Part shown: positions 1 to 64,000 of the stretch, piece by piece | Layout of the letters: each line of letters opens with the position of its first letter | How positions within the stretch are numbered: position 1 is the stretch's first letter | Assembly (NCBI RefSeq): GCF_963921235.1 | Contig: NC_086099.1 | Coordinates: 75,020,001 to 75,084,000 of the forward strand | DNA length: 64,000 bases | Source of the DNA: Mobula hypostoma | Taxonomy: Eukaryota | Reading direction: 5' to 3' | Position numbers and translations under genes: made by a program | The notes under the pieces: generated by a model | Told to the model about the DNA's origin: nothing | Seen by the model: only the letters and a program-made list of their open reading frames with translations | Database searches by the model: none

Positions 1-69
1 CATTCAGCAATAGAATGTTCAAGTTTTAAACCCACACCAAGTTTGTTTTTATTAAGAACAAACAGAACA

Positions 70-82
70 TGATGTCAGAAGT
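70..82 (+). other. Primer-binding site of Gypsy A (tRNA-Leu-like, degenerate TGGTGTCAGAAGT)
   Basis: TGATGTCAGAAGT immediately follows the LTR's terminal CA. Confidence 0.6.
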
Positions 83-2120
83 CAGTGTGAGGTCTAAACA
101 AGGAGAATAAATGAATATCATGTGCGACTGAGAAAGAGATGCTAGGTTCTGATGGAGAGAAGCTGCTGGCCAGAGAGCACATTGTGTCCTGGAATTCACC
201 AAGAAATTCATGTGAGAGGATGAAAATACCCATTGTGGATAAGCTAAGCCCTCCTACACCTAAACAGTATACTGGTGATCTAACAGATAACTGCAAACGC
301 TTCAAACAGCAATTCAATATATATTTAGCAGCTAGCTGAGTGGGAGGGACTGATGAAAGATTGAAAGCATCTGTTTTTTCTGCACATAATTAGCAAAGAT
401 GCTTTGGACATCTAAAACAGCTTTTAAATTGATGAGACAGCTTTTACATTGGGCACTCTGATGACAAAATTTGACGAGCATTTTGTTCCAAGTAAAAGCA
501 TCACGTTTGATAGATATAAGTTTTTTTTTTCCCTGTGACCAGAAACAAGGTAATAGTTTTAGTCTTAGTCAAGCTTCACACGCTGACTAAGTCCTGTGAA
601 TTTGGAGATTTGAAAGACTTACTAGTTAGAGAAAGAACAGTTTGTGGAAACCCAAATAATGGGCTGAGAGAAAGATTACTGTGTGAAAACGATTTGATGC
701 TGGGAAAGGCTGTGGATATGTGTTGGGCAGCAGAGACCACATGAGCACAAGCTAAGGAGCTGCATGGGGCAGACACAACAGTATATGCTGTGAAAACAGA
801 GCAGCTGAGCACAAGGCATTTCCCAAAGCAATAGCAAAGCAGGGGAAGGCTCAAACAGCAAATGCAGCAAATGTAGAGGTAGGCACATTCCAAAGACGAG
901 ACCCGCTTATGTAAAACCCTGCAATAATCGTGGAAAGGGGATTCATTTTGTAAAATTCTGCAAAGTGAAAGGTGCACATGGTTGATGAAGAAACGAAGGA
1001 GGTTTTTGTGGATTCTCTACAGACTGCTGATGATGGTAAAACAGAATGGATCATTCCAGTGACTGTGAATGAGACAGTAATTCTATTCAAGCTTGACGCC
1101 AGAGCCCAGATGAATCCATTGTCCATGGATGATTACAGGACTCTCAAAGTAAAGAGCAAGGTTTACCCAGTTAAGTTAAAAGTGACAGGCCATACTGGAG
1201 AGAACATTCCAGTAAAAGGGGCTGAATGGTGATCTTTAAGTACAAGGAACAATACCTAAGGCACAGCAACTGATTGTGGAAAAGTGAGTACAGCATTAGG
1301 TCTGAGTGCATGTGAAAAGCTCAACCCAGTGAAAAGAGTTTTCATGGAGACTTCACAGGTCAAAGATAAACATACTTAACTCATGGAAGAGTACGCAGAT
1401 TTCTTTGAAATCCTTAGCTACCTGGCTAAGTTTATCTCTCAACTGTCAACTGTGTCAGAACCACTTAGGACATTCCTTGAGCAGCACAGTGGGTGGATTT
1501 GGTCTCACGAGCAAGAAGAGGATTTCCAGATGCTCCAAACAGTCCTAACTGAAGAGCCTATGTTGAAGTTTTACAATCCGGAAATATGTACCAGGATCTT
1601 GGCTGATGCATCCCAAACAGAAGCAATATCATGGCAAGACTGCGAAAAGCCTACCAGTCCTGAAGCCTGGAGATCAAGTGCAAATCCAGGATCACAATTC
1701 AGGCACATGGTCCATGCAAGGATATGTGCAAGAGGAAGTTGCTGCACATTCTTCCCGGATCCGGCAGAGCAAGAAACACCTCTGAGAATGAACAATGTAG
1801 ATCCATGACCACAAGCTCCAACCCATAGCTGTGACATGTCACTTGTCAGTACACCAAAGGGGCCGGCTGATATAAAAACTGAACTTGTCGATCAGAATTC
1901 TCAGAAAGACTCAAATATTAAAACACCAAATACAAGCAATACACCTGTGGAAACAAATAACAGAACTGAAAGGATTATTAAACCACCTCAGACACTGATT
2001 GAAAGTTATTCAGTTAAAAGGCAACCAGCTACAAAATGTAGATTATTGTTCCTTGCAGGTTTATGAGGAAATCATATTGTGTTTGTTTTTCTTTAAAGGG
2101 GAAGATGCGTTATATGTATA

Positions 2121-2747
2121 TGTAACACCCACTTTGCCTAGTGGCATGATCTCAGGGTGATAACCCCCTGCGCAGCCAAACCTTAGAGCTCTTGTTTGGG
2201 TGAATGCTGTGTGATTTGTCCCGTTCAAATCAGTACCCCATAATGACAAGCCGTACACAGGATGCAGTTAAATAATTAAGATTTTATAATTCTTAGTTGA
2301 ACTATGGGGTTAGTAGAGAACCGAAATATAAAATAAAAAATGGCACCACTATATCTTTATTCAGTCTGTGCACAATTAATTTGTTGGAGCTCACACAATA
2401 TCCACTTTCCACCATTCAATCTCCTCCGAACTCTGCCGGGTCCCGAGCCCCCGCTCACCAGGTCACAGCATCTCTTTGGGTGTGTCTTCTCTCTTCTTTC
2501 CCATGGTGCGTTCTGCCCAAATTCCACACAAACAAGAGCTTACAGACACACAAGAAAGAATAACATCTATCTCAATTGGTTAGCAAATGAATATGTCCGG
2601 TTATCAGTAATTATAACCCAAGCATGCTGCTACAGAGAACCCCTTACCTCAGCAGTTAATATTACAAAGAAGCCATTTTATTATAACACTACAGAGAAGC
2701 CATTTTATTAGCCTTAGCAAATAACATGAAAGAAGAAACTCCTTACA
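2121..2747 (-). repeat. 3' LTR of element B
   Basis: TG...CA termini, adjacent PPT, roughly 90% identical by eye to 4772-5403, AATAAA on the minus strand near 2356-2361. Confidence 0.92.
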
Positions 2748-3249
2748 CTCTCCCTCCACCAAATTTAGTCATGTCCTCATGATGTCCATATAATTTGCCA
2801 ACCCTTCCTGCAAACTCACCAACCCAATCCAGGTACAAAAACAGTCACATCACTCCCCAAACAGTAGACCTTATGCCCTGTTCCACAGGAGCTACATAGA
2901 CCAACCTATCTGGGAATCTCCTAATCCTCCAAGATCTCCGTCCCCACTCATCTAACCCATCAGGCTCGAACACGATGAGGAATACTTCGGGTATGCTTAC
3001 CAAATCCTCTCACAATCGATCACTCAAGCTGCCTGCAACTCGGAGCCCCCTATCTCATGTCCAGGCCCCCACTTCCTTTCCTTTAGAGTCCTGCTGTAAT
3101 CCAGGCTGCCCACAGATAATCCTCCCCACTACACCTGACTCAGTGGGAGAAGGGCCAAAAGTCTCTTCCTTAATCACGGGGAAGTTAGCGAAAGGCAGCA
3201 GGTACCACACATACAGCTCATCATCCTTCGAATCCTTATTCTTCCCCAT

Positions 3250-3650
3250 TTCCTCAAGCGGTAGCTGCTGTTTGGTTTTCTTCAAACTGGAGCACTTGGC
3301 CTGGGCTGCCTCTGCAGCCTCTTCAGCCTCCTGTAATCAAGGCATCAGCTTCTTCTTGGACTCCTCCAGTTTAGTGGTCCCAGAACTTATCTCCAGCTCT
3401 TTCTTCTTAATGACTTCTTCCAGTTTTCTCATTTCATTTAGGCTGTCGATGTTCATCTTCAAGTCTCCTTCAAGCTTCCACTCCCCTCTTCTGAAATCTG
3501 TCCGCCATTGCTTCACTCCCTCTGAATTGTATTCAGATTCCCCTCTCGGTGCTCTCAGTTCTCTGTTGGCTCTAGTCAGACAGCTTCCTTTGTCTTCCCC
3601 AACGTGCAAATCTTCCAACTTGTTTTGGATCAATTTCTCCAGTTTCTGCT
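3250..3650 (-). pseudogene. Captured sarcomeric myosin heavy chain rod fragments (MYH16-like), two non-contiguous blocks fused in frame
   Basis: Translation LEDLHVGEDKGSCLTRAN...KLEGDLKMNIDSLNEMRKLEEVIKKKELEISS, then [35 protein letters not shown]. These match the class II myosin rod motifs LDDLQAEEDKVNTLTKA...KLEGDLK and [33 protein letters not shown] (recalled from memory). Confidence 0.88.
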
Positions 3651-3828
3651 CGGAATTGTGTTTCTCTGATTCCACTTCAAACTTGATCCAATAGAGACAG
3701 TCACGCAGCTCCTCCACCACCATCGTCTTCTTCAACACTAGGAAATTCAACTGATGCGTTGGGTAATTTCTCCAATAATAACCACAGAATTCCACAAATG
3801 AACGCAGAACAGTCACCAGCTACAACCT

Positions 3829-4300
3829 TCACCAGACCTGGCACAGGTCCAGAGAAAGTTTTACTTCTTTAACCCCTAGTTGCCTGTGATCCCACACTCG
3901 CCTCACTTCATAGCCTTCCAAGGCAAATCCAAATACTAGGAGATCATCCAAATACACCAGAACTCCAAATAATTCCACATCCCCCACCGTCTTCCCCATG
4001 CCCTGCAGGAAAGTTGCAAAGGCTCCGGATATGCCCTGGGGCATCTTTTCGGATTGAGAAAATCCCAGCGGACCCATAACGGCTTTCTTCTCCTTGTCAG
4101 CCTCACTCATCGGGATCTGGCAACATCCACTCCTCAGATCCAGCACAGTAAACCACTCGCACCCCTCAGACAGACCAGCGCGTCTTCGACCCTCGGGACC
4201 ACGTACTGGTCAGGGACGGTGCGCCTGTTCAGAGTCCCATAATCCACACACATGCTGCCTGCATCCTCCACATCTGCAGGGGCCAATCTCCGCGACCTCT
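3829..4300 (-). pseudogene. Gypsy reverse transcriptase remnant (element B)
   Basis: LDLRSG, MPQG and YLDD motifs; frameshifted upstream. Confidence 0.9.
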
Positions 4301-4771
4301 CTCTTACCGAGGTGTCTCAGTGGTCAACTCCCCACTCTAGTGGTACGTCAGAGCATCCACTAAGAGAGTCTCACCCTCAGATACTTCCCCCCCACCATAC
4401 CACCCTCAGCTTTCATTTAAATTCGGTACCGGCCCAATGCTGCTACACACGTCCTCACAAGCAGCTTGAAACACTGGGTGCACAGACAATGCCCCCAAAC
4501 AGCTCTCACCCGACTCCTTCTGGCAGGCCCCCATTCACCTCTTCACCAGCGGGGTGTTGGTCTCCTCCAGAATCGAAACACTGCCCATCTCAACAGTGTC
4601 TGGACACATCAGCACTAACGATTCATGACCCTCGGACACCTACACATGGGCCTCCGAGAACTCCATTTTCACTGACCAATAACCGTCGTCCCACAGAGAC
4701 ACACCAGCACTGATTTAAACAGGGCAATCACACAGCCTTCCACAGAACCAAATCCCAGACAAGTCCCTAAA

Positions 4772-5403
4772 TGTAACACTCACTTTGCCTAGTGGCATGA
4801 TCTCGGGGTGATAACTCCTGGCCCGGCCAAACCTTAGAACTCTCGTTTGGGTGGATGCTGTGCAATGTGTCCCCTGTTTCAAATCAGTACCCCGTAATGA
4901 CAAGTCGTACACAGGATGCAGTTAAATAATTAAGATTTTATAATTCTTACTTGAACTATGGGATTAGTAGAGAAACAAAATATAAAATTAAAAAAGGTGA
5001 CACTATATCCTTATTCAGTCTGTGCACAATTAATTTGTTGGAGCTCACGCAATATACACTTTCCACCATTCAATCTCCTCCAAACTCTGCCGGGTCCCAA
5101 GCCCCCGCTCACCGGGTCACAACATCTCTTCGGGTGCGTCTTCTCTCTTCTTCCTCATGGCGTGTTCTGCCCAAATCCCGCGCAAGCAACAACTTACAGA
5201 CACACAAGAAAGAATAACATCTATCCCAATTGGCTAGCAATTGTATACAAGTCCCGTTATCAGTACTTATAACCCAAGCATGCTGCTACAGAGAACCCCT
5301 TACCTCAGCAGTTAATATTACAAAGAAGCCATTTTATTATAACACTACAGAGAAGCCATTTTATTAGCCTTAGCATGTAACATGAGAGAAGAAACCACTT
5401 ATA
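4772..5403 (-). repeat. 5' LTR of element B
   Basis: Direct-repeat partner of 2121-2747. Confidence 0.92.
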
Positions 5404-5724
5404 ATATATATAATAAAGTACTTCAGTTCCCAGTGGGCAATACAGGCGGTTCACTTGGAACTGGAAGCCCTGATGGTGAGCTGGTCACACATGCTCAGTG
5501 TTGAGGAATAAAATGTTCCAACATTAAATGAACACAAAGTTTGTCTTTATTTAGAATAAACATAACACTCCCTGCAATCCAAATCCAAGCAGAAACGAAA
5601 CAATGTAGCCATTAGATAAGAGGAAAGGCTGACACTCCTCCAGACCCACCCTTTAGATCTTACTACCTGCACCTCTTGTAACAATATCCTATCTCTGAGC
5701 AATGATTAAATATAAGGTTATCAG

Positions 5725-6906
5725 CAATGTTCCCTCTAATTTTTAGTAGTCAGTGTGCACAAAAATCTTATGTTGTGCAATTTTTTTTCTGTGACAAAAG
5801 TATGTGTGCACTGAATGCACACATGCACAGTTTATGTAGGTTTACAAAATATTTGACATAAGTACAATCTTTAGATCTGAATTTGAAGTACAGAATGAGA
5901 CATTTGTTGACAGATATGTCTGTGGTTTCATCAACTGTTAATGTGTGAAAATCTGCTGATGCTATTTCTTCAAACATGTCTTTCTGAACAATATAGTTGA
6001 TAGTCTCCAGAAATTCGAACGCATAATTTTTGCTTCGCTGGCTGTCTAAGAGTTGAACATACTTTTCCATATGTTCATTAATGTATTGAACTGAATGTAA
6101 AGAGTTATTCATTTTAACAGCTAACAACACACTGTCGATAAGAACTTTGATCTCCTCTGGGTTTGATCGTTTTCTCTCTTGCTCATCTGCACTCAACCGT
6201 AACATGTGTAGCACTCCTGTAACAGGTAATGACAGGTTCTGTTGCCTGAGCTTTTGTACACCATCCAAATAAGATTTACTTGCCAAATGACGCTTCAAAA
6301 AGTCAAGTTTCCAAATGTCATCTCACTTCTTTCCACCAGCAAATTCTACAGCAACTTTCACATCACAACAATGCAAACAGATAACTCCAGTTTCGGAATC
6401 ATACATAAATATTTCTCGTAGCTGAACGTTCATGACCTCGTGAGCTTTTGGTGTAGCAGTTTCTACTATTTTGTTAAGCCATTCAACATAAAACAAATTT
6501 GCAGTTCTTTTGCACTTCAAGCCCTTCGCTTCTTTTGAATTTACATAGTGAATCAATATTTTTCAATAAAAACTTAGTAAGCTATCTACAGGATTTGAAA
6601 CAAATCTTTGTAAACATTACGATATGAACACTGTCCGCCAAAGATGGCTGCTGCCGTGATGCAGCTGTACAAACCGGAACAGGAAAGGTGAAGTGACGTA
6701 AATTAGTGACGTGCATTGTGGTATTTGAAAAAATGACTAACTAATTAACAGAAACATTTAGCTAAAGATTATTTTCAATAAGTATAATTATTAATTACTA
6801 CATTATTTTAGGTAACTAACCTTTTGTGCGCACATTCATTTCCTTTGTGCGCTGGTTGAAAAACGTGTGTGCGTGTGCACACACGCACAGCTTAGAAGGA
6901 ACATAG
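5725..6906 (-). mobile_element. Internally deleted hAT DNA transposon (ZNF862/ZMYM-type transposase N-terminus)
   Basis: TIRs CAATGTTCCCTCTAA (5725-5739) and TTAGAAGGAACATAG (6892-6906). 8-bp TSD GTTATCAG/GTCATCAG. ORFs 6323-6556 and 5768-6298 contain a CxxC...KRHLAS zinc-finger-like motif and TVDETTDIS. Confidence 0.88.
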
Positions 6907-7890
6907 GTCATCAGTCGAATGGATATGACTTCCTGCAGAGCATATTGTTTATGTCAATTTCCCCCTTCCCTATTGTGTCTGAAGCTTAGATTTCAGCTCA
7001 TCATCTTTGAACTGAAGTTCCTCAAATAGCCACACTTACAATGGATATGGTCACTCTGAGCCATAATGAGGTCCAGTCCAGTAGTTTCCCACATGTTGCT
7101 CCCCACCATGGGAAACAGATTCTGACCATCTTCCTTTCTTGATTATATACCTCTTATAACTTTATGTACCTCTAACATATATATTTTTATTAGAATAGCA
7201 TTGAATTTAAATAAGGAAATTACTTAGCCACCTAATTTAGTTGCTCTGTAAAACATGATGCATTAGTATCTGAATGCAATTCTCTCAGATTATTCAGGAT
7301 CCTGTCTTCACCATGCAGAGACGCTAAGTTCACCTTAAAAAATAACAGGTAATTCACGATGTCATTACTAGCCATTTGTCACCAGTGATTGGGGAAAGTA
7401 ATTACCACAATGCAATATTATAAAGGAGAAAGTTTTAATTATAAAGGTACCATTACCAAATATACTCTGAAGACTATTCTGAAAGACATTTTATCAGTGG
7501 TTCTAAAATAGGCTTCTCTAGGTCTATATCTTCATGTGTGAAATATGGTGCTCAACCTGACTAAATATTTTGTTCATACTTTCATTGCTCTAAACTAATG
7601 CATATTTTGAGTGCAAACTTGCTCAACAATTAATGTTTTCCTTTTAATTTACTTCATGCATTATCCTCATGCTTTTGGGGTGTCATTTTGCATAATCTTG
7701 AGGATATGGTAGAATGAAATCTTTGCTGACTGAGCAAGATGAAAGCACTCTCCTACCTAAACACAAGGGCAGAAGTCAATATGAATTAAAATAACAATCA
7801 GTTGTTGGGTACATTTATGCACAAAATATGTATTGCCTTTGAACAGAGAAATAATGGTGGATTAGTATTGCATTGCAAGAAAATCATACT

Positions 7891-7972
7891 GAATCAGCCA
7901 TGATCATATTGAATGGCGGTGCAGGCTCGAAGGGCCGAATGGCCTACTCCTGCACCTATTTTCTATGTTTCT
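7891..7972 (+). mobile_element. CR1 LINE 3' end fragment
   Basis: ATCAGCCATGAT...GAATGGCCTACTCCTGCACCTA followed by a TTCTATGT tail. Confidence 0.85.
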
Positions 7973-8696
7973 AAATTGTAGGGCTATGTCAAATATCTCA
8001 TAAGCATCCATGTGAGGTTTTATTAATTAAGTTGTAAATTACTCTAGACACCAAATCTTGCAATGGCTAAAACAACCCATTTTCTTCCCCTGAGGTATCG
8101 GGGCAGTCCTATGTGCCCCCCTGGGGTGTCTTAAACTATAGACGCAAGCCAACAGTGTTCTGAACCAGACTGCATCCCATATCTGCTCCCACAGCAGCCC
8201 AAGCATCGTCAAGTTCATCACACCAGTGGGGCAAAAACATAGAGTGGCCAGATCAGTTCACAGCCTTGGCACTGCAGCAAAATGAACATTGATGGGAGAG
8301 CGAGCAAATTCAGCCCAACCCTCACTACCGTTCTCGACACTTGAGCTTCCAGACTATCTGTGCCAGCATTTAAATTGTTCAAGCACCAGCTAGTGCCTCG
8401 CTCTAGGAGCTGGACCCCAGTGCCATGATATGTTTGGGCCACCCGGCCCAAAGGCATTCTTGATCTCACCAGATCAGTTCAGCACTTGGAGCAATCCTAC
8501 CTTGCACCCAGGTTAGGTGAACAAGCATCAAAGCTCTTCCGCATTGACTCCACTCCAAATCTCTCACTCCTTCTCCAGCCGTGATACCAACTCCTCTTGT
8601 CACAAAAAAGGCACAATCTTTTAAATTTCTGAGTTCATATTGGATTTTATGATCTTCAGTATAACTTCCATATCTCACACTTGGCCAATCCCTGTT

Positions 8697-9067
8697 TGAC
8701 CCGCTGCCATCCAGCAAAAGGTGCAGGACACTAAAAGCCAGAACAAATAGACTGAGGAACAGCTTCTATCCCAGAGCTGTGGCCTCCATCACACCACTCC
8801 CACAGAACAATGACTGAAACTGTGAGCACACACATGCACACACAAGGACTCTAATACTTGCACTAACGGCACTTTGTGCATTACTGTGATATTCTGGTGC
8901 TGTTGCAACTTATTTTCTATTACTTATCTATTTAATACTGTTTTTCTATTACAGTCTTGTTTTTATCTACTGCTTTATTTAATTGCCTGAGAGGAAGCCA
9001 AACAGAATTTCATTGTACCAATGTATAATGACAATAAAGACCATTCAATTCAATTAAATTCAATTCA
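8697..9067 (+). mobile_element. Rex1/Babar-type LINE 3' fragment
   Basis: LPSSKRCRTLKARTNRLRNSFYPRAV C-terminus, 3' UTR, AATAAA and (ATTCA)n tail. Confidence 0.75.
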
Positions 9068-9904
9068 TTATATCAAGAATGGTATCACAAGTATCTGAAT
9101 GTCTTTTGATACTCTGATGACTTTGGTATTTGTATAAATGGAGTACGCATTCATTATGGACTTGTATTTGTTACATATTCTGGCTCTGACCTTGTAAGGA
9201 CAATTTGATAGAATCTGAAATAATGTGCTAAATCACATTTTTAAATTTATTGGCATCTGTAGTTATTATCCTGTGAAACTTTGACGCCAGTGCCAATTTC
9301 TGTGAGGCTCACTTTGAAGATGGCCAGTATTTCTTTATTGAATAGATGGCTTGTGTTTCTCACATGTGGTAACTCTGTATTCTCATTAGATTAGAATTTC
9401 ATTAGAACCTCAAATTGGCATCTTGGAAGTTACATCTGCTGCTGTTTAGAAATAACTGTATTTTTAAATATCAGCTGATTCTACTTATCACTGGAGAGAC
9501 TGGCTAGCTTGCATGAAGAAAATAAAAATTTAACATTTGTTTGCAGGCCAAGAATTGTAACTGCATAAAGGACACATCATGATGGAAAGTAAACAAGTGC
9601 ATTCTGCATCATACCAAGGGGAGGTTAAAGGTTAATTGGAAACCACAAAACGATGAAGTGGAGGATTGAACCTTTATTTTTAATTTTTAATGAAACATGA
9701 TGTACTTTCTGGCAGTTTAACACAAAGTATATAAAAGTGTTAGTTTGAATTACTTTTGGATACACATTGAGAAAGCAAGTGACTCATCTGAAAGCAGCAA
9801 TTCTAATAAATAATCCTCAGAAACACTCTTCTGAATGGCTTTATGACCACACTTGCGCTAAGGATTCGAAGAATGACTTTAGGTAATTGCCCTTTAAAAT
9901 TATC

Positions 9905-10110
9905 AGAATGGAGAATGGGAAAAAAAGAGAAGGAGGAAGGGAGAAGAAATTACCAAAAGTTGGAGAAATTAGTGTTCATGCTGTCAGGATGGAGACTACC
10001 CAGATGTGATATCAGGTATTGCTCCTGCAACCTGAGTTTGGCTTCATCATGGTAGTAGAGGAAGCCATTGACAGACTTGCCAGAATGGAAAATCCAATTG
10101 ACAGGAAAAG
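9905..10110 (-). mobile_element. Penelope-like GIY-YIG 3' fragment
   Basis: Similar to 56500-56660 (CCATCAGGTTGGAGGCTACCCAGA region). Confidence 0.7.
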
Positions 10111-12251
10111 TCTGTGCATGTTCTCCTCTACTGGCATGAATCTGAAGAATTTCTTATGTTTAAAATAAAATAAATATTATATTAAATCAGACTTTCATCG
10201 AATTTTAAAGAATTTACAGCAGAAAGGCAGGTCCGTTTGCCCATTTCAGCTTTTTCTCTGTTGTTGCTCCTCATAATCTATCCCTGATATTCTCTTTTAA
10301 TCTACAAGCGCATTCTTCTCTTCAATCCTCCTTCTATGCTTATTCAGTTTGCCCTGCATTGTTCACGCACTCCACAATATGTGAGATCTGAATTCGGCTA
10401 AATGCACATATAAAGAATCTGAAGTGAAAAAAAAAGGAATTTCAGATTAACTTACCTGGGTGTAATAATGTACTATTACAGAAGTTGTGGAAATGACAAT
10501 ATGAATATCTATAGTTGTTCATTCTTTTCAACAACAATAATTGAATGAAGAAAAGCCTGAGACATTCCAATAAATATTTGTGCTGCATTTCTTCTATAGG
10601 TCTGCAATCCAAAGACTCCTTGCTATTGCAGTATCTATTGTATATATTTTAGTGTTTGGAGTTTTGGAATATGAGTCACTATAATTGACTGCCAGAATTT
10701 AAGGAAGAAACCAGCTAAATTCATGAAGGGGAAAGGAAGAAAAGGACAGAAGGTTATTCTTATGAGATATAATTAAGTAATAAGGAAGAAGACTCAGGTG
10801 GAGCATGAATTTCTAAAAGGCCTATCTCCATGCTGGTGATTCTATTTAAATCATAGAGTTATACAGGATGGAAACAAACCTCTCCACCCACCTTGACCAT
10901 GTTAACCATCAAGCACCCAATTACACGAAGAACACACTAATTTTATTTATTTCTCCATATACCTATCAGTTGCCTCAAATTATGCCAGTCACCTGTATAC
11001 TGAATCCAGTTAATGCAACAACACAGTGTAAAAGGAAGCCAGAATACCATCAGGTTATAGGGAACATTTACAAACTCCAGACACATAGCACTAGAAGTCA
11101 GAATTGCATTCAAGTCGCTGAAGCTATAAGGGAGCAGCTCCAGAAACCCCACAACTGTGCCGCTATGAAGCTCTACATAACAAAAATATACTGACAGAAG
11201 CAGTAGAAAAGTGAGTTTTAATCATGGTATTCACAGGAAAGCAACTCCTGTGCCAGAAAGAAAAGAGGTTGTAGGGACACAGGAAGAAAGCTGGTGAGTG
11301 GAACTCATGAAATACTTTTGCATAGATTCAATGTACATTTGATAGGTTGAATGGCCTCCTGTCTCAGTGATTCTGTGATTCTGTCTGCATTCTGAAAAAG
11401 TACAAAAATGTGCAGAGTAGCAAGTGTTTTTTTATTCACTCGTGTTTTTGTGCCATTTGCTTGACTGTCTGGTTCAAGTTCATTGCAAGAACGAAGTCTA
11501 TCTTTCATCAGAGATACAGCAAGCAAGTCCAGCACCCAAGGAAGTACACTTATCTCTCATATTCCTAAATCTCTCAAAGTGCACAATAAGAGTCATGTTG
11601 TTTTTACCCTATAACTCCATCATCAGAATTAATGACATTTCATTTTTTGCATAAGAAAGCAAAAATATAATAAAAAAACAGTTTTTGCATCCAATCAGAG
11701 AGAGGTGTTTAATCCTGTACCTATTGCGTATATGGAAGTTCCATGAGGTGTAGTTCATGAATCTCAAACTTTGACAGTTACTTCCACAAAACAAAAAAAA
11801 ATTGTCATTAGGATGAACAGTCTAAGGGTAACCATAGTTGTGGTGTATATTTGACAATGGACGCATTTTTTAAAGTTTTTACATGTACGTTTATATTCAG
11901 ATCCTGCTTGGAAAGTAAGGACTGTCCATTGTCACAATGTAATAGTGTCAGAGACACGCAATCTGTGGAGACTGCAGTGAAAGATTAAAGCTATCTCACA
12001 GGCGTGATTCAGATGATGAGAATGGTGCTTCCCATTCTGCATCACTGAAAACAATGTTGGTTGATGCTGACCATTCCTCTGGCATCCTACATGTAAAAGG
12101 TATATTCTTTAAAAATTTTGCACCAAAACAGGATGCTACTTTCATTCAATGCCACTAGAAGTAGTTGAAAGCAGGAAGTCTGAGGAAAGAGATTGAAACC
12201 AAGTGAGATAGTTGGCAAGTACATAACTAAACTGGAGAACTTACATGAAAA

Positions 12252-13865
12252 ATAGAACATTACAGCACAGTACAGTCCATTCTGCCCATGATGTTGTGCT
12301 GACCCTTTAACCTAATACAAGATCAATCTGATGCTTTCCTTCCACATAGATCTCCAATTTTCTTTTATCCATGTGCCTATTTAAAAGTCTCTTACTTGTC
12401 CCTAATGTATCTTCCTCAACCACCACCCCAGTCAGTGTATTCTATGCACTTAACACACTCCGTGTAAAAAAAAACCTCCCACATCCCCCTGTACTTTCCT
12501 TTGATCATCTAAAATTATACCTCCTCGTAATAGTCTATGCTACGCTGGTGAAAAGGCACTATCTATCCACTCTACCTATGCTTCATATCATCTTATACAT
12601 CTCTATCAAGATACCTCACTTCCTTCCTTTGGTCCAAATAGAAGAGCCATAGCTCACCCAACTGGTCCTCAAAAAAATATGCTCTCTAATCTCAGCAACT
12701 TCTTGGTAAATCATCTCTGCCTCCTTTCTAAAACATCCACATCATTCCTATAATGAGGTGACTGGAACTGAACACAAAACTCCAAGTGTAGTCTAATCAG
12801 GATTTTATACAGCTATAATTTTGCCTCATTGTTCCTGAAATCATTCTTTGGGTCTATGGTTGTGGATCGCACGATCCCACCGATCCTCCACATTGTCCAC
12901 AGATCCCTGAAAGTTGCCTCATAGTTAGATAGGGTAGTTAAGAAAGCTTATGGAGTGTTAGCTTTTGTACGTCAGGGGATAGAGTTTAAAAGTCGTGGGG
13001 TAATGATGCAGCTCTATAAAACTCTGGTTAGGCCACACTTGGAGTACTGTGTCCAGTTCTGGTCACCTCACTATAGGAAGGACGTGGAAACATTGGAAAG
13101 GGTACAGAGATTTACCAGGATGCTGCCTGGTTTAGAGAGCATGCATTATGATCAGAGATTAAGGGAGCTAGGGCTTTACTCTCTGGAGAGAATGAGGATG
13201 AGAGGAGACATGATAGAGGTATACGAAACATTAAGAGGAATAGATAGAGTGGATAACCTGCACCTCTTCCCCAGGGCACCACTGCTCAATACAAGAGGAC
13301 ATGGCTTTAAGGTAAGGGGTGGGAAGTTCAAGGGGGATATTAGAGGAAGGGTTTTTTTACTCAGAGAGTGGTTGGTGCGTGGAATGCACTGCCTGAGTCA
13401 ATGGTGGAGGCAGATACACTAGTGAAATTTAAGAGACTACTAGACATGTATATGGAGGAATTTAAGGTGGGGGGTTATATGAGAGGCAGAGTTTAAGGGT
13501 CGGCACAACATGGTGGGCCGAAGGGCCTGTATTGTTCTGTACTGTTCTATTTTCCATGTTCTATAACTTTCTACACTATCCACAATGCCACCAACCTCCT
13601 GAAGTCTTATAAACCCATCCTTCCATGTCATCTGAATTGATCTATAAAATTCACAAAGAGCAGGGGTTCCCAAAAAAGATCCCCGTGGAACACCACCAGT
13701 CACAGACCTTCAGCAGAATATCAATGATCTACTACTACAGTCTGCCTTCTGTGAGAAATCCAGTTCTGAATCCACTCAGCCAGGTTTCCCTGGACCCCAT
13801 GTCTGTTGACATTCTGAAACTTCCTACCATGGGGAAACATGTCAAACACCTTACTAAAATCCAGG
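12252..13865 (-). mobile_element. Old CR1 3' fragment (12252-12850 plus 13564-13865), interrupted by a younger CR1
   Basis: Reverse-complemented CR1 tail at 12252; CVQFQSP- and GVPRGS-like remnants on the minus strand. Confidence 0.75.
12893..13563 (+). mobile_element. 5'-truncated CR1, same subfamily as 45971-48254
   Basis: ORF 12955-13422 reads LYKTLVRPHLEYCVQFWSP...RMRGDMIEVY; near-identical to 47585-48254; TTCTAT tail. Confidence 0.92.
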
Positions 13866-16800
13866 AGCCAGGAATACTTGTCTACTTAGTTCTTCTTATA
13901 GTGAAGAGCTCACCTCTGACATAGTGACGTAATGACATATGCCATTCATGTACTTCATACATATAACCCATAATTAATTATGCAAACAAATGAAGAATGC
14001 TGAATCAAACAGTATACTTACAATACTACTCAAATATTTCTGAAATATTGAACACAGATACACTCCTCTCAACTCATGTAACATACAGCTCTCTAGTCAT
14101 CTTACACAGTATACAATGTAATATAACAACTACATACACATCCACAGTATAGTAAATTTTACCTTGCCCCACTCAAGTCTAAATATATAATTGCTGTGGA
14201 TGATACCTTACACTTGTGGGATTTCATCTATCTTTCCTGATGGGGAGTGGGGTGAGATGTCACTCTGCTTGGCAGGAGAGACTTGTAGCTGTGAAAAGAA
14301 CCTTAGGGTCTGGTGCCACCTCCATGGTGTCTGAAGCAGCTGACTCTGGGACTGTGGGATGTGGTTCTGACATCACTGGACACCTTTCTTCTCAAACAAT
14401 TGACTCTGATTTCCTCAACTGATCAATGTATTGTCTCCAGGTGAGTTCAGACATAATCTCCACTGTGTAGGAGAGTGATCCAGTTCTGCCCTTAATCTTT
14501 CTAAGTATAGTACCCACTTTTGATCACCTCTGTAATTCCCTGCCTGGACTGCGTGTCCAGGAAGACAAACCTTTCTGGCAAGCCGTTTGTAGCTGGTGGT
14601 ATAGTGCAGGTGTAATATGCCTTATTTCATTAATTTTCAGGAATGATTGAAACTGTTTCACCACCAACTGTGGTCCTTTGTCACTGACCAAGTGTTCTGG
14701 AATACCAGTCTTTCAGAAGAGACTTCTCAACATATCAACAGTGCGAAAGACTGTAGTCCAGGCTATTAGGAGCACTTCTGACCAATTTGTAGCTGCATCC
14801 ACTACTAACAAGAAACTTGTACCCATGAATAGTCTGGCAAAATCTACATAAATCCTCCACCAGGGCAATGCAGAGCATTCCTTCGGATGGAAAGGTGCTG
14901 CTCTTAGCATCTTCTGGACATGTTGGCAACTTAAAGAGCGCATGGCAAGCTACTCAATCTATTGATCTAACCCAAGCCACCAGACAAAGCTTTGAGCCAA
15001 TGCTTGCCTTTTGACCATGCCTAGTTTACTAACATGTGGCTAACAAGTTCCTCCAAAACTTTAGCTCTTAGCTCGGACTGTACAACAACTCTCAATCCCC
15101 ACATAAGGCAAATCCCATCAAGAGCAAGTTCATCTTGGCACCGGTAAAAATGGGAAACTGGAATTTCTGCTGCATACCAGCCATTCTGGGTTGCCATATG
15201 TACCTGAATCATTGTGGGATCTTTTCTGGTTTCCTTTTGGATCACTTCTGTTGTAATAGAGAGACATTTGATTTACATTGGAGAGAATATGTGAAAAGGA
15301 GAGTAAATTTTTGAGATATTTCCTTTTCCAAGAGTAAATGGGACAATCCATCAGCATTTCCATGATTAGTTGTCCTCTTCAATTTGATCCTGTAATTGTG
15401 TCCTTGAAGAAACAAAGCCCATCTCTGCATTTGTGCTGCTGCTGTTAGTGGAGCACACTTCTGTGGACACCAGTGGCTCATAATCCGTAATGATGATAAT
15501 GAAGATAAACTGTCTCCCATACAGGTACTGGTAGAAATGCTTCACACCCCAAATCGGACTCAAGGACTCTCTGTCAATCTGTGTGCAATCTTTATTTGCA
15601 GTGGTAAGGAAATGTGATGCAAAGGCTATGGGACATCCACTTCCATCACTCATAACATGTGACATGATAGCACCTATAGAATAAGGCTTGGCATCACAAG
15701 CAAGCTTTACTGAAAGATATGGGTCATTTCCTTTGCCTTTTCGAAAGCCACCTCACACTGTTTTGTCCAGTCCTGATTTGTAGCAACGAGTATACGGCAT
15801 GGAGCACAGCAGCCAGGTTTGGCAGGAACCTGTTACAGTTATTCACAAATCCTTAAAAGGCCCACAAATGTGACATTTCCTTTGACCTTAGGGCATTCTC
15901 CAGTACCTGAATTTTCTCAGCACACTTGTATAATCCTTGTGTGGTCAATGTTGTGAGAATAGGAAGTGATGCTTTGTTTAAAGAATTCACACTTATCACC
16001 TAGTGTTCTAAACCTATAATCTTCTAATCTTTTTAACACTGTCCTGAGATTTTGGGGATGATCCTTGTCATCCTTACTGGTAACAATGAAGAAATCCAGG
16101 TGACACTAAGCGGCTGTAGCCTTGCAGCACCTAGTCCACAGCTTTCTGGTCCACAGAGTACAGGTGAAGGTGCGTCTCCAAAAATAAGCCTATTACAGCA
16201 ATAGAGCCCTTTGTTACTGTTTATGGTGAGAAATACTTTGGACTTTTCTTTCATCTCCATTTGTAGGTGGGCCTCAGCTAACTCTACTTTGCTGAAGTAT
16301 TTCTCTCCAGAAAGGTTTGCAAATATATCCTCTGATCCTGGCAGGAGGAGGGTATTGATCTACTTTCAGTACTGGCTTGATTGCCACCTACAATCACCAC
16401 AGATAGTGGCAGACCAAATCGTCTTGGCTGCTGGGAACACCGGCATTGTTCATTGGCTCCACTCAACCTTGGAAAGTATTCCTACAGCCTCCATGTGATC
16501 TAACTCACTGGCTATTTTATCACAGATGGTATAAGAAACCAGACAGGCTTTGTAATACTTGGCTGTGGCATTTTCATTTAACACTATTTTACCGTTGGTA
16601 TGTTTGAGTTTTACAATACCATCCTTAACTTAACCACTACTGTGACATCATCCAGTATCTTTCTTAATTTGCTATCAATGGCAACCAGTCTTGTGTCACT
16701 CGTATCATTACAGTTTTTCACCAATAGCACACAGATTAGTGCTGTTTTCGAAACTGCAACTTGAATTTTTATCTTTTTCCTCTTCCCTGTGCAGTCCATT

Positions 16801-17509
16801 TACTTTTGTCATCCTCGCAAGCTCTTTGCAAATGTGCTACTTTATTGCATTTTCTTCAAGTTTCATCATTAATCCTGCATTGGTGTGGCGTATGTGAGCC
16901 CTGTCACGACAGTAACACAATTTGTTCAGCTCGGCACATTTCTGTTCGGATGCTACAATTTTGTTCATGCTCACTTTAATTTCTGACTGCAACTCAATAA
17001 GATCTTCAGCTACTGCTTCCATTCACACTGTGGTTTCAGCTGTTTATTTAAATGTGAGCTGTGTTTCATTTAGGAGCAATTTTTGAATGTGTTCTTGTAT
17101 TTCGCACAATTTAAACAATCTCTCAGTGCATCACTAAGCCCAACACTGAACTGTCAATTCTCAGATCATTTTTTCAATTCAGCCATATACTGTAAGCTGA
17201 AATGGACTCCCCTTCCTTTTGATTCCAAATGTGAATCGTAAAGCGTTCTGCAATCAACAACGGTTTTGCTTCTAAATGTTCATGCTTTACGTTCACGATA
17301 TCAGGATGCTCATTTTATCTGGTTTGGATGGAGCTGTTAAACAACTTAGCAAACTCTATGTTTTTCTTCCTATAGTACTCAGCAACACAGACACTTATTT
17401 TTCATCAGCTTTTTCATTTATTTCAAATATTGCTCAATTTTCTCAATGCCCATCATCCAGTTATCTGTTGTACCATTGAATGCACCTATCTTTTTGATGT
17501 AGCCAGCTA

Positions 17510-17543
17510 TTTATTATTATTATTACTATTATTATTATTATTA
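17510..17543 (+). repeat. (TTA)n microsatellite
   Basis: About 11 TTA units. Confidence 0.9.
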
Positions 17544-17713
17544 CCCAGTACTCACTGTTCATTAACCCATGGCCATACTCATTGCTTGTTAATTTTGTCC
17601 ATTTTCCAAACTTGAACATCTCTTTCCGCTTCCAAAAGAGAAATGCTGTGCTTATTTTTTAAAACTTGAGTATCTCTCTCCCTTTCCATAGAAAAACATG
17701 CTGTGCTTCAACA

Positions 17714-17912
17714 ACAGGAATTCTGCAGATGCTGGAAATTCAAGCAACATACATCAAAGTTGCTGGTGTACGCAGCAGGCCAAGCAGCATCTATAGGAAG
17801 AGGCGCAGTCGACGTTTCAGGCCGAGACCCTTCGGTCTCGGCCTGAAACGTCGACTGCGCCTCTTCCTATAGATGCTGCTTGGCCTGCTGCGTTCACCAG
17901 CAACTTTGATGT
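17714..17912. mobile_element. Short fold-back Penelope-like insertion (near-perfect ~79-bp-arm hairpin) with a 13-bp TSD
   Basis: Arms 17751-17829 and 17834-17912. TSD CTGTGCTTCAACA at 17701-17713 and 17913-17925. Sequence matches the termini of 56078-58194. Confidence 0.9.
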
Positions 17913-18100
17913 CTGTGCTTCAACAGATAGGTAGTCGCCTCAGGTTCATTTTAAAACTTCCTTATCACCAGTTTTATGTTTTCTAACTCCAGAAACTAAT
18001 TGAAAGAAAAACACAGGAATTCTTCCTTACTTAGTTTTTCTTTCAGTGAGATGCTCATATATAAAGTGGTGGCATAATAACATATATCATTATGTACTTT

Positions 18101-18640
18101 GTACATCTTCTCCGTGGATTGTCACCTTGTCATGGTGGAGAAGCTTGTATGGTCCTGTGTTCCCATGAGCGATGCCATCTGGAGCTATGCTCCTGGTAGG
18201 GTCACTCAAAGTGGTAAGGTCGAGGGTGAGGTCCCTGGCAAAGAACAATCCAACCAAGACCTCAATGGTGGAACAGGTGGACGAAGTTACTTCAAAATCA
18301 ACGGCTGTGAAGGCGGATGAAGGCTGCAATAAATCCATCGAGTTCCAATACGCAGATGATAACAGTGTTGCAGCTCTTTCAGAAAACCACCTACAACAGA
18401 TTCTGACTGCCTTCAACCGTGCATACACAAAACTTGGGCATACCATCAATTCCAAGAAGACTCAGATCATCTATCGACCATCACCAACTGAGACAAATCA
18501 GATAGAACCATCAATTCAACTTGGCGAAACAACCCTGGAAAACATGGACCACTTTCCGTACCTTGGAAGTCACCTCTCCTCCAATGTCGACCTTAATGAC
18601 GAGATCCAACATCGTCTTAAATGCGCTGGAACTTCATTGA
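18101..18640 (+). mobile_element. RTE-clade LINE derivative: 5' UTR fused to the RT YADD region
   Basis: RTE-type 5' end (TCACCTTGTCATGGTGGAGAAGCTTG...GAGCTATGCTCCTGGTAGGGTCAC) followed by EFQYADDNSV...INSKKTQI...FPYLGSHLS. Confidence 0.8.
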
Positions 18641-19314
18641 CAGGTTTCTGTGAGGAATGATAGATAACAAGTTAAGTCAAAGCTGCTGAATTTGCAAAAC
18701 CCGACATTTGAATATGCTTGTAAAATTATAGTGTAAGTAATATCCAAGAATGCCGGAGAAATTTATTCAGCACAAGTGACTTGGTATAGCTGCAATCTGC
18801 AGTTGGAGAGCTGAAAAAAACATAAGTTTGCAATACCAAAACCTCCTGATAAAACCAGTTTGATCCAGTTGCTATTGTTACAATGACCATCAGTGTCACT
18901 AGTTTTGAGCAGTGAAGAGTTTCAGTTGCCAAAAGAAGGTATATTTTCAGAGAGTGTAGATTTAAGGCAATTCAAAACTACATCAAAACAGGATACTTCT
19001 TTCATACATGAAAAGCTGGAGTTGTACAGTATCAATGTCACAAATAATAAAGGTTATAAACAGACTTTCAAAAAAGGTGCTGATAAACAATCAGTGCAAT
19101 AATATAAGGACTGATCCTGTTGCTGAACACTTGATAATGAGTCAAGACAATATAACAATGAGTACAGCAAAAAAAACACTGCTCTGGTGAGGTTTGTCAG
19201 ACAAAAGGACAAATGGTGCACCAGGGAGTGAAAATCTCATCTGTTTAAAAACCTTTTGTGTGCCACCTTACTGAAGGATAAAAACAATGCTTCCTCTTGT
19301 CTATGTCACTGTCT

Positions 19315-19530
19315 CAATAAAACAGCCAACGTAATAAAAGACCCACTCTGGACATTTACTCTTCTGCCACCTCATATCAGGGAAAAAATACAAAACCCTG
19401 AAGGCATGTACCACCAGGTTCAAGGACAGCTTTAAAAATTATTGAACGGATCTCTTGTACGATAAAGTGGGGTCCTGATGTCACAGTCTACCTCATCATG
19501 GCCGTACAGAGTATTGTTTGCCTGCACAGA
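19315..19530 (+). mobile_element. Rex1/Babar 3' fragment
   Basis: KDP...SGKKYKTLKACTTRFKDSF-like C-terminus. Confidence 0.65.
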
Positions 19531-20773
19531 GTTTCTGGGAATAATTTGGAAGATGCTGTATCAGTTCATCTCAAAGAAGAAGAAGTTTTCTAAAAGGAAG
19601 ATGAGGCAGCCCAGGTTAGCGAGGGTAGTGAAAAGGGAAGACACACATGTAGTCAAAGGCAGTATTGATACAAAATGGCAGGGCACACAAAAGAGCATAA
19701 ATTAGCAGGAAGCTGGAGGATTGGGAAGCTAATGAAAACCAACAGAAGGTAACTAAAAAACAACAAAGAGGGTAAAGATAAAAATGAAGGTAAACTGCCA
19801 ATAATGTAAAGGAGGATACCTGAAGTTTTTTCAGATATAAAACTTCAGAGTGAAAAAAGAGGCAAGAGTGGACATCAGACCACTGGAAAATGAGAGCGGT
19901 AGTAATGGGTATAAGGAAATGAAAACCAAATGATAAATATATTTTGCATCAGTCTTCACAGCAGAATACACTAACAGCATGCTAGAAATTCAAGCGTGTA
20001 GGGGGCAGAAGTTAGTATGGTTGTTATTACTAAAGAGAAGGTGCTTGGCAAGCTGATAGATCTGAAGGTACAGTAAATAAGTCATCTGGACCAGATAAAC
20101 TATATCACAAGGTCTGAAAGATATAGCTGAAGAGATTGTGGAAACATTGGTGTGGATCTTTCAAGAATCATTAGATTCTGGAATGGCTCTGGAAGACTAG
20201 AAAATCACACATACCTTTTTTCTTGTTCCCCTCTTTTAAGAAGGGAGGGAGCCGCAAGACAGGAAATTAATGGCCAGTTAGGTAAGATGTTAGGGTCCAT
20301 CATTAAGGATGAGACCTCGGGGTATTTGAGATCACACAATAAAATAGGCTGAAGTCAGCATGGATTCCTTAAGAGGAAATCTTGCCTGATAAATCTGTTG
20401 GAATTCTTTGAAGAAATAGCAGGCAGGATAGACAAAAGAGAGTCAGTAGATGTTGTTTACTTGGAATTTCAGAAGACCTTTGTCAGATTCCATACACGAG
20501 GATGCTAAACAAGATAAGAGCCTATGGTATTACAGGAAAAAAATGGATAAGGAAGTGGCAGATGAAATACAGCATAGGAAAGTGTATGGTCATGCACTTT
20601 GACAGAAGGAATAAAGGTGCAGACTATGTTCTAAATGGAGAAAAAAATCAGAAAGCACAGTGCAAAGGAACTAGGGAGTCCTAGTACAGGATTCCCTGCA
20701 GGCTAATCAGCAGGTTGAGTTGGTAGTAAGGAAGGCAAATGCAATGTTAGCGTTTGTTTCACGAGAACTAGAA

Positions 20774-20853
20774 CAGGGGTTCCTAACATGGGGCCCATGG
20801 ACCCCTTGGTTAACAGTAGGAGCCCATAGTATAAAAAACGCTGAGAACTCCTG
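20774..20853. mobile_element. 80-bp hAT-type MITE inside CR1
   Basis: Imperfect TIRs CAGGGGTTCCTAAC and GCTGAGAACTCCTG; interrupts the CR1 LEYK motif. Confidence 0.65.
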
Positions 20854-21097
20854 GATATAAAATCAAGGATGTCATGCTGAGGCTTTGTAAGGCATTGTTC
20901 AGACCAAATTTTAAATATTGTGAGTGGTTTTGGGCCCCATATCTAAGAAAGGGTGTGCTGTTATCCAGAGAGCATTACAAATGATCCCAAAGGTTAGTGC
21001 ATGATGACGGCTCTAGGCTGTACTCTCTGGACTTTAGAAGAATTAGGGAGGATCTCATTCAAGCGAATACTGAAAGGCCTAGATAAAGTGGAAGTGA

Positions 21098-21175
21098 AGA
21101 GAAGTACACACAAAATGAGTTCCTCCTGCATTTTTGTGTGCATTGCTTTGATTTCCTACAGATTTTCTCTTGTTT
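21098..21175. mobile_element. Short Penelope-terminus insertion with a 10-bp TSD
   Basis: GTGGAAGTGA at 21088-21097 and 21176-21185; insert resembles the Penelope-like 3' terminus. Confidence 0.7.
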
Positions 21176-21724
21176 GTGGAAGTGAGGATGATGTTTCCAA
21201 TAATGGGAGAGTCCATGACCAGAGAGCACAGCCTCAGAATGGAAGTATGCCCCCTCAGAACAGAGATGAGAAGGATTTTTTTTTTAGCCAGCAGTGGTGA
21301 ATCTGGGAAATCCATTGCTACAGGCGGCTGTGGAAGCCAAATCAATGTATAGTTTTAAAGTGGAGGTTGATATGTTCTTCATAGCAATGATGTCAAAGGT
21401 TATGTGGAGATGGTAGAGGAATGAGGTAGAGAGGGAAAATAAATCAGTCATAATTGAATGGCGGAGCAGACTCAATGGGTTCGATGAACTAAATTATCAT
21501 GAAATTGTGTTTGAGGTAGCGCAGAAGTGGCCTTCAGGAACTGAAATATTGAATTTAGGTGAGTGTGCCAAGGAAAAATAGCCCTCTTCGAGGAAAAATT
21601 TAGAACCTCACTGTCCAAAATTTGATTTCACAGCAAAACCTTTAAAGACATAATAATGATTCTGAAAGTTTATTGCAAAATTAAACCTATAATTGTTGTT
21701 CTTTAATTGTTTAGAGCCATATCT

Positions 21725-22120
21725 TCATAGTCAGAGAGCACTACAGCACAGAAGCAGGCCTTTCAGTCCATCTACTCTGTGCCGGCCTCACCATCTGACT
21801 ACCCCATTTATCTGCACCTGGACCATATCCTTCCATATCTCTCTCATCCATGTATCTATTCAAACTTCTCTTAAATGTTACAATTAAACCCACATCTATC
21901 ACATTAACAGGCAATTTATTCCGCACTCATGCCACTCTCTAACTGAAGTAGTCCCCCTTTAGTTTGCCTTAAAATTTTACCTTGTACTCCAAAGCTACAA
22001 CCTCCAATTTGAGCCTCACCTAAACTGAGGGGAAAAAGCCTGCATACATTCAGCAAATCAATCTCTTTCATAATTTTGTGTAATTTTTTTTATTTCACCT
22101 CATTCTCCTGTGCTCCAGGG
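21725..22120 (-). mobile_element. CR1 3' fragment
   Basis: FKRSLNRYMD...GYGP and 3' UTR on the minus strand. Confidence 0.75.
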
Positions 22121-22935
22121 ATAGATAATCACATTGATATTATGTGTCAATTCGTATTGTAAGTTTAATAAGGGTTAAAACAAAACTAACCTTCTTTTAA
22201 GAAAGGGGAGCACTGCAATTTTGCTTTAAGAATGGACAAGCTGCTCTTGATGCAAATGTCATTTCACTGGGTTATTATTTGGCAATAAAGGTTGCAGATT
22301 TACATTGTACATACCATTTGGCAGGGCCAAATCAATGTTACTGAACTCCGAACAGAGTTCATCAATCATTACTCTGGGTGAAATCTTCACCATGCAGGTT
22401 TCATTGACGTGTGCAGTAGGTCATGAGTCCAGCCCTCTGACTGCTGAGATTAATAGTTAACATGTTAATCTTAATGGCACACAATCAGAGAACTTGCAAT
22501 GTTTGGTGCTTTCTTTATTATTTAACAATGCTGGGAAATGTGAGCATAAAAGTTTACTTATGAACACAGATTAATGTTTTGCAATCTACATTAAACATAA
22601 TGCATTGAATGCTGTTGCACAACGTATGTTATTTTGATCATATCCTGATGCCTCAAGTCTAGTCAAATACTTCATAATGAGGATTGATAATGATTTTGTT
22701 TCAAGAATTTTTTCAATATAGTCTCCTGTTTCGTTGATAATCTGTTCAATCATTGCTGGGAGTGGACAGTCCTCATTATTAACTTGACCATGCTAAATAT
22801 ACAGTATGCAGTGTAAGCTATGACTGAATTTACAGATTTAACAACTATGAAAAACATTACTGTACGATTAATCTTACAAGCAAAGAGAAGACAACGTAGG
22901 TGATGGTGCCAGTCAGAGAGCAACAGGTAAGCAGA

Positions 22936-23148
22936 TGGTACAGTAGTGTAGCAGTTGTCATAACGTTATTAAAGCTTCAGCAACTCGGTCGCTGTCTGTA
23001 GCATAGCAGTCAACATAATGCTATTTCAGTACATCTACAGACAGCAAAGCTCAATTCCATCAATGTCTGTAAGGAGTTTGTACATTCTTCCCGTGACCAC
23101 ATGAGTCTTCTGCATGTGCTCCAGTATCTTTTCACATTTTAAAGATGA
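22936..23148 (+). mobile_element. tRNA-derived V-SINE (HE1-like) remnant
   Basis: tRNA-like head TGGTACAGTAGTGTAGCAGTT and V-domain-like GGAGTTTGTACATTCTTCCCGTGACCACATGAGT...GTGCTCCAGT. Confidence 0.6.
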
Positions 23149-23149
23149 G

Positions 23150-23567
23150 AGATCTAGCTGAGGATTGGAAAGACCCAAGTGCTGGAGTATCTGAGACTAG
23201 AATTAAGACACAAGTTCGAGATCGAGATGAGAACAGGGTTCTTGACTAGACACGAGATGGGAATCTGATGAGACTAGATGAGAATCCAAATGAGACAGAA
23301 ATCCTAAACTCAATCACAGATTGAACCAAAGTTGAGATGACGATTAAGCACTAAATCTGCGTTCAAGTGTTCTTTAAATATCCAGACCTCGGTGCCAAAT
23401 CACGCCCGCCAATTAGCGTAGTGGGCCAGAATTTTAAAGGAACTGCGCAAACTATCCATACTCTGGAGAATTGGATCATCCACACCCCAGAGGGGGGGAG
23501 CAGTCGGGTGCGTACTGTAACATAGTTGGTTAGTAGGACTTACTGCCAGTATAAAAAGCCCTGTCAC
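23150..23567 (-). repeat. Probable solo or partial LTR
   Basis: Minus strand begins TGTGACA, has a TATTTAAAG box and a loosely repetitive CTCATCTAGTCTC tract; no partner LTR found. Confidence 0.35.
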
Positions 23568-25179
23568 ATCTGTTGTTGTACGTGAATAACTAACAGTTAT
23601 TTCAAGCAGCAGATACTGCTGCAACAAACACCATCACAACAATGCCCCTCCGCACTCACAGAGTTAGACTGAGCTAGAGATTCTGTTTGTTTCCAGGGTT
23701 TCACTCAGGCTGTGCCCTCCCCACTCTGACCTACTATCAACTGACAACTATCGCCTTCAAAGACCTGGTTGACTTCCTCCACCACCCCCACACGCACTCC
23801 TCCCTGATTACCACCCCTGCAAACCTTTTTGTGTTCTTTACTGAACTGGCCTCGACTGACAGCTCAGTGATTCCCTTTCGCAGCCCCAAACACTGTAAAT
23901 AAAAGATTTCTTCCCTTGTAAGTTATGCAAGTAGTGCAATGAAACTAATTACATTGAAACAATACACCACATTTTGTTTATTCTTTGTTTGTTATATTAG
24001 ATCTGTCACATCATTATCATCCCACTCATTATATCTGCACTTAAGGAGGGAGAAATTTGGGTCAGCTCCCATGATGACTTAGAATCCTATATCTGGTTTT
24101 CATCTATTTATGTGGTAAAACAGGAAAGCAGCACATTACTAAAGCAAAACCCTGTTTGAAGTGGTCAGACCATTAACTGCAACAGAGCCAGAATCTCTTA
24201 TTGCCTGCCTATCATCTACCTTTGGAGAGAAGCTGATGCCCTTTGGAGGCTCACTGTTCTTGTTTCGGAGAAATTAATCTCCAGTTTAGAGCCAGCATGA
24301 AAGTAATTCTTATTGCCTCAGTAAGTGAGTAAGTTATGGAAGTCAGAAGAAAGCATCAAGACACCTGGTTTCCTTTCCTTTTAATTTTCAGCTGTGGGAT
24401 TTTTTTTTAGGTCTGTGATAACACAACTTCTACAGTTTTCTAGCATACACCCCATCGCCTTGGAGCCTGCCACCGTCTCCTCTCATTTCTCAGTAATCCA
24501 GCTACACTGAAAACTCTCAGCAAACTCCTAATTGCTGGTTTCCAGCTTCACCAGATGAAGCTGTTCAGAGCAAGATTAGAAGGATTTTAAATCTATGGTT
24601 GTTTACCCAAGTACCTCCTTGTTTATGTGGAGTTAAAGTAGATGGGATTATCGAGCCTGTCTTTGATGCAAAGGGCAGGAGATTTCTCTTTGCCAGAGAT
24701 GTAGTAAGAACCTAATGAGCAGATGAAGGACCAGTGAGCTAATAATTGAGAGTTCAATAGCTTGGAGAGCAACAATCAGCTCTGCTGGTCCAGCTACCTT
24801 GTGATATGAACAGAAAGGCAATTGCAGCAGCTAGAACAGGAACTGTTTTTATTCAGATGAACTGTCTCAAGGTGCTATATATGTTTTGAGAATGTAACTC
24901 AAGTTAAAGGTTAGGGGTGCTAATATTGTATTATAATAAATTAAAGATGTATTGTAGATAGGGATATGATAACCTGCACTAATACAAAGTCCTGAGAGCA
25001 GCACACAAACCAAGTACATGTCTTTTTCCAGAAGCTCTGGATATTGCATGAAATGATATTAAAATAGGTGGATTGATTTTTTTGAGATGAGATATTTGAT
25101 GAGGGTAGAGCAAGGTACCATACTGCTTAGTAATACTCTTTACCTGTGCTGCGCATTATGGAGATGAGTAGGAATTATG

Positions 25180-25425
25180 GAGAGGAGGAGGAATTTCTTT
25201 AGCCAGAGAGTGGTGAATTCGTGGAATTTGTTACCACAAGCAGCTGTGAAAGCCAAATCATTGGATATATTTAAGGCAGAGGTTGATAGATTTTTAATTA
25301 ACCAAGGCATGAAGAGTTACAGGGACTGAGGCTGAAAGAGAAATGGATTATCCATGATAAAATGGCGGAGCAAACTCAATGGGCCAAATGGCCTAATTCT
25401 GCTCCTATATCTTTTGGTCTTATTA
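25180..25425 (+). mobile_element. CR1 3' end fragment
   Basis: RRNFFSQRVVNSWNLLP and 3' UTR. Confidence 0.85.
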
Positions 25426-25589
25426 CATACACTTTGAATTACATTTTATTGATTTGTTTGTGGTAATATTTTGTTTTATATGCTGCGTGTGATGTTTGTT
25501 TTGTGGGGACACCATGGTCCTGAGGTACGTCGTTTCATTGGTTGTGTATATTTGCAGTCAGGTGACAACACACTTCAACTTGAACTGAG

Positions 25590-27440
25590 CAATTACTTTC
25601 ATAAAGCATTTGACAAGGTCTCTCATGGGCAGTGAAAAATAGAAGATTAAGGCATCTAAGGTGCTCAGAGACTTGGCAGATAAGATTCAACATTAGCATG
25701 GCTATAGAATACAGAGAGGTGTTATTGTAACTGGAGTTTTGTGATCCATGACGTTCCACAAGGATCATTTCTGGGACCTCTGCGTAGAGATAAATAATTT
25801 GCATGTTAATGTAGAAGGGGCTAATTAGTAATTTTACTGATAATACAAAAAATGGCAAAATTGCAGATAGTGAGGAAGATTGCTAAATGATTCATAAGGT
25901 TATTAATCTATTGGAAATATGGACAAAGAAAAATGGCAGATGAACTTTAATGGACTTTAAGGTAGATGAGTGTGAACTGTTTCGGTTGCCAAAGTAGAAG
26001 GAAAATAAATTACAAGGCATTTAGATGTCAAGATTCAAGATTTCAAGATTTCAAGGTTGTTTAATGTCACAGTATTTCTAACACACACGTGTTAAGGAGA
26101 TCAAAATAGTTGTTACTCCAGATCTGATGCAGCACAAGAGAAAACAAAATAATATATAAAACACAAGAATAAATTAACACAGTAAATATGAATATATGTA
26201 ATAGCTTATATACAAAGATTGATTGCGTGTCCGTAGATAGGAGAGTGACTGATAGGAAATGATAAAGTCGTGGTGGTGGGTATGTGTGGTGATGTGTTGA
26301 AATGTTGATTAGTCTTATTGCTCGGGGAATGTAAATGCTTTTGTGTCTTGTGGTCCTGATATGGCCTGTGTAACCTCCCTGATTGGAGTGGGACTCACGA
26401 GCAAGGTGGAGACCCTGCATGATATTACTGAACTTTTTCTGGCACCTTTCTGTCTATATGTTCTTAATGGCAGGCAGGCTGGTGCAAGTGATGTGTTGGA
26501 CAGTCTTGACTACTCATTGTAGGGCTTTCCTGTCGCTACAGTGCAGCTTACGTACCAAGCAGTGATGCAGCTGGTTAGGATACACTCCACTGTGCATCTA
26601 TAGAAGGCCATGAGTATTAATGTGTATAGTTCAGCTCTCTTCAGCCTCCTCAGAAAGCAGATGCTTTGGTGAGCTTTCTTGACTGGATAGGATGTGTTCT
26701 GGGACCAAGAGAGGATATGTCAGAGGAGCATTAGGGTACAAATCCATAGCTTCCTGAGAGTAGCAATAGAATTAGGTAGAGTTGTAAAGGAGGTGTATTA
26801 CACACTTGCCTTCATCAGAGCGGGTACTGAGTTTAAAAGTTGGCAAGTCATGCTATAGTTGTAAAAACTTTAATTGATATCCATTAAGAGTATTTTGAGC
26901 AGTTTTGGTTGCCACATTATGGGAAAGATGAAGAGGCTTTGGAAAGGGTTCCAAGAAGGTTACTGAGGGAGTTGTCTGGCTTAGAGAGCATTAGCCATAA
27001 GGGGAGATTGGACAAACTTGGATTGTTTTCTCTGGAGCACGAGAGACTGAGGGATAACCCAATAGAAGTATATAATGTTAGGAGTGGCATAGATAGTATA
27101 GATAGTCAGATTTTTTTCCTCAGGATGAAAATATCAAATACTAGACGGCACAGATTTAAGATGAGAAGAGAAAAGCTTAAAAGAGATTTGTGGCACTTTT
27201 CTATATATATATATATACAGAGAATGATAGGTACCTGGAGCCCATTTCCAAATGAAGTAGTGGAAGCAGATACAATAGCAATGTTTAAGAGGCATTTAGA
27301 CAAGTACATGAAAAGACAGGAGTTGGAGAAGGGATTATAGATCATGTGCAGGCAGATGGAATTAACTTAAATTGGCACCATGATTAGCACAAACATCGTG
27401 CATCAGTTGGTCTGTTCTGGTGCTGAACTAGGCAATGTTC
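25590..27440 (+). mobile_element. Old CR1 RT to 3' end, interrupted by Rex1 at ~26025-26720
   Basis: KAFDKVSH, VPQGS, LERVPRR...LGLFSLE (26909-27340). Confidence 0.8.
26025..26720 (-). mobile_element. Rex1/Babar 3' fragment
   Basis: (TCAAGATT)n tail at 26028-26055; IRTTRHKSIYIPRAIRLIN on the minus strand. Confidence 0.75.
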
Positions 27441-27472
27441 TCAGTGAAAGAGAAAAAAATAAGTAGGACTTC

Positions 27473-27521
27473 ACACACAAAGTGCTGGAGGATTTCCAGC
27501 ATCTGCAGAATTTCTTGTGTT
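27473..27521. mobile_element. Minimal (~49-bp) fold-back Penelope-terminus insertion
   Basis: Flanked by AATAAGTAGGACTTC and AATACGTAGAACTTC (27458-27472, 27522-27536); two inverted terminus pieces. Confidence 0.7.
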
Positions 27522-27806
27522 AATACGTAGAACTTCCTGTTTTCCATTCCTTAATTGGAGCATTCAACTCTGAAGGCAACATTCCAGCCAATCAGAATAT
27601 GCACAGATAATTGCTAAGCATGTTTTTTTCAATGAATTTGCATTACTTTCAGTAAGCAAATACTTCACACGCCCCAAGTCATTGTCCATTCAGAGTGTCA
27701 GCATTATCTGGTAAACACTCAATTTATAACCATGTTCCCTCTCCAGCAGGAGCGAAACCTGGGAGAGACAACTGGTTCTGGGATGGTCATTGAATGTTCT
27801 CTCTTT

Positions 27807-28912
27807 GGCTACGTCCACACTACGCCGGATAATTTTAAAAATAAAGATTTTTCTCTTCGTTTTGACCCTCCGTCCACACTGAAACGGCGTTTTCATCTCC
27901 CGAAAACGGAGATTTTTGAAAACACTTTCCAGAGTGTGTAAATTTGAAAATGATTGTTTCGCGTTGTAGTGCGGACGGGATAAATGGAGAGATTTTAAAA
28001 CGTTGTCATGACAACACCACAACAACAATGCTTTTTTTGCTTCTGCTTGGTACTGCGCAAGCACTGCCGGACGGCTGTTAAAATGTGCAGTCGGTGTGAA
28101 CGGCGTGAGAGTTAAATTGTAAAGTGAGCTTTTTTGACTAGATCCCCTAAATTGATTTCATTGAATCTATCTTAAAAAGTATTAATGTCAGAAATACTGT
28201 GCAGGTCTGGCGGCAGAAGATTGCACTCTATTGCTGATCTGGGGTAGAGGACGGCTTCATGCGTGTGTTGTTTACTTTATTGTCTATGTTCTTGGTTCTT
28301 GGTTCTTGATCCTCCAAAATATTCTGCATGGAATTTAAACTGGAGGTGGCAGAGGGTGGCTTAAGAAGGAGATTTTTGAAGAAAAAAAGCTGCCTTAAAT
28401 TTAATTGGGTTTGGTTGTGTGACTGTGTTAGGATTAAGATTATTCCATGCTTTAACGTATATGCTATTTCGTTAATAGCTTGTTTGGAGTTAAACATCTC
28501 CCTTCACTTTCTCCACTGCTTTGCTGACTTGGTAGTCGTTTGTAACTCTTGCAGAAACAGCTCGACTTCATTGTCTGTCTAAAGGAAGAAGTCCGGTCTG
28601 TTTTTCCGGTGGAGGTTTTCTTTGTATTCCTCGAAGACATTTTTGAAAACTTTCTTTCGCTGTTGTTGTAGGTACTCTAGTTTTTGACCAGTGGAAATAG
28701 CACAATGCCGCTGCAGAAATGTAAATATTATACTGTTTCCTCTTTGCTTGTTTTCTGTAGATGTGTCTGCTCATGCCCAGTAGGAGGAGATTCACCTAAA
28801 TATCTATTTTAGTGTGGACAGAGATATTTTGAAAAACGCCTAGTGTGGACGCCTGTTGTTTTTACTTGAAGCTGGCGTTTTCAAAATTATCCGGTCCAGT
28901 GTGGACGTAGCC
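27807..28912. mobile_element. Non-autonomous PIF/Harbinger transposon with a Myb/SANT ORF remnant and an internal LINE fragment
   Basis: TIRs GGCTACGTCCACACTACGCCGGATAATTTT and TTTTCAAAATTATCCGGTCCAGTGTGGACGTAGCC, TTT flanks, subterminal GTCCACAC repeats. Minus-strand FL*TDNEVELFL/RVTNDYQVSKAVEKV at ~28500-28600. Confidence 0.85.
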
Positions 28913-29236
28913 TTTAACATGTCTTTCGATCAACTTTTTGAGAAAATGTTTAGGGCCAGTGCAAAAAACTGCTCAGGCTCAGGCAGGTATCCAACCCCTA
29001 GGACTGTCATCAAATGGAACCCTGTCCTCATATAGGTAGATCCCAAAGATCCAGACTTGGCACTGGGTGGATCCTAATGACTCAAATATGGCATCTCATG
29101 GGTTCTGAAGACCTGGGCCAGATATTATGTGAGGTCTGAGCCTGGCATCAGGTGGTTGTGAAGACCCAAATCAGGCATCGTGCGGATAAAGAATCCTAAT
29201 CAAGCATTAATTGGGCCTCATTGATTGAGGTATTAT

Positions 29237-29472
29237 ATTTCATAACTCCAGAAACTAATTAAAAAGGAAAACACATGAGCCAGGATATGTTTTGGCTACT
29301 TTGTTTTTTCTTTTAGTGAGGCACTTGCATATGACATTGTGTCCTAATGACATATGGCATTCACGTACTTTTACATATAACCTGTAATGAATTATGTGAA
29401 CAAACAAAGAATATTTAATCAAAGAATATGTGTACAATAATACTCATAGATTACTGAAATATTAAATATATT
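29237..29472 (-). repeat. Solo LTR related to the LTRs of Gypsy C
   Basis: Shares TAACTCCAGAAACTAATT with 17984-18001 and AATGACATATG(G/C)CATTCA...TGAAATATT with 13930-14050. Confidence 0.8.
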
Positions 29473-29607
29473 GGAAGAGGTCCAGCTTTGGATTGACTCG
29501 AGAGTCTGGCCAGGCAGCAGAAGGAATTCACTGTTTTCAGCTGCACCTTCCAGGGTAACAGGGTAAAACTGGGTGATAAAGTCTATATAACAAGGAATAA
29601 TGGTTAA

Positions 29608-29765
29608 TACGCACAAAATGCTGAAAAAACTTCATCAGAATCTGGGCCCGAAAATTCAACTGTTTATTTCTCTTCATAGATGCTGTTTGACCTGCAAAGT
29701 TCCTCCAGCATTTTGTGCATGTGTGTTCCTCAAGATTTCCAATAATTGCAGAATATCTTGTGCCT
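29608..29765. mobile_element. Short Penelope-terminus fold-back insertion
   Basis: CACAAAATGCTG head, then plus-strand GGCCCGAAA...GATGCTG...CCTCCAGCATTTTGTG...GCAGAATATCTTGTG. Confidence 0.7.
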
Positions 29766-30579
29766 AATAGTTGTCTTGGGGATTTCTGACCTCAACATTG
29801 TAAAGTTTGTGGGGGATCCGACACCCACATCAATATGTCATACAGATGTGTAAGTCCTGCACCATATGGCATTATCGGCAAATCTACCTTGATAGACAAG
29901 AAAATAATTGTTGTGTCTGCTCTGTCATAATATAAAAATATCAGAGACATTCACAGTATACAGTCAGCATGAAGAGCTCCTTAGTTTAAGGTCACTGCTT
30001 TGCATATGGATCACTACTGTCTAAGTGTTATTGAGAAGACATTACAAGGATATACTCATGGAAAGATTTTGCCAGAGCACAAAGTTTAATCACATTGTTC
30101 TATAAAATGTTTCTGTGGAAGGTCATTGGATTTGTATCATCCAATCTTCCATCTTGACCATTGCTGCACCATTAGTTTAAAGTGGAAAAAAAAACTGTAG
30201 AGTAATTGGCTATTTGAATCAAGTCTCAAATTAACACTTTGATTTGGTGGAGGCAGAGGGGTGGCAAAAGCCATGAGCAGGGAACCAGGTTAGGCATCAA
30301 AATATATTCCTTCTACCAATTTGTCAACTTCTGGAGCAAATTTTGCTTAAATGATGAATGCTTTATTATAAGTGTTCAAAAGTAAAATGGGTATGTTTCT
30401 AATACAAACTTATATAAATATGGACAGAAGCAAGTGGGTTATTTGACAACAACACAGTTGATTTCTGTCATATTCCAAAACTAAATTAACCTGATAGAAA
30501 TTTCCAAGTTTCTTTTCCCATTTGGCCTGTATTTTTAACATCTGGTGTTTTATTTTGTGCCCTTTCGTCCCACCCCACA

Positions 30580-30598
30580 CCACACACACACACACACA
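30580..30598 (+). repeat. (CA)n microsatellite
   Basis: Direct reading. Confidence 0.85.
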
Positions 30599-30965
30599 AT
30601 TATAAAATAGAGTATATGACTGGCCAGTGCAGTAGTAAGATGGGAGAGGATGGAGAATGATTATTAGCTGAAATTCTGTTCCAAAGGATCAAGAGTCTAT
30701 TTAATTTGGCCTTGTTTATTCAATTTTCATGTGTCTATAAATGAAAAACCAAAGAAGAGAGAAGGACTTCATTTTGAAATCTGATGTTGAGTTTCTTATT
30801 CATCACATGCAAAGTAGTTAATTGAAAAAAAAGACTTTCATGGTTGGCAATCAAGCTGCATCTAGAAATTAACATGTTCCATGTTTGAGAAATGCTGCAT
30901 GCTAATCATTTACTCAGTGGCAGCAAACAGACAATTGGAATTGGAATTGATTTATTAATGTCATA

Positions 30966-33817
30966 GAAACATAGAAACATAGAAATAAGGTGCAGGAGTA
31001 GGCCATTTGGCCCTTCGAGCCTGCACCGCCATTTATTATGATCATGGCTGATCATCCAACTCAGAACCCCGCCCCAGCCTTCCCTCCATACCCCCATACC
31101 CCTAACATCGGGAACAATCTTCCTGCATCTAGCCTGTCCAATCCCTTTAGGATCTTATACGTTTCAATCAGATCCCCCCTCAATCTTCTAAATTCCAATG
31201 AGTACAAGCCCAATTCATCCAGTCTTTCTTCATATGAAAGTCCCGCCATCCCAGGAATCAATCTGGTGAACCTTCTTTGTACTCCCTCTATGGCAAAGAT
31301 GTCTTTCCTCAGATTAGGGGACCAAAACTGCACACAATACTCCAGGTGTGGTCTCACCAAGGCCTTGTACAACTGCAGTAGTACGTCCCTGCTCCTGTAC
31401 TCGAATCCTCTGGCTATAAATGCCAGCATACCATTCGGCTTTTTCACCGCCTGCTGTACCTGCATGCCCACTTTCAATGACTGGTGTATAATGACACCCA
31501 GGTCTCGTTGCACCTCCCCTTTTCCTAATTGGCCACCATTCAGATAATAATCTGTTTTCCTATTTTTGCCACCAAAGTGGATAACTTCACATTTATCCAC
31601 ATTAAATTGCATCTGCCATGAATTTGCCCACTCACCCAACCTATCCAAGTCACCCTGCATCCTCTCAGCATCCTCCTCACTGCTAACACTGCCACCCAGC
31701 TTCGTGTCATCTGCAAACTTGGAGATGCTGCATTTAATTCCCTCATCCAAGTCATTAATATATATGGTAAACAACTGGGGTCCCAGCACTGAGCCTTGCG
31801 GTACCCCACTAGTCACCGCCTGCCATTCTGAAAAGGTCCCGTTTATTCCCACTCTTTGCTTCCTGTCTGCTAACCAATTCTCCACCCACACCAATACCTT
31901 ACCCCCAATACTGTGTGCTTTAAGTTTGCACACTAATCTCCTGTGTGGGACCTTGTCAAAAGCCTTTTGAAAATCCAAATATACCACATCCACTGGTTCT
32001 CCCCTATCCACTCTACTAGTTACATCCTCAAAAAATTCTATGAGATTCGTCAGACATGATTTTCCTTTCACAAATCCATGCTGACTTTGTCCGATCATTT
32101 CACCACTTTCCAAATGCGCTGTTATCACATCCTTGATAACTGACTCCAGCAGTTTCCCCACCACCGACGTTAGGCTAACCAGTCTATAATTCCCCGGTTT
32201 CTCTCTCCCTCCTTTTTTAAAAAGTGGGGTTACATTAGCCACCCTCCAATCCTCAGGAACTAGTCCAGAATCTAACGAGTTTTGAAAAATTATCACTAAT
32301 GCATCCACTATTTCTTGGGCTACTTCTTTAAGCACTCTAGGATGCAGACCATCTGGCCCTGGGGATTTATCTGCCTTCAATCCCTTCAACTCACCTAACA
32401 CCACTTCCCTACTAACATGTATTTCGCTCAGTTCCTCCATCTCACTGGACCCTCTGTCCCTTACTATTTCTGGAAGATTTTTTATGTCCTCCTTAGTGAA
32501 GACAGAACCAAAGTAATTATTCAATTGGTCTGCCATGTCCTTGCTCCCCATAATCAATTCACCTATTTCTGTCTGCAGGGGACCTACATTTGTCTTTACC
32601 AGTCTTTTCCTTTTTACATATCTATAAAAGCTTTTACAGTCCGTTTTTATGTTCCCTGCCAGTTTTCTCTCATAATCTTTTTTCCCCTTCCTAATTAAGC
32701 CCTTTGTCCTCCTCTGCTGAACTCTGAATATCTCCCAGTCCTCAGGTAAGCCACTTTCTCTGGCTAATTTGTATGCTTCTTCTTTGGAATTGATACTATC
32801 CCTAATTTCTCTTGTCAGCCACGGGTGCACTACCTTCCTTAATTTATTCTTTTGCCAAACTGGGATGAACAATTGTTGTAGTTCATCCATGCAACCTTTA
32901 AATGCTTGCCATTGCATATCCACCGTCAATCCTTTAAGTGTCATTTGCCAGTCTATCTTAGCTAATTCACGTCTCATACCTTCAAAGTTACCCCTCTTTA
33001 AGTTCAGAACCTTTGTTTCTGAATTAACTATGTCACTCTCCACCTTAATGAAGAATTCCACCATATTATGGTCACTCTTACCCAAGGGGCCTCTCACGAC
33101 AAGATCGCTAATTAACCCTTCCTCATTGCTCAAAACCCAGTCCAGAATAGCCTGCTCTCTAGTTGGTTCCTCGACATGTTGGTTCAAAAAACCATCCCGC
33201 ATACATTCCAAGAAATCCTCTTCCTCAGCACCTTTACCAATTTGGTTCACCCAGTCTACATGTAGATTGAAGTCACCCATTATAACTGCTGTTCCTTCAT
33301 TGCACACATTTCTAATTTCCTGTTTAATACCATCTCCGACCTCACCACTACTGTTAGGTGGCCTGTACACAACTCCCACCAGCGTCTTCTGCCCCTTAGT
33401 GTTACGCAGCTCTACCCATATCGATTCCACATCTTCCTGCCTTATGTCCTTCCTTTCTGTTGCATTAATCTCTTCTTTAACCAGCAACGCCACCCCACCT
33501 CCCCTTCCTTCATGTCTATCCCTCCTGAATATTGAATATCCCTGAACGTTGAGCTCCCATCCCTGGTCACCCTGGAGCCATGTCTCTGTAATCCCAACTA
33601 TATCATAATCATTAATAACAATCTGCACTTTCAATTCATCCACCTTATTACGAATGTTCCTTGCATTGACACATAAAGACTTCAGGCGCTCTTTTACAAC
33701 TCTCTTAGCCCTTATACAATTATGTTGGAAAGTGGCCCTTTTTAATGCTTGCCCTGGATTTGTCGGCTTGCCACTTTTACTTTTCTCCTATATCTAGGAT
33801 ATATCCTATATCCTGAG
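30966..33817 (-). mobile_element. Young 5'-truncated CR1 LINE
   Basis: Long open ORF2, (TTTCTATG)n tail at ~30962-30984, candidate TSD GTCATA at 30960-30965 and 33818-33823. Confidence 0.95.
31061..33643 (-). CDS. CR1 ORF2: APE endonuclease plus reverse transcriptase, 860 aa open, C-terminal segment deleted
   Basis: GITETW, GVVYRPP, MGDFN and SDH (endonuclease); [30 protein letters not shown] and FADD (RT). Confidence 0.93.
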   Translation of the reverse strand: MDELKVQIVINDYDIVGITETWLQGDQGWELNVQGYSIFRRDRHEGRGGGVALLVKEEINATERKDIRQEDVESIWVELRNTKGQKTLVGVVYRPPNSSGEVGDGIKQEIRNVCNEGTAVIMGDFNLHVDWVNQIGKGAEEEDFLECMRDGFLNQHVEEPTREQAILDWVLSNEEGLISDLVVRGPLGKSDHNMVEFFIKVESDIVNSETKVLNLKRGNFEGMRRELAKIDWQMTLKGLTVDMQWQAFKGCMDELQQLFIPVWQKNKLRKVVHPWLTREIRDSINSKEEAYKLARESGLPEDWEIFRVQQRRTKGLIRKGKKDYERKLAGNIKTDCKSFYRYVKRKRLVKTNVGPLQTEIGELIMGSKDMADQLNNYFGSVFTKEDIKNLPEIVRDRGSSEMEELSEIHVSREVVLGELKGLKADKSPGPDGLHPRVLKEVAQEIVDALVIIFQNSLDSGLVPEDWRVANVTPLFKKGGREKPGNYRLVSLTSVVGKLLESVIKDVITAHLESGEMIGQSQHGFVKGKSCLTNLIEFFEDVTSRVDRGEPVDVVYLDFQKAFDKVPHRRLVCKLKAHSIGGKVLVWVENWLADRKQRVGINGTFSEWQAVTSGVPQGSVLGPQLFTIYINDLDEGIKCSISKFADDTKLGGSVSSEEDAERMQGDLDRLGEWANSWQMQFNVDKCEVIHFGGKNRKTDYYLNGGQLGKGEVQRDLGVIIHQSLKVGMQVQQAVKKPNGMLAFIARGFEYRSRDVLLQLYKALVRPHLEYCVQFWSPNLRKDIFAIEGVQRRFTRLIPGMAGLSYEERLDELGLYSLEFRRLRGDLIETYKILKGLDRLDAGRLFPMLGVWGYGGKAGAGF

Positions 33818-35105
33818 GTCATATGTACCTCAGTACAATGAAAACCTTGTCTTGCATATTATTCATTACAGAGTACATTGAGGTTGTACAAGTTACATTA
33901 ACAACATAACTCAGATTAAAGTGTAAGAGCTACAGTGAGCTGGTAGACAATAAGCTTCACGTTCATAATGAGGCAGATTGTGAAGTCAGGAGTCCATTTT
34001 ATCAGACTGGGGAACAAATTAATAAAAGTCTTATAACAACAGGGTAGAAGCTAACCTTGAGCCTACTTGTACATATTCAAAGTTCAAAAGATTATAGCAA
34101 ATTTTATTATTCATGTACATGTATGTCATAATATATAACCCTGAGATTCATTTCCCTGCAGTCATACTCAGCAATTCTATAGAATAATAACTATAACAGG
34201 ATCAATGAAAGATCAACTATAGTGCAGAAGACAACAAACTGTGCAAATGCAAATATAAATAAATAGCAATAAATAACAAGAACATGAGAAAACAAGATAA
34301 AGCACCCTTAAACTGAGATCATTGATGGTGGGGGCATTTCAATGAATGGACAAGCGAGTATAGTTATCCCCTTTATTCAAGAGCCAGATGGTTGTAGGTT
34401 AATAACTTTTCTTGAACCTTGTGGTGTGAGTCCTGAGGATCTTGTACCTTCTAATTGATGGCAGAAGTGAGAAAATAGGATCTCTGATGATTGATGCTGC
34501 TTTCCTACGACAGTGTTTCATGTAGATGTGTTCAATGGTTGGGAGAGCTTTACTGATGGTGTACTGAGCCGAATACACTACCTTTGTAGGATTTTCTATT
34601 CAAAGGCATTGGTGTTTCTAGACCAGGCCATGACACAGTCAGTCAATAAGGGGTAGACAATTTAGAACGGAATTGAGAAAAAACTTTTTCACACAGAGAG
34701 TTGTGGTTTTGTGGAATGCTCTGCCTCAGAAGGCAGTGGAGGCCAATTCTCTGGATTCTTTCAAGAAAGAGTTAGAGCTCTTAAAGATAGCAGAGTGAAG
34801 GGATATGGGGAGAAGGCAGGAAAAGGGTACTGATTGTGGATGATCAGCCATGATCACAGTGAATGGTGGTGCTGGCTCAAAGGGCTGAATGGCCTACTCC
34901 TGCACCTATTGTCTATTGTCTATTGTCTAATACACTTTCCACTGCACATCTAGAGAAATTTGTCGAAGTTTTAGATGTCATGCCGAATCTTTGCATGTTG
35001 TCAGGCCTTTACATCTTCTACTGAATGAGAGCGGAGAGAAGAGAGGATGTTCGGGGAGGGTGGGATCTTTGGTTATGCTGACTACTTTACTGAGGTAGTG
35101 AGAAC
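33818..35105 (-). mobile_element. Two nested Rex1/Babar-type 3' fragments (tail of the outer one at 30934-30965; inner one 34076-34992)
   Basis: Tails (ATTGGA)n and (TTCAAAG)n; LPSIRRYKILRTHTTRFKKSY-like C-terminus on the minus strand. Confidence 0.65.
34629..34928 (+). mobile_element. CR1 3' fragment
   Basis: FFTQRVVVLWNALPQKAVEA and a (CTATTGT)n tail. Confidence 0.88.
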
Positions 35106-35296
35106 AAACAGAAAACCCAGGTACAGTCCAGCAACTGTAATGCATTCATTGTCACCAGCACCTTTGCCCAAGTAGGATGTAAAAATGATGATGTATTATT
35201 CCATAATATGAAGTCTCCTGTAGAGATGCCGGCAATAAAGGGGTGCAATAGGCATCTGATTTGCACAGCCTAACAGGTTAAACTGCTGACAGATCC

Positions 35297-35810
35297 ACAC
35301 TCAGTGGCAGTTTATTAGGTTCCTTCTGTACCAACAGAGTGGAAACTGAGGGTATGTCAGTGTCCTTCTGCTGCTGCAGCCCAGCCACTTCAAGGTTCAA
35401 TGTGTTGTGCATTCAGAGATGCCCTTCTGCACACCACTGTTGGAAGGCTTGGTTATTTGAGTTATTGTCACATTCATGTCAGATTGAAATGGGTCTGGTC
35501 ATTCTTCTCTGACCTCTCTCATTATCAAGGCATTTTCATCCACAGAACTTCCACAAATTGGATGTCCTTTTGTTTTCTGCACCATCCTCTGTAAGATCTG
35601 GAGACTGCTGTATGTGAAAATCCAAGAAGATCAGCAGTTTTCTGAGATACTCAAACCACCTCATCTGGCACCTTAGGTAGTTCCTCAATCAAGGTCACTG
35701 AGATCACATTTCTTTTTCCCCCATTCCAATATTTAGTCTGAACAACAACTGAACCTGTTGACCATGTCTGCATACTTTTATGCATTGACTTGCTGCCACA
35801 TGATTGGCAC
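35297..35810 (-). mobile_element. Tc1-like transposon remnant
   Basis: TIR-like CACTCAGTGGCAGTTTTATTAGGT; minus-strand paired-domain start MG..(D)LSDLD...GAR...SISE.ADLLGFSHTAVS. Confidence 0.75.
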
Positions 35811-36524
35811 TTAGCCAACCAGAAGCTAAGGGGATTGCGGGGAGGGGGCTAAGAATTATGGGATTTTGGCAAGACTGTGGAATATTGGGCATAAGGGGAG
35901 ACCCCTTTACACTGTTGGATTGATGGAAGAAGGGAGTAAGATAAGAAGAAAGCAAATGCAGGCTGCACTATTATATTTGGGGGTTGATGGTTTTCACTTA
36001 CTAAGTTATGGAAGTGACTTTAATTTAATTCACAATTTTGTCTGTTGTTATTTACAATCTATAGGGGTTTGGGAATAATTTAGTTTTCATTTCATAAAGA
36101 ACTAGTAGGGGTTTTATTTTTCTGACACTCTACACCAGACTTCTTTCCAGTTGGTGGTGGTACTGCACCTTTAAGTTGGACTGCCAACTGCCAACTGCCA
36201 TTAAAAGTCAGAAGAAGAAGAAGAAATTGGAGTTACCTGAAATTTCAGGAGAGAGCTACTATTAGTTGAGGATGATTGTGAATGATTCAGCATTCTCTTT
36301 AAAATTCAGATACTAAGCCCTACCATCATTGAGGATATTCTTGCGAACTCCTTCCTATTATTAACTTCCACTGAAAAGAGGAACTTTTACATTAAATCAT
36401 GAGCTAAATGATTTTTATGTGTGACTTGCGCAACTGCTCCTGTAGTAGCTGAATAACTGCACCTTTTCCTTGTATACATTAACTGTGTCATTTAGATAAA
36501 ACAGGCAAGTTATATTTGTGTAAT

Positions 36525-36800
36525 GCATAAAAAATGCTGGAGGAATTCAACAGGCAGCATCTATTGAAATGAAAAACAGTCAATGTTTTGGACCACGACA
36601 ATCTCAACCCAAAACGTTGACTGTTTATTCACTTTCATAGATGCTGCCTGACCTGCTGAATTCCTCCAGCCTTTTGTGTTTGTTGCTCTAGAATTCGAGC
36701 ATTTACATAATCTCAAACGAGAGAAAATCTGCAGATGCGGAAAGAGTAGAGTTGACATTTCGGGCCGAGACTCTTCAACAGGACAGTCCCGCTGAAGGGA
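36525..36800. mobile_element. Penelope-terminus fold-back cluster
   Basis: Imperfect hairpin 36530-36680 centred near 36600, plus a second inverted terminus at 36715-36785. Confidence 0.75.
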
Positions 36801-36949
36801 CAGTTGCTTATTTAGTCATGCTTGTTAATTTACGTGTACTTTTAAATTTTGTTGCAGATTGTCATCCTTTATGCTTTTGATGAATATTTCCTGGCCATAG
36901 CTCATGCATGAAAATGGTTCCAACTTTAATTCAATTTGCAATAAAAATA

Positions 36950-39118
36950 AAAGGAAATTACAGTGGTATGGGAGAGGGGTTGGCCAAAGTAAATTGGAAG
37001 GAGCTGCTGGCAGGGATGACAGCAGAGCAGCAATGGTGTGAGTTTCTGGAAAAAATGAGGAAAGTGCAGGACAGATTTATTCCTAATACAAATAAATACT
37101 CAAATGGTGAAATAGTACAACTGTGGCTGACAAGGGAAGTCAAAGCTAATGTAAAAACAAAAGAGAGGGCATACAGCAAAGCAAAAATTAGCAAGAAGAT
37201 AGAGGATTGGGAAACTTTTAAAAACCTACAGAGAGCAACTAATAGAATCATTAGAAGGTAAAAGATGAAATATAGAAGCAAGTTAGCAAACAATATCAAA
37301 GTAGTTAAAGCTGTTTCAAGTACATAAAAAATAAAAGAAGGACAAGAGTGGATATAGGACCACTAGGAAATGATGGTAGAGAAATAATAACGGGAGCCAA
37401 GGAGATGGCAGCTGAAGTAAATGAATATTAGTCACTTTGCATCAGTCTTCACTGTGGAAGACACTAGCAGTAATCCAGTTGTTGAAGGTGTGAGGGAAGA
37501 GAAGTGAGTACAGTTACTATTAAAGGGAGAAGGTGCTCAAAAAGCTGAAAGACCTCAGTGTACATAAGTCACCTGGACCAGATGATCTGCACCCCAGGGT
37601 TCTGAAAAAGGTAGCTTTAGAGATTGTGGAGACATTACTAATGATCTTTCAAAAATCATTGGAATCTCGTATGGTGTCAGAGGACTGGAAAAATGCAAAT
37701 GTCAATCCACTCTTCAAGAAAAGAGAGGGGCTGGAGAAAAGAATTTATAGACCAGTTAGCCTGACCTCAGTTGTTGGGAAGATATTGGAGTCAATTGTTA
37801 AGGATGAGGTTATGGAACACTTGGTGACACAGGACAGGATAGGACAAAGACAGCATGGTTTCCTGACAAACCTGTTGGAATTGTTTGAGGAAATTACAAG
37901 TAAGATAGATAAAGGGGATGTAATGGATGTTGTATATTTGGAGTTTCAGGCCTTTGACACGTGAGGCGGCTTACCAAGTTGAGAACCCATGGTATTACAG
38001 GAATGTTACTAACATGATGGATCATTGGCTGATTGGTAGGAGGCAGTGAGTAGGAATACAAGGATCCTTGTCCAGTGGGCTGCCAGTGACTAGTTGTGTT
38101 CTGCAGGGATCAGTGTTGGGATTGTTTCTTTTTATGTTGTTTATCAAATATTTGGATGATGGAATAGATGGCTTTGTTGTCAAGTTTGCAGATGACAAGA
38201 AAATTGGTGGTGGGGCAAAGTGTTGAAGAAACAGGTAGGCTGCAAAAGGACTTAGACAGATTAGGAGAATGGGCAAGGAAGTGGCAAATGAAATATAATC
38301 CCAAATGGAAAATGCATGGTCATGCACTTTGGTAGTAGAAATAACGGTGTTGAATATTTTCTAAATGGGGAGAAGATCCAAATATCTAAGCTACAAAGAG
38401 ATTTGGGAGTCCCTGTGCAGAACACCCTAAAGGATAATTTGCAGGTTGAGCTGGTGGTGACGAAGGAAAATGCAATGTTAGCGTTCATTTCAAGAGGTCT
38501 AGAATACAAGAGCAGGGATATGATGCTGAAGCTTTCAAAGGCACTGGTGAGGCCTCACCTTGAGTATTGTGAACAGTTTTGGGCTCTTCATCTAAGAGAA
38601 GGTGTGCTGGCATTGGAGAGGGTCCAGAGGCTGTTAACAAGGATTATTCCAAGAATGAAACGGTTATCATACGAGGAACATTTGATGCCTCTGGGACTGT
38701 ACTCACAGGAATTTAGAAGCCTGAGGGTGGACCTCATTGAATCACTTTGAATGTTGAAAGGCCTAGACAGAGTAGATGTGGAAAGGATGTTTCCCATGGT
38801 GGGGGAGTCTAGGACAAGAGGGCACAGCCTCATGGTAGAGGGGCGTCAATTTAAATCAGAGAAATTCCTTTAGTCAGAGGGTGTTGAATTTGTGGAATTT
38901 TTTTTACCACCGGCAGCTCTGGAGGCCAGGTCGTTGGGTGTATTTAAGGCAGAGATTTGTATGTTCTTGATTGGACAAGGCATTAAAGATTATGGGGAGA
39001 AGACCGCGGAATGGAGTTGAAGAGGGGAAAAAAGGATCAGCCATGATTGAATTGCGGAGCAGACTTGATAGGCCAAATACCCTAATTATGCTCATATGTC
39101 TTATGGTCTCATGGTCTA
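36950..39118 (+). mobile_element. Degenerate CR1 ORF2 to 3' end
   Basis: KSPGPDDLHPRVLK, FADD, LVRPHLEYC and a (CTTATGGT)n-like tail. Confidence 0.92.
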
Positions 39119-39989
39119 AAACAGGGGAAGCAGTGCTGCAATAAGTGATTGGATGGCTTTCTTGTTCTCAAACAATGCTGAGTAATTATAGACATGAGAC
39201 GGTTTGAGCAGATGATGGAGAGAAGCACTGCATGGTATTAACACATTCCATGTGTGTAAGTGACAACTAAGGGATATCTTGAGGAAGAAGCCATTACATC
39301 TTTGGAGAATACTGGACTAATTGGATGGAGGTAGGAAAGGGAGAGCATTCCAGTTATGCTTTACTTATGACTGGATCCCTGAGAAATGAAACTCAAAGTG
39401 GGCAGGCTTTAACAATAGAGAGAATGAAGGCATTGAGAATTTGTACTGTTGGAATCACATTATGTATTTGATGTCTTTGATTGTAAATGAACAGAAAATG
39501 CCTGACCTGCTGAGCTGTCCAGCATTTTCTGCATTTTTCTCTGAATTTCCAGCATCTTGAATTTTGCACACAATATGATGCCATGAGAAAAGTGTTGATC
39601 TTAAGTTATCCACAAATATTTGAAGGAGTTATTGGAGTGTATTTTCAGCTTCATCTCATAATTAGTTAACTGTCAGTACTTGTGTTTTGCAGAGCACATC
39701 AAATTTTCAATATAATGTCAGTTAGTCAATTTGTTGTGATCAGATAGTGAGGGTTAGGAATCATTTTGAAGTTTTGACATTATGGATAGCATAATTATGG
39801 ATTAACTAAATGAGAACCAGTTTTCAGCAGATAAAAACTATACACAATCTCACTTCTATCTGATACTTTGTGGCTGGTGAAACCATTCATTGTTAGTGCG
39901 GTAATCTGATTCTGTCTCATTGAAACTACATGAGGAGTAGACAATAGATGAACGTCCTGCTGGTAGCATATTGTTAAAGGAAAGGAAAT

Positions 39990-41020
39990 TGTGTTTTTCA
40001 GGGGACAGGGCGGGATGAGGTATAGTCAAGAGAGCTGTGAGAATCGATAGGTTCATAAAATATATTGGTACAGAGATGGAGACAGAGAGATCGAAAAGAG
40101 GAGAGAGATGTCAGAAATGGACCATGTGAATTTAAGGGCAGGGTGGAAGTTAGAGGCAAAGCTGATGAAATTGATGAACTCAGCATAGTGCGTGAAACAA
40201 CATCAATGCGGTCATCAATGTAGCACAGAAAGAAAAGCTTTACCAAGGAAAGCTTAAACCATGGACTGTTCCATATAGCCAGTGAAAAGGCAGGCATTGC
40301 TGGGTCCATGCGGTTGCCCATGGCTACGCCTTGAGTTTGGAGAAAGTGCGAGAGCTGAAGGAAAAATTGTAGAGGGCGAGGACCAGTTCCACCAGATGGA
40401 GGAGGGCAATGGTGGAGCAGAGCTAGTTGGGTCTTTAGTCAAGAAAGTAGCGGAGACCTTTAAGGCCTTCTTGGTGGGAGATAGAAGTGTATAGAGACTG
40501 GACATCCATAGTGAAAATAAGGCAGACTTGGTCTAGAGAGGGGTCGTTTTCAAGGGGTAAGTAAGAGGAGGTGTCAGAGAAATGCCACCTTACCTCAGCA
40601 AGGTAGAGATCAGTATTCCACACTACAACAGCACCCCCTTTGTTTGCAAGTTTGATGAGAAATTGGGATTGGTGCTTTTTGTAGAGTTTGCTCCCTCCAT
40701 GATTCCCTTGTCCATTCATCCCTCTCCACTAATCTCCCCCTGACATATATCTTGGTTCATATTCCTGCAAGTGACAGAAATACTACAGCTGCCTGTTCAT
40801 CTCCTCCCTCATCTCTATTCAGGGACCCAAACAATCCTTCCAGCTGAGGCAACACTTTGTCTGAGAATCTGTTAGGATCGTCTATTGTATTGAGTGCTCC
40901 TGATATTGGCCTCTTCACACTGGTGCGATCTGATGTAAACTGGAGTACCACATTGCTGAGCACTTCTGCTCCATCTGCAGTGAGTGGAATTACCCAGTAG
41001 CCAACCATTTTAATTTCTAT
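39990..41020. mobile_element. Old Penelope-like element: RT fragment on the minus strand joined to a GIY-YIG fragment on the plus strand
   Basis: IKLANKGGAVVVW, FTMDVQSLYTSI, CYIDD (minus); SFQLRQHFV.ESVRIVYCIECS (plus, 40830-40960). Confidence 0.8.
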
Positions 41021-41256
41021 CCCAGTTATCTTAACTGTGTCCCCCTGATTATGACAGTTTCAGCATACTAAGGGCTAGGGGATGAGTTGGCAGCCTTGCC
41101 ACTATTCAAAAAGGGTTTTAGGTGCAATCTATAGTCCGTCAATAATTTTTCAAGTTTTGTGGTGCAGTACATACTGTTAAGAAATTGAAATATGGACCCT
41201 CTTTTCTGCATTATCATTTATCTCCCTTCTAAATCCAATACCCATTGTCTTTTGTA

Positions 41257-41992
41257 TGTACGGGGTCTCTTTTTTGTATGTTAAATTTAAAATGGTTTCT
41301 TTGTTATGTTAATCTTTTAAATTGCTGCATATGTGGATTAAAATGGCTTCTATGTTATGTTAAATGCTGCGAAAGTCTCCAGCTAGACCTTTGCTTGGGT
41401 TAATACAGATAGCAGGGTGCTATTAGCCAATGGGTGTTCATGTATCGTTTTTTTCGGATGATAATGCTGTCTCATATGACTGGGAACGGGGTTTTTGGCA
41501 GGGAGTCGGAGGAGAGACGGGGAGGACGGCGGACGTGTGAAAACTCTCCAGTTGATCACTCCAGGTGGTCCCGAGCCGCGAGTCAACGGGGTCCGGGTGG
41601 TCCCAAGCCACGAGCCAACGGGGTCCGGGTGGTCCCGAGCCACGAGCCGACGGTTTCCAGGTGGTCCCGAGCCACAAGCCGACGGGGTCCGGGTGGTCGC
41701 CAGGAATTTCTGAGCTCCAACTTGTGCACGAAGAACTTGGGCTTTGATAAGTCTGGCGCCTTTTTTTTCCCATTACTTCCTTTTCTGTATTGAACTTATA
41801 TTAGTTGCATAGGCTTAGTAATATCTATGAAGTGTACTTGGTAGAACGTACTGTGTGTGCTGGCTGATGATTGATGTGTGGAATTGATTCAGGTGGCAGT
41901 GGTACAGCAACCGACCCAGCGGGAAGTGTTCGGGCCGGGGTTGGGCTGGATTTCCCCTAGACATATACGAACCAATATAGCGGAGCGTTACA
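41257..41992 (+). repeat. Solo LTR with 4-bp TSD TGTA
   Basis: TGTACGGGG...GCGTTACA termini; TGTA at 41253-41256 and 41993-41996. Confidence 0.85.
41560..41698 (+). repeat. 32-bp GC-rich tandem repeat, ~4.3 copies, inside the solo LTR
   Basis: TCC(A/G)GGTGGTCCCGAGCCACGAGCCAACGGGG units start at 41560, 41592, 41624, 41656 and 41688. Confidence 0.93.
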
Positions 41993-43205
41993 TGTAATTC
42001 TCAGAATTCTTGTCCTCTATAATATTGAACTATGACAGGATTCTCATTTTTGATGACTTCAATCGTCATATTAATGACCGCTCACATGTAAACTCTATGG
42101 CAGCAGAATTCATGAGCTTAGTGGAGAACCTAGAACTTACCCAACATGCCACTGAGCCCACCTTCTGATTTGGAAATACACTCGATTTAGAAGTGACAAA
42201 AGGATTGAATATTATTAATGACTCTCCGTCTGATACCACTACCTCTGATTATTTTTGTGTACTTTTTGATGCACTTTTATCTGAAACCAAGACTATGAAA
42301 GAAATTACAGTTAAAAAGTGGTTTCTTGATGCTGCAAGCACAATATAATTCTCTGACCCATGTGACTTAAACTGCTCAGTAAATGAAGTGCTTAATTCTG
42401 TCAACAATAACTCGACAAAGTATATTAAACACAGTGGCCCCTCTTAGAGTTAAAGCAAATCACTAAATAAAACATCACCAATGTTAAATTATGCTATCCA
42501 CACAATGGAGGAAAACTGGGCTAGAGGTTCACAGTAACATTTTCAAGGAAACACTAGGTTTCTTTAATGCAGCTATACACTCTGCAAGAAGAGCCTTTTT
42601 TTCCCCCAAGACTATTACAGAGAATAGCAACAATTCAAGAATATTGTTGTCAACTATAAAGTATCTGTTGAACTCTGCCCCAACATATAATGTCCTCAGA
42701 CAAGCAGCTGCCACAAAATGTGAGGAAGTCACAATATTTTTATCAATATAATTCCATCACAGAGAGTATAGCTACAGATCATGTTACTCTACAGCCAACC
42801 TCTTAAAGAGACAGTAACCATGTCAAAATTTACAAATATTTCCAATTCAGAACCCCATAAGATTATAACAAAGAGTAAACCTGTCTTGACCCTGTCACTA
42901 CCACACTTTTGAATGACTCTTTTAATAATATGTTTCCCTGCTGTTAGGAAAATTATTAAGACACCCTTTGAAACTGGAGTTTCTCCAGATGATTTCAAAA
43001 TTGCTGCTCTCAAACCACGCTTAATAAGCCAAATGTTGATAGTGAGATACAGTACTAGCTAACTACAGGCCTATATCAAATAGCCCCTTCCTGGGCAAGA
43101 TTCTTGAGAGATATTTTTGGCCAATATGAATGTAAATATGAATTACCAAAATTTTCAGTGATCCTAGGCTTAGCACTGATGCCAACAGAGTCTCAGTTTT
43201 AATTA

Positions 43206-44333
43206 AAGTCATAGAAAAGTAAGCACAGAAACAAGTTCTATGGCCCATCTAGTCATTGCTCAACCATTTAAATTTCCTAGTCCCATCAACCTGCACCTAG
43301 ACCATAGCTCTCCATTCCTCTGCCATCCATGTACCTTCTAAGCTTCTCTTAAACATTGAACTCAAGCTTGCATGTACCATTTGTGCTGGTAGCTCATTAT
43401 GCACACTCCCATGAAAATCTGAGTGAAGAAGTGGTCCGTAAACTTTTCATCTTTCACCCTTAACCCATAACTTCCAGTTGTAGTGCCACCCAACTTCAGT
43501 GGAAAAAAGCCTGCTTGCATTTATCCCAACTCAACCCCTCATAATTTTGTATACTTTTCTCAAATCTCCCAACAATCTTCTACAATTCAATGTATAGTCT
43601 TAACCTATTCATCTTTCTTTATAACGGAGGCCCTCCAGTCCCAACAACATTCTTGTAATTTTTTTTCTGTATTCTTTCAACTTTATTGACATCTTTCCAG
43701 TAGGTAAGTGACAAAATCTACACACAATACTCCTAATTAGGCCTCACCAACTTTAACATTACATCCCATCTCCTGTATTCTATACTTTGATTTATGAAGG
43801 CCAATGTACAAAAAGGTTTCTTTACAACCCGATCTAACTGTGGCATCACTTTCAATGAATGATGGACTTGTATTCCTGGATCGCTTTGTTCTACAACACT
43901 CCTTGCACCTTGCACTTATATGCATTCCAATTCTGTTTGCCATTTATCAGCCCATTTTTCCAGCTGGTCCAGATCCATTGCAATCTCTGATAGTCTTCAT
44001 TGCTGTCCATTATACCCCCAATCTGCAAATTTGCTGATCCAGTTAATCACATTATCATGTTGATATGGATGATAAACACCAACAGACCCATCACTATTCC
44101 CTGTGGCACTCCACTAGTCACGGGCTTCCAGTCAGAGATGCCACCATCTGCTATCACTCTCTGGTTTTTTCCACAAAGCCATTACCTAAACCAATTTATG
44201 ATCTCATCTTGAATGGCAAGTGACTGAACATTCTTGACCAACCTCCCATGTGGGTCCATGTTAACTGCCTTGCTCTGTACACAACATCCACTGCCTTGCC
44301 TTCATCAACTTTCCTGGGAACTTCTTTGAAAAT
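43206..44333 (-). mobile_element. CR1 3' fragment inserted into L2
   Basis: LDRVVKKPFCTLAFINQSIEYR on the minus strand; splits the L2 motif SVLI|LLDLSAAFD. Confidence 0.85.
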
Positions 44334-45542
44334 TTCTTCTCGATCTAAGTGCTGCCTTTGATTCAATTAAACACAGCATTCTCTTAGATCGCCTTGAGGA
44401 CTGGTTTGTCTCTCTTGTAGTGTCTTTAACAGGTTTCTTTCATATATCTTAATGAGAAATATTTTTGTCTGTTTTGGAGACCATTTTTCTAAGAGATGCC
44501 ATGTACCATTTGCTTAGGGAAGCTGACTTGGTCCCCATCTCTTATGCATGCTCCCCTTAGGAGACATCATTACAGAACATAAACTTGATTTCCACAGTTA
44601 TGCAGATGATTAACAATTGTACATCTCAGTTGAACCTGATGACAACACCCGATTTTCTCTGCCTTCTGGTATGGCTGCAATAAATAAACGGATGAGCAAT
44701 AATATCCTAAACTATAAGAAGATAAAATTGAAATATTTTTGCTTGGTTCCAAAGCCAAAAGAGGTAAATTTCTTGATAAACTTAGGAACTTGGCTCCCTT
44801 TGTAAAATCAGAAGTAACAATCCTGTCTGCTATCCTTGATTCAGATTCAAAACTTAAATCCCTCATAAAGGAAGTGAACAGAGCCGCATTTCTACTCTTA
44901 AGAAATATTGCAAAGGTACATCTGTTTCTGTCACATAATGATGCTGAAGATTACAGCAATGCACTTTTTACTGGCTTACCAAAGCAATCTATTAACAATC
45001 TTCAACTCACTTAGAATGTCGCTGCTAGACTTTTAACCAAAACCAGGGTGAGGGAAAATATCACTCCTGTACTAGCTACACTGAATTGGCTTCATGTATA
45101 TTTCAGAATTGATTTTAAAATCCTCTTGCTTCTTTTTAAGGTTCTTAATGGTCTGGGACCAGAGTACACCACAGAATCATTTTCATTTTATAATCCTTCT
45201 TGAGCTTTCAGGTCTTCTTCTGCCGGTCTCCAAAATTTAAACAATCCCCCTCAAAAGATAATTGGTAGGTCAGCTTTTTTGAACTATACTACTAAACCAT
45301 GGAATTCAATACCTAAATCTGTAAGGGATGCAGACTCAGTTGGCACTTTAAAATGCCAGTTTAAAACATATTTTTTAACCTTGCTTTTAACTAACGTCTT
45401 CTGGTTTTTTCATGTTTATTTTTATTTTTGTTTTCATGGTTGTTATTTCAACCCATCATAAAACACGATGAACTACATCGACTATCTCTCTATATACAGT
45501 TTATACCTCTGTGTGTGTGTATATATATAGAGAGAGAGACAC

Positions 45543-45780
45543 ATAGAAAATCTACAGCACATTACAGACCATAAGACCATAAGAAATAACAGTAGAATTA
45601 GGCCATTTGGTCCATCAAATCTGCTCTGTCACTTCATCATGCCTGATCCAATCCTCTCAGCCCCAGTCTCCTGCCTTCTTCCCATATCCCTTTATGCCCT
45701 GACCAATCAAGAATCTATCAACCTCTACCTTAAATATACACAAAGACTTGGCCTCCACAGCAGCCTGTGGCAAATAATTC
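45543..45780 (-). mobile_element. CR1 3' tail fragments
   Basis: (GACCATAA)n tail and reverse-complemented CR1 3' UTR. Confidence 0.75.
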
Positions 45781-45970
45781 TAGAAATGAGGACCAGAAAC
45801 ATAATGGTTGTCCACAGAAACTGAGTGCAGCTGATGAGACATACTGTACATCAGACTGACAGTGCTTCTCAATCAGAAGTCAAGTTCTAAACTCACAGAA
45901 ACCACTGGAACACAAGTACTCCCCTCTACAGTCCTAAGAAGTATCGTCAGAAGTAGTCTTCATGGAAGAG

Positions 45971-48254
45971 TCGGGTCAGGTCACAGATCTCTCAGTGGGT
46001 GAGCATCTGGGGGACAGTGACCACCGCTCCCTGGCCTTTAGCATTATCATGGAAAAGGATAGAATCAGACAGGACAGGAAAATTTTTAATTGGGGAAGGG
46101 CAAATTATGAGTCTATAAGGCTAGAACTTGCGGGTGTGAATTGGGACGATGTTTTTGCAGGGAAATGTACTATAGACATGTGCTCGATGTTTAGAGTTCT
46201 CTTGCAGGATGTTAGGGATAAATTTGTCCCGGTGAGGAAGATAAAGAATGGTAGGGTGAAGGAACCATGGGTGACAAGTGAGGTGGAAAATCTAGTCAGG
46301 TGGAAGAAGGCAGCATACATGAGGTTTAGGAAGCAAGGAACAGATAGGTCTATTGAGGAATATAGGGAAGCAAGAAAGGAGCTTAAGAAGGGGCTGAGAA
46401 GAGCAAGAAGGGGGCATGAGGAGGCCTTGGTGAGTAGGGTAAAGGAAAACCCCAAGGCATTCTTCAATTATGTGAAGAACAAAAGGATGACTGGAGTGAA
46501 GGTAGGACCGATTAGAGATAAAGGTGGGAAGATGTGCCTGGAGGCTGTGGGAGTCGGCGAGGTCCTCAATGAATATTTCTCTTCGGTATTCACCAATGAA
46601 AGGGAACTTGATAACGGTGAGGGCAATATTAGTGAGGTTGATGTTCTGGAGCATGTTGATATTAAGCGAGAGGAGGTGTTGGAGTAGTTAAAGTACTTTT
46701 AGGATAGATAAGTCCCGGGGCCTGACGGTATATTCCCCAGGCTGCTCAACGAGACGAGGGAAGAGATTGCTGAGCCTCTGGCTAGGATCTTTATGTCCTC
46801 ATTGTCAACAGGAATGGTACCGGAGGATTGGAGGGAGGCGAATGTTGTCCCCTTGTTCAAAAAAGGTAGTAGGGAGAGTTCGGCCAATTATAGACCAGTG
46901 AGTCTTACGTCTGTGGTGGGAAAGCTGTTGGAAAAGATTCTTAGAGATAGGATCTATGGGCATTTAGAGAATCATGGTCTGATAGGGACAGTCAGCATGG
47001 CTTTCTGAAGGGCAGATCGTGTCTAACAAGCCTGATAGAGTTCTTTGAGGAGGTGACCAGGCATATAGATGAGGGTAGTGCAGTGGATGTGATCTATATG
47101 GATTTTAGTAAAACATTTGACAAGGTTCCACACAGTAGGCTTATTCAGAAGGTCTGAAGGCAGGGGATCCAGGGAAGTTTGGCCAAGTGGATTCAGAATT
47201 GGCTTGCCTTCAGAAGGCAGAGGGTCATGGTGGAGGGAGTACATTCAGATTGGAGGATTTTGACTAGTGGTGTCCCACAAGGATCTGTTCTGGGACCTCT
47301 ACTTTTCATGAATTTTATTAATGACCTGGATGTGGGGGTAGAAGGGTGCGTTGGCAAGTTTGCAGACGACACAAAGGTTGGTGGTGTTGTAGATAGTGTA
47401 GAGGATTGTTGAAGATTGCAGAGAGACATTGATAGGATGCAGAAGTGGGCTGAGAAGTGGCAGACGGAGTTCAACCCGGAGAAGTGTGAGGTGGTACACT
47501 TTGGAAGGACGAAATCCAAGGCAGAGTACAAAGTAAATGACAGGATACTTGGTAGTGTAGAGGAGCAGAGGGATCTGGGGGTACATGTCCACAGATCCCT
47601 GAAAGTTGTCTCACGGGTAGATAGGGTGGTTAAGAAAGCTTATGGGGTGTTAGCTTTCATAAGTCGAGGGATAGAGTTTAAGAGTCACGATGTAATGATG
47701 CAGCTCTATAAAACTCTGGTGAGGCCACACTTGGAGTACTGTGTCCAGTTCTAGTCACCTCACTATAGGAAGGATGTGGAAGCATTGGAAAGAGTACAGA
47801 GGAGATTTACCAGGATGCTGCCTGGTTTAGAGAGTATGCATTATGATCAGAGATGAAGGGAGCTGGGGCTTTTCTCTTTGGAGAGAAGGAGGATGAGAGG
47901 TGACATGATAGAGGTGTACAAGATATTAAGAGTAATAGGTAGAGTGGATAGCCAGCGCCTCTTCCCCAGGGCACCACTGCTCAATACAAGAGGACATGGC
48001 TTTCAGGTAAGGGGTGGGAAGTTCAAGGGGGATATTAGAGGAAGGTTTTTTACTCAGAGAGTGGTTGGTGCGTGGAATGCACTGCCTGAGTCAGTGGTGG
48101 AGGCAGGTACCCTAGTGAAGTTTAGGAGACTACTAGACAGGTATATGGAGAAATTTAAGGTGGGGGGTTATATGGGAGGCAGGGTTTGAGGGTTGGCACA
48201 ACATTGTGGGCCTGTAATGTGCTGTACTATTCTATGTTCTATGTTCTATGTTCT
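45971..48254 (+). mobile_element. CR1 LINE, 5'-truncated, few disablements
   Basis: SDH through RT ([16 protein letters not shown]) to a (TTCTATG)n tail; TSD AAGAG at 45966-45970 and 48255-48259. Confidence 0.95.
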
Positions 48255-48922
48255 AAGAGCTGTTATCAATAAGCTATTCCCTTAAAGTGGAAACAAAGCC
48301 AAGAGACTCACCTACGTACCGTAACACAAGGACTGGGGTGCTGAGTAATAACAACAAGTGCTCTGGACGGACAGGTCAAAATTTGACATTTTTCACACAA
48401 CAGGAGGTGGTTTTTCTGTAGAGGAATTGGAGAATGCGACATGGATAAGTATCTGCAGTTTGCAGTGAAGCATAGCAAAGGTTCCCTGCAGGCTTCTGGC
48501 TACATTTCTGCAAATTGAATTGATGATCTAATGGAATTCTTGATGCTGAGAAGTACAAGCAGATACTCCCTATCAATCAATATAATCAGGGTAGAGTTTG
48601 TTTGGTCCCAGCTTCATTCTTCAACAGGACAATGATCACAAACATATGATTAACATCATAACAAAATATCTTCAGCAAATAGAAAAACAAAGAGATCTGC
48701 AACGGATGGTATGGTCTCCAGAGAGCCCTGATCCCAACATCATCAAAGCTGCTTGGAGAGACAGAGGCAAGTGAGACAGCCAAAATCTGTAGAAGAACTG
48801 TGGTAAGTTCTCCAAGATGCTTGAAATAACATTCCAGCCAGTTGTCTTATAAAACTTCGTAACAGTGTCTTTAGAGAACTGATGAAGTTCTAAAGGCAAA
48901 GGGTAGACACAACAAATATTGA

Positions 48923-49058
48923 CAAGAGAAAATCTGCAGATGCTGGAAATCAAAATAACATGCGCAAAATGCTGGATGAACTCAGCAGGCCAGGCAGCAT
49001 CAATGGAAACAAGTACAGTCGACATTTCGGGCTGAGACCCTTCAGCAGGACCTTACAT
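48923..49058 (-). mobile_element. Short Penelope-terminus insertion in Tc1, 10-bp TSD
   Basis: CAAATATTGA at 48913-48922 and 49059-49068; contains a variant hammerhead motif GTCCTGCTGAAGGGTCTCAGCCCGAAATGTCGAC on the minus strand. Confidence 0.8.
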
Positions 49059-49540
49059 CAAATATTGATTTGATTTAGAGTTTTACTATTTACTGCTCTT
49101 TATAGTAGATTTTTTGATATTGAGAAATTTTTCATGTCATTATTTTTGAAAGCATCTTCACCTTACTGAATATTTTACAGGTTCCGAAAACCTTTGCACA
49201 GTACTGTAATAAGGACTAATATTTTCCAGTTACAGCTTCCAGGTGGCTCAGTTTTAGTCAGTCAGAACAGAGATATCTGATGGTATTAGATTTGCTGACC
49301 GCAAAGTTCAAAACTTAAATGATTGCAAGCCCTATCTGATATAGATACTGCAGCTATGGGTGCCCTTATTAAAGGGAGGTTATACTGTAATTGCCTACTC
49401 TTCAAGGACTAGTTCACTTCTTTGTTTACCCTCCACAGTGAGCTTAGCTGCCAATACAACTATTTGAGCGGTGAGGCCTTCCTTTCTTTTAAGGGGGAGA
49501 TACTTCCAGCTAACATTGTAGTTTAAACACATTTCATTGA

Positions 49541-50430
49541 CAGGTTGATCACCAATGTTCTGGAAACTGATGGTTCAGCATCTCTTTTAATTTAGATGAA
49601 ATTACGAGGTCAATTAATTCTCTTTTCATGAAAGGTGGAGAGCATGCTGGCAATTCTGTGCCAACATTCATTAAAGAATTTAACATGAAGGATGTTCTTG
49701 AGTCCATTGCTCGAGGGTAGGAGATATGTAGAACTTTCAACACTAAAGAATGGCTGGCATAAGTTGTGGCCTACCTTGATGTTTGATAAAGCTCCTGAAG
49801 AGAATCTTGATGATGATTTTACAAGATTCCATGCACCAAAGGAGAAAGTCGTTCTTCATGACTTGCCTGTGTATGCAAAAAGTGTTCGAGGACTTGCATT
49901 CAAAGACATAGCAAGTAGTCTTAATGAAAAAAAATCTATGTGAGTGGATGATTGTTGATAACAAAACACCTGTTCTGCATCACCTTATGGACTCAGAAAT
50001 TATCAACAGTGTTCCGAGTGCTGATAAAAACACTGCAAGTGATGAAGATGGCAGTGATGATGATGAAGCTGATGAAGATTTACTAGTGACAAGTTAATTG
50101 AGTTGTTGGGTGATTTAATCAAAGGGTTGCAGAAATGTACATTCATGATGGAACAAGAGCTAATGAATTTATATTTGAGGCAAGAAAAACTACACAGGGA
50201 GAGATCAAAACACATGAAAAAACTTTGCCTGGGTGAAATGTTTAAGAAGATAACCAAGAGGCAACATTCTTTGTAAGCATAATAATTAATTAATTTACAT
50301 ATAATTTTTGTTTAATTAATAATCCTTTTTTATGCTTCTACACTCCATTTATGTCATTATTATTGTGTGACCTTTTTTAATCTGGCAAGGCTCAGGAACT
50401 GAGGATGCCGGAAAATCAGTGGTCAACCTG
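49541..50430 (+). mobile_element. Tigger/pogo-like DNA transposon remnant
   Basis: TIRs CAGGTTGATCACC and GTGGTCAACCTG; STLKNGWHKLWP transposase C-terminal motif. Confidence 0.72.
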
Positions 50431-51299
50431 CATATTTAAATTTAAATAACATTCCTAAAACATATTTAAAAATCACAGAGGATTTCTATCTTATAAAAAA
50501 TTTCCAAACTACAAATAATTTTTAAAACACAAAGAATTTCCAAAACACAGGTACAATTCTTATGAGCTAAAAAGACATACCCATGATACAGATGAATGAA
50601 TCCTCCAACAGATAAACTGAAGGCATAGGACAGATTTTAATTCACCTTGTGTATCTGTCATTCTTCTCGATGTTTGTGACCATTCCTAATAAGTATGAAC
50701 TGCTTTTTACATTCATTTTGTTCCCTTGCCATTTGGGTGACTTCACACATATGTGAAATTCTTTCAGATACCTTTTCATACCAGAGGTCTCAAAGCTTCT
50801 GGGGCAGAGGACCCTCAATTAATACTGTGAAGCAGACTCTGAGCACACAGATATTCCAACTTTTAATAAATCAGTGACTTGATGTGCTAAGTGATAATAT
50901 CAATCTGGTCTGCAAGCTTCCTCGAACTGAATGACTTAGCCAGTTTTTTAATTTGAAACAAGTCCAATTAACATAGCCCATTTTCTTACACTGCACCTCT
51001 AGAGCAATTAGCCCAGGTGCTGTGGGCCAACAAGTCTGTGCTATATTGACAGTGTTTGTTTACAAATCTGTCCTTTTGACATCTAACTGATTACTGTTTG
51101 ATATTTCCATTATAAACTGAAGACTGGGTCCCATTTATGACAAAAAGCTAAACAAAGAATATTAGTTGGATGTTTAACTTACGCAAAAACAACCCTTTTA
51201 TCTCTAGGGGTGTTAGCAATTGTGTTTAGAAAGCTAAGCTTGGCAAAGAAGACCACTGGTAAAAAGAAGTAATAGGTCAGAGTGGGGAATAGAGGAGGC

Positions 51300-51745
51300 A
51301 GGAGGAGCAACACCTTGTATCCTTCTGGGTACCCTCCAACCTGATGATATGAATATTGATATCTTCTAGTGAACAAAATCCCCCTTCCCCCTCTATTCAC
51401 AACTCTGACCTTGTACTTCTCACCTACTTATTACTTTATCCTGGGTCCCCTTCTCCTCCCCTTTCTGTTATTGTCCACTCTCCTCTCCTATCAGATTCTT
51501 TCTTCTCTGGCCCTTGACCTTTCCCAACCACCTGACTTTACCTATCACCTTCCAGCTGTCCTCTATCCCCTGCCCGCACCATTTTATTCAGGCATCTTCC
51601 TTCTTTTCTCCCAGTTCTGAAGAAAGATCTCAGGCAAAAATGTCAACTGTTTACTCTTTACTGTAGATGCTGCCTCATCTACTGAGTTCCCCCAGCATTC
51701 TGTGCATGTTGCTTTGGATTTCCGGATTCTGCAGATCTTCTTCTA
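51300..51745 (+). mobile_element. Old Penelope-like 3' region (pseudo-LTR)
   Basis: EEQHLV..LGTLQPDDMNID C-terminus, pyrimidine-rich UTR, degenerate CTGAAGA...AAAATGTCAAC motif. Confidence 0.75.
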
Positions 51746-52743
51746 TAACAAAGTGAATTAATTTAAAACTACATTTGATGCTCCATCCTTATTTGAAATC
51801 AAAGATAATTTAGGCTGCATAATTTGGAAGAGGATCCAGGAAGTAATTACCCAGTATAATTCTGGGGAATCTCAACAAAACATGGTTCTGCCATTGGTAC
51901 CATTCAGAGGGCAGTGGTGATGTGAACTACCAGATTGATGCTTCAGAAACTCAAGCTTCCATTGGCCCAGTGAAGGCTTCCTATCCTTGTAACTTGTAAA
52001 CCATGAAAATCGCAAAACAGACAAGATGGTTTGCAAAACTGGCAATTTAATTCCAGTTGACATCCATTAGTTAATGTTGATAATTTGATTTAGTTTTAAT
52101 CATAATAGACTCACCAAATCTTTGCTCCCAATTTGTTTTATAATATATACATGCCAACTGTCAGCTTTTTAAGTGTTATCAGCTTTGCAATTTAAATGTT
52201 ATCTTGCCAACATCTTATAAGAATGTTCTGGCCTTCTCTGCTGGAGTAGTAGGTTTCAGCATTGGCTTTTCAAATTGCTTGGACGGTACAACTAGAGCTT
52301 GTCAGAACTAATTATTCAGGTTATGCTGCTTTTTGCTGACTGTAGCTCTCAAACATAAGGCAGAAACATTTGAAATGAATTCTTGATTGCTGAAGACCTA
52401 CAGCAGAGATGCATTCACTTTGTGTTTGACCCTAAAAGTTGTATGTAGTAAATACATGACATCTCAAAATAATTTATTTTTCTCAAAAGAATCTTCCCGT
52501 CTCTTGCCTGGCTGTGGTCTCATATAAAGTTTTAGCTTTGCTTGCAGCTGTTTCCTTGCGATAAGGTGAAATGAATGTATTAATTGAATTCACTTAACAA
52601 CCTTTATTCCGGTAGGCTGCAAAGGTTAGGGAATAAAAAATAAAAGAGACCGATTAATGATTCAGACCTAGAAATACCATCAATAATGCTGAAAATTAAG
52701 TGTTAAAATTCAATATTCAGGGAGCAACGGGCACTTTCCCTCA

Positions 52744-52822
52744 TAAAATTTAATATCCTCATGAGCCAAAGTATCTTCTTTAAAAATTAATATCCTACAT
52801 GACCCAAAGTATCTTCTTTAAA
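52744..52822 (+). repeat. ~39-bp tandem duplication
   Basis: TTAATATCCT(A)CATGA(G/C)CCAAAGTATCTTCTTTAAA occurs twice. Confidence 0.85.
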
Positions 52823-54224
52823 TCAACTTAATTTCTGAAGCCAAAGTTGGATTATATATCAGGACCACAGTAGTCTCAGTTGAGGAACGGTTGAAGGACC
52901 ATAAAATAGGCTGAGGCCTACTGAATCTGGAACCCACACTGTATTGTTGATTGCACTGCACCCACTGAAGAGTTGAGATACAGCCTGAGCCTTGACCCAC
53001 AATATTAATGGAGTGAGACAATAAGGTGGAGTCTCTTGCAGTTTGATATTCTCAAAATACCATTCTCTGAATTAATAGAAGCAGGATTATAGTAGAGAAG
53101 TTGCAACTCATTGATGAAAGAAAAATGTAGCCCATCATTAAACTGGGATCATGGCCAAAGGTTCTAAAACATAAGTTTGGAAAACAATATCAAGGTGACT
53201 TATTTTAGGATACTAAAAAATTCCAGAGATCAGTCATAAAAGGTCTATGTTAGGGCACATTCTCTGTATCCTGCACCAAGCCTGCAGCAAGAATGCTTTT
53301 AAGTTGAAATAAATCATTAGGAAGGGAATCGGACAGCCAAAATCTAAAAGAACTTTAAAGCTCTCAGATGTAAGTATTATCCAGGTATCATATCCCAATA
53401 TATTGTTAGTAATCAAAAGATCTTTAATTTAATTGTTAAAATGGGCAGTGAAATAAAGGAAATGCTTGGGAAGCTAAAGAGCAGAGTGACCAAAGTGATA
53501 AGTAGTAATCAAGTCACACAGTTTTGCTGAAGAGCCTTTGAGCTGAAATGTTGACTCTTTTACATTTCCCATAGATACTGGCTGAATAAACTCAGCATTG
53601 CCCATTTTATTTCCATCATCAGCTGTTGTGTTTATTTTCATAGAGCCACATGTTTGTTTAAAACCTATCTTTCTGTTCATCTTTCTGAACACTCATGGTC
53701 AAGCTGTCCATAATTTTTGCAAGAAATTTCTTCCTAAGAATCTTTGAAAATATTAATAGCTAAGTCACTGAGATGTGAAACCCATTCCCTCATCTATCAA
53801 AATGTGGTCAAAGTTAGAACTTGACTTTCATAATACCTTTGTGTAATAATGGTTACAACATCGAATACAGTGAAAGGATACTGGATAACTTTCCTGATAT
53901 GAAAACATTAATGAAATTGTCAAAGGTACAATGTTTGTATTGTAAAGAAAGAGTTCATGGAAGAATTTAGAAGCTTTGATCAGAAACAAGGGCAGGATTG
54001 CATATGCATGGAACAGGCTCAAAATGTTTGTTGGAATAACTCAAGTTCAAAATATTCTGGATTTAAACAAAATAATAGATTTGAATAATATTGAAACCTA
54101 GAGGAAACTTTATGATAAAAGCAATTGCATATTCGCACTAATATATACAATAAACCATTAAATGGGCATTGTTTTATCAGATCGACCACAAGCTTTCTCT
54201 AGCTAGATGGGATGAGGTCAAATT

Positions 54225-54590
54225 TAAGATTTAGTGATAGAATAGCAAATTGATCTATTATTGTCATATGTATCAAGGTACGGTGAAAGCCTGTTTTGCA
54301 TGTCATCAACACAGATAATTTCATTACTGAACGGCATTGTGGTTGTACAAGGAAGGGTAGTAACAGAATGGAGTGTTACAGTTACAGGGAAAGTGCAGTG
54401 CAGGCACACAATGAAGTGCAAAGCCGTATTGTGGTAGATTGTGAGGTCAAGAGAGCATCTTAGCATGCGGGGGACTGTTCGATAGTTTTATAACAGTTGA
54501 ATAAAAGCTGTTCTTGAGCCCAATAGTATGTGCTTTTAGGTTTTTATATCTTCCGCCCAGTGGAATGGGGGCAAGACAAAATGCCCAGGA
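54225..54590 (-). mobile_element. Rex1/Babar-type 3' fragment
   Basis: Similar to 33818-34075. Confidence 0.6.
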
Positions 54591-55335
54591 TAGACTTCAA
54601 AAGTGAGGTGATCATCATTAATCTGAAACGAAAAGTCATAAATTATTTGGATGGCCTGCTTTCTTATATTTGCAATTCAAAAATAATCTTATTTTCTATT
54701 TTGAGAAAAGTTGGATTTTTCAATGCTGGGCACTTTTAGAAGGTAGAATAATTGAGTCCAGCAAATACCATCACAAAGAAGCATAATGAACCAGGGTTTT
54801 CCAAATGCTGTACGGCAAAGAGTCAGTATTTATTCACGAGTGCCAACATGTTCAGAATTTCCACACGCATATATCCTAATGGGAAGATTCCAAACCTGAT
54901 GATACATTCTATCTGTCAGTAAGTTCTGCCAATGATGAAGCATGAACTTGCTGGAATTCCCCAGTATTTAAATGGAAAATCTAGTCATGGACTCCAAGCC
55001 AGCCTATACCTGGCAGGAATTCCACAAACCTATTTGAGTGCGTATTTTATAACTGCACAAGTTAGCAATAAGACAAATTGCATTGTTTTATCCATTTGTG
55101 TTTGAGGTAATAGTTTGAAATATTTGTTTGTATATATGGTGATTTAACTTTTTCAAATTATATAAGTTTTATTATTTATTGAGAGCTCTTTCATTAATAA
55201 ATTTTGAGATGTTCTGAATACCAGCAATATGATGGTTGTCAGTTACAATTATTGTAAAAAGAACATTCTTAAAAGACAATAAAGGTAATGGCTTGGCTCT
55301 GCCTCTTCCCAAAGGTTTACTTTGCATTTATAATA

Positions 55336-55804
55336 TGAGGGGTGATTGATAAGTTTGTGGCCTAAGGTAGAAGGAGATGAGTTATTAACTTCAAACTTTC
55401 TGCATTATCACTCAAAGAGTTGAACTGCACGTCCATGTAACGAGAGTGTCTTGGGCCTCCAGGTGGTCCACAGCAAGGGTGATTGATAAGTTTGTGGCCT
55501 AAGGTAGAAGGAGGTGAGTTATACAGCTCTCGTTACAAGCACGTGCAGTTCAACTCTTTGAGTGAAAACGCAGAAAGTTTGAAGTTTCTCCTCATCTCCT
55601 TCTACTTTAGGCCACGAACATATCAAGCACCCCATGCTATGGACCACTTTCTGGAGGTCCAGGATGCCCAACTTCTACAAAGAAGGGATCCATATGCTCC
55701 ACGACCCCTGGACTAAGTGCGTAAATGTAGAAAAGATAAATGTGCTAGGTTTTCTAAAATTGGCTCCTTCTACCTTAGGCCACAAACTTATCAATCACCC
55801 CTCG
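55336..55804 (+). mobile_element. Rearranged mariner-derived MITE with four TIR copies
   Basis: TA-flanked TIR (C/T)GAGGGGTGATTGATAAGTTTGTGGCCTAAGGTAGAAGGAG; mariner C-terminus FYKEGIHMLHDPWTKCVNVEK. Confidence 0.88.
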
Positions 55805-56182
55805 TATAATGGGTTCTAGCCCATGGATATGAACATATTACCTTGTGCAAACTCCAGGCACCACTTGGGGCCTTGCATATCAGTCCAGGAGGTTTCCATA
55901 TGATAAGTTCCTTCCAGATACCAGTAAGGCAAGTGTGATACCACTTTCATCCCTGCACCTATTTCTCACACTTCTGCTCTTGCCTCTTCTTCCCTGGGCA
56001 GTTATAACATGGTTCCCTTGTTTTTATCTATCACCCTACAGACTCTGTGTTCAATAGACCACTCTTTATATTTTTTTAAAAACGCAAACAACAGGAATTC
56101 TGCAGATGCTGGAAATTCAAGCAACACACATCAAAGTTGCTGTTGAACGCAGCGGGCCAGGCAGCATTTCTAGGAAGAGGTG

Positions 56183-56220
56183 CAGTCGACGTTTCAGGCC
56201 GAGACCCTTTGTCAGGACTA
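56183..56220 (-). ncRNA. Second hammerhead motif copy with a mutated core (CTGACAA)
   Basis: Reverse complement reads TAGTCCTGACAAAGGGTCTCGGCCTGAAACGTCGACTG. Confidence 0.6.
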
Positions 56221-57415
56221 ACTGAAGGAAGAGTGAGTAAGGAATTTGAAAGTTGGAGGGGGAGGGGGAGATCCAAAATAATAGGAGAAGACAGGAGGGG
56301 GAGGCATGGAGCCAAGAGCTGGACAGGTGATAGGCAAAAGGGATACGAGAGGATCATGGGACAGGAGGTCCGGGAAGAAAGACGGTGGGGGGACCCAGAG
56401 GATGGGCAAGAGGTATATTCAGAGGGACAGAGGGAGAAAAAGGAGAGTGAGAGAAAGAATGTGTGTATAAAAATAAGTAACAGATGGGGTACGAGGGGGA
56501 GGTGGGGCATTAGCGGAAGTTAGAGAAGTCGATGTTCATGCCATCAGGTTGGAGGCTACCCAGACGGAATATAAGGTGTTGTTCCTCCAACCTGAGTGTG
56601 GCTTCATCTTTACAGTAGAGGAGGCCGTGGATAGACATGTCAGAATGGGAATGGGATGTGGAATTAAAATGTGTGGCCACTGGGAGATCCTGCTTTCTCT
56701 GGCGGACAGAGCATAGGTGTTCAGCAAAGCAGTCTCCCAGACTGTGTCAGGTCTCGCCAATATATAGAAGGCCACATCGGGAGCACCGGACGCAGCATAT
56801 CATCCCAGCCGACTCACAGGTGAAGTGTTGCCTCACCTGGAAGGACTGTTTGGGGCCCTGAGTGGTGGTAAGGAAGGAAGTGTAAGGGCATGTGTAGCAA
56901 TTGTTCCGCTTACACGGATAAGTGCCAGGAGGGAGATCAGTGGGGAGGGATGGGGGGGAACGAATGGACAAGGGAGTCACGTAGGGAGCAATCCCTGTGG
57001 AATGCAGAGAGAGTGGGGGAGGGAAAGATGTGCTCAGTGGTGGGATCCCGTTGGAGGTGGCGGAAGTTACGGAAGTTAAAGAAAGGGGCTTCCCTTCCTC
57101 CACTATCAACTCTGCTCTTAAACGCATCTCCCCCATTTCACGTACATCTGCTCTCACTCCATCCTCCCGCCAACCCACTAGGAATAGGGTTCCCCTGGTC
57201 CTCACCTACCACCCCACCAGCCTCCGGGTCCAACGTATTATTCTCCGTAACTTCCACCACCGCCAATAGGATCCCACCACTAAGCACATCTTTCCCTCCC
57301 CCTCTCTCTCTGCATTCCGCAGGGATCGCTCCCTACGCGACTCCCTTGTCCATTCATCCCCCCCATCCCTCCCCACTGATCTCCCTCCTGGCACTTATCC
57401 GTGTAAGCGGAACAA

Positions 57416-57805
57416 ATGCTACACATGCCCTTACACTTCCTCCCTTACCACCATTCAGGGCCCCAGCAGTCCTTCCAGGTGAGGCAACACTTCACCTGTG
57501 AGTTGGCTGGGGGGATATACTGCGTCTGGTGCTCCCGATGTGGCCTTTTATATATTGGCGAGACCCGACGCAGACTGGGAGACAGCTTTGCTGAACACCT
57601 ACGCTCTGTCCGCCAGAGAAAGCAGGATCTCCCAGTGGCCACACATTTTAATTCCACATCCCATTCCCATTCTGACATGTCTATCCACGGCCTCCTCTAC
57701 TGTAAAGATGAAGCCACACTCAGGTTGGAGGAACCACACCTTATATTCCGTCTGGGTAGCCTCCAACCTGATGGCATGAACATCGACTTCTCTAACTTCC
57801 GCTAA
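57416..57805 (+). pseudogene. Penelope GIY-YIG endonuclease domain
   Basis: GGIYCVWCSRCGLLYIGETRRRLGDSFAEHL...LGSLQPDGMNIDF; frameshift upstream. Confidence 0.9.
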
Positions 57806-58095
57806 TGCCCCACCTCCCCCTCGTACCCCATCTGATATTTTTATACACACATTCTTTCTCTCACTCTCCTTTTTCTCCCTCTGTCCCTCTGAATATACCC
57901 CTTGCCCATCCTCTGGGCTCCCCCCGCCCGCTGTCTTTCTTCCCGGACCTCCTGTCCCATGATCCTCTCGTATCCCTTTTGCCTATCACCTGTCCAGCTC
58001 TCGGCTCCATCCCTCCCCCTCCTGTCTTCTCCTATCATTTTGGATCTCCCCCTCCCCCTCCAACTTTCAAATCCCTTACTCACTCTTCCTTCTGT

Positions 58096-58133
58096 TAGTC
58101 CTGACGAAGGGTCTCAGCCTGAAACGTCGACTG
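58096..58133 (+). ncRNA. Minimal type I hammerhead ribozyme motif in the Penelope pseudo-LTR
   Basis: TAGTC-CTGACGA-AGG gtctcag CCT-GAAA-CGTC-GACTG: core CUGANGA and GAAA, stem I AGTC/GACT, stem II AGG/CCT, palindromic ACGT stem III, GUC cleavage triplet. Confidence 0.75.
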
Positions 58134-58419
58134 CAGCTCTTCCTAGAGATGCTGCCTGGCCTGCTGCATTCACCAGCAACTTTTATGTGTGTTGTTTATA
58201 TTTTTTTGTTTGCTAGCACCGTACAAGATTCCATGACTAAGCACATGTTCCTCTCCCTTCTATTACAGCAGTTTGATGGATGTGCTCCCTTTGCCAATGC
58301 CTATGAGATTTTGTCCCTAGCTACCACTCCCTGCTTATGGCAATTGTGTGTGCATCCACAGGAGATTCTGATCATCTGGATGTACTTCTAGTCCCTGAGC
58401 ACTGGCAGAGACGAGGACT

Positions 58420-60610
58420 GCAGCACCAGTGGTAAGGACCAAGAAGACATGGACAAGGGAGGAGCAGGAGTGCTTACAGGACTGCTTTGAATTGGGGAAC
58501 TGGACTGTATTCAGATATTCATCTTCAGGTCTGGATGAGTACGTCGCAGCTGTCAACAACTTCGTTCAAACATGCGTGGATGAGTGCATGCCTAGGAAAA
58601 CTAGCTGACCATTCCCAAATCAAAAGCCATGGATGATCTGTGACATTTAAGTCTGGCGATCCAGGTCTGTACAAGAAAGCCAGGTATGACTTGTGGTAGG
58701 CCATTTCAAAAACTAAGAAACAATTCCGAATGAAGTTGGAGGCAACATCGGATGCATGTCAACTCTGGCAGGGTTTGCAGGACATTACTTCCTACAAAGC
58801 AAAACCCAACATGATGAATAGCAGTGATGCTTCGCTACAAGATAAGCCTTTTATTTTCATTTTGAAATGGAGAATAAAACTTCAACTGTGAAGAACCCTG
58901 CTGCACCCAGTGACCCTGCGATCTCCATCTCAGACAGCAATGTCAGGCTGTCTTTTTGGCGGGTGAACCCTCACAAAGAGGAGTTGGAGTACCAGGTAAG
59001 GCTCTGAAAACTTGTGACAACCAACTGATGGGTGTAATCAAAGACATTTTCAATCTCCCACTGCTAGGATGGAAGTTCCCAACTTTCCCAACTGCTTCAG
59101 AAAGGCAACAATTATACCAGTGCCCAAGAAGGGCTGTGTGAGCTGCCGTAATTACTATTGTCCAGTAGCACTGTCATCAATGGTGATGAAGTGCTTTGTT
59201 GAGAGGCTGGTCATGGTTAGAATGAACGGCTGCCTCAGCAAGGACCTGAACCCACTGCAATTTGCCTATTGCCACAATAGGTCTATGGCAGATGTGATCT
59301 CAATGGCTTTTCAAGGGGCCTTGGATCATCTAGACAATACAAAAACCTATGTCAGGATGCTGTTCATTGACTATAGCTCCACATCTAACACCATCATTTC
59401 TACAGTCCTGATTGAAACGTTACAGAACCTGGGCCTCTATATAGCAGCTCCCTCTGCAACTGGATCCTTGACTTCCTAAACAGATGACCACAATCTGTGC
59501 AGGTTGGTAATAACATCTTTTCCTTACTATCAACACTGGTGCACCTCAGGAATGTGTGTTAGCCCACTGTTCTACTCTCTCTATAACCTTGACTGTGTGG
59601 CTAGGCATAGCTCAGCTGCCATCTTTAAATCTGCTGATGATACAACCATTCTTGGCAGAATCTTAGATGGAGATGAGAGAGTGTATTGGAGTGAGATATA
59701 CCAGCTAGTTGAGTAGTGTAACAGCAACAACTTTGCACTCAACATCAGTAAGACCAAAGAGCTGATTGTGGACTTCAAAAAGAATAAGATGAGCAAACAC
59801 AAAACAATCCTCAAAGAGGGATCAGAAGTGTAGAGTGTGAGCAGTTTCAAGTTCCTGGGTGTCAAAATCTCCAGTCTCAACATATCAACGTAGCTATAAA
59901 GGAGGCAAGACAGTAGTTATTATTCATTAGGAGTTTGAAGAGCTTTGGTTTGTCACCTAAAACACTCAAACTTCTACAGATGTACCGTGGAAAGCATTTT
60001 GACTGTCTGCATCACCTTCTGGTATGGGGGGAGGGGGCCACTGCACAAGATCAGAACGAGGCTAGAGAAACAAGAGAAAATCCAAACAACACACACCAAA
60101 ATGCTGGAGGAACTCAGCAGGCCAGGCAGCATCTATGAAAAAGAGTACAGTCAATGTTTCAGGCTGAGACGCTAGAAAGTTGTAATTAGTCAGCTTCATC
60201 ATAAGCACCAGCCTCCGGAGTATCCAAGATGTCTTCAACGAGCGGTGACTCAGAAAGGTATCGTCTGTCATTAAGGATTCCTACCACCCTTGATATGCCC
60301 TCTTCTTATTGTTACTATCAGGAAGGAGGTACAGAAGCCTGAAGACACACACTCAGTGAGTCAGGAACAGCTTCTTCCCCTCTGCTGTCCGATTTCTAAA
60401 TGGGCATTCAACACATGAAGACAACCTCACTACTTATTTTAAATTTCTGTTTTTGTACTGCTTATTTTAATTAAACTATTTAATATACATATACTGTATA
60501 TACTAATTGTAATTCTTTTTTTCTTATATTTGTCAAGAATTGCATTGTACTGCTGCAAAGTTAACAAATTTCATATCATATTCTGACGATATTAAACCTG
60601 ATTCTGATTC
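58420..60610 (+). mobile_element. Degenerate Rex1/Babar LINE
   Basis: LQDCFE..NW, FPNQKPW, CFRKATIIPVPKK, PVALSSMVMKCF, YVRMLFIDYSS, SADDTT; (CTGATT)n tail. Confidence 0.9.
60067..60170 (-). mobile_element. Short Penelope-terminus insertion in Rex1
   Basis: GCTAGA at 60061 and 60171 flanks CAAAATGCTGGAGGAACTCAGCAGGCCAGGCAGCATCT...GTTTCAGGCTGAGAC. Confidence 0.7.
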
Positions 60611-60614
60611 AATA

Positions 60615-60993
60615 CTTACCCTTCCACCTGTTTTCTTCCCACCGTGCACTGCTTCAAACACTAGTAGCAGCACTGAAACAGTAATTTACGTTCACTTCTT
60701 GCAATCTGGTGTTCTATGTTCAATGTTCACAATGTGGGATCCTCTACAAAAGAGAGACCAAAAGCAGATTGGGTGGTCGCATTGAGGAACAGCTGCACAC
60801 AGTCCACAGAAATGATCATGAGCTTCCCTTTGCCTGTCACTTTATTTCTCCCTTCCACTCCCACTCTAGCCTTTTAGTCTGTGACCTCCTGCTCTGTTAT
60901 AATAAGGTCCAAAATAAGCATGAAGAGCAACATGTCTGCGTGGGCACATTACAAACAGATGGATTCGATACCGAATGTTTTAACTTTAGATAA
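60615..60993 (+). mobile_element. Old Penelope GIY-YIG fragment
   Basis: YVQCSQCGILYKRETKSRLGGRIEEQL...ACHF. Confidence 0.75.
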
Positions 60994-61692
60994 TTCACTC
61001 TATTTCCATTTGTACATATTTTTTTGTTTGGTTTTGTATATTTTGGCCTGCTGGGGATGTCCCACAGACTTATCATAAGCAACACTTTATACACACAAAG
61101 AACTTTAATCTAATTGTAACAGCTCTTTAAATTCAGATTAGTTGCCATATACACAAGTGTGTAATGAAATACTGTAGATGGTAATAATAAATACAAAAGT
61201 AAATATAGCAACGGGCACAAAAAACATTTATCTGCCACATTCGATACATCCATTCTTATTTTTTCAAAAAATCTACTTGGTTTCCCTCTTCCCAGTTCTG
61301 ATGAAGGAATTTAGAACAACCATCTGCTGGAAGAATTCAGAAGGACAAATAAGACCTGTGGGATGAAAGGAATTACTCTGACTGCTTCCAGCAGAAGATC
61401 TATTCTGAGACGTTATCTCTGCTCAGGTTTTTAGAGACAGTGGACTGTCTTTTCTGCCAGCAATATGCTGTGAATCCACTGGTGTCTCTCAGAAAGGCTG
61501 CAGTTCTGTGACAATAATGCTACGACATTCTTTGTTTCTTTATTTTGAAAGTATCCACTGCACTCATTTGTGTCTCAAAACTGTGACGAAACCATACACG
61601 CGATACATGCTATTTATAAATCTATTGCCACAATAGGTTTACAGCAGACACTGGCTCTTTACTCTGCTCTGCAGCACTTGGACAATATGAAC

Positions 61693-64000
61693 ATAAGACC
61701 ACAAGACATAGGAGCGGAAATGCACCATTTGGCCCATTATGTCTGCTCTGTCATCTCATCATGGCTGATCCATTTTTCCTCTCAGCCCCAATCTCTTGCC
61801 TTTTCCCCGCATTCCTTCATGTCCCAACCAATCAAGAGTCTATCAACCTCTACCTTAAATATACACCCAGACCTGGTGGCAACAAATTCCACAGATTCAC
61901 CACTCTCCAGCTAAAGAAATTGGAAGCATCCTCTTAGAATGGAGTTGAAGAGGACTCATACCATGGGTCATAGCATGTTAAGCAGCCTCATGTGTGGCAT
62001 CTTGTCAAAGGCCTTCTGAAAATCCAAGTACACAACACCAACCAATTCTCCTTTGTCTATCCTGCTTGTTATTTCTTCAAAGAAATCCAACAGATTTGTC
62101 AGGCAAGATTTTTCCTTGAGGAAATCATGTTAACTACGGCCTATTTTATCATGTGCCTCCAAGTACCCTGAGACCTCATCTTTAATAATTGATTCCAACA
62201 CCTTCCCAACCACTGAGGCCTTAATTTCCTTTCTTCTGTCATTCTCCCTTCTAGAAAAGTGGAATGACCTTTGCAAATTTCCAGTCAACTGGAACCATTC
62301 CAGAATCTAGTGATTCTTCAAAGATCATTATTAATGCCTCCAAAATCTCTTCAGCAACCTCTTTCAGAACTTTGGGATATACACCATCAGGTTCAGGTGA
62401 CTTATCTACCTTCAGGCCTTTCAGTTTCCCAAGAACCTACTCCCTAGTAATGGTAACTTCACACACTTCATGACCCCTGATACTTGGAACTTCCATATTT
62501 CTGCTAGTGTCTTCCACTGTGAAAACTGATGCAAAATACTTATTCAGTTCATCTGGCATTTCCTTGTCCCCTATTACTACTACCTGTCCAGCATTATTTT
62601 TCCAGTGGTCTGATATCCATTCTCACCTCTCTTTTACACTTTATGTATCTGTAGGAACTTCTGATACTCTCTTTAATATTGTTGGCTAACTTACTTTTGT
62701 ATGCAATCTCACCTTCTTAATGACTTTGTAGTTGACTTCTGCTGTATTTGAAATTTTCCCAATCCTCTAACTTCCCATTAATTTTTGCTCTATTTCTGCC
62801 CTCCCTTTGGCTTTTATGTTGGCTTTGACTTCTCTTGTTAGCCACAGTTGTGTCATCTTGCCGTTAAAATATTTTTTTCCTCTTTGTGATGTATATATCC
62901 TGTGCCTTTCAAATTGCTTCCAGAAATTCCAGCCACTGCTGCTCTGTCATCATCCCTGCCATGTTCTTTTCGAATCATCTTTTGGCCAACTCCTCTCTCA
63001 TGCCTCTGTAGTTTCCTTAACTCCATTATAATACTGATCCATTTGACTTTATCTTCTCCTTCTCAAAATTCAGGGTGAATTCAATAATATTATGATCACT
63101 CTTCTTTCAGGGTTCTTTTACCTTAAGCTCTTTAATCAGTTATGGATCATTTCACAATACCCAATCCAGAATAGCTGATCCCCTAGCGGGCTCAACCACA
63201 AACTGCTCTAAAAAGCCATCTCATAGGTATTGTAGAAATTACCTCTCTTGGTATCTACAACCAACATGATTTTTCCAATCTATCTGTACAGTGAAATCCC
63301 CCATGACTACTGTAACATTGCCCTTTTGGCATGCATTTTCTATCTCCCATTGAAATTTGTAGATCACATCCTTACTACCATTTGAGGGTCTGTATATAAC
63401 TCCCATGAGGGACTATTTACCCTTTCCTCAGCCACGCATTCACCTGCCAAATAATTCTATTCTTACCCTCACATGGCACAGGCATTAATCCAGAGATTAC
63501 TACCCTGGATGTCCTGTTTCTCAGCTTTCTCCCTAGTGCCCTAAAATGTCTCTTCAGGACCTGTCTATCAATGTCACTGATGCCAATATACACCAAGATT
63601 TCTGGCTGATCACTCTCACGCTTGAGAGTGCCGTGGACCAAATCCGAGACATCACTGATCCTTGCACTAAGGAGGCAACATAGTGTCTGGGTTTCTCTAT
63701 CGCGCCCACAAAACCTTGTCTCTGCTCCTCTGAATATTGAATCTCCAATCAACACTATATTCCTCTTCATCTCTCTGCTCTGCTGAGCCACAGCAGCAGA
63801 CTCAGTCCCAGAGGCCCGGTCACTGTGCCCCCCCCCCCCCGTTAGGTCATCCCCCTCAATAATATCTAAAGTTATATACTTATTATTGAGGGGAATGCTT
63901 ACAGGTGTACTTTGCACTGGCTGTGCGTTTCCTCTCTTTCTTGTGCCAGTAACCCAGTTACGTGTCTCCTGCAACCGTGGGGAGTCTACCTCCCTGTAGC
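61693..64000 (-). mobile_element. Degenerate CR1 including ORF1; large deletion in the RT 3' half; runs off the window end
   Basis: Tail at 61693, ORF2 remnants at 61990-63400 (VYLDFQKAFDK, MGDF), ORF1 upstream. Confidence 0.85.
63417..63974 (-). pseudogene. CR1 ORF1 SGNH/GDSL esterase domain
   Basis: IVLIGDSIFRG...CCLLSARISDV...ILVYIGISDI...VVISGLMPVP. Confidence 0.85.

What the first reader, a model, noticed from the sequence alone, without database searches (positions are those of the whole stretch)
3250..3650. Gypsy LTR element carries intron-less myosin heavy chain (MYH16-like) rod fragments in place of its integrase
Seen in sequence: on the minus strand the pol frame runs from RNase H-like NYPTHQLNFLVLK...KFEV directly into a coiled-coil sequence. 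Against the class II myosin rod recalled from memory, LEKLIQ...KLEGDLK aligns ungapped over 62 aa (about 25 identities by hand count). A second block, [32 protein letters not shown], matches a much later rod segment, and its stop sits at an Arg position, consistent with CGA>TGA decay. The residues DLKMNIDSLNEM, LEEVIKK and AEAAQA look most like MYH16. Inference: block 1 should span exon junctions of a myosin gene yet has no introns, implying capture of spliced host mRNA by template switching during reverse transcription. This would be host-gene transduction by a vertebrate non-retroviral LTR element.
Basis: partly seen in the sequence, partly recalled or inferred. Interest (0 to 1): 0.9.

Follow-up and report, generated by a model that had tools for sequence, protein, structure and literature searches.

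The report
Retrotransposon carrying a captured myosin fragment
A dead copy of a Ty3/Gypsy jumping gene in a ray genome carries pieces of a spliced muscle-myosin message, picked up once by an ancestral element and since spread to dozens of sites in stingray and manta genomes; this kind of event is known but rarely documented for such elements in vertebrates.

Summary
On the minus strand an LTR-bounded unit (2121-5403; LTRs 627 and 632 nt, K2P 0.098) holds a broken Ty3/Gypsy pol remnant: a post-protease linker, RT and part of RNase H. The same frame runs into about 440 nt derived from a class II myosin rod. The similarity is positional, not compositional: PDB E 1.5e-7 and 2e-4, profile E 1.3e-11, shuffle z 13-37. 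Block 1 crosses three exon junctions of the parental gene type without introns, so a spliced RNA was the source. The capture is not private to this copy. At least 22 annotated loci in Mobula hypostoma, M. birostris, Hypanus sabinus and Hemitrygon akajei share the chimera, on many chromosomes and inside unrelated genes. Other copies keep longer myosin stretches, so the window's two blocks are what deletions left of one longer insert. The closest intron-containing gene is a Narcine bancroftii gene that NCBI names MYH16 (64% identity). MYH16 identity is plausible but I did not test it with a tree. No integrase remains. I file it as a new member of a known kind: host-mRNA transduction by an LTR element, followed by non-autonomous amplification. 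Interest is moderate.

The parts
4772..5403 (-). 5' LTR of the element (in element orientation)
   Evidence: Direct repeat with 2121-2747: 627 aligned columns, 9.1% differences, K2P 0.098, 2 gap events. It starts TGTAAC.. and ends ..CTTA(C/T)A on the + strand.
4688..4771 (-). Leader between the 5' LTR and the first pol-like sequence; no primer binding site recognised
   Evidence: No similarity found. Its position follows from the LTR end and the first pol match at 4687.
3664..4687 (-). Broken pol remnant: post-protease linker, reverse transcriptase, start of the connection, and a fragment of RNase H. It has 2 frameshifts, 6 in-frame stops and 3 large internal deletions. Gag and protease upstream, and the RNase H end plus integrase downstream, are absent.
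   Evidence: Pfam RVT_1 E 1.8e-8. The only PDB hits are Ty3 RT, 4ol8 E 1.2e-10 and 7q5b. By tblastn the region matches P0176 92-175, P0174 141-385 and P0174 498-532, the last inside PF17917.
3226..3663 (-). Myosin heavy chain rod-derived insert, in sense orientation and in the pol frame. Two colinear rod segments correspond to about 1001-1106 and 1400-1434 of lungfish myosin-7-like P0013. One in-frame stop. Three more deletions than the longest family members.
   Evidence: It is 64% identical over 100 aa to the Narcine bancroftii gene P0120 (E 4e-33) and 34% over 133 aa to P0013.
3538..3624 (-). Equivalent of one whole parental exon ('exon a'), 87 nt or 29 codons, flanked on both sides by sequence of the neighbouring exons with no intron
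   Evidence: In genomic contig L001 the same exon is 87 nt, between an AG acceptor and a GT donor. In Narcine, isoforms P0120 and P0011 differ by exactly this 29-residue cassette.
3404..3537 (-). Equivalent of the next parental exon ('exon b'), continuous with exon a and with the head of exon c
   Evidence: L001 exon b is bounded by AG and GT, with introns of about 200 nt and 1.1 kb on either side. Several independent single-exon ORFs from public runs end at the same bounds.
2761..3225 (-). 3' internal region of unknown origin, conserved within the family
   Evidence: It aligns with the C-terminal parts of P0003, P0004, P0116, P0119 and P0173. No Pfam hit and no homologue outside the family.
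2748..2760 (-). Polypurine tract (GGTGGAGGGAGAG on the minus strand) abutting the 3' LTR
   Evidence: Read from the sequence; 12 of 13 bases are purines.
2121..2747 (-). 3' LTR of the element
   Evidence: Partner of 4772-5403. The C-terminal tails of the Mobula gene models P0002 and P0003 match it at 63-71% aa identity (P0118 at 54%), so those copies end in the same LTR family.

Best explanation
Window 2121-5403 (minus strand) is an old, dead, internally deleted copy of a non-autonomous Ty3/Gypsy LTR retrotransposon family of myliobatiform rays. The internal region of this family carries a fragment of spliced myosin heavy chain rod mRNA where the end of RNase H and the integrase used to be. 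Shown here: the insert lies between the LTRs. It is colinear with the myosin II rod. It crosses three exon junctions without introns. The same chimera is dispersed in at least four ray species. Inferred: the capture happened once, in an ancestor of Mobula and the dasyatid stingrays. The likely route is the one known for retroviral transduction. Either an LTR-driven read-through transcript of a neighbouring myosin gene was spliced, or a co-packaged myosin mRNA was present. Reverse transcriptase then switched templates back onto element RNA. The insert lies in sense orientation, is internal to the rod, and has no mRNA 3' end and no poly(A). A muscle-specific donor would be rare in germ cells. 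These points favour the read-through variant. Because the family's own RT carries a shared deletion, the chimera must then have been copied by proteins supplied by intact relatives. Repeated short deletions within the repetitive coiled-coil sequence produced subfamilies. The window belongs to the subfamily also seen in Mobula (P0001, P0003, P0118). The window copy itself has no function. At family level, the visible consequences are gene models wrongly named as myosins and element-derived exons in models of unrelated genes.
For: LTR pair, TG..CA ends and polypurine tract. Ty3/Gypsy RT and RNase H remnant. Positional myosin-rod homology. No other myosin-like sequence in the 64 kb. Intron-less state: L001 and L002 exons with AG/GT; the Narcine cassette exon of 29 residues and a gene range of 173 kb for a 254-aa product. 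Family and dispersal. P0001 and P0118 lie antisense in a VPS13-like gene, an orthologous site in two Mobula species, and P0003 lies in an ADGRA3-like gene. Shared RT deletion and a protease-like region in Hypanus copies. Six Hypanus models from different loci are 93-97% identical without gaps over 729 residues, which indicates recent amplification there. Longer inserts in other copies, spanning P0013 about 940-1191 plus 1384-1434.
Against: I could not fetch DNA of any other copy because the assemblies were too large for the tool. LTRs and target-site duplications are therefore shown only for the window, and predicted introns in the public gene models may hide or create junctions. The exon bounds come from proxies: two genomic contigs of unknown species and the Narcine isoforms. 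They do not come from the donor gene of the window's own species. The target-site duplication is ambiguous (GTATA versus ATATA in AT-rich flanks), and I recognised no primer binding site. Pfam does not call Myosin_tail_1 on the window piece. MYH16 identity is not tree-tested. The data do not separate read-through plus one template switch, two template switches, or a DNA-level event.
Confidence: 0.85

Rival explanations
1. The capture happened at the DNA level. A LINE-made processed pseudogene fragment of the myosin gene landed in, or recombined with, a genomic copy of the element. That copy was then transcribed and amplified.
For: The insert is spliced, which a LINE-made retrocopy would also be. 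The window holds a LINE ORF with endonuclease and RT domains, so such machinery exists in this genome.
Against: LINE-made retrocopies keep the mRNA 3' end and a poly(A) tail and are truncated at the 5' end. This insert is internal to the rod (about residues 940-1434 of about 1940), with no 3' end and no poly(A). It lies in sense orientation and in frame with pol.
Confidence: 0.1
2. The chimeric reading frame encodes a working protein. It could be a coiled-coil module used by the non-autonomous element, or a fusion taken over by the host.
For: Three Hypanus loci have an uninterrupted 729-codon frame, and six models are 93-97% identical. Element-derived segments appear in models of SDHAF3 and an SDF2-like gene; SDHAF3's LYR domain is confirmed by Pfam.
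Against: Ascertainment bias: only open copies are annotated as genes. The RT carries a family-wide deletion, and Pfam finds no domain in P0173. Different subfamilies lost different parts of the insert. The window copy is broken many times.
Confidence: 0.05
3. The element merely inserted into a myosin gene or pseudogene, and the myosin pieces are host exons lying next to it.
For: None beyond the co-occurrence itself.
Against: The pieces lie between the two LTRs. No other myosin-like sequence exists in the 64 kb. The same chimera sits inside VPS13-like and ADGRA3-like genes on other chromosomes. Exons are joined without introns.
Confidence: 0.02
4. The likeness to myosin is a by-product of coiled-coil composition.
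For: Pfam gives no Myosin_tail_1 hit on the window piece; its only hit is a weak one to another coiled-coil family.
Against: The hits are confined to one colinear place in the rod, with negative scores elsewhere. Shuffle z scores are 13-37, with a negative control near zero. Identity to a Narcine myosin-tail gene is 64%.
Confidence: 0.01

Closest known systems
Host mRNA capture by retroviruses and endogenous retroviruses, for example the crocodilian ERV lineages carrying nectin3 or KIT-ligand (PMC4299795)
   Same: A spliced host sequence sits between the LTRs at the expense of an element gene. The capture predates speciation, and the lineage then multiplied within the genome.
   Different: Here the carrier is a Ty3/Gypsy (Metaviridae-type) retrotransposon, not a retrovirus. 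Only an internal, non-functional fragment of the host gene is carried, not a complete reading frame. No sign of purifying selection was tested or seen.
Maize Bs1 and other plant LTR retrotransposons with transduced gene fragments (reviewed in PMC13317346)
   Same: A non-autonomous LTR element carries fragments of a cellular gene, attributed to aberrant template switching or read-through, and can feed chimeric transcripts.
   Different: This host is a vertebrate. There is one donor gene, against three in Bs1. Expression of the chimera was not examined here.
Non-autonomous LTR elements (LARD/TRIM type) copied by proteins of autonomous relatives
   Same: LTRs, a polypurine tract and an internal region without working gag or pol, yet many dispersed copies.
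   Different: The internal region still shows recognisable pol remnants plus a host-derived insert.
Host protein fragments found in transposon reference sequences (survey in PMC3597677)
   Same: The host sequence is fixed in the family, not just present in one copy.
   Different: That survey did not cover cartilaginous fishes. I found no report of a myosin rod fragment in a Gypsy element in my literature searches, which are limited to the open library.
LINE-made processed pseudogenes
   Same: An intron-less copy of a host mRNA.
   Different: No poly(A), no mRNA 3' end, embedded in an LTR element, and amplified as part of it.

Membership tests
Ty3/Gypsy LTR retrotransposon | Pair of long terminal repeats with TG..CA ends | tested here: met
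   2121-2747 and 4772-5403, 91% identical, starting TGTAAC.. and ending ..CTTACA/..CTTATA
Ty3/Gypsy LTR retrotransposon | Polypurine tract next to the 3' LTR | tested here: met
   13-nt tract with 12 purines at 2748-2760 on the minus strand
Ty3/Gypsy LTR retrotransposon | Primer binding site after the 5' LTR and a target-site duplication | tested here: inconclusive
   No TGG-type primer site seen by eye in 4740-4771. The flanks GTATA and ATATA match at 4 of 5 positions in AT-rich sequence.
Ty3/Gypsy LTR retrotransposon | Reverse transcriptase of the Ty3/Gypsy type followed by RNase H | tested here: met
   The only PDB hits are Ty3 RT. Identity to teleost Gypsy pol fragments with RVT_1 and RT_RNaseH is 45-49%, and the RNase H fragment falls inside PF17917.
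Ty3/Gypsy LTR retrotransposon | gag, protease and integrase (autonomous element) | tested here: not met
   None detected in the window copy. A protease-like region survives in Hypanus copies. It is therefore a non-autonomous derivative, not an autonomous member.
Class II myosin heavy chain rod (origin of the insert) | Significant, colinear similarity to the rod at one position | tested here: met
Class II myosin heavy chain rod (origin of the insert) | Pfam Myosin_tail_1 above the curated cut-off | tested here: not met
   No hit on the window piece. The Narcine gene product P0178 scores 34.9 bits against a cut-off of 38.1. The fragments are short and decayed.
MYH16 orthology group | Groups with named MYH16 sequences in a tree, to the exclusion of other MYH paralogues | tested here: inconclusive
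   No named full-length MYH16 could be fetched because of the length filters on the searches. Indirect evidence: NCBI names six family models, and four isoforms of the Narcine gene, MYH16 or myosin-16-like. The Narcine gene is 59% identical to the L001 exon type against 46-48% to myosin-7 and fast types. The decayed window piece itself does not discriminate (44% against 42%).
MYH16 orthology group | Conserved gene neighbourhood | not testable with these tools
   The Narcine locus came back without neighbours or DNA.
Transduced (retro-captured) host sequence in an LTR element | Insert lies between the LTRs and shares junctions across dispersed copies | tested here: met
   host contexts are
Transduced (retro-captured) host sequence in an LTR element | Insert lacks the donor's introns | tested here: met
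   Three exon junctions are contiguous in 3404-3663. The bounds come from L001 (AG/GT) and the Narcine cassette exon. The donor gene of the window's own species was not available.
Transduced (retro-captured) host sequence in an LTR element | An intron-containing donor gene exists separately | tested here: met
   The Narcine gene spans 173 kb for a 254-aa product and has alternative isoforms. This was shown in a torpediniform ray, not in a myliobatiform.

The most novel reading that the evidence does not exclude
The pol-remnant/myosin coiled-coil fusion is not just a passenger. In Hypanus sabinus the 729-codon frame, kept open at several 93-97% identical loci, would encode a protein under selection. 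It might be a coiled-coil module that helps the non-autonomous element exploit its helper's particles, or a host-co-opted product. The element-borne myosin segment would also supply real exons to genes such as SDHAF3.
Probability: 0.06. Interest if true: 0.75.

Novelty: new member of a known kind. Interest (0 to 1): 0.45.

Why it matters
Capture of host mRNA is textbook for retroviruses and is well documented for plant LTR retrotransposons. Clear cases in vertebrate Ty3/Gypsy elements are scarce. This case has a traceable history: one capture, survival across a family-level split of rays, different deletion derivatives, and apparently recent amplification in one species. That makes it a useful natural example of how such chimeras arise and decay. 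It also has a practical side. At least a dozen public gene models named myosin-like or MYH16 in ray genomes are copies of this element. So are models named as isoforms of TMEM192 and GSTT2, which are largely or almost wholly element sequence, and parts of the models for SDHAF3 and an SDF2-like gene. Annotation and gene-family counts for myosins in batoids should take this into account.

Tried and rejected
1. A second captured host gene. Piece 4420-4542(-) hit Pfam BaffR-Tall_bind above its cut-off (23.2 bits, E 6e-5), and its top PDB hits were TNFRSF13C (E 0.1-0.8). I rejected it because the same DNA, read in another frame, matches the post-protease region of Gypsy pol (P0176 92-175, E 8e-17) and is read in that frame in relatives.

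2. DNA of other copies. Five look-ups returned no DNA because the assemblies were too large or the gene range too long. Two proteins were not on record.

3. P0192, a 54-aa member of P0117's cluster, lies on bacterial contigs. That cluster membership is an artefact.

4. Pfam and PDB searches with the 53-aa RNase H piece alone were negative. The label was settled only by comparison with teleost Gypsy pol fragments.

5. A tree with named MYH16 was not possible. The length filter of the word-based search excludes full-length myosins for short queries, and the one exhaustive search uses 50% representatives without names.

6. Rfam found nothing in the window.

7. The 239-codon ORF on the plus strand (2975-3694), antisense to the insert, is best read as a by-product of coiled-coil codon usage.

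(a) My script printed stop-free segments of the element with coordinates, which shows indirectly where the frames are interrupted.
(b) Notebook entry 2 describes one internal deletion junction at residue level.
(c) In my reasoning I wrote out, from memory, a stretch of a myosin rod and short motifs of BAFF-R and of Gypsy RNase H. None of these was used as input or as evidence.

Full report
**What is at the coordinates.**
The minus-strand frame through 3900-3055 reads an RT remnant, a short RNase H-like stretch and then a charged coiled-coil sequence. The coiled coil is myosin-derived. Piece 3340-3672(-) hits only class II myosin heavy chains in the PDB, always at one place in the rod (Myosin-4 999-1101, E 1.5e-7; MYH7 996-1097, E 3e-6). 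Alignments to other parts of the same rods score below zero. The piece after the single in-frame stop hits MYH7 1397-1423. A profile of the window pieces plus three relatives finds two colinear stretches on MYH7, with E 1.3e-11.

In a search of 1.84 billion representative proteins, every hit I checked was another copy of the chimera or a myosin heavy chain or single myosin exon. In the alignment search, every hit outside the family carries Pfam Myosin_tail_1. Shuffling the window residues destroys the score: z is 17 and 13 against a lungfish myosin and 37 against a Narcine gene. A target that lacks the block 2 region gives z = -0.9. Pfam does not call Myosin_tail_1 on the decayed piece.

**The carrier.**
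Direct repeats at 2121-2747 and 4772-5403 are 91% identical (K2P 0.098, two gap events). They begin TG and end CA. On the minus strand a 13-nt polypurine tract abuts the repeat at 2747. This is an LTR pair around a 2-kb internal region, oriented on the minus strand. A target-site duplication is only suggested (GTATA versus ATATA), and I recognised no primer binding site.

The RT piece passes Pfam RVT_1, and its only PDB hits are Ty3 RT. My last alignment search returned teleost Ty3/Gypsy pol fragments (P0174, P0175, P0176) that carry RVT_1 and RT_RNaseH domains. Against them:
- window 4687-4436 matches the post-protease linker;
- window 4316-3769 matches the RT at 45-49% identity;
- window 3771-3664 matches residues 498-532 of P0174, inside its RNase H domain.

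The pol remnant has two frameshifts, six in-frame stops and three large internal deletions. Gag and protease are missing upstream. Everything after the middle of RNase H, including integrase, is missing downstream. The myosin-derived stretch starts where the RNase H match ends and runs in the same frame. Between it and the polypurine tract lie about 465 nt of unknown origin that are conserved in the family.

**A family, not a single event.**
The 159-codon ORF found gene models in Mobula hypostoma at 65-79% identity. Further searches brought the list to at least 22 loci:
- M. hypostoma: 8 loci
- M. birostris: 5 loci
- Hypanus sabinus: at least 7 in the first searches, plus up to eight more in one 90% cluster
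- Hemitrygon akajei: 2 loci

All four species are Myliobatiformes. The copies lie on many chromosomes and inside unrelated genes. P0001 and P0118 lie antisense in a VPS13-like gene in the two Mobula species, which looks like an orthologous insertion. P0003 lies in an ADGRA3-like gene.

The copies share the RT remnant, the RNase H fragment, the myosin stretch and the 3' region. The tails of P0002 and P0003 match the window's LTR at 63-71% aa identity, and P0118 at 54%. A deletion in the RT fingers region is shared with a Hypanus copy, which still has a protease-like region. The family is therefore non-autonomous.

Six Hypanus models from different loci align without gaps over 729 residues at 93-97% identity. 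This points to recent amplification in that species. The window's LTR divergence of about 10% marks it as an old copy.

**One longer insert, variously deleted.**
Laid on lungfish myosin P0013, other copies cover about 940-1191 and 1384-1434. The window's subfamily (also P0001, P0118, P0003) keeps about 1001-1115 and 1384-1434. The window's two blocks are therefore remnants of a single longer insert, not two captures. Compared with the longest members, the window has three more deletions, one of them private to it. All copies lack the rod between about 1192 and 1399.

**Intron-less state.**
Short ORF-like hits from public sequencing runs proved to be single myosin exons. Two such genomic contigs were fetched (L001, L002). 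L001 carries three consecutive exons of the type closest to the insert, with canonical AG and GT sites and introns of about 200 nt and 1.1 kb. The middle-left exon is 87 nt.

Independently, two isoforms of a Narcine bancroftii gene differ by exactly one 29-residue cassette at the same place. That gene spans 173 kb for a 254-residue product with a Myosin_tail_1 match.

In the window, the equivalents of these exons are contiguous. The 87-nt exon equivalent is 3538-3624, flanked directly by its neighbours. Block 1 crosses three exon junctions in total. L002 shows that the later rod segment begins at an exon start. The source was therefore a spliced RNA. The caveat is that the exon bounds come from proxies, not from the donor gene of the window's own species.

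**Which myosin.**
The window block is 64-67% identical to the Narcine gene and 35-44% identical to everything else. Other family copies are 51-68% identical to the Narcine gene. That gene is 59% identical to the L001 exon type against 46-48% for myosin-7 and fast types. NCBI's pipeline names four Narcine isoforms and six family models MYH16 or myosin-16-like, and names others after different myosins. MYH16 is an ancient, intron-rich jaw-muscle myosin known from sharks (PMC6402096).

**Mechanism.**
The shown facts are these. The insert is spliced, sense-oriented and internal to the element. It has no poly(A) and no mRNA 3' end. The same junctions occur in dispersed copies.

The inference is retroviral-style transduction, followed by copying in trans by intact relatives. 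I favour LTR-driven read-through of a neighbouring myosin gene, splicing, and one non-homologous template switch. My reason is that a jaw-muscle mRNA should be rare in germ cells. This choice is not tested. A DNA-level origin through a LINE-made retrocopy is less likely, because such copies keep the 3' end and the poly(A) tail.

The later deletions lie within repetitive coiled-coil sequence. That fits slippage or template switching at short repeats.

**Comparison with known systems.**
The closest parallels are host mRNA capture by endogenous retroviruses of crocodilians (PMC4299795) and gene-fragment transduction by plant LTR retrotransposons such as Bs1 (PMC13317346). Host fragments fixed in transposon families have also been surveyed (PMC3597677). 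I found no report of this ray family or of a myosin fragment in a Gypsy element, though the library is limited to open papers. I file it as a new member of a known kind.

No DNA of other copies could be read. The public gene models may contain predicted introns that hide or create junctions. None was used as evidence.

Noticed in passing
window 31061-33643 (-): An 860-codon open frame with endonuclease (Exo_endo_phos, E 1e-11) and reverse transcriptase (RVT_1, E 3e-33) domains. It is a well-preserved LINE ORF2. An 81-nt repeat at 30972-31052 has copies at 7893-7973 and 34843-34916.
   Followed up: partly
window about 140-2070 (+): Remnant of a different LTR-type element on the plus strand, directly next to the chimeric element. 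It has gag-like and protease-like ORFs and an RT_RNaseH_2 match at 1383-1805 (E 7e-6). I did not check whether the chimeric element inserted into it.
   Followed up: no
window 4420-4542 (-): Pfam BaffR-Tall_bind hit above the curated cut-off, with weak TNFRSF13C hits in the PDB. It lies in a frame other than the conserved pol frame, so I judge it a chance match of a short cysteine-rich model.
   Followed up: yes
window 2975-3694 (+): A 239-codon ORF antisense to the myosin-derived insert. It is probably a by-product of the codon usage of the coiled coil on the other strand.
   Followed up: no
public gene models P0009, P0173, P0194, P0177 (Hypanus sabinus, Mobula birostris, Hemitrygon akajei): Models named SDHAF3 isoform X1, TMEM192 isoform X1 and GSTT2 isoform X1, plus an SDF2-like model, contain sequence of this element. 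P0194 is almost wholly element sequence, and residues 256-728 of P0173's 729 match the window's element. P0009 has a real LYR domain fused to the element's myosin part. These are either exonisation or annotation artefacts.
   Followed up: partly
Hypanus sabinus models P0173, P0185, P0190, P0188, P0186, P0183: Six models from different loci align without gaps at 93-97% identity, and three of them have exactly 729 residues. This subfamily is young, in contrast with the old window copy.
   Followed up: partly
window 41560-41698: GC-rich 32-nt tandem repeat, 4.3 copies. The region 56-58 kb has a raised G+C content of 0.52, and its ORFs give no Pfam hit.
   Followed up: no
window 5768-6298 (-): A 176-codon ORF just outside the element's 5' LTR, with no Pfam match. 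Origin unknown.
   Followed up: no
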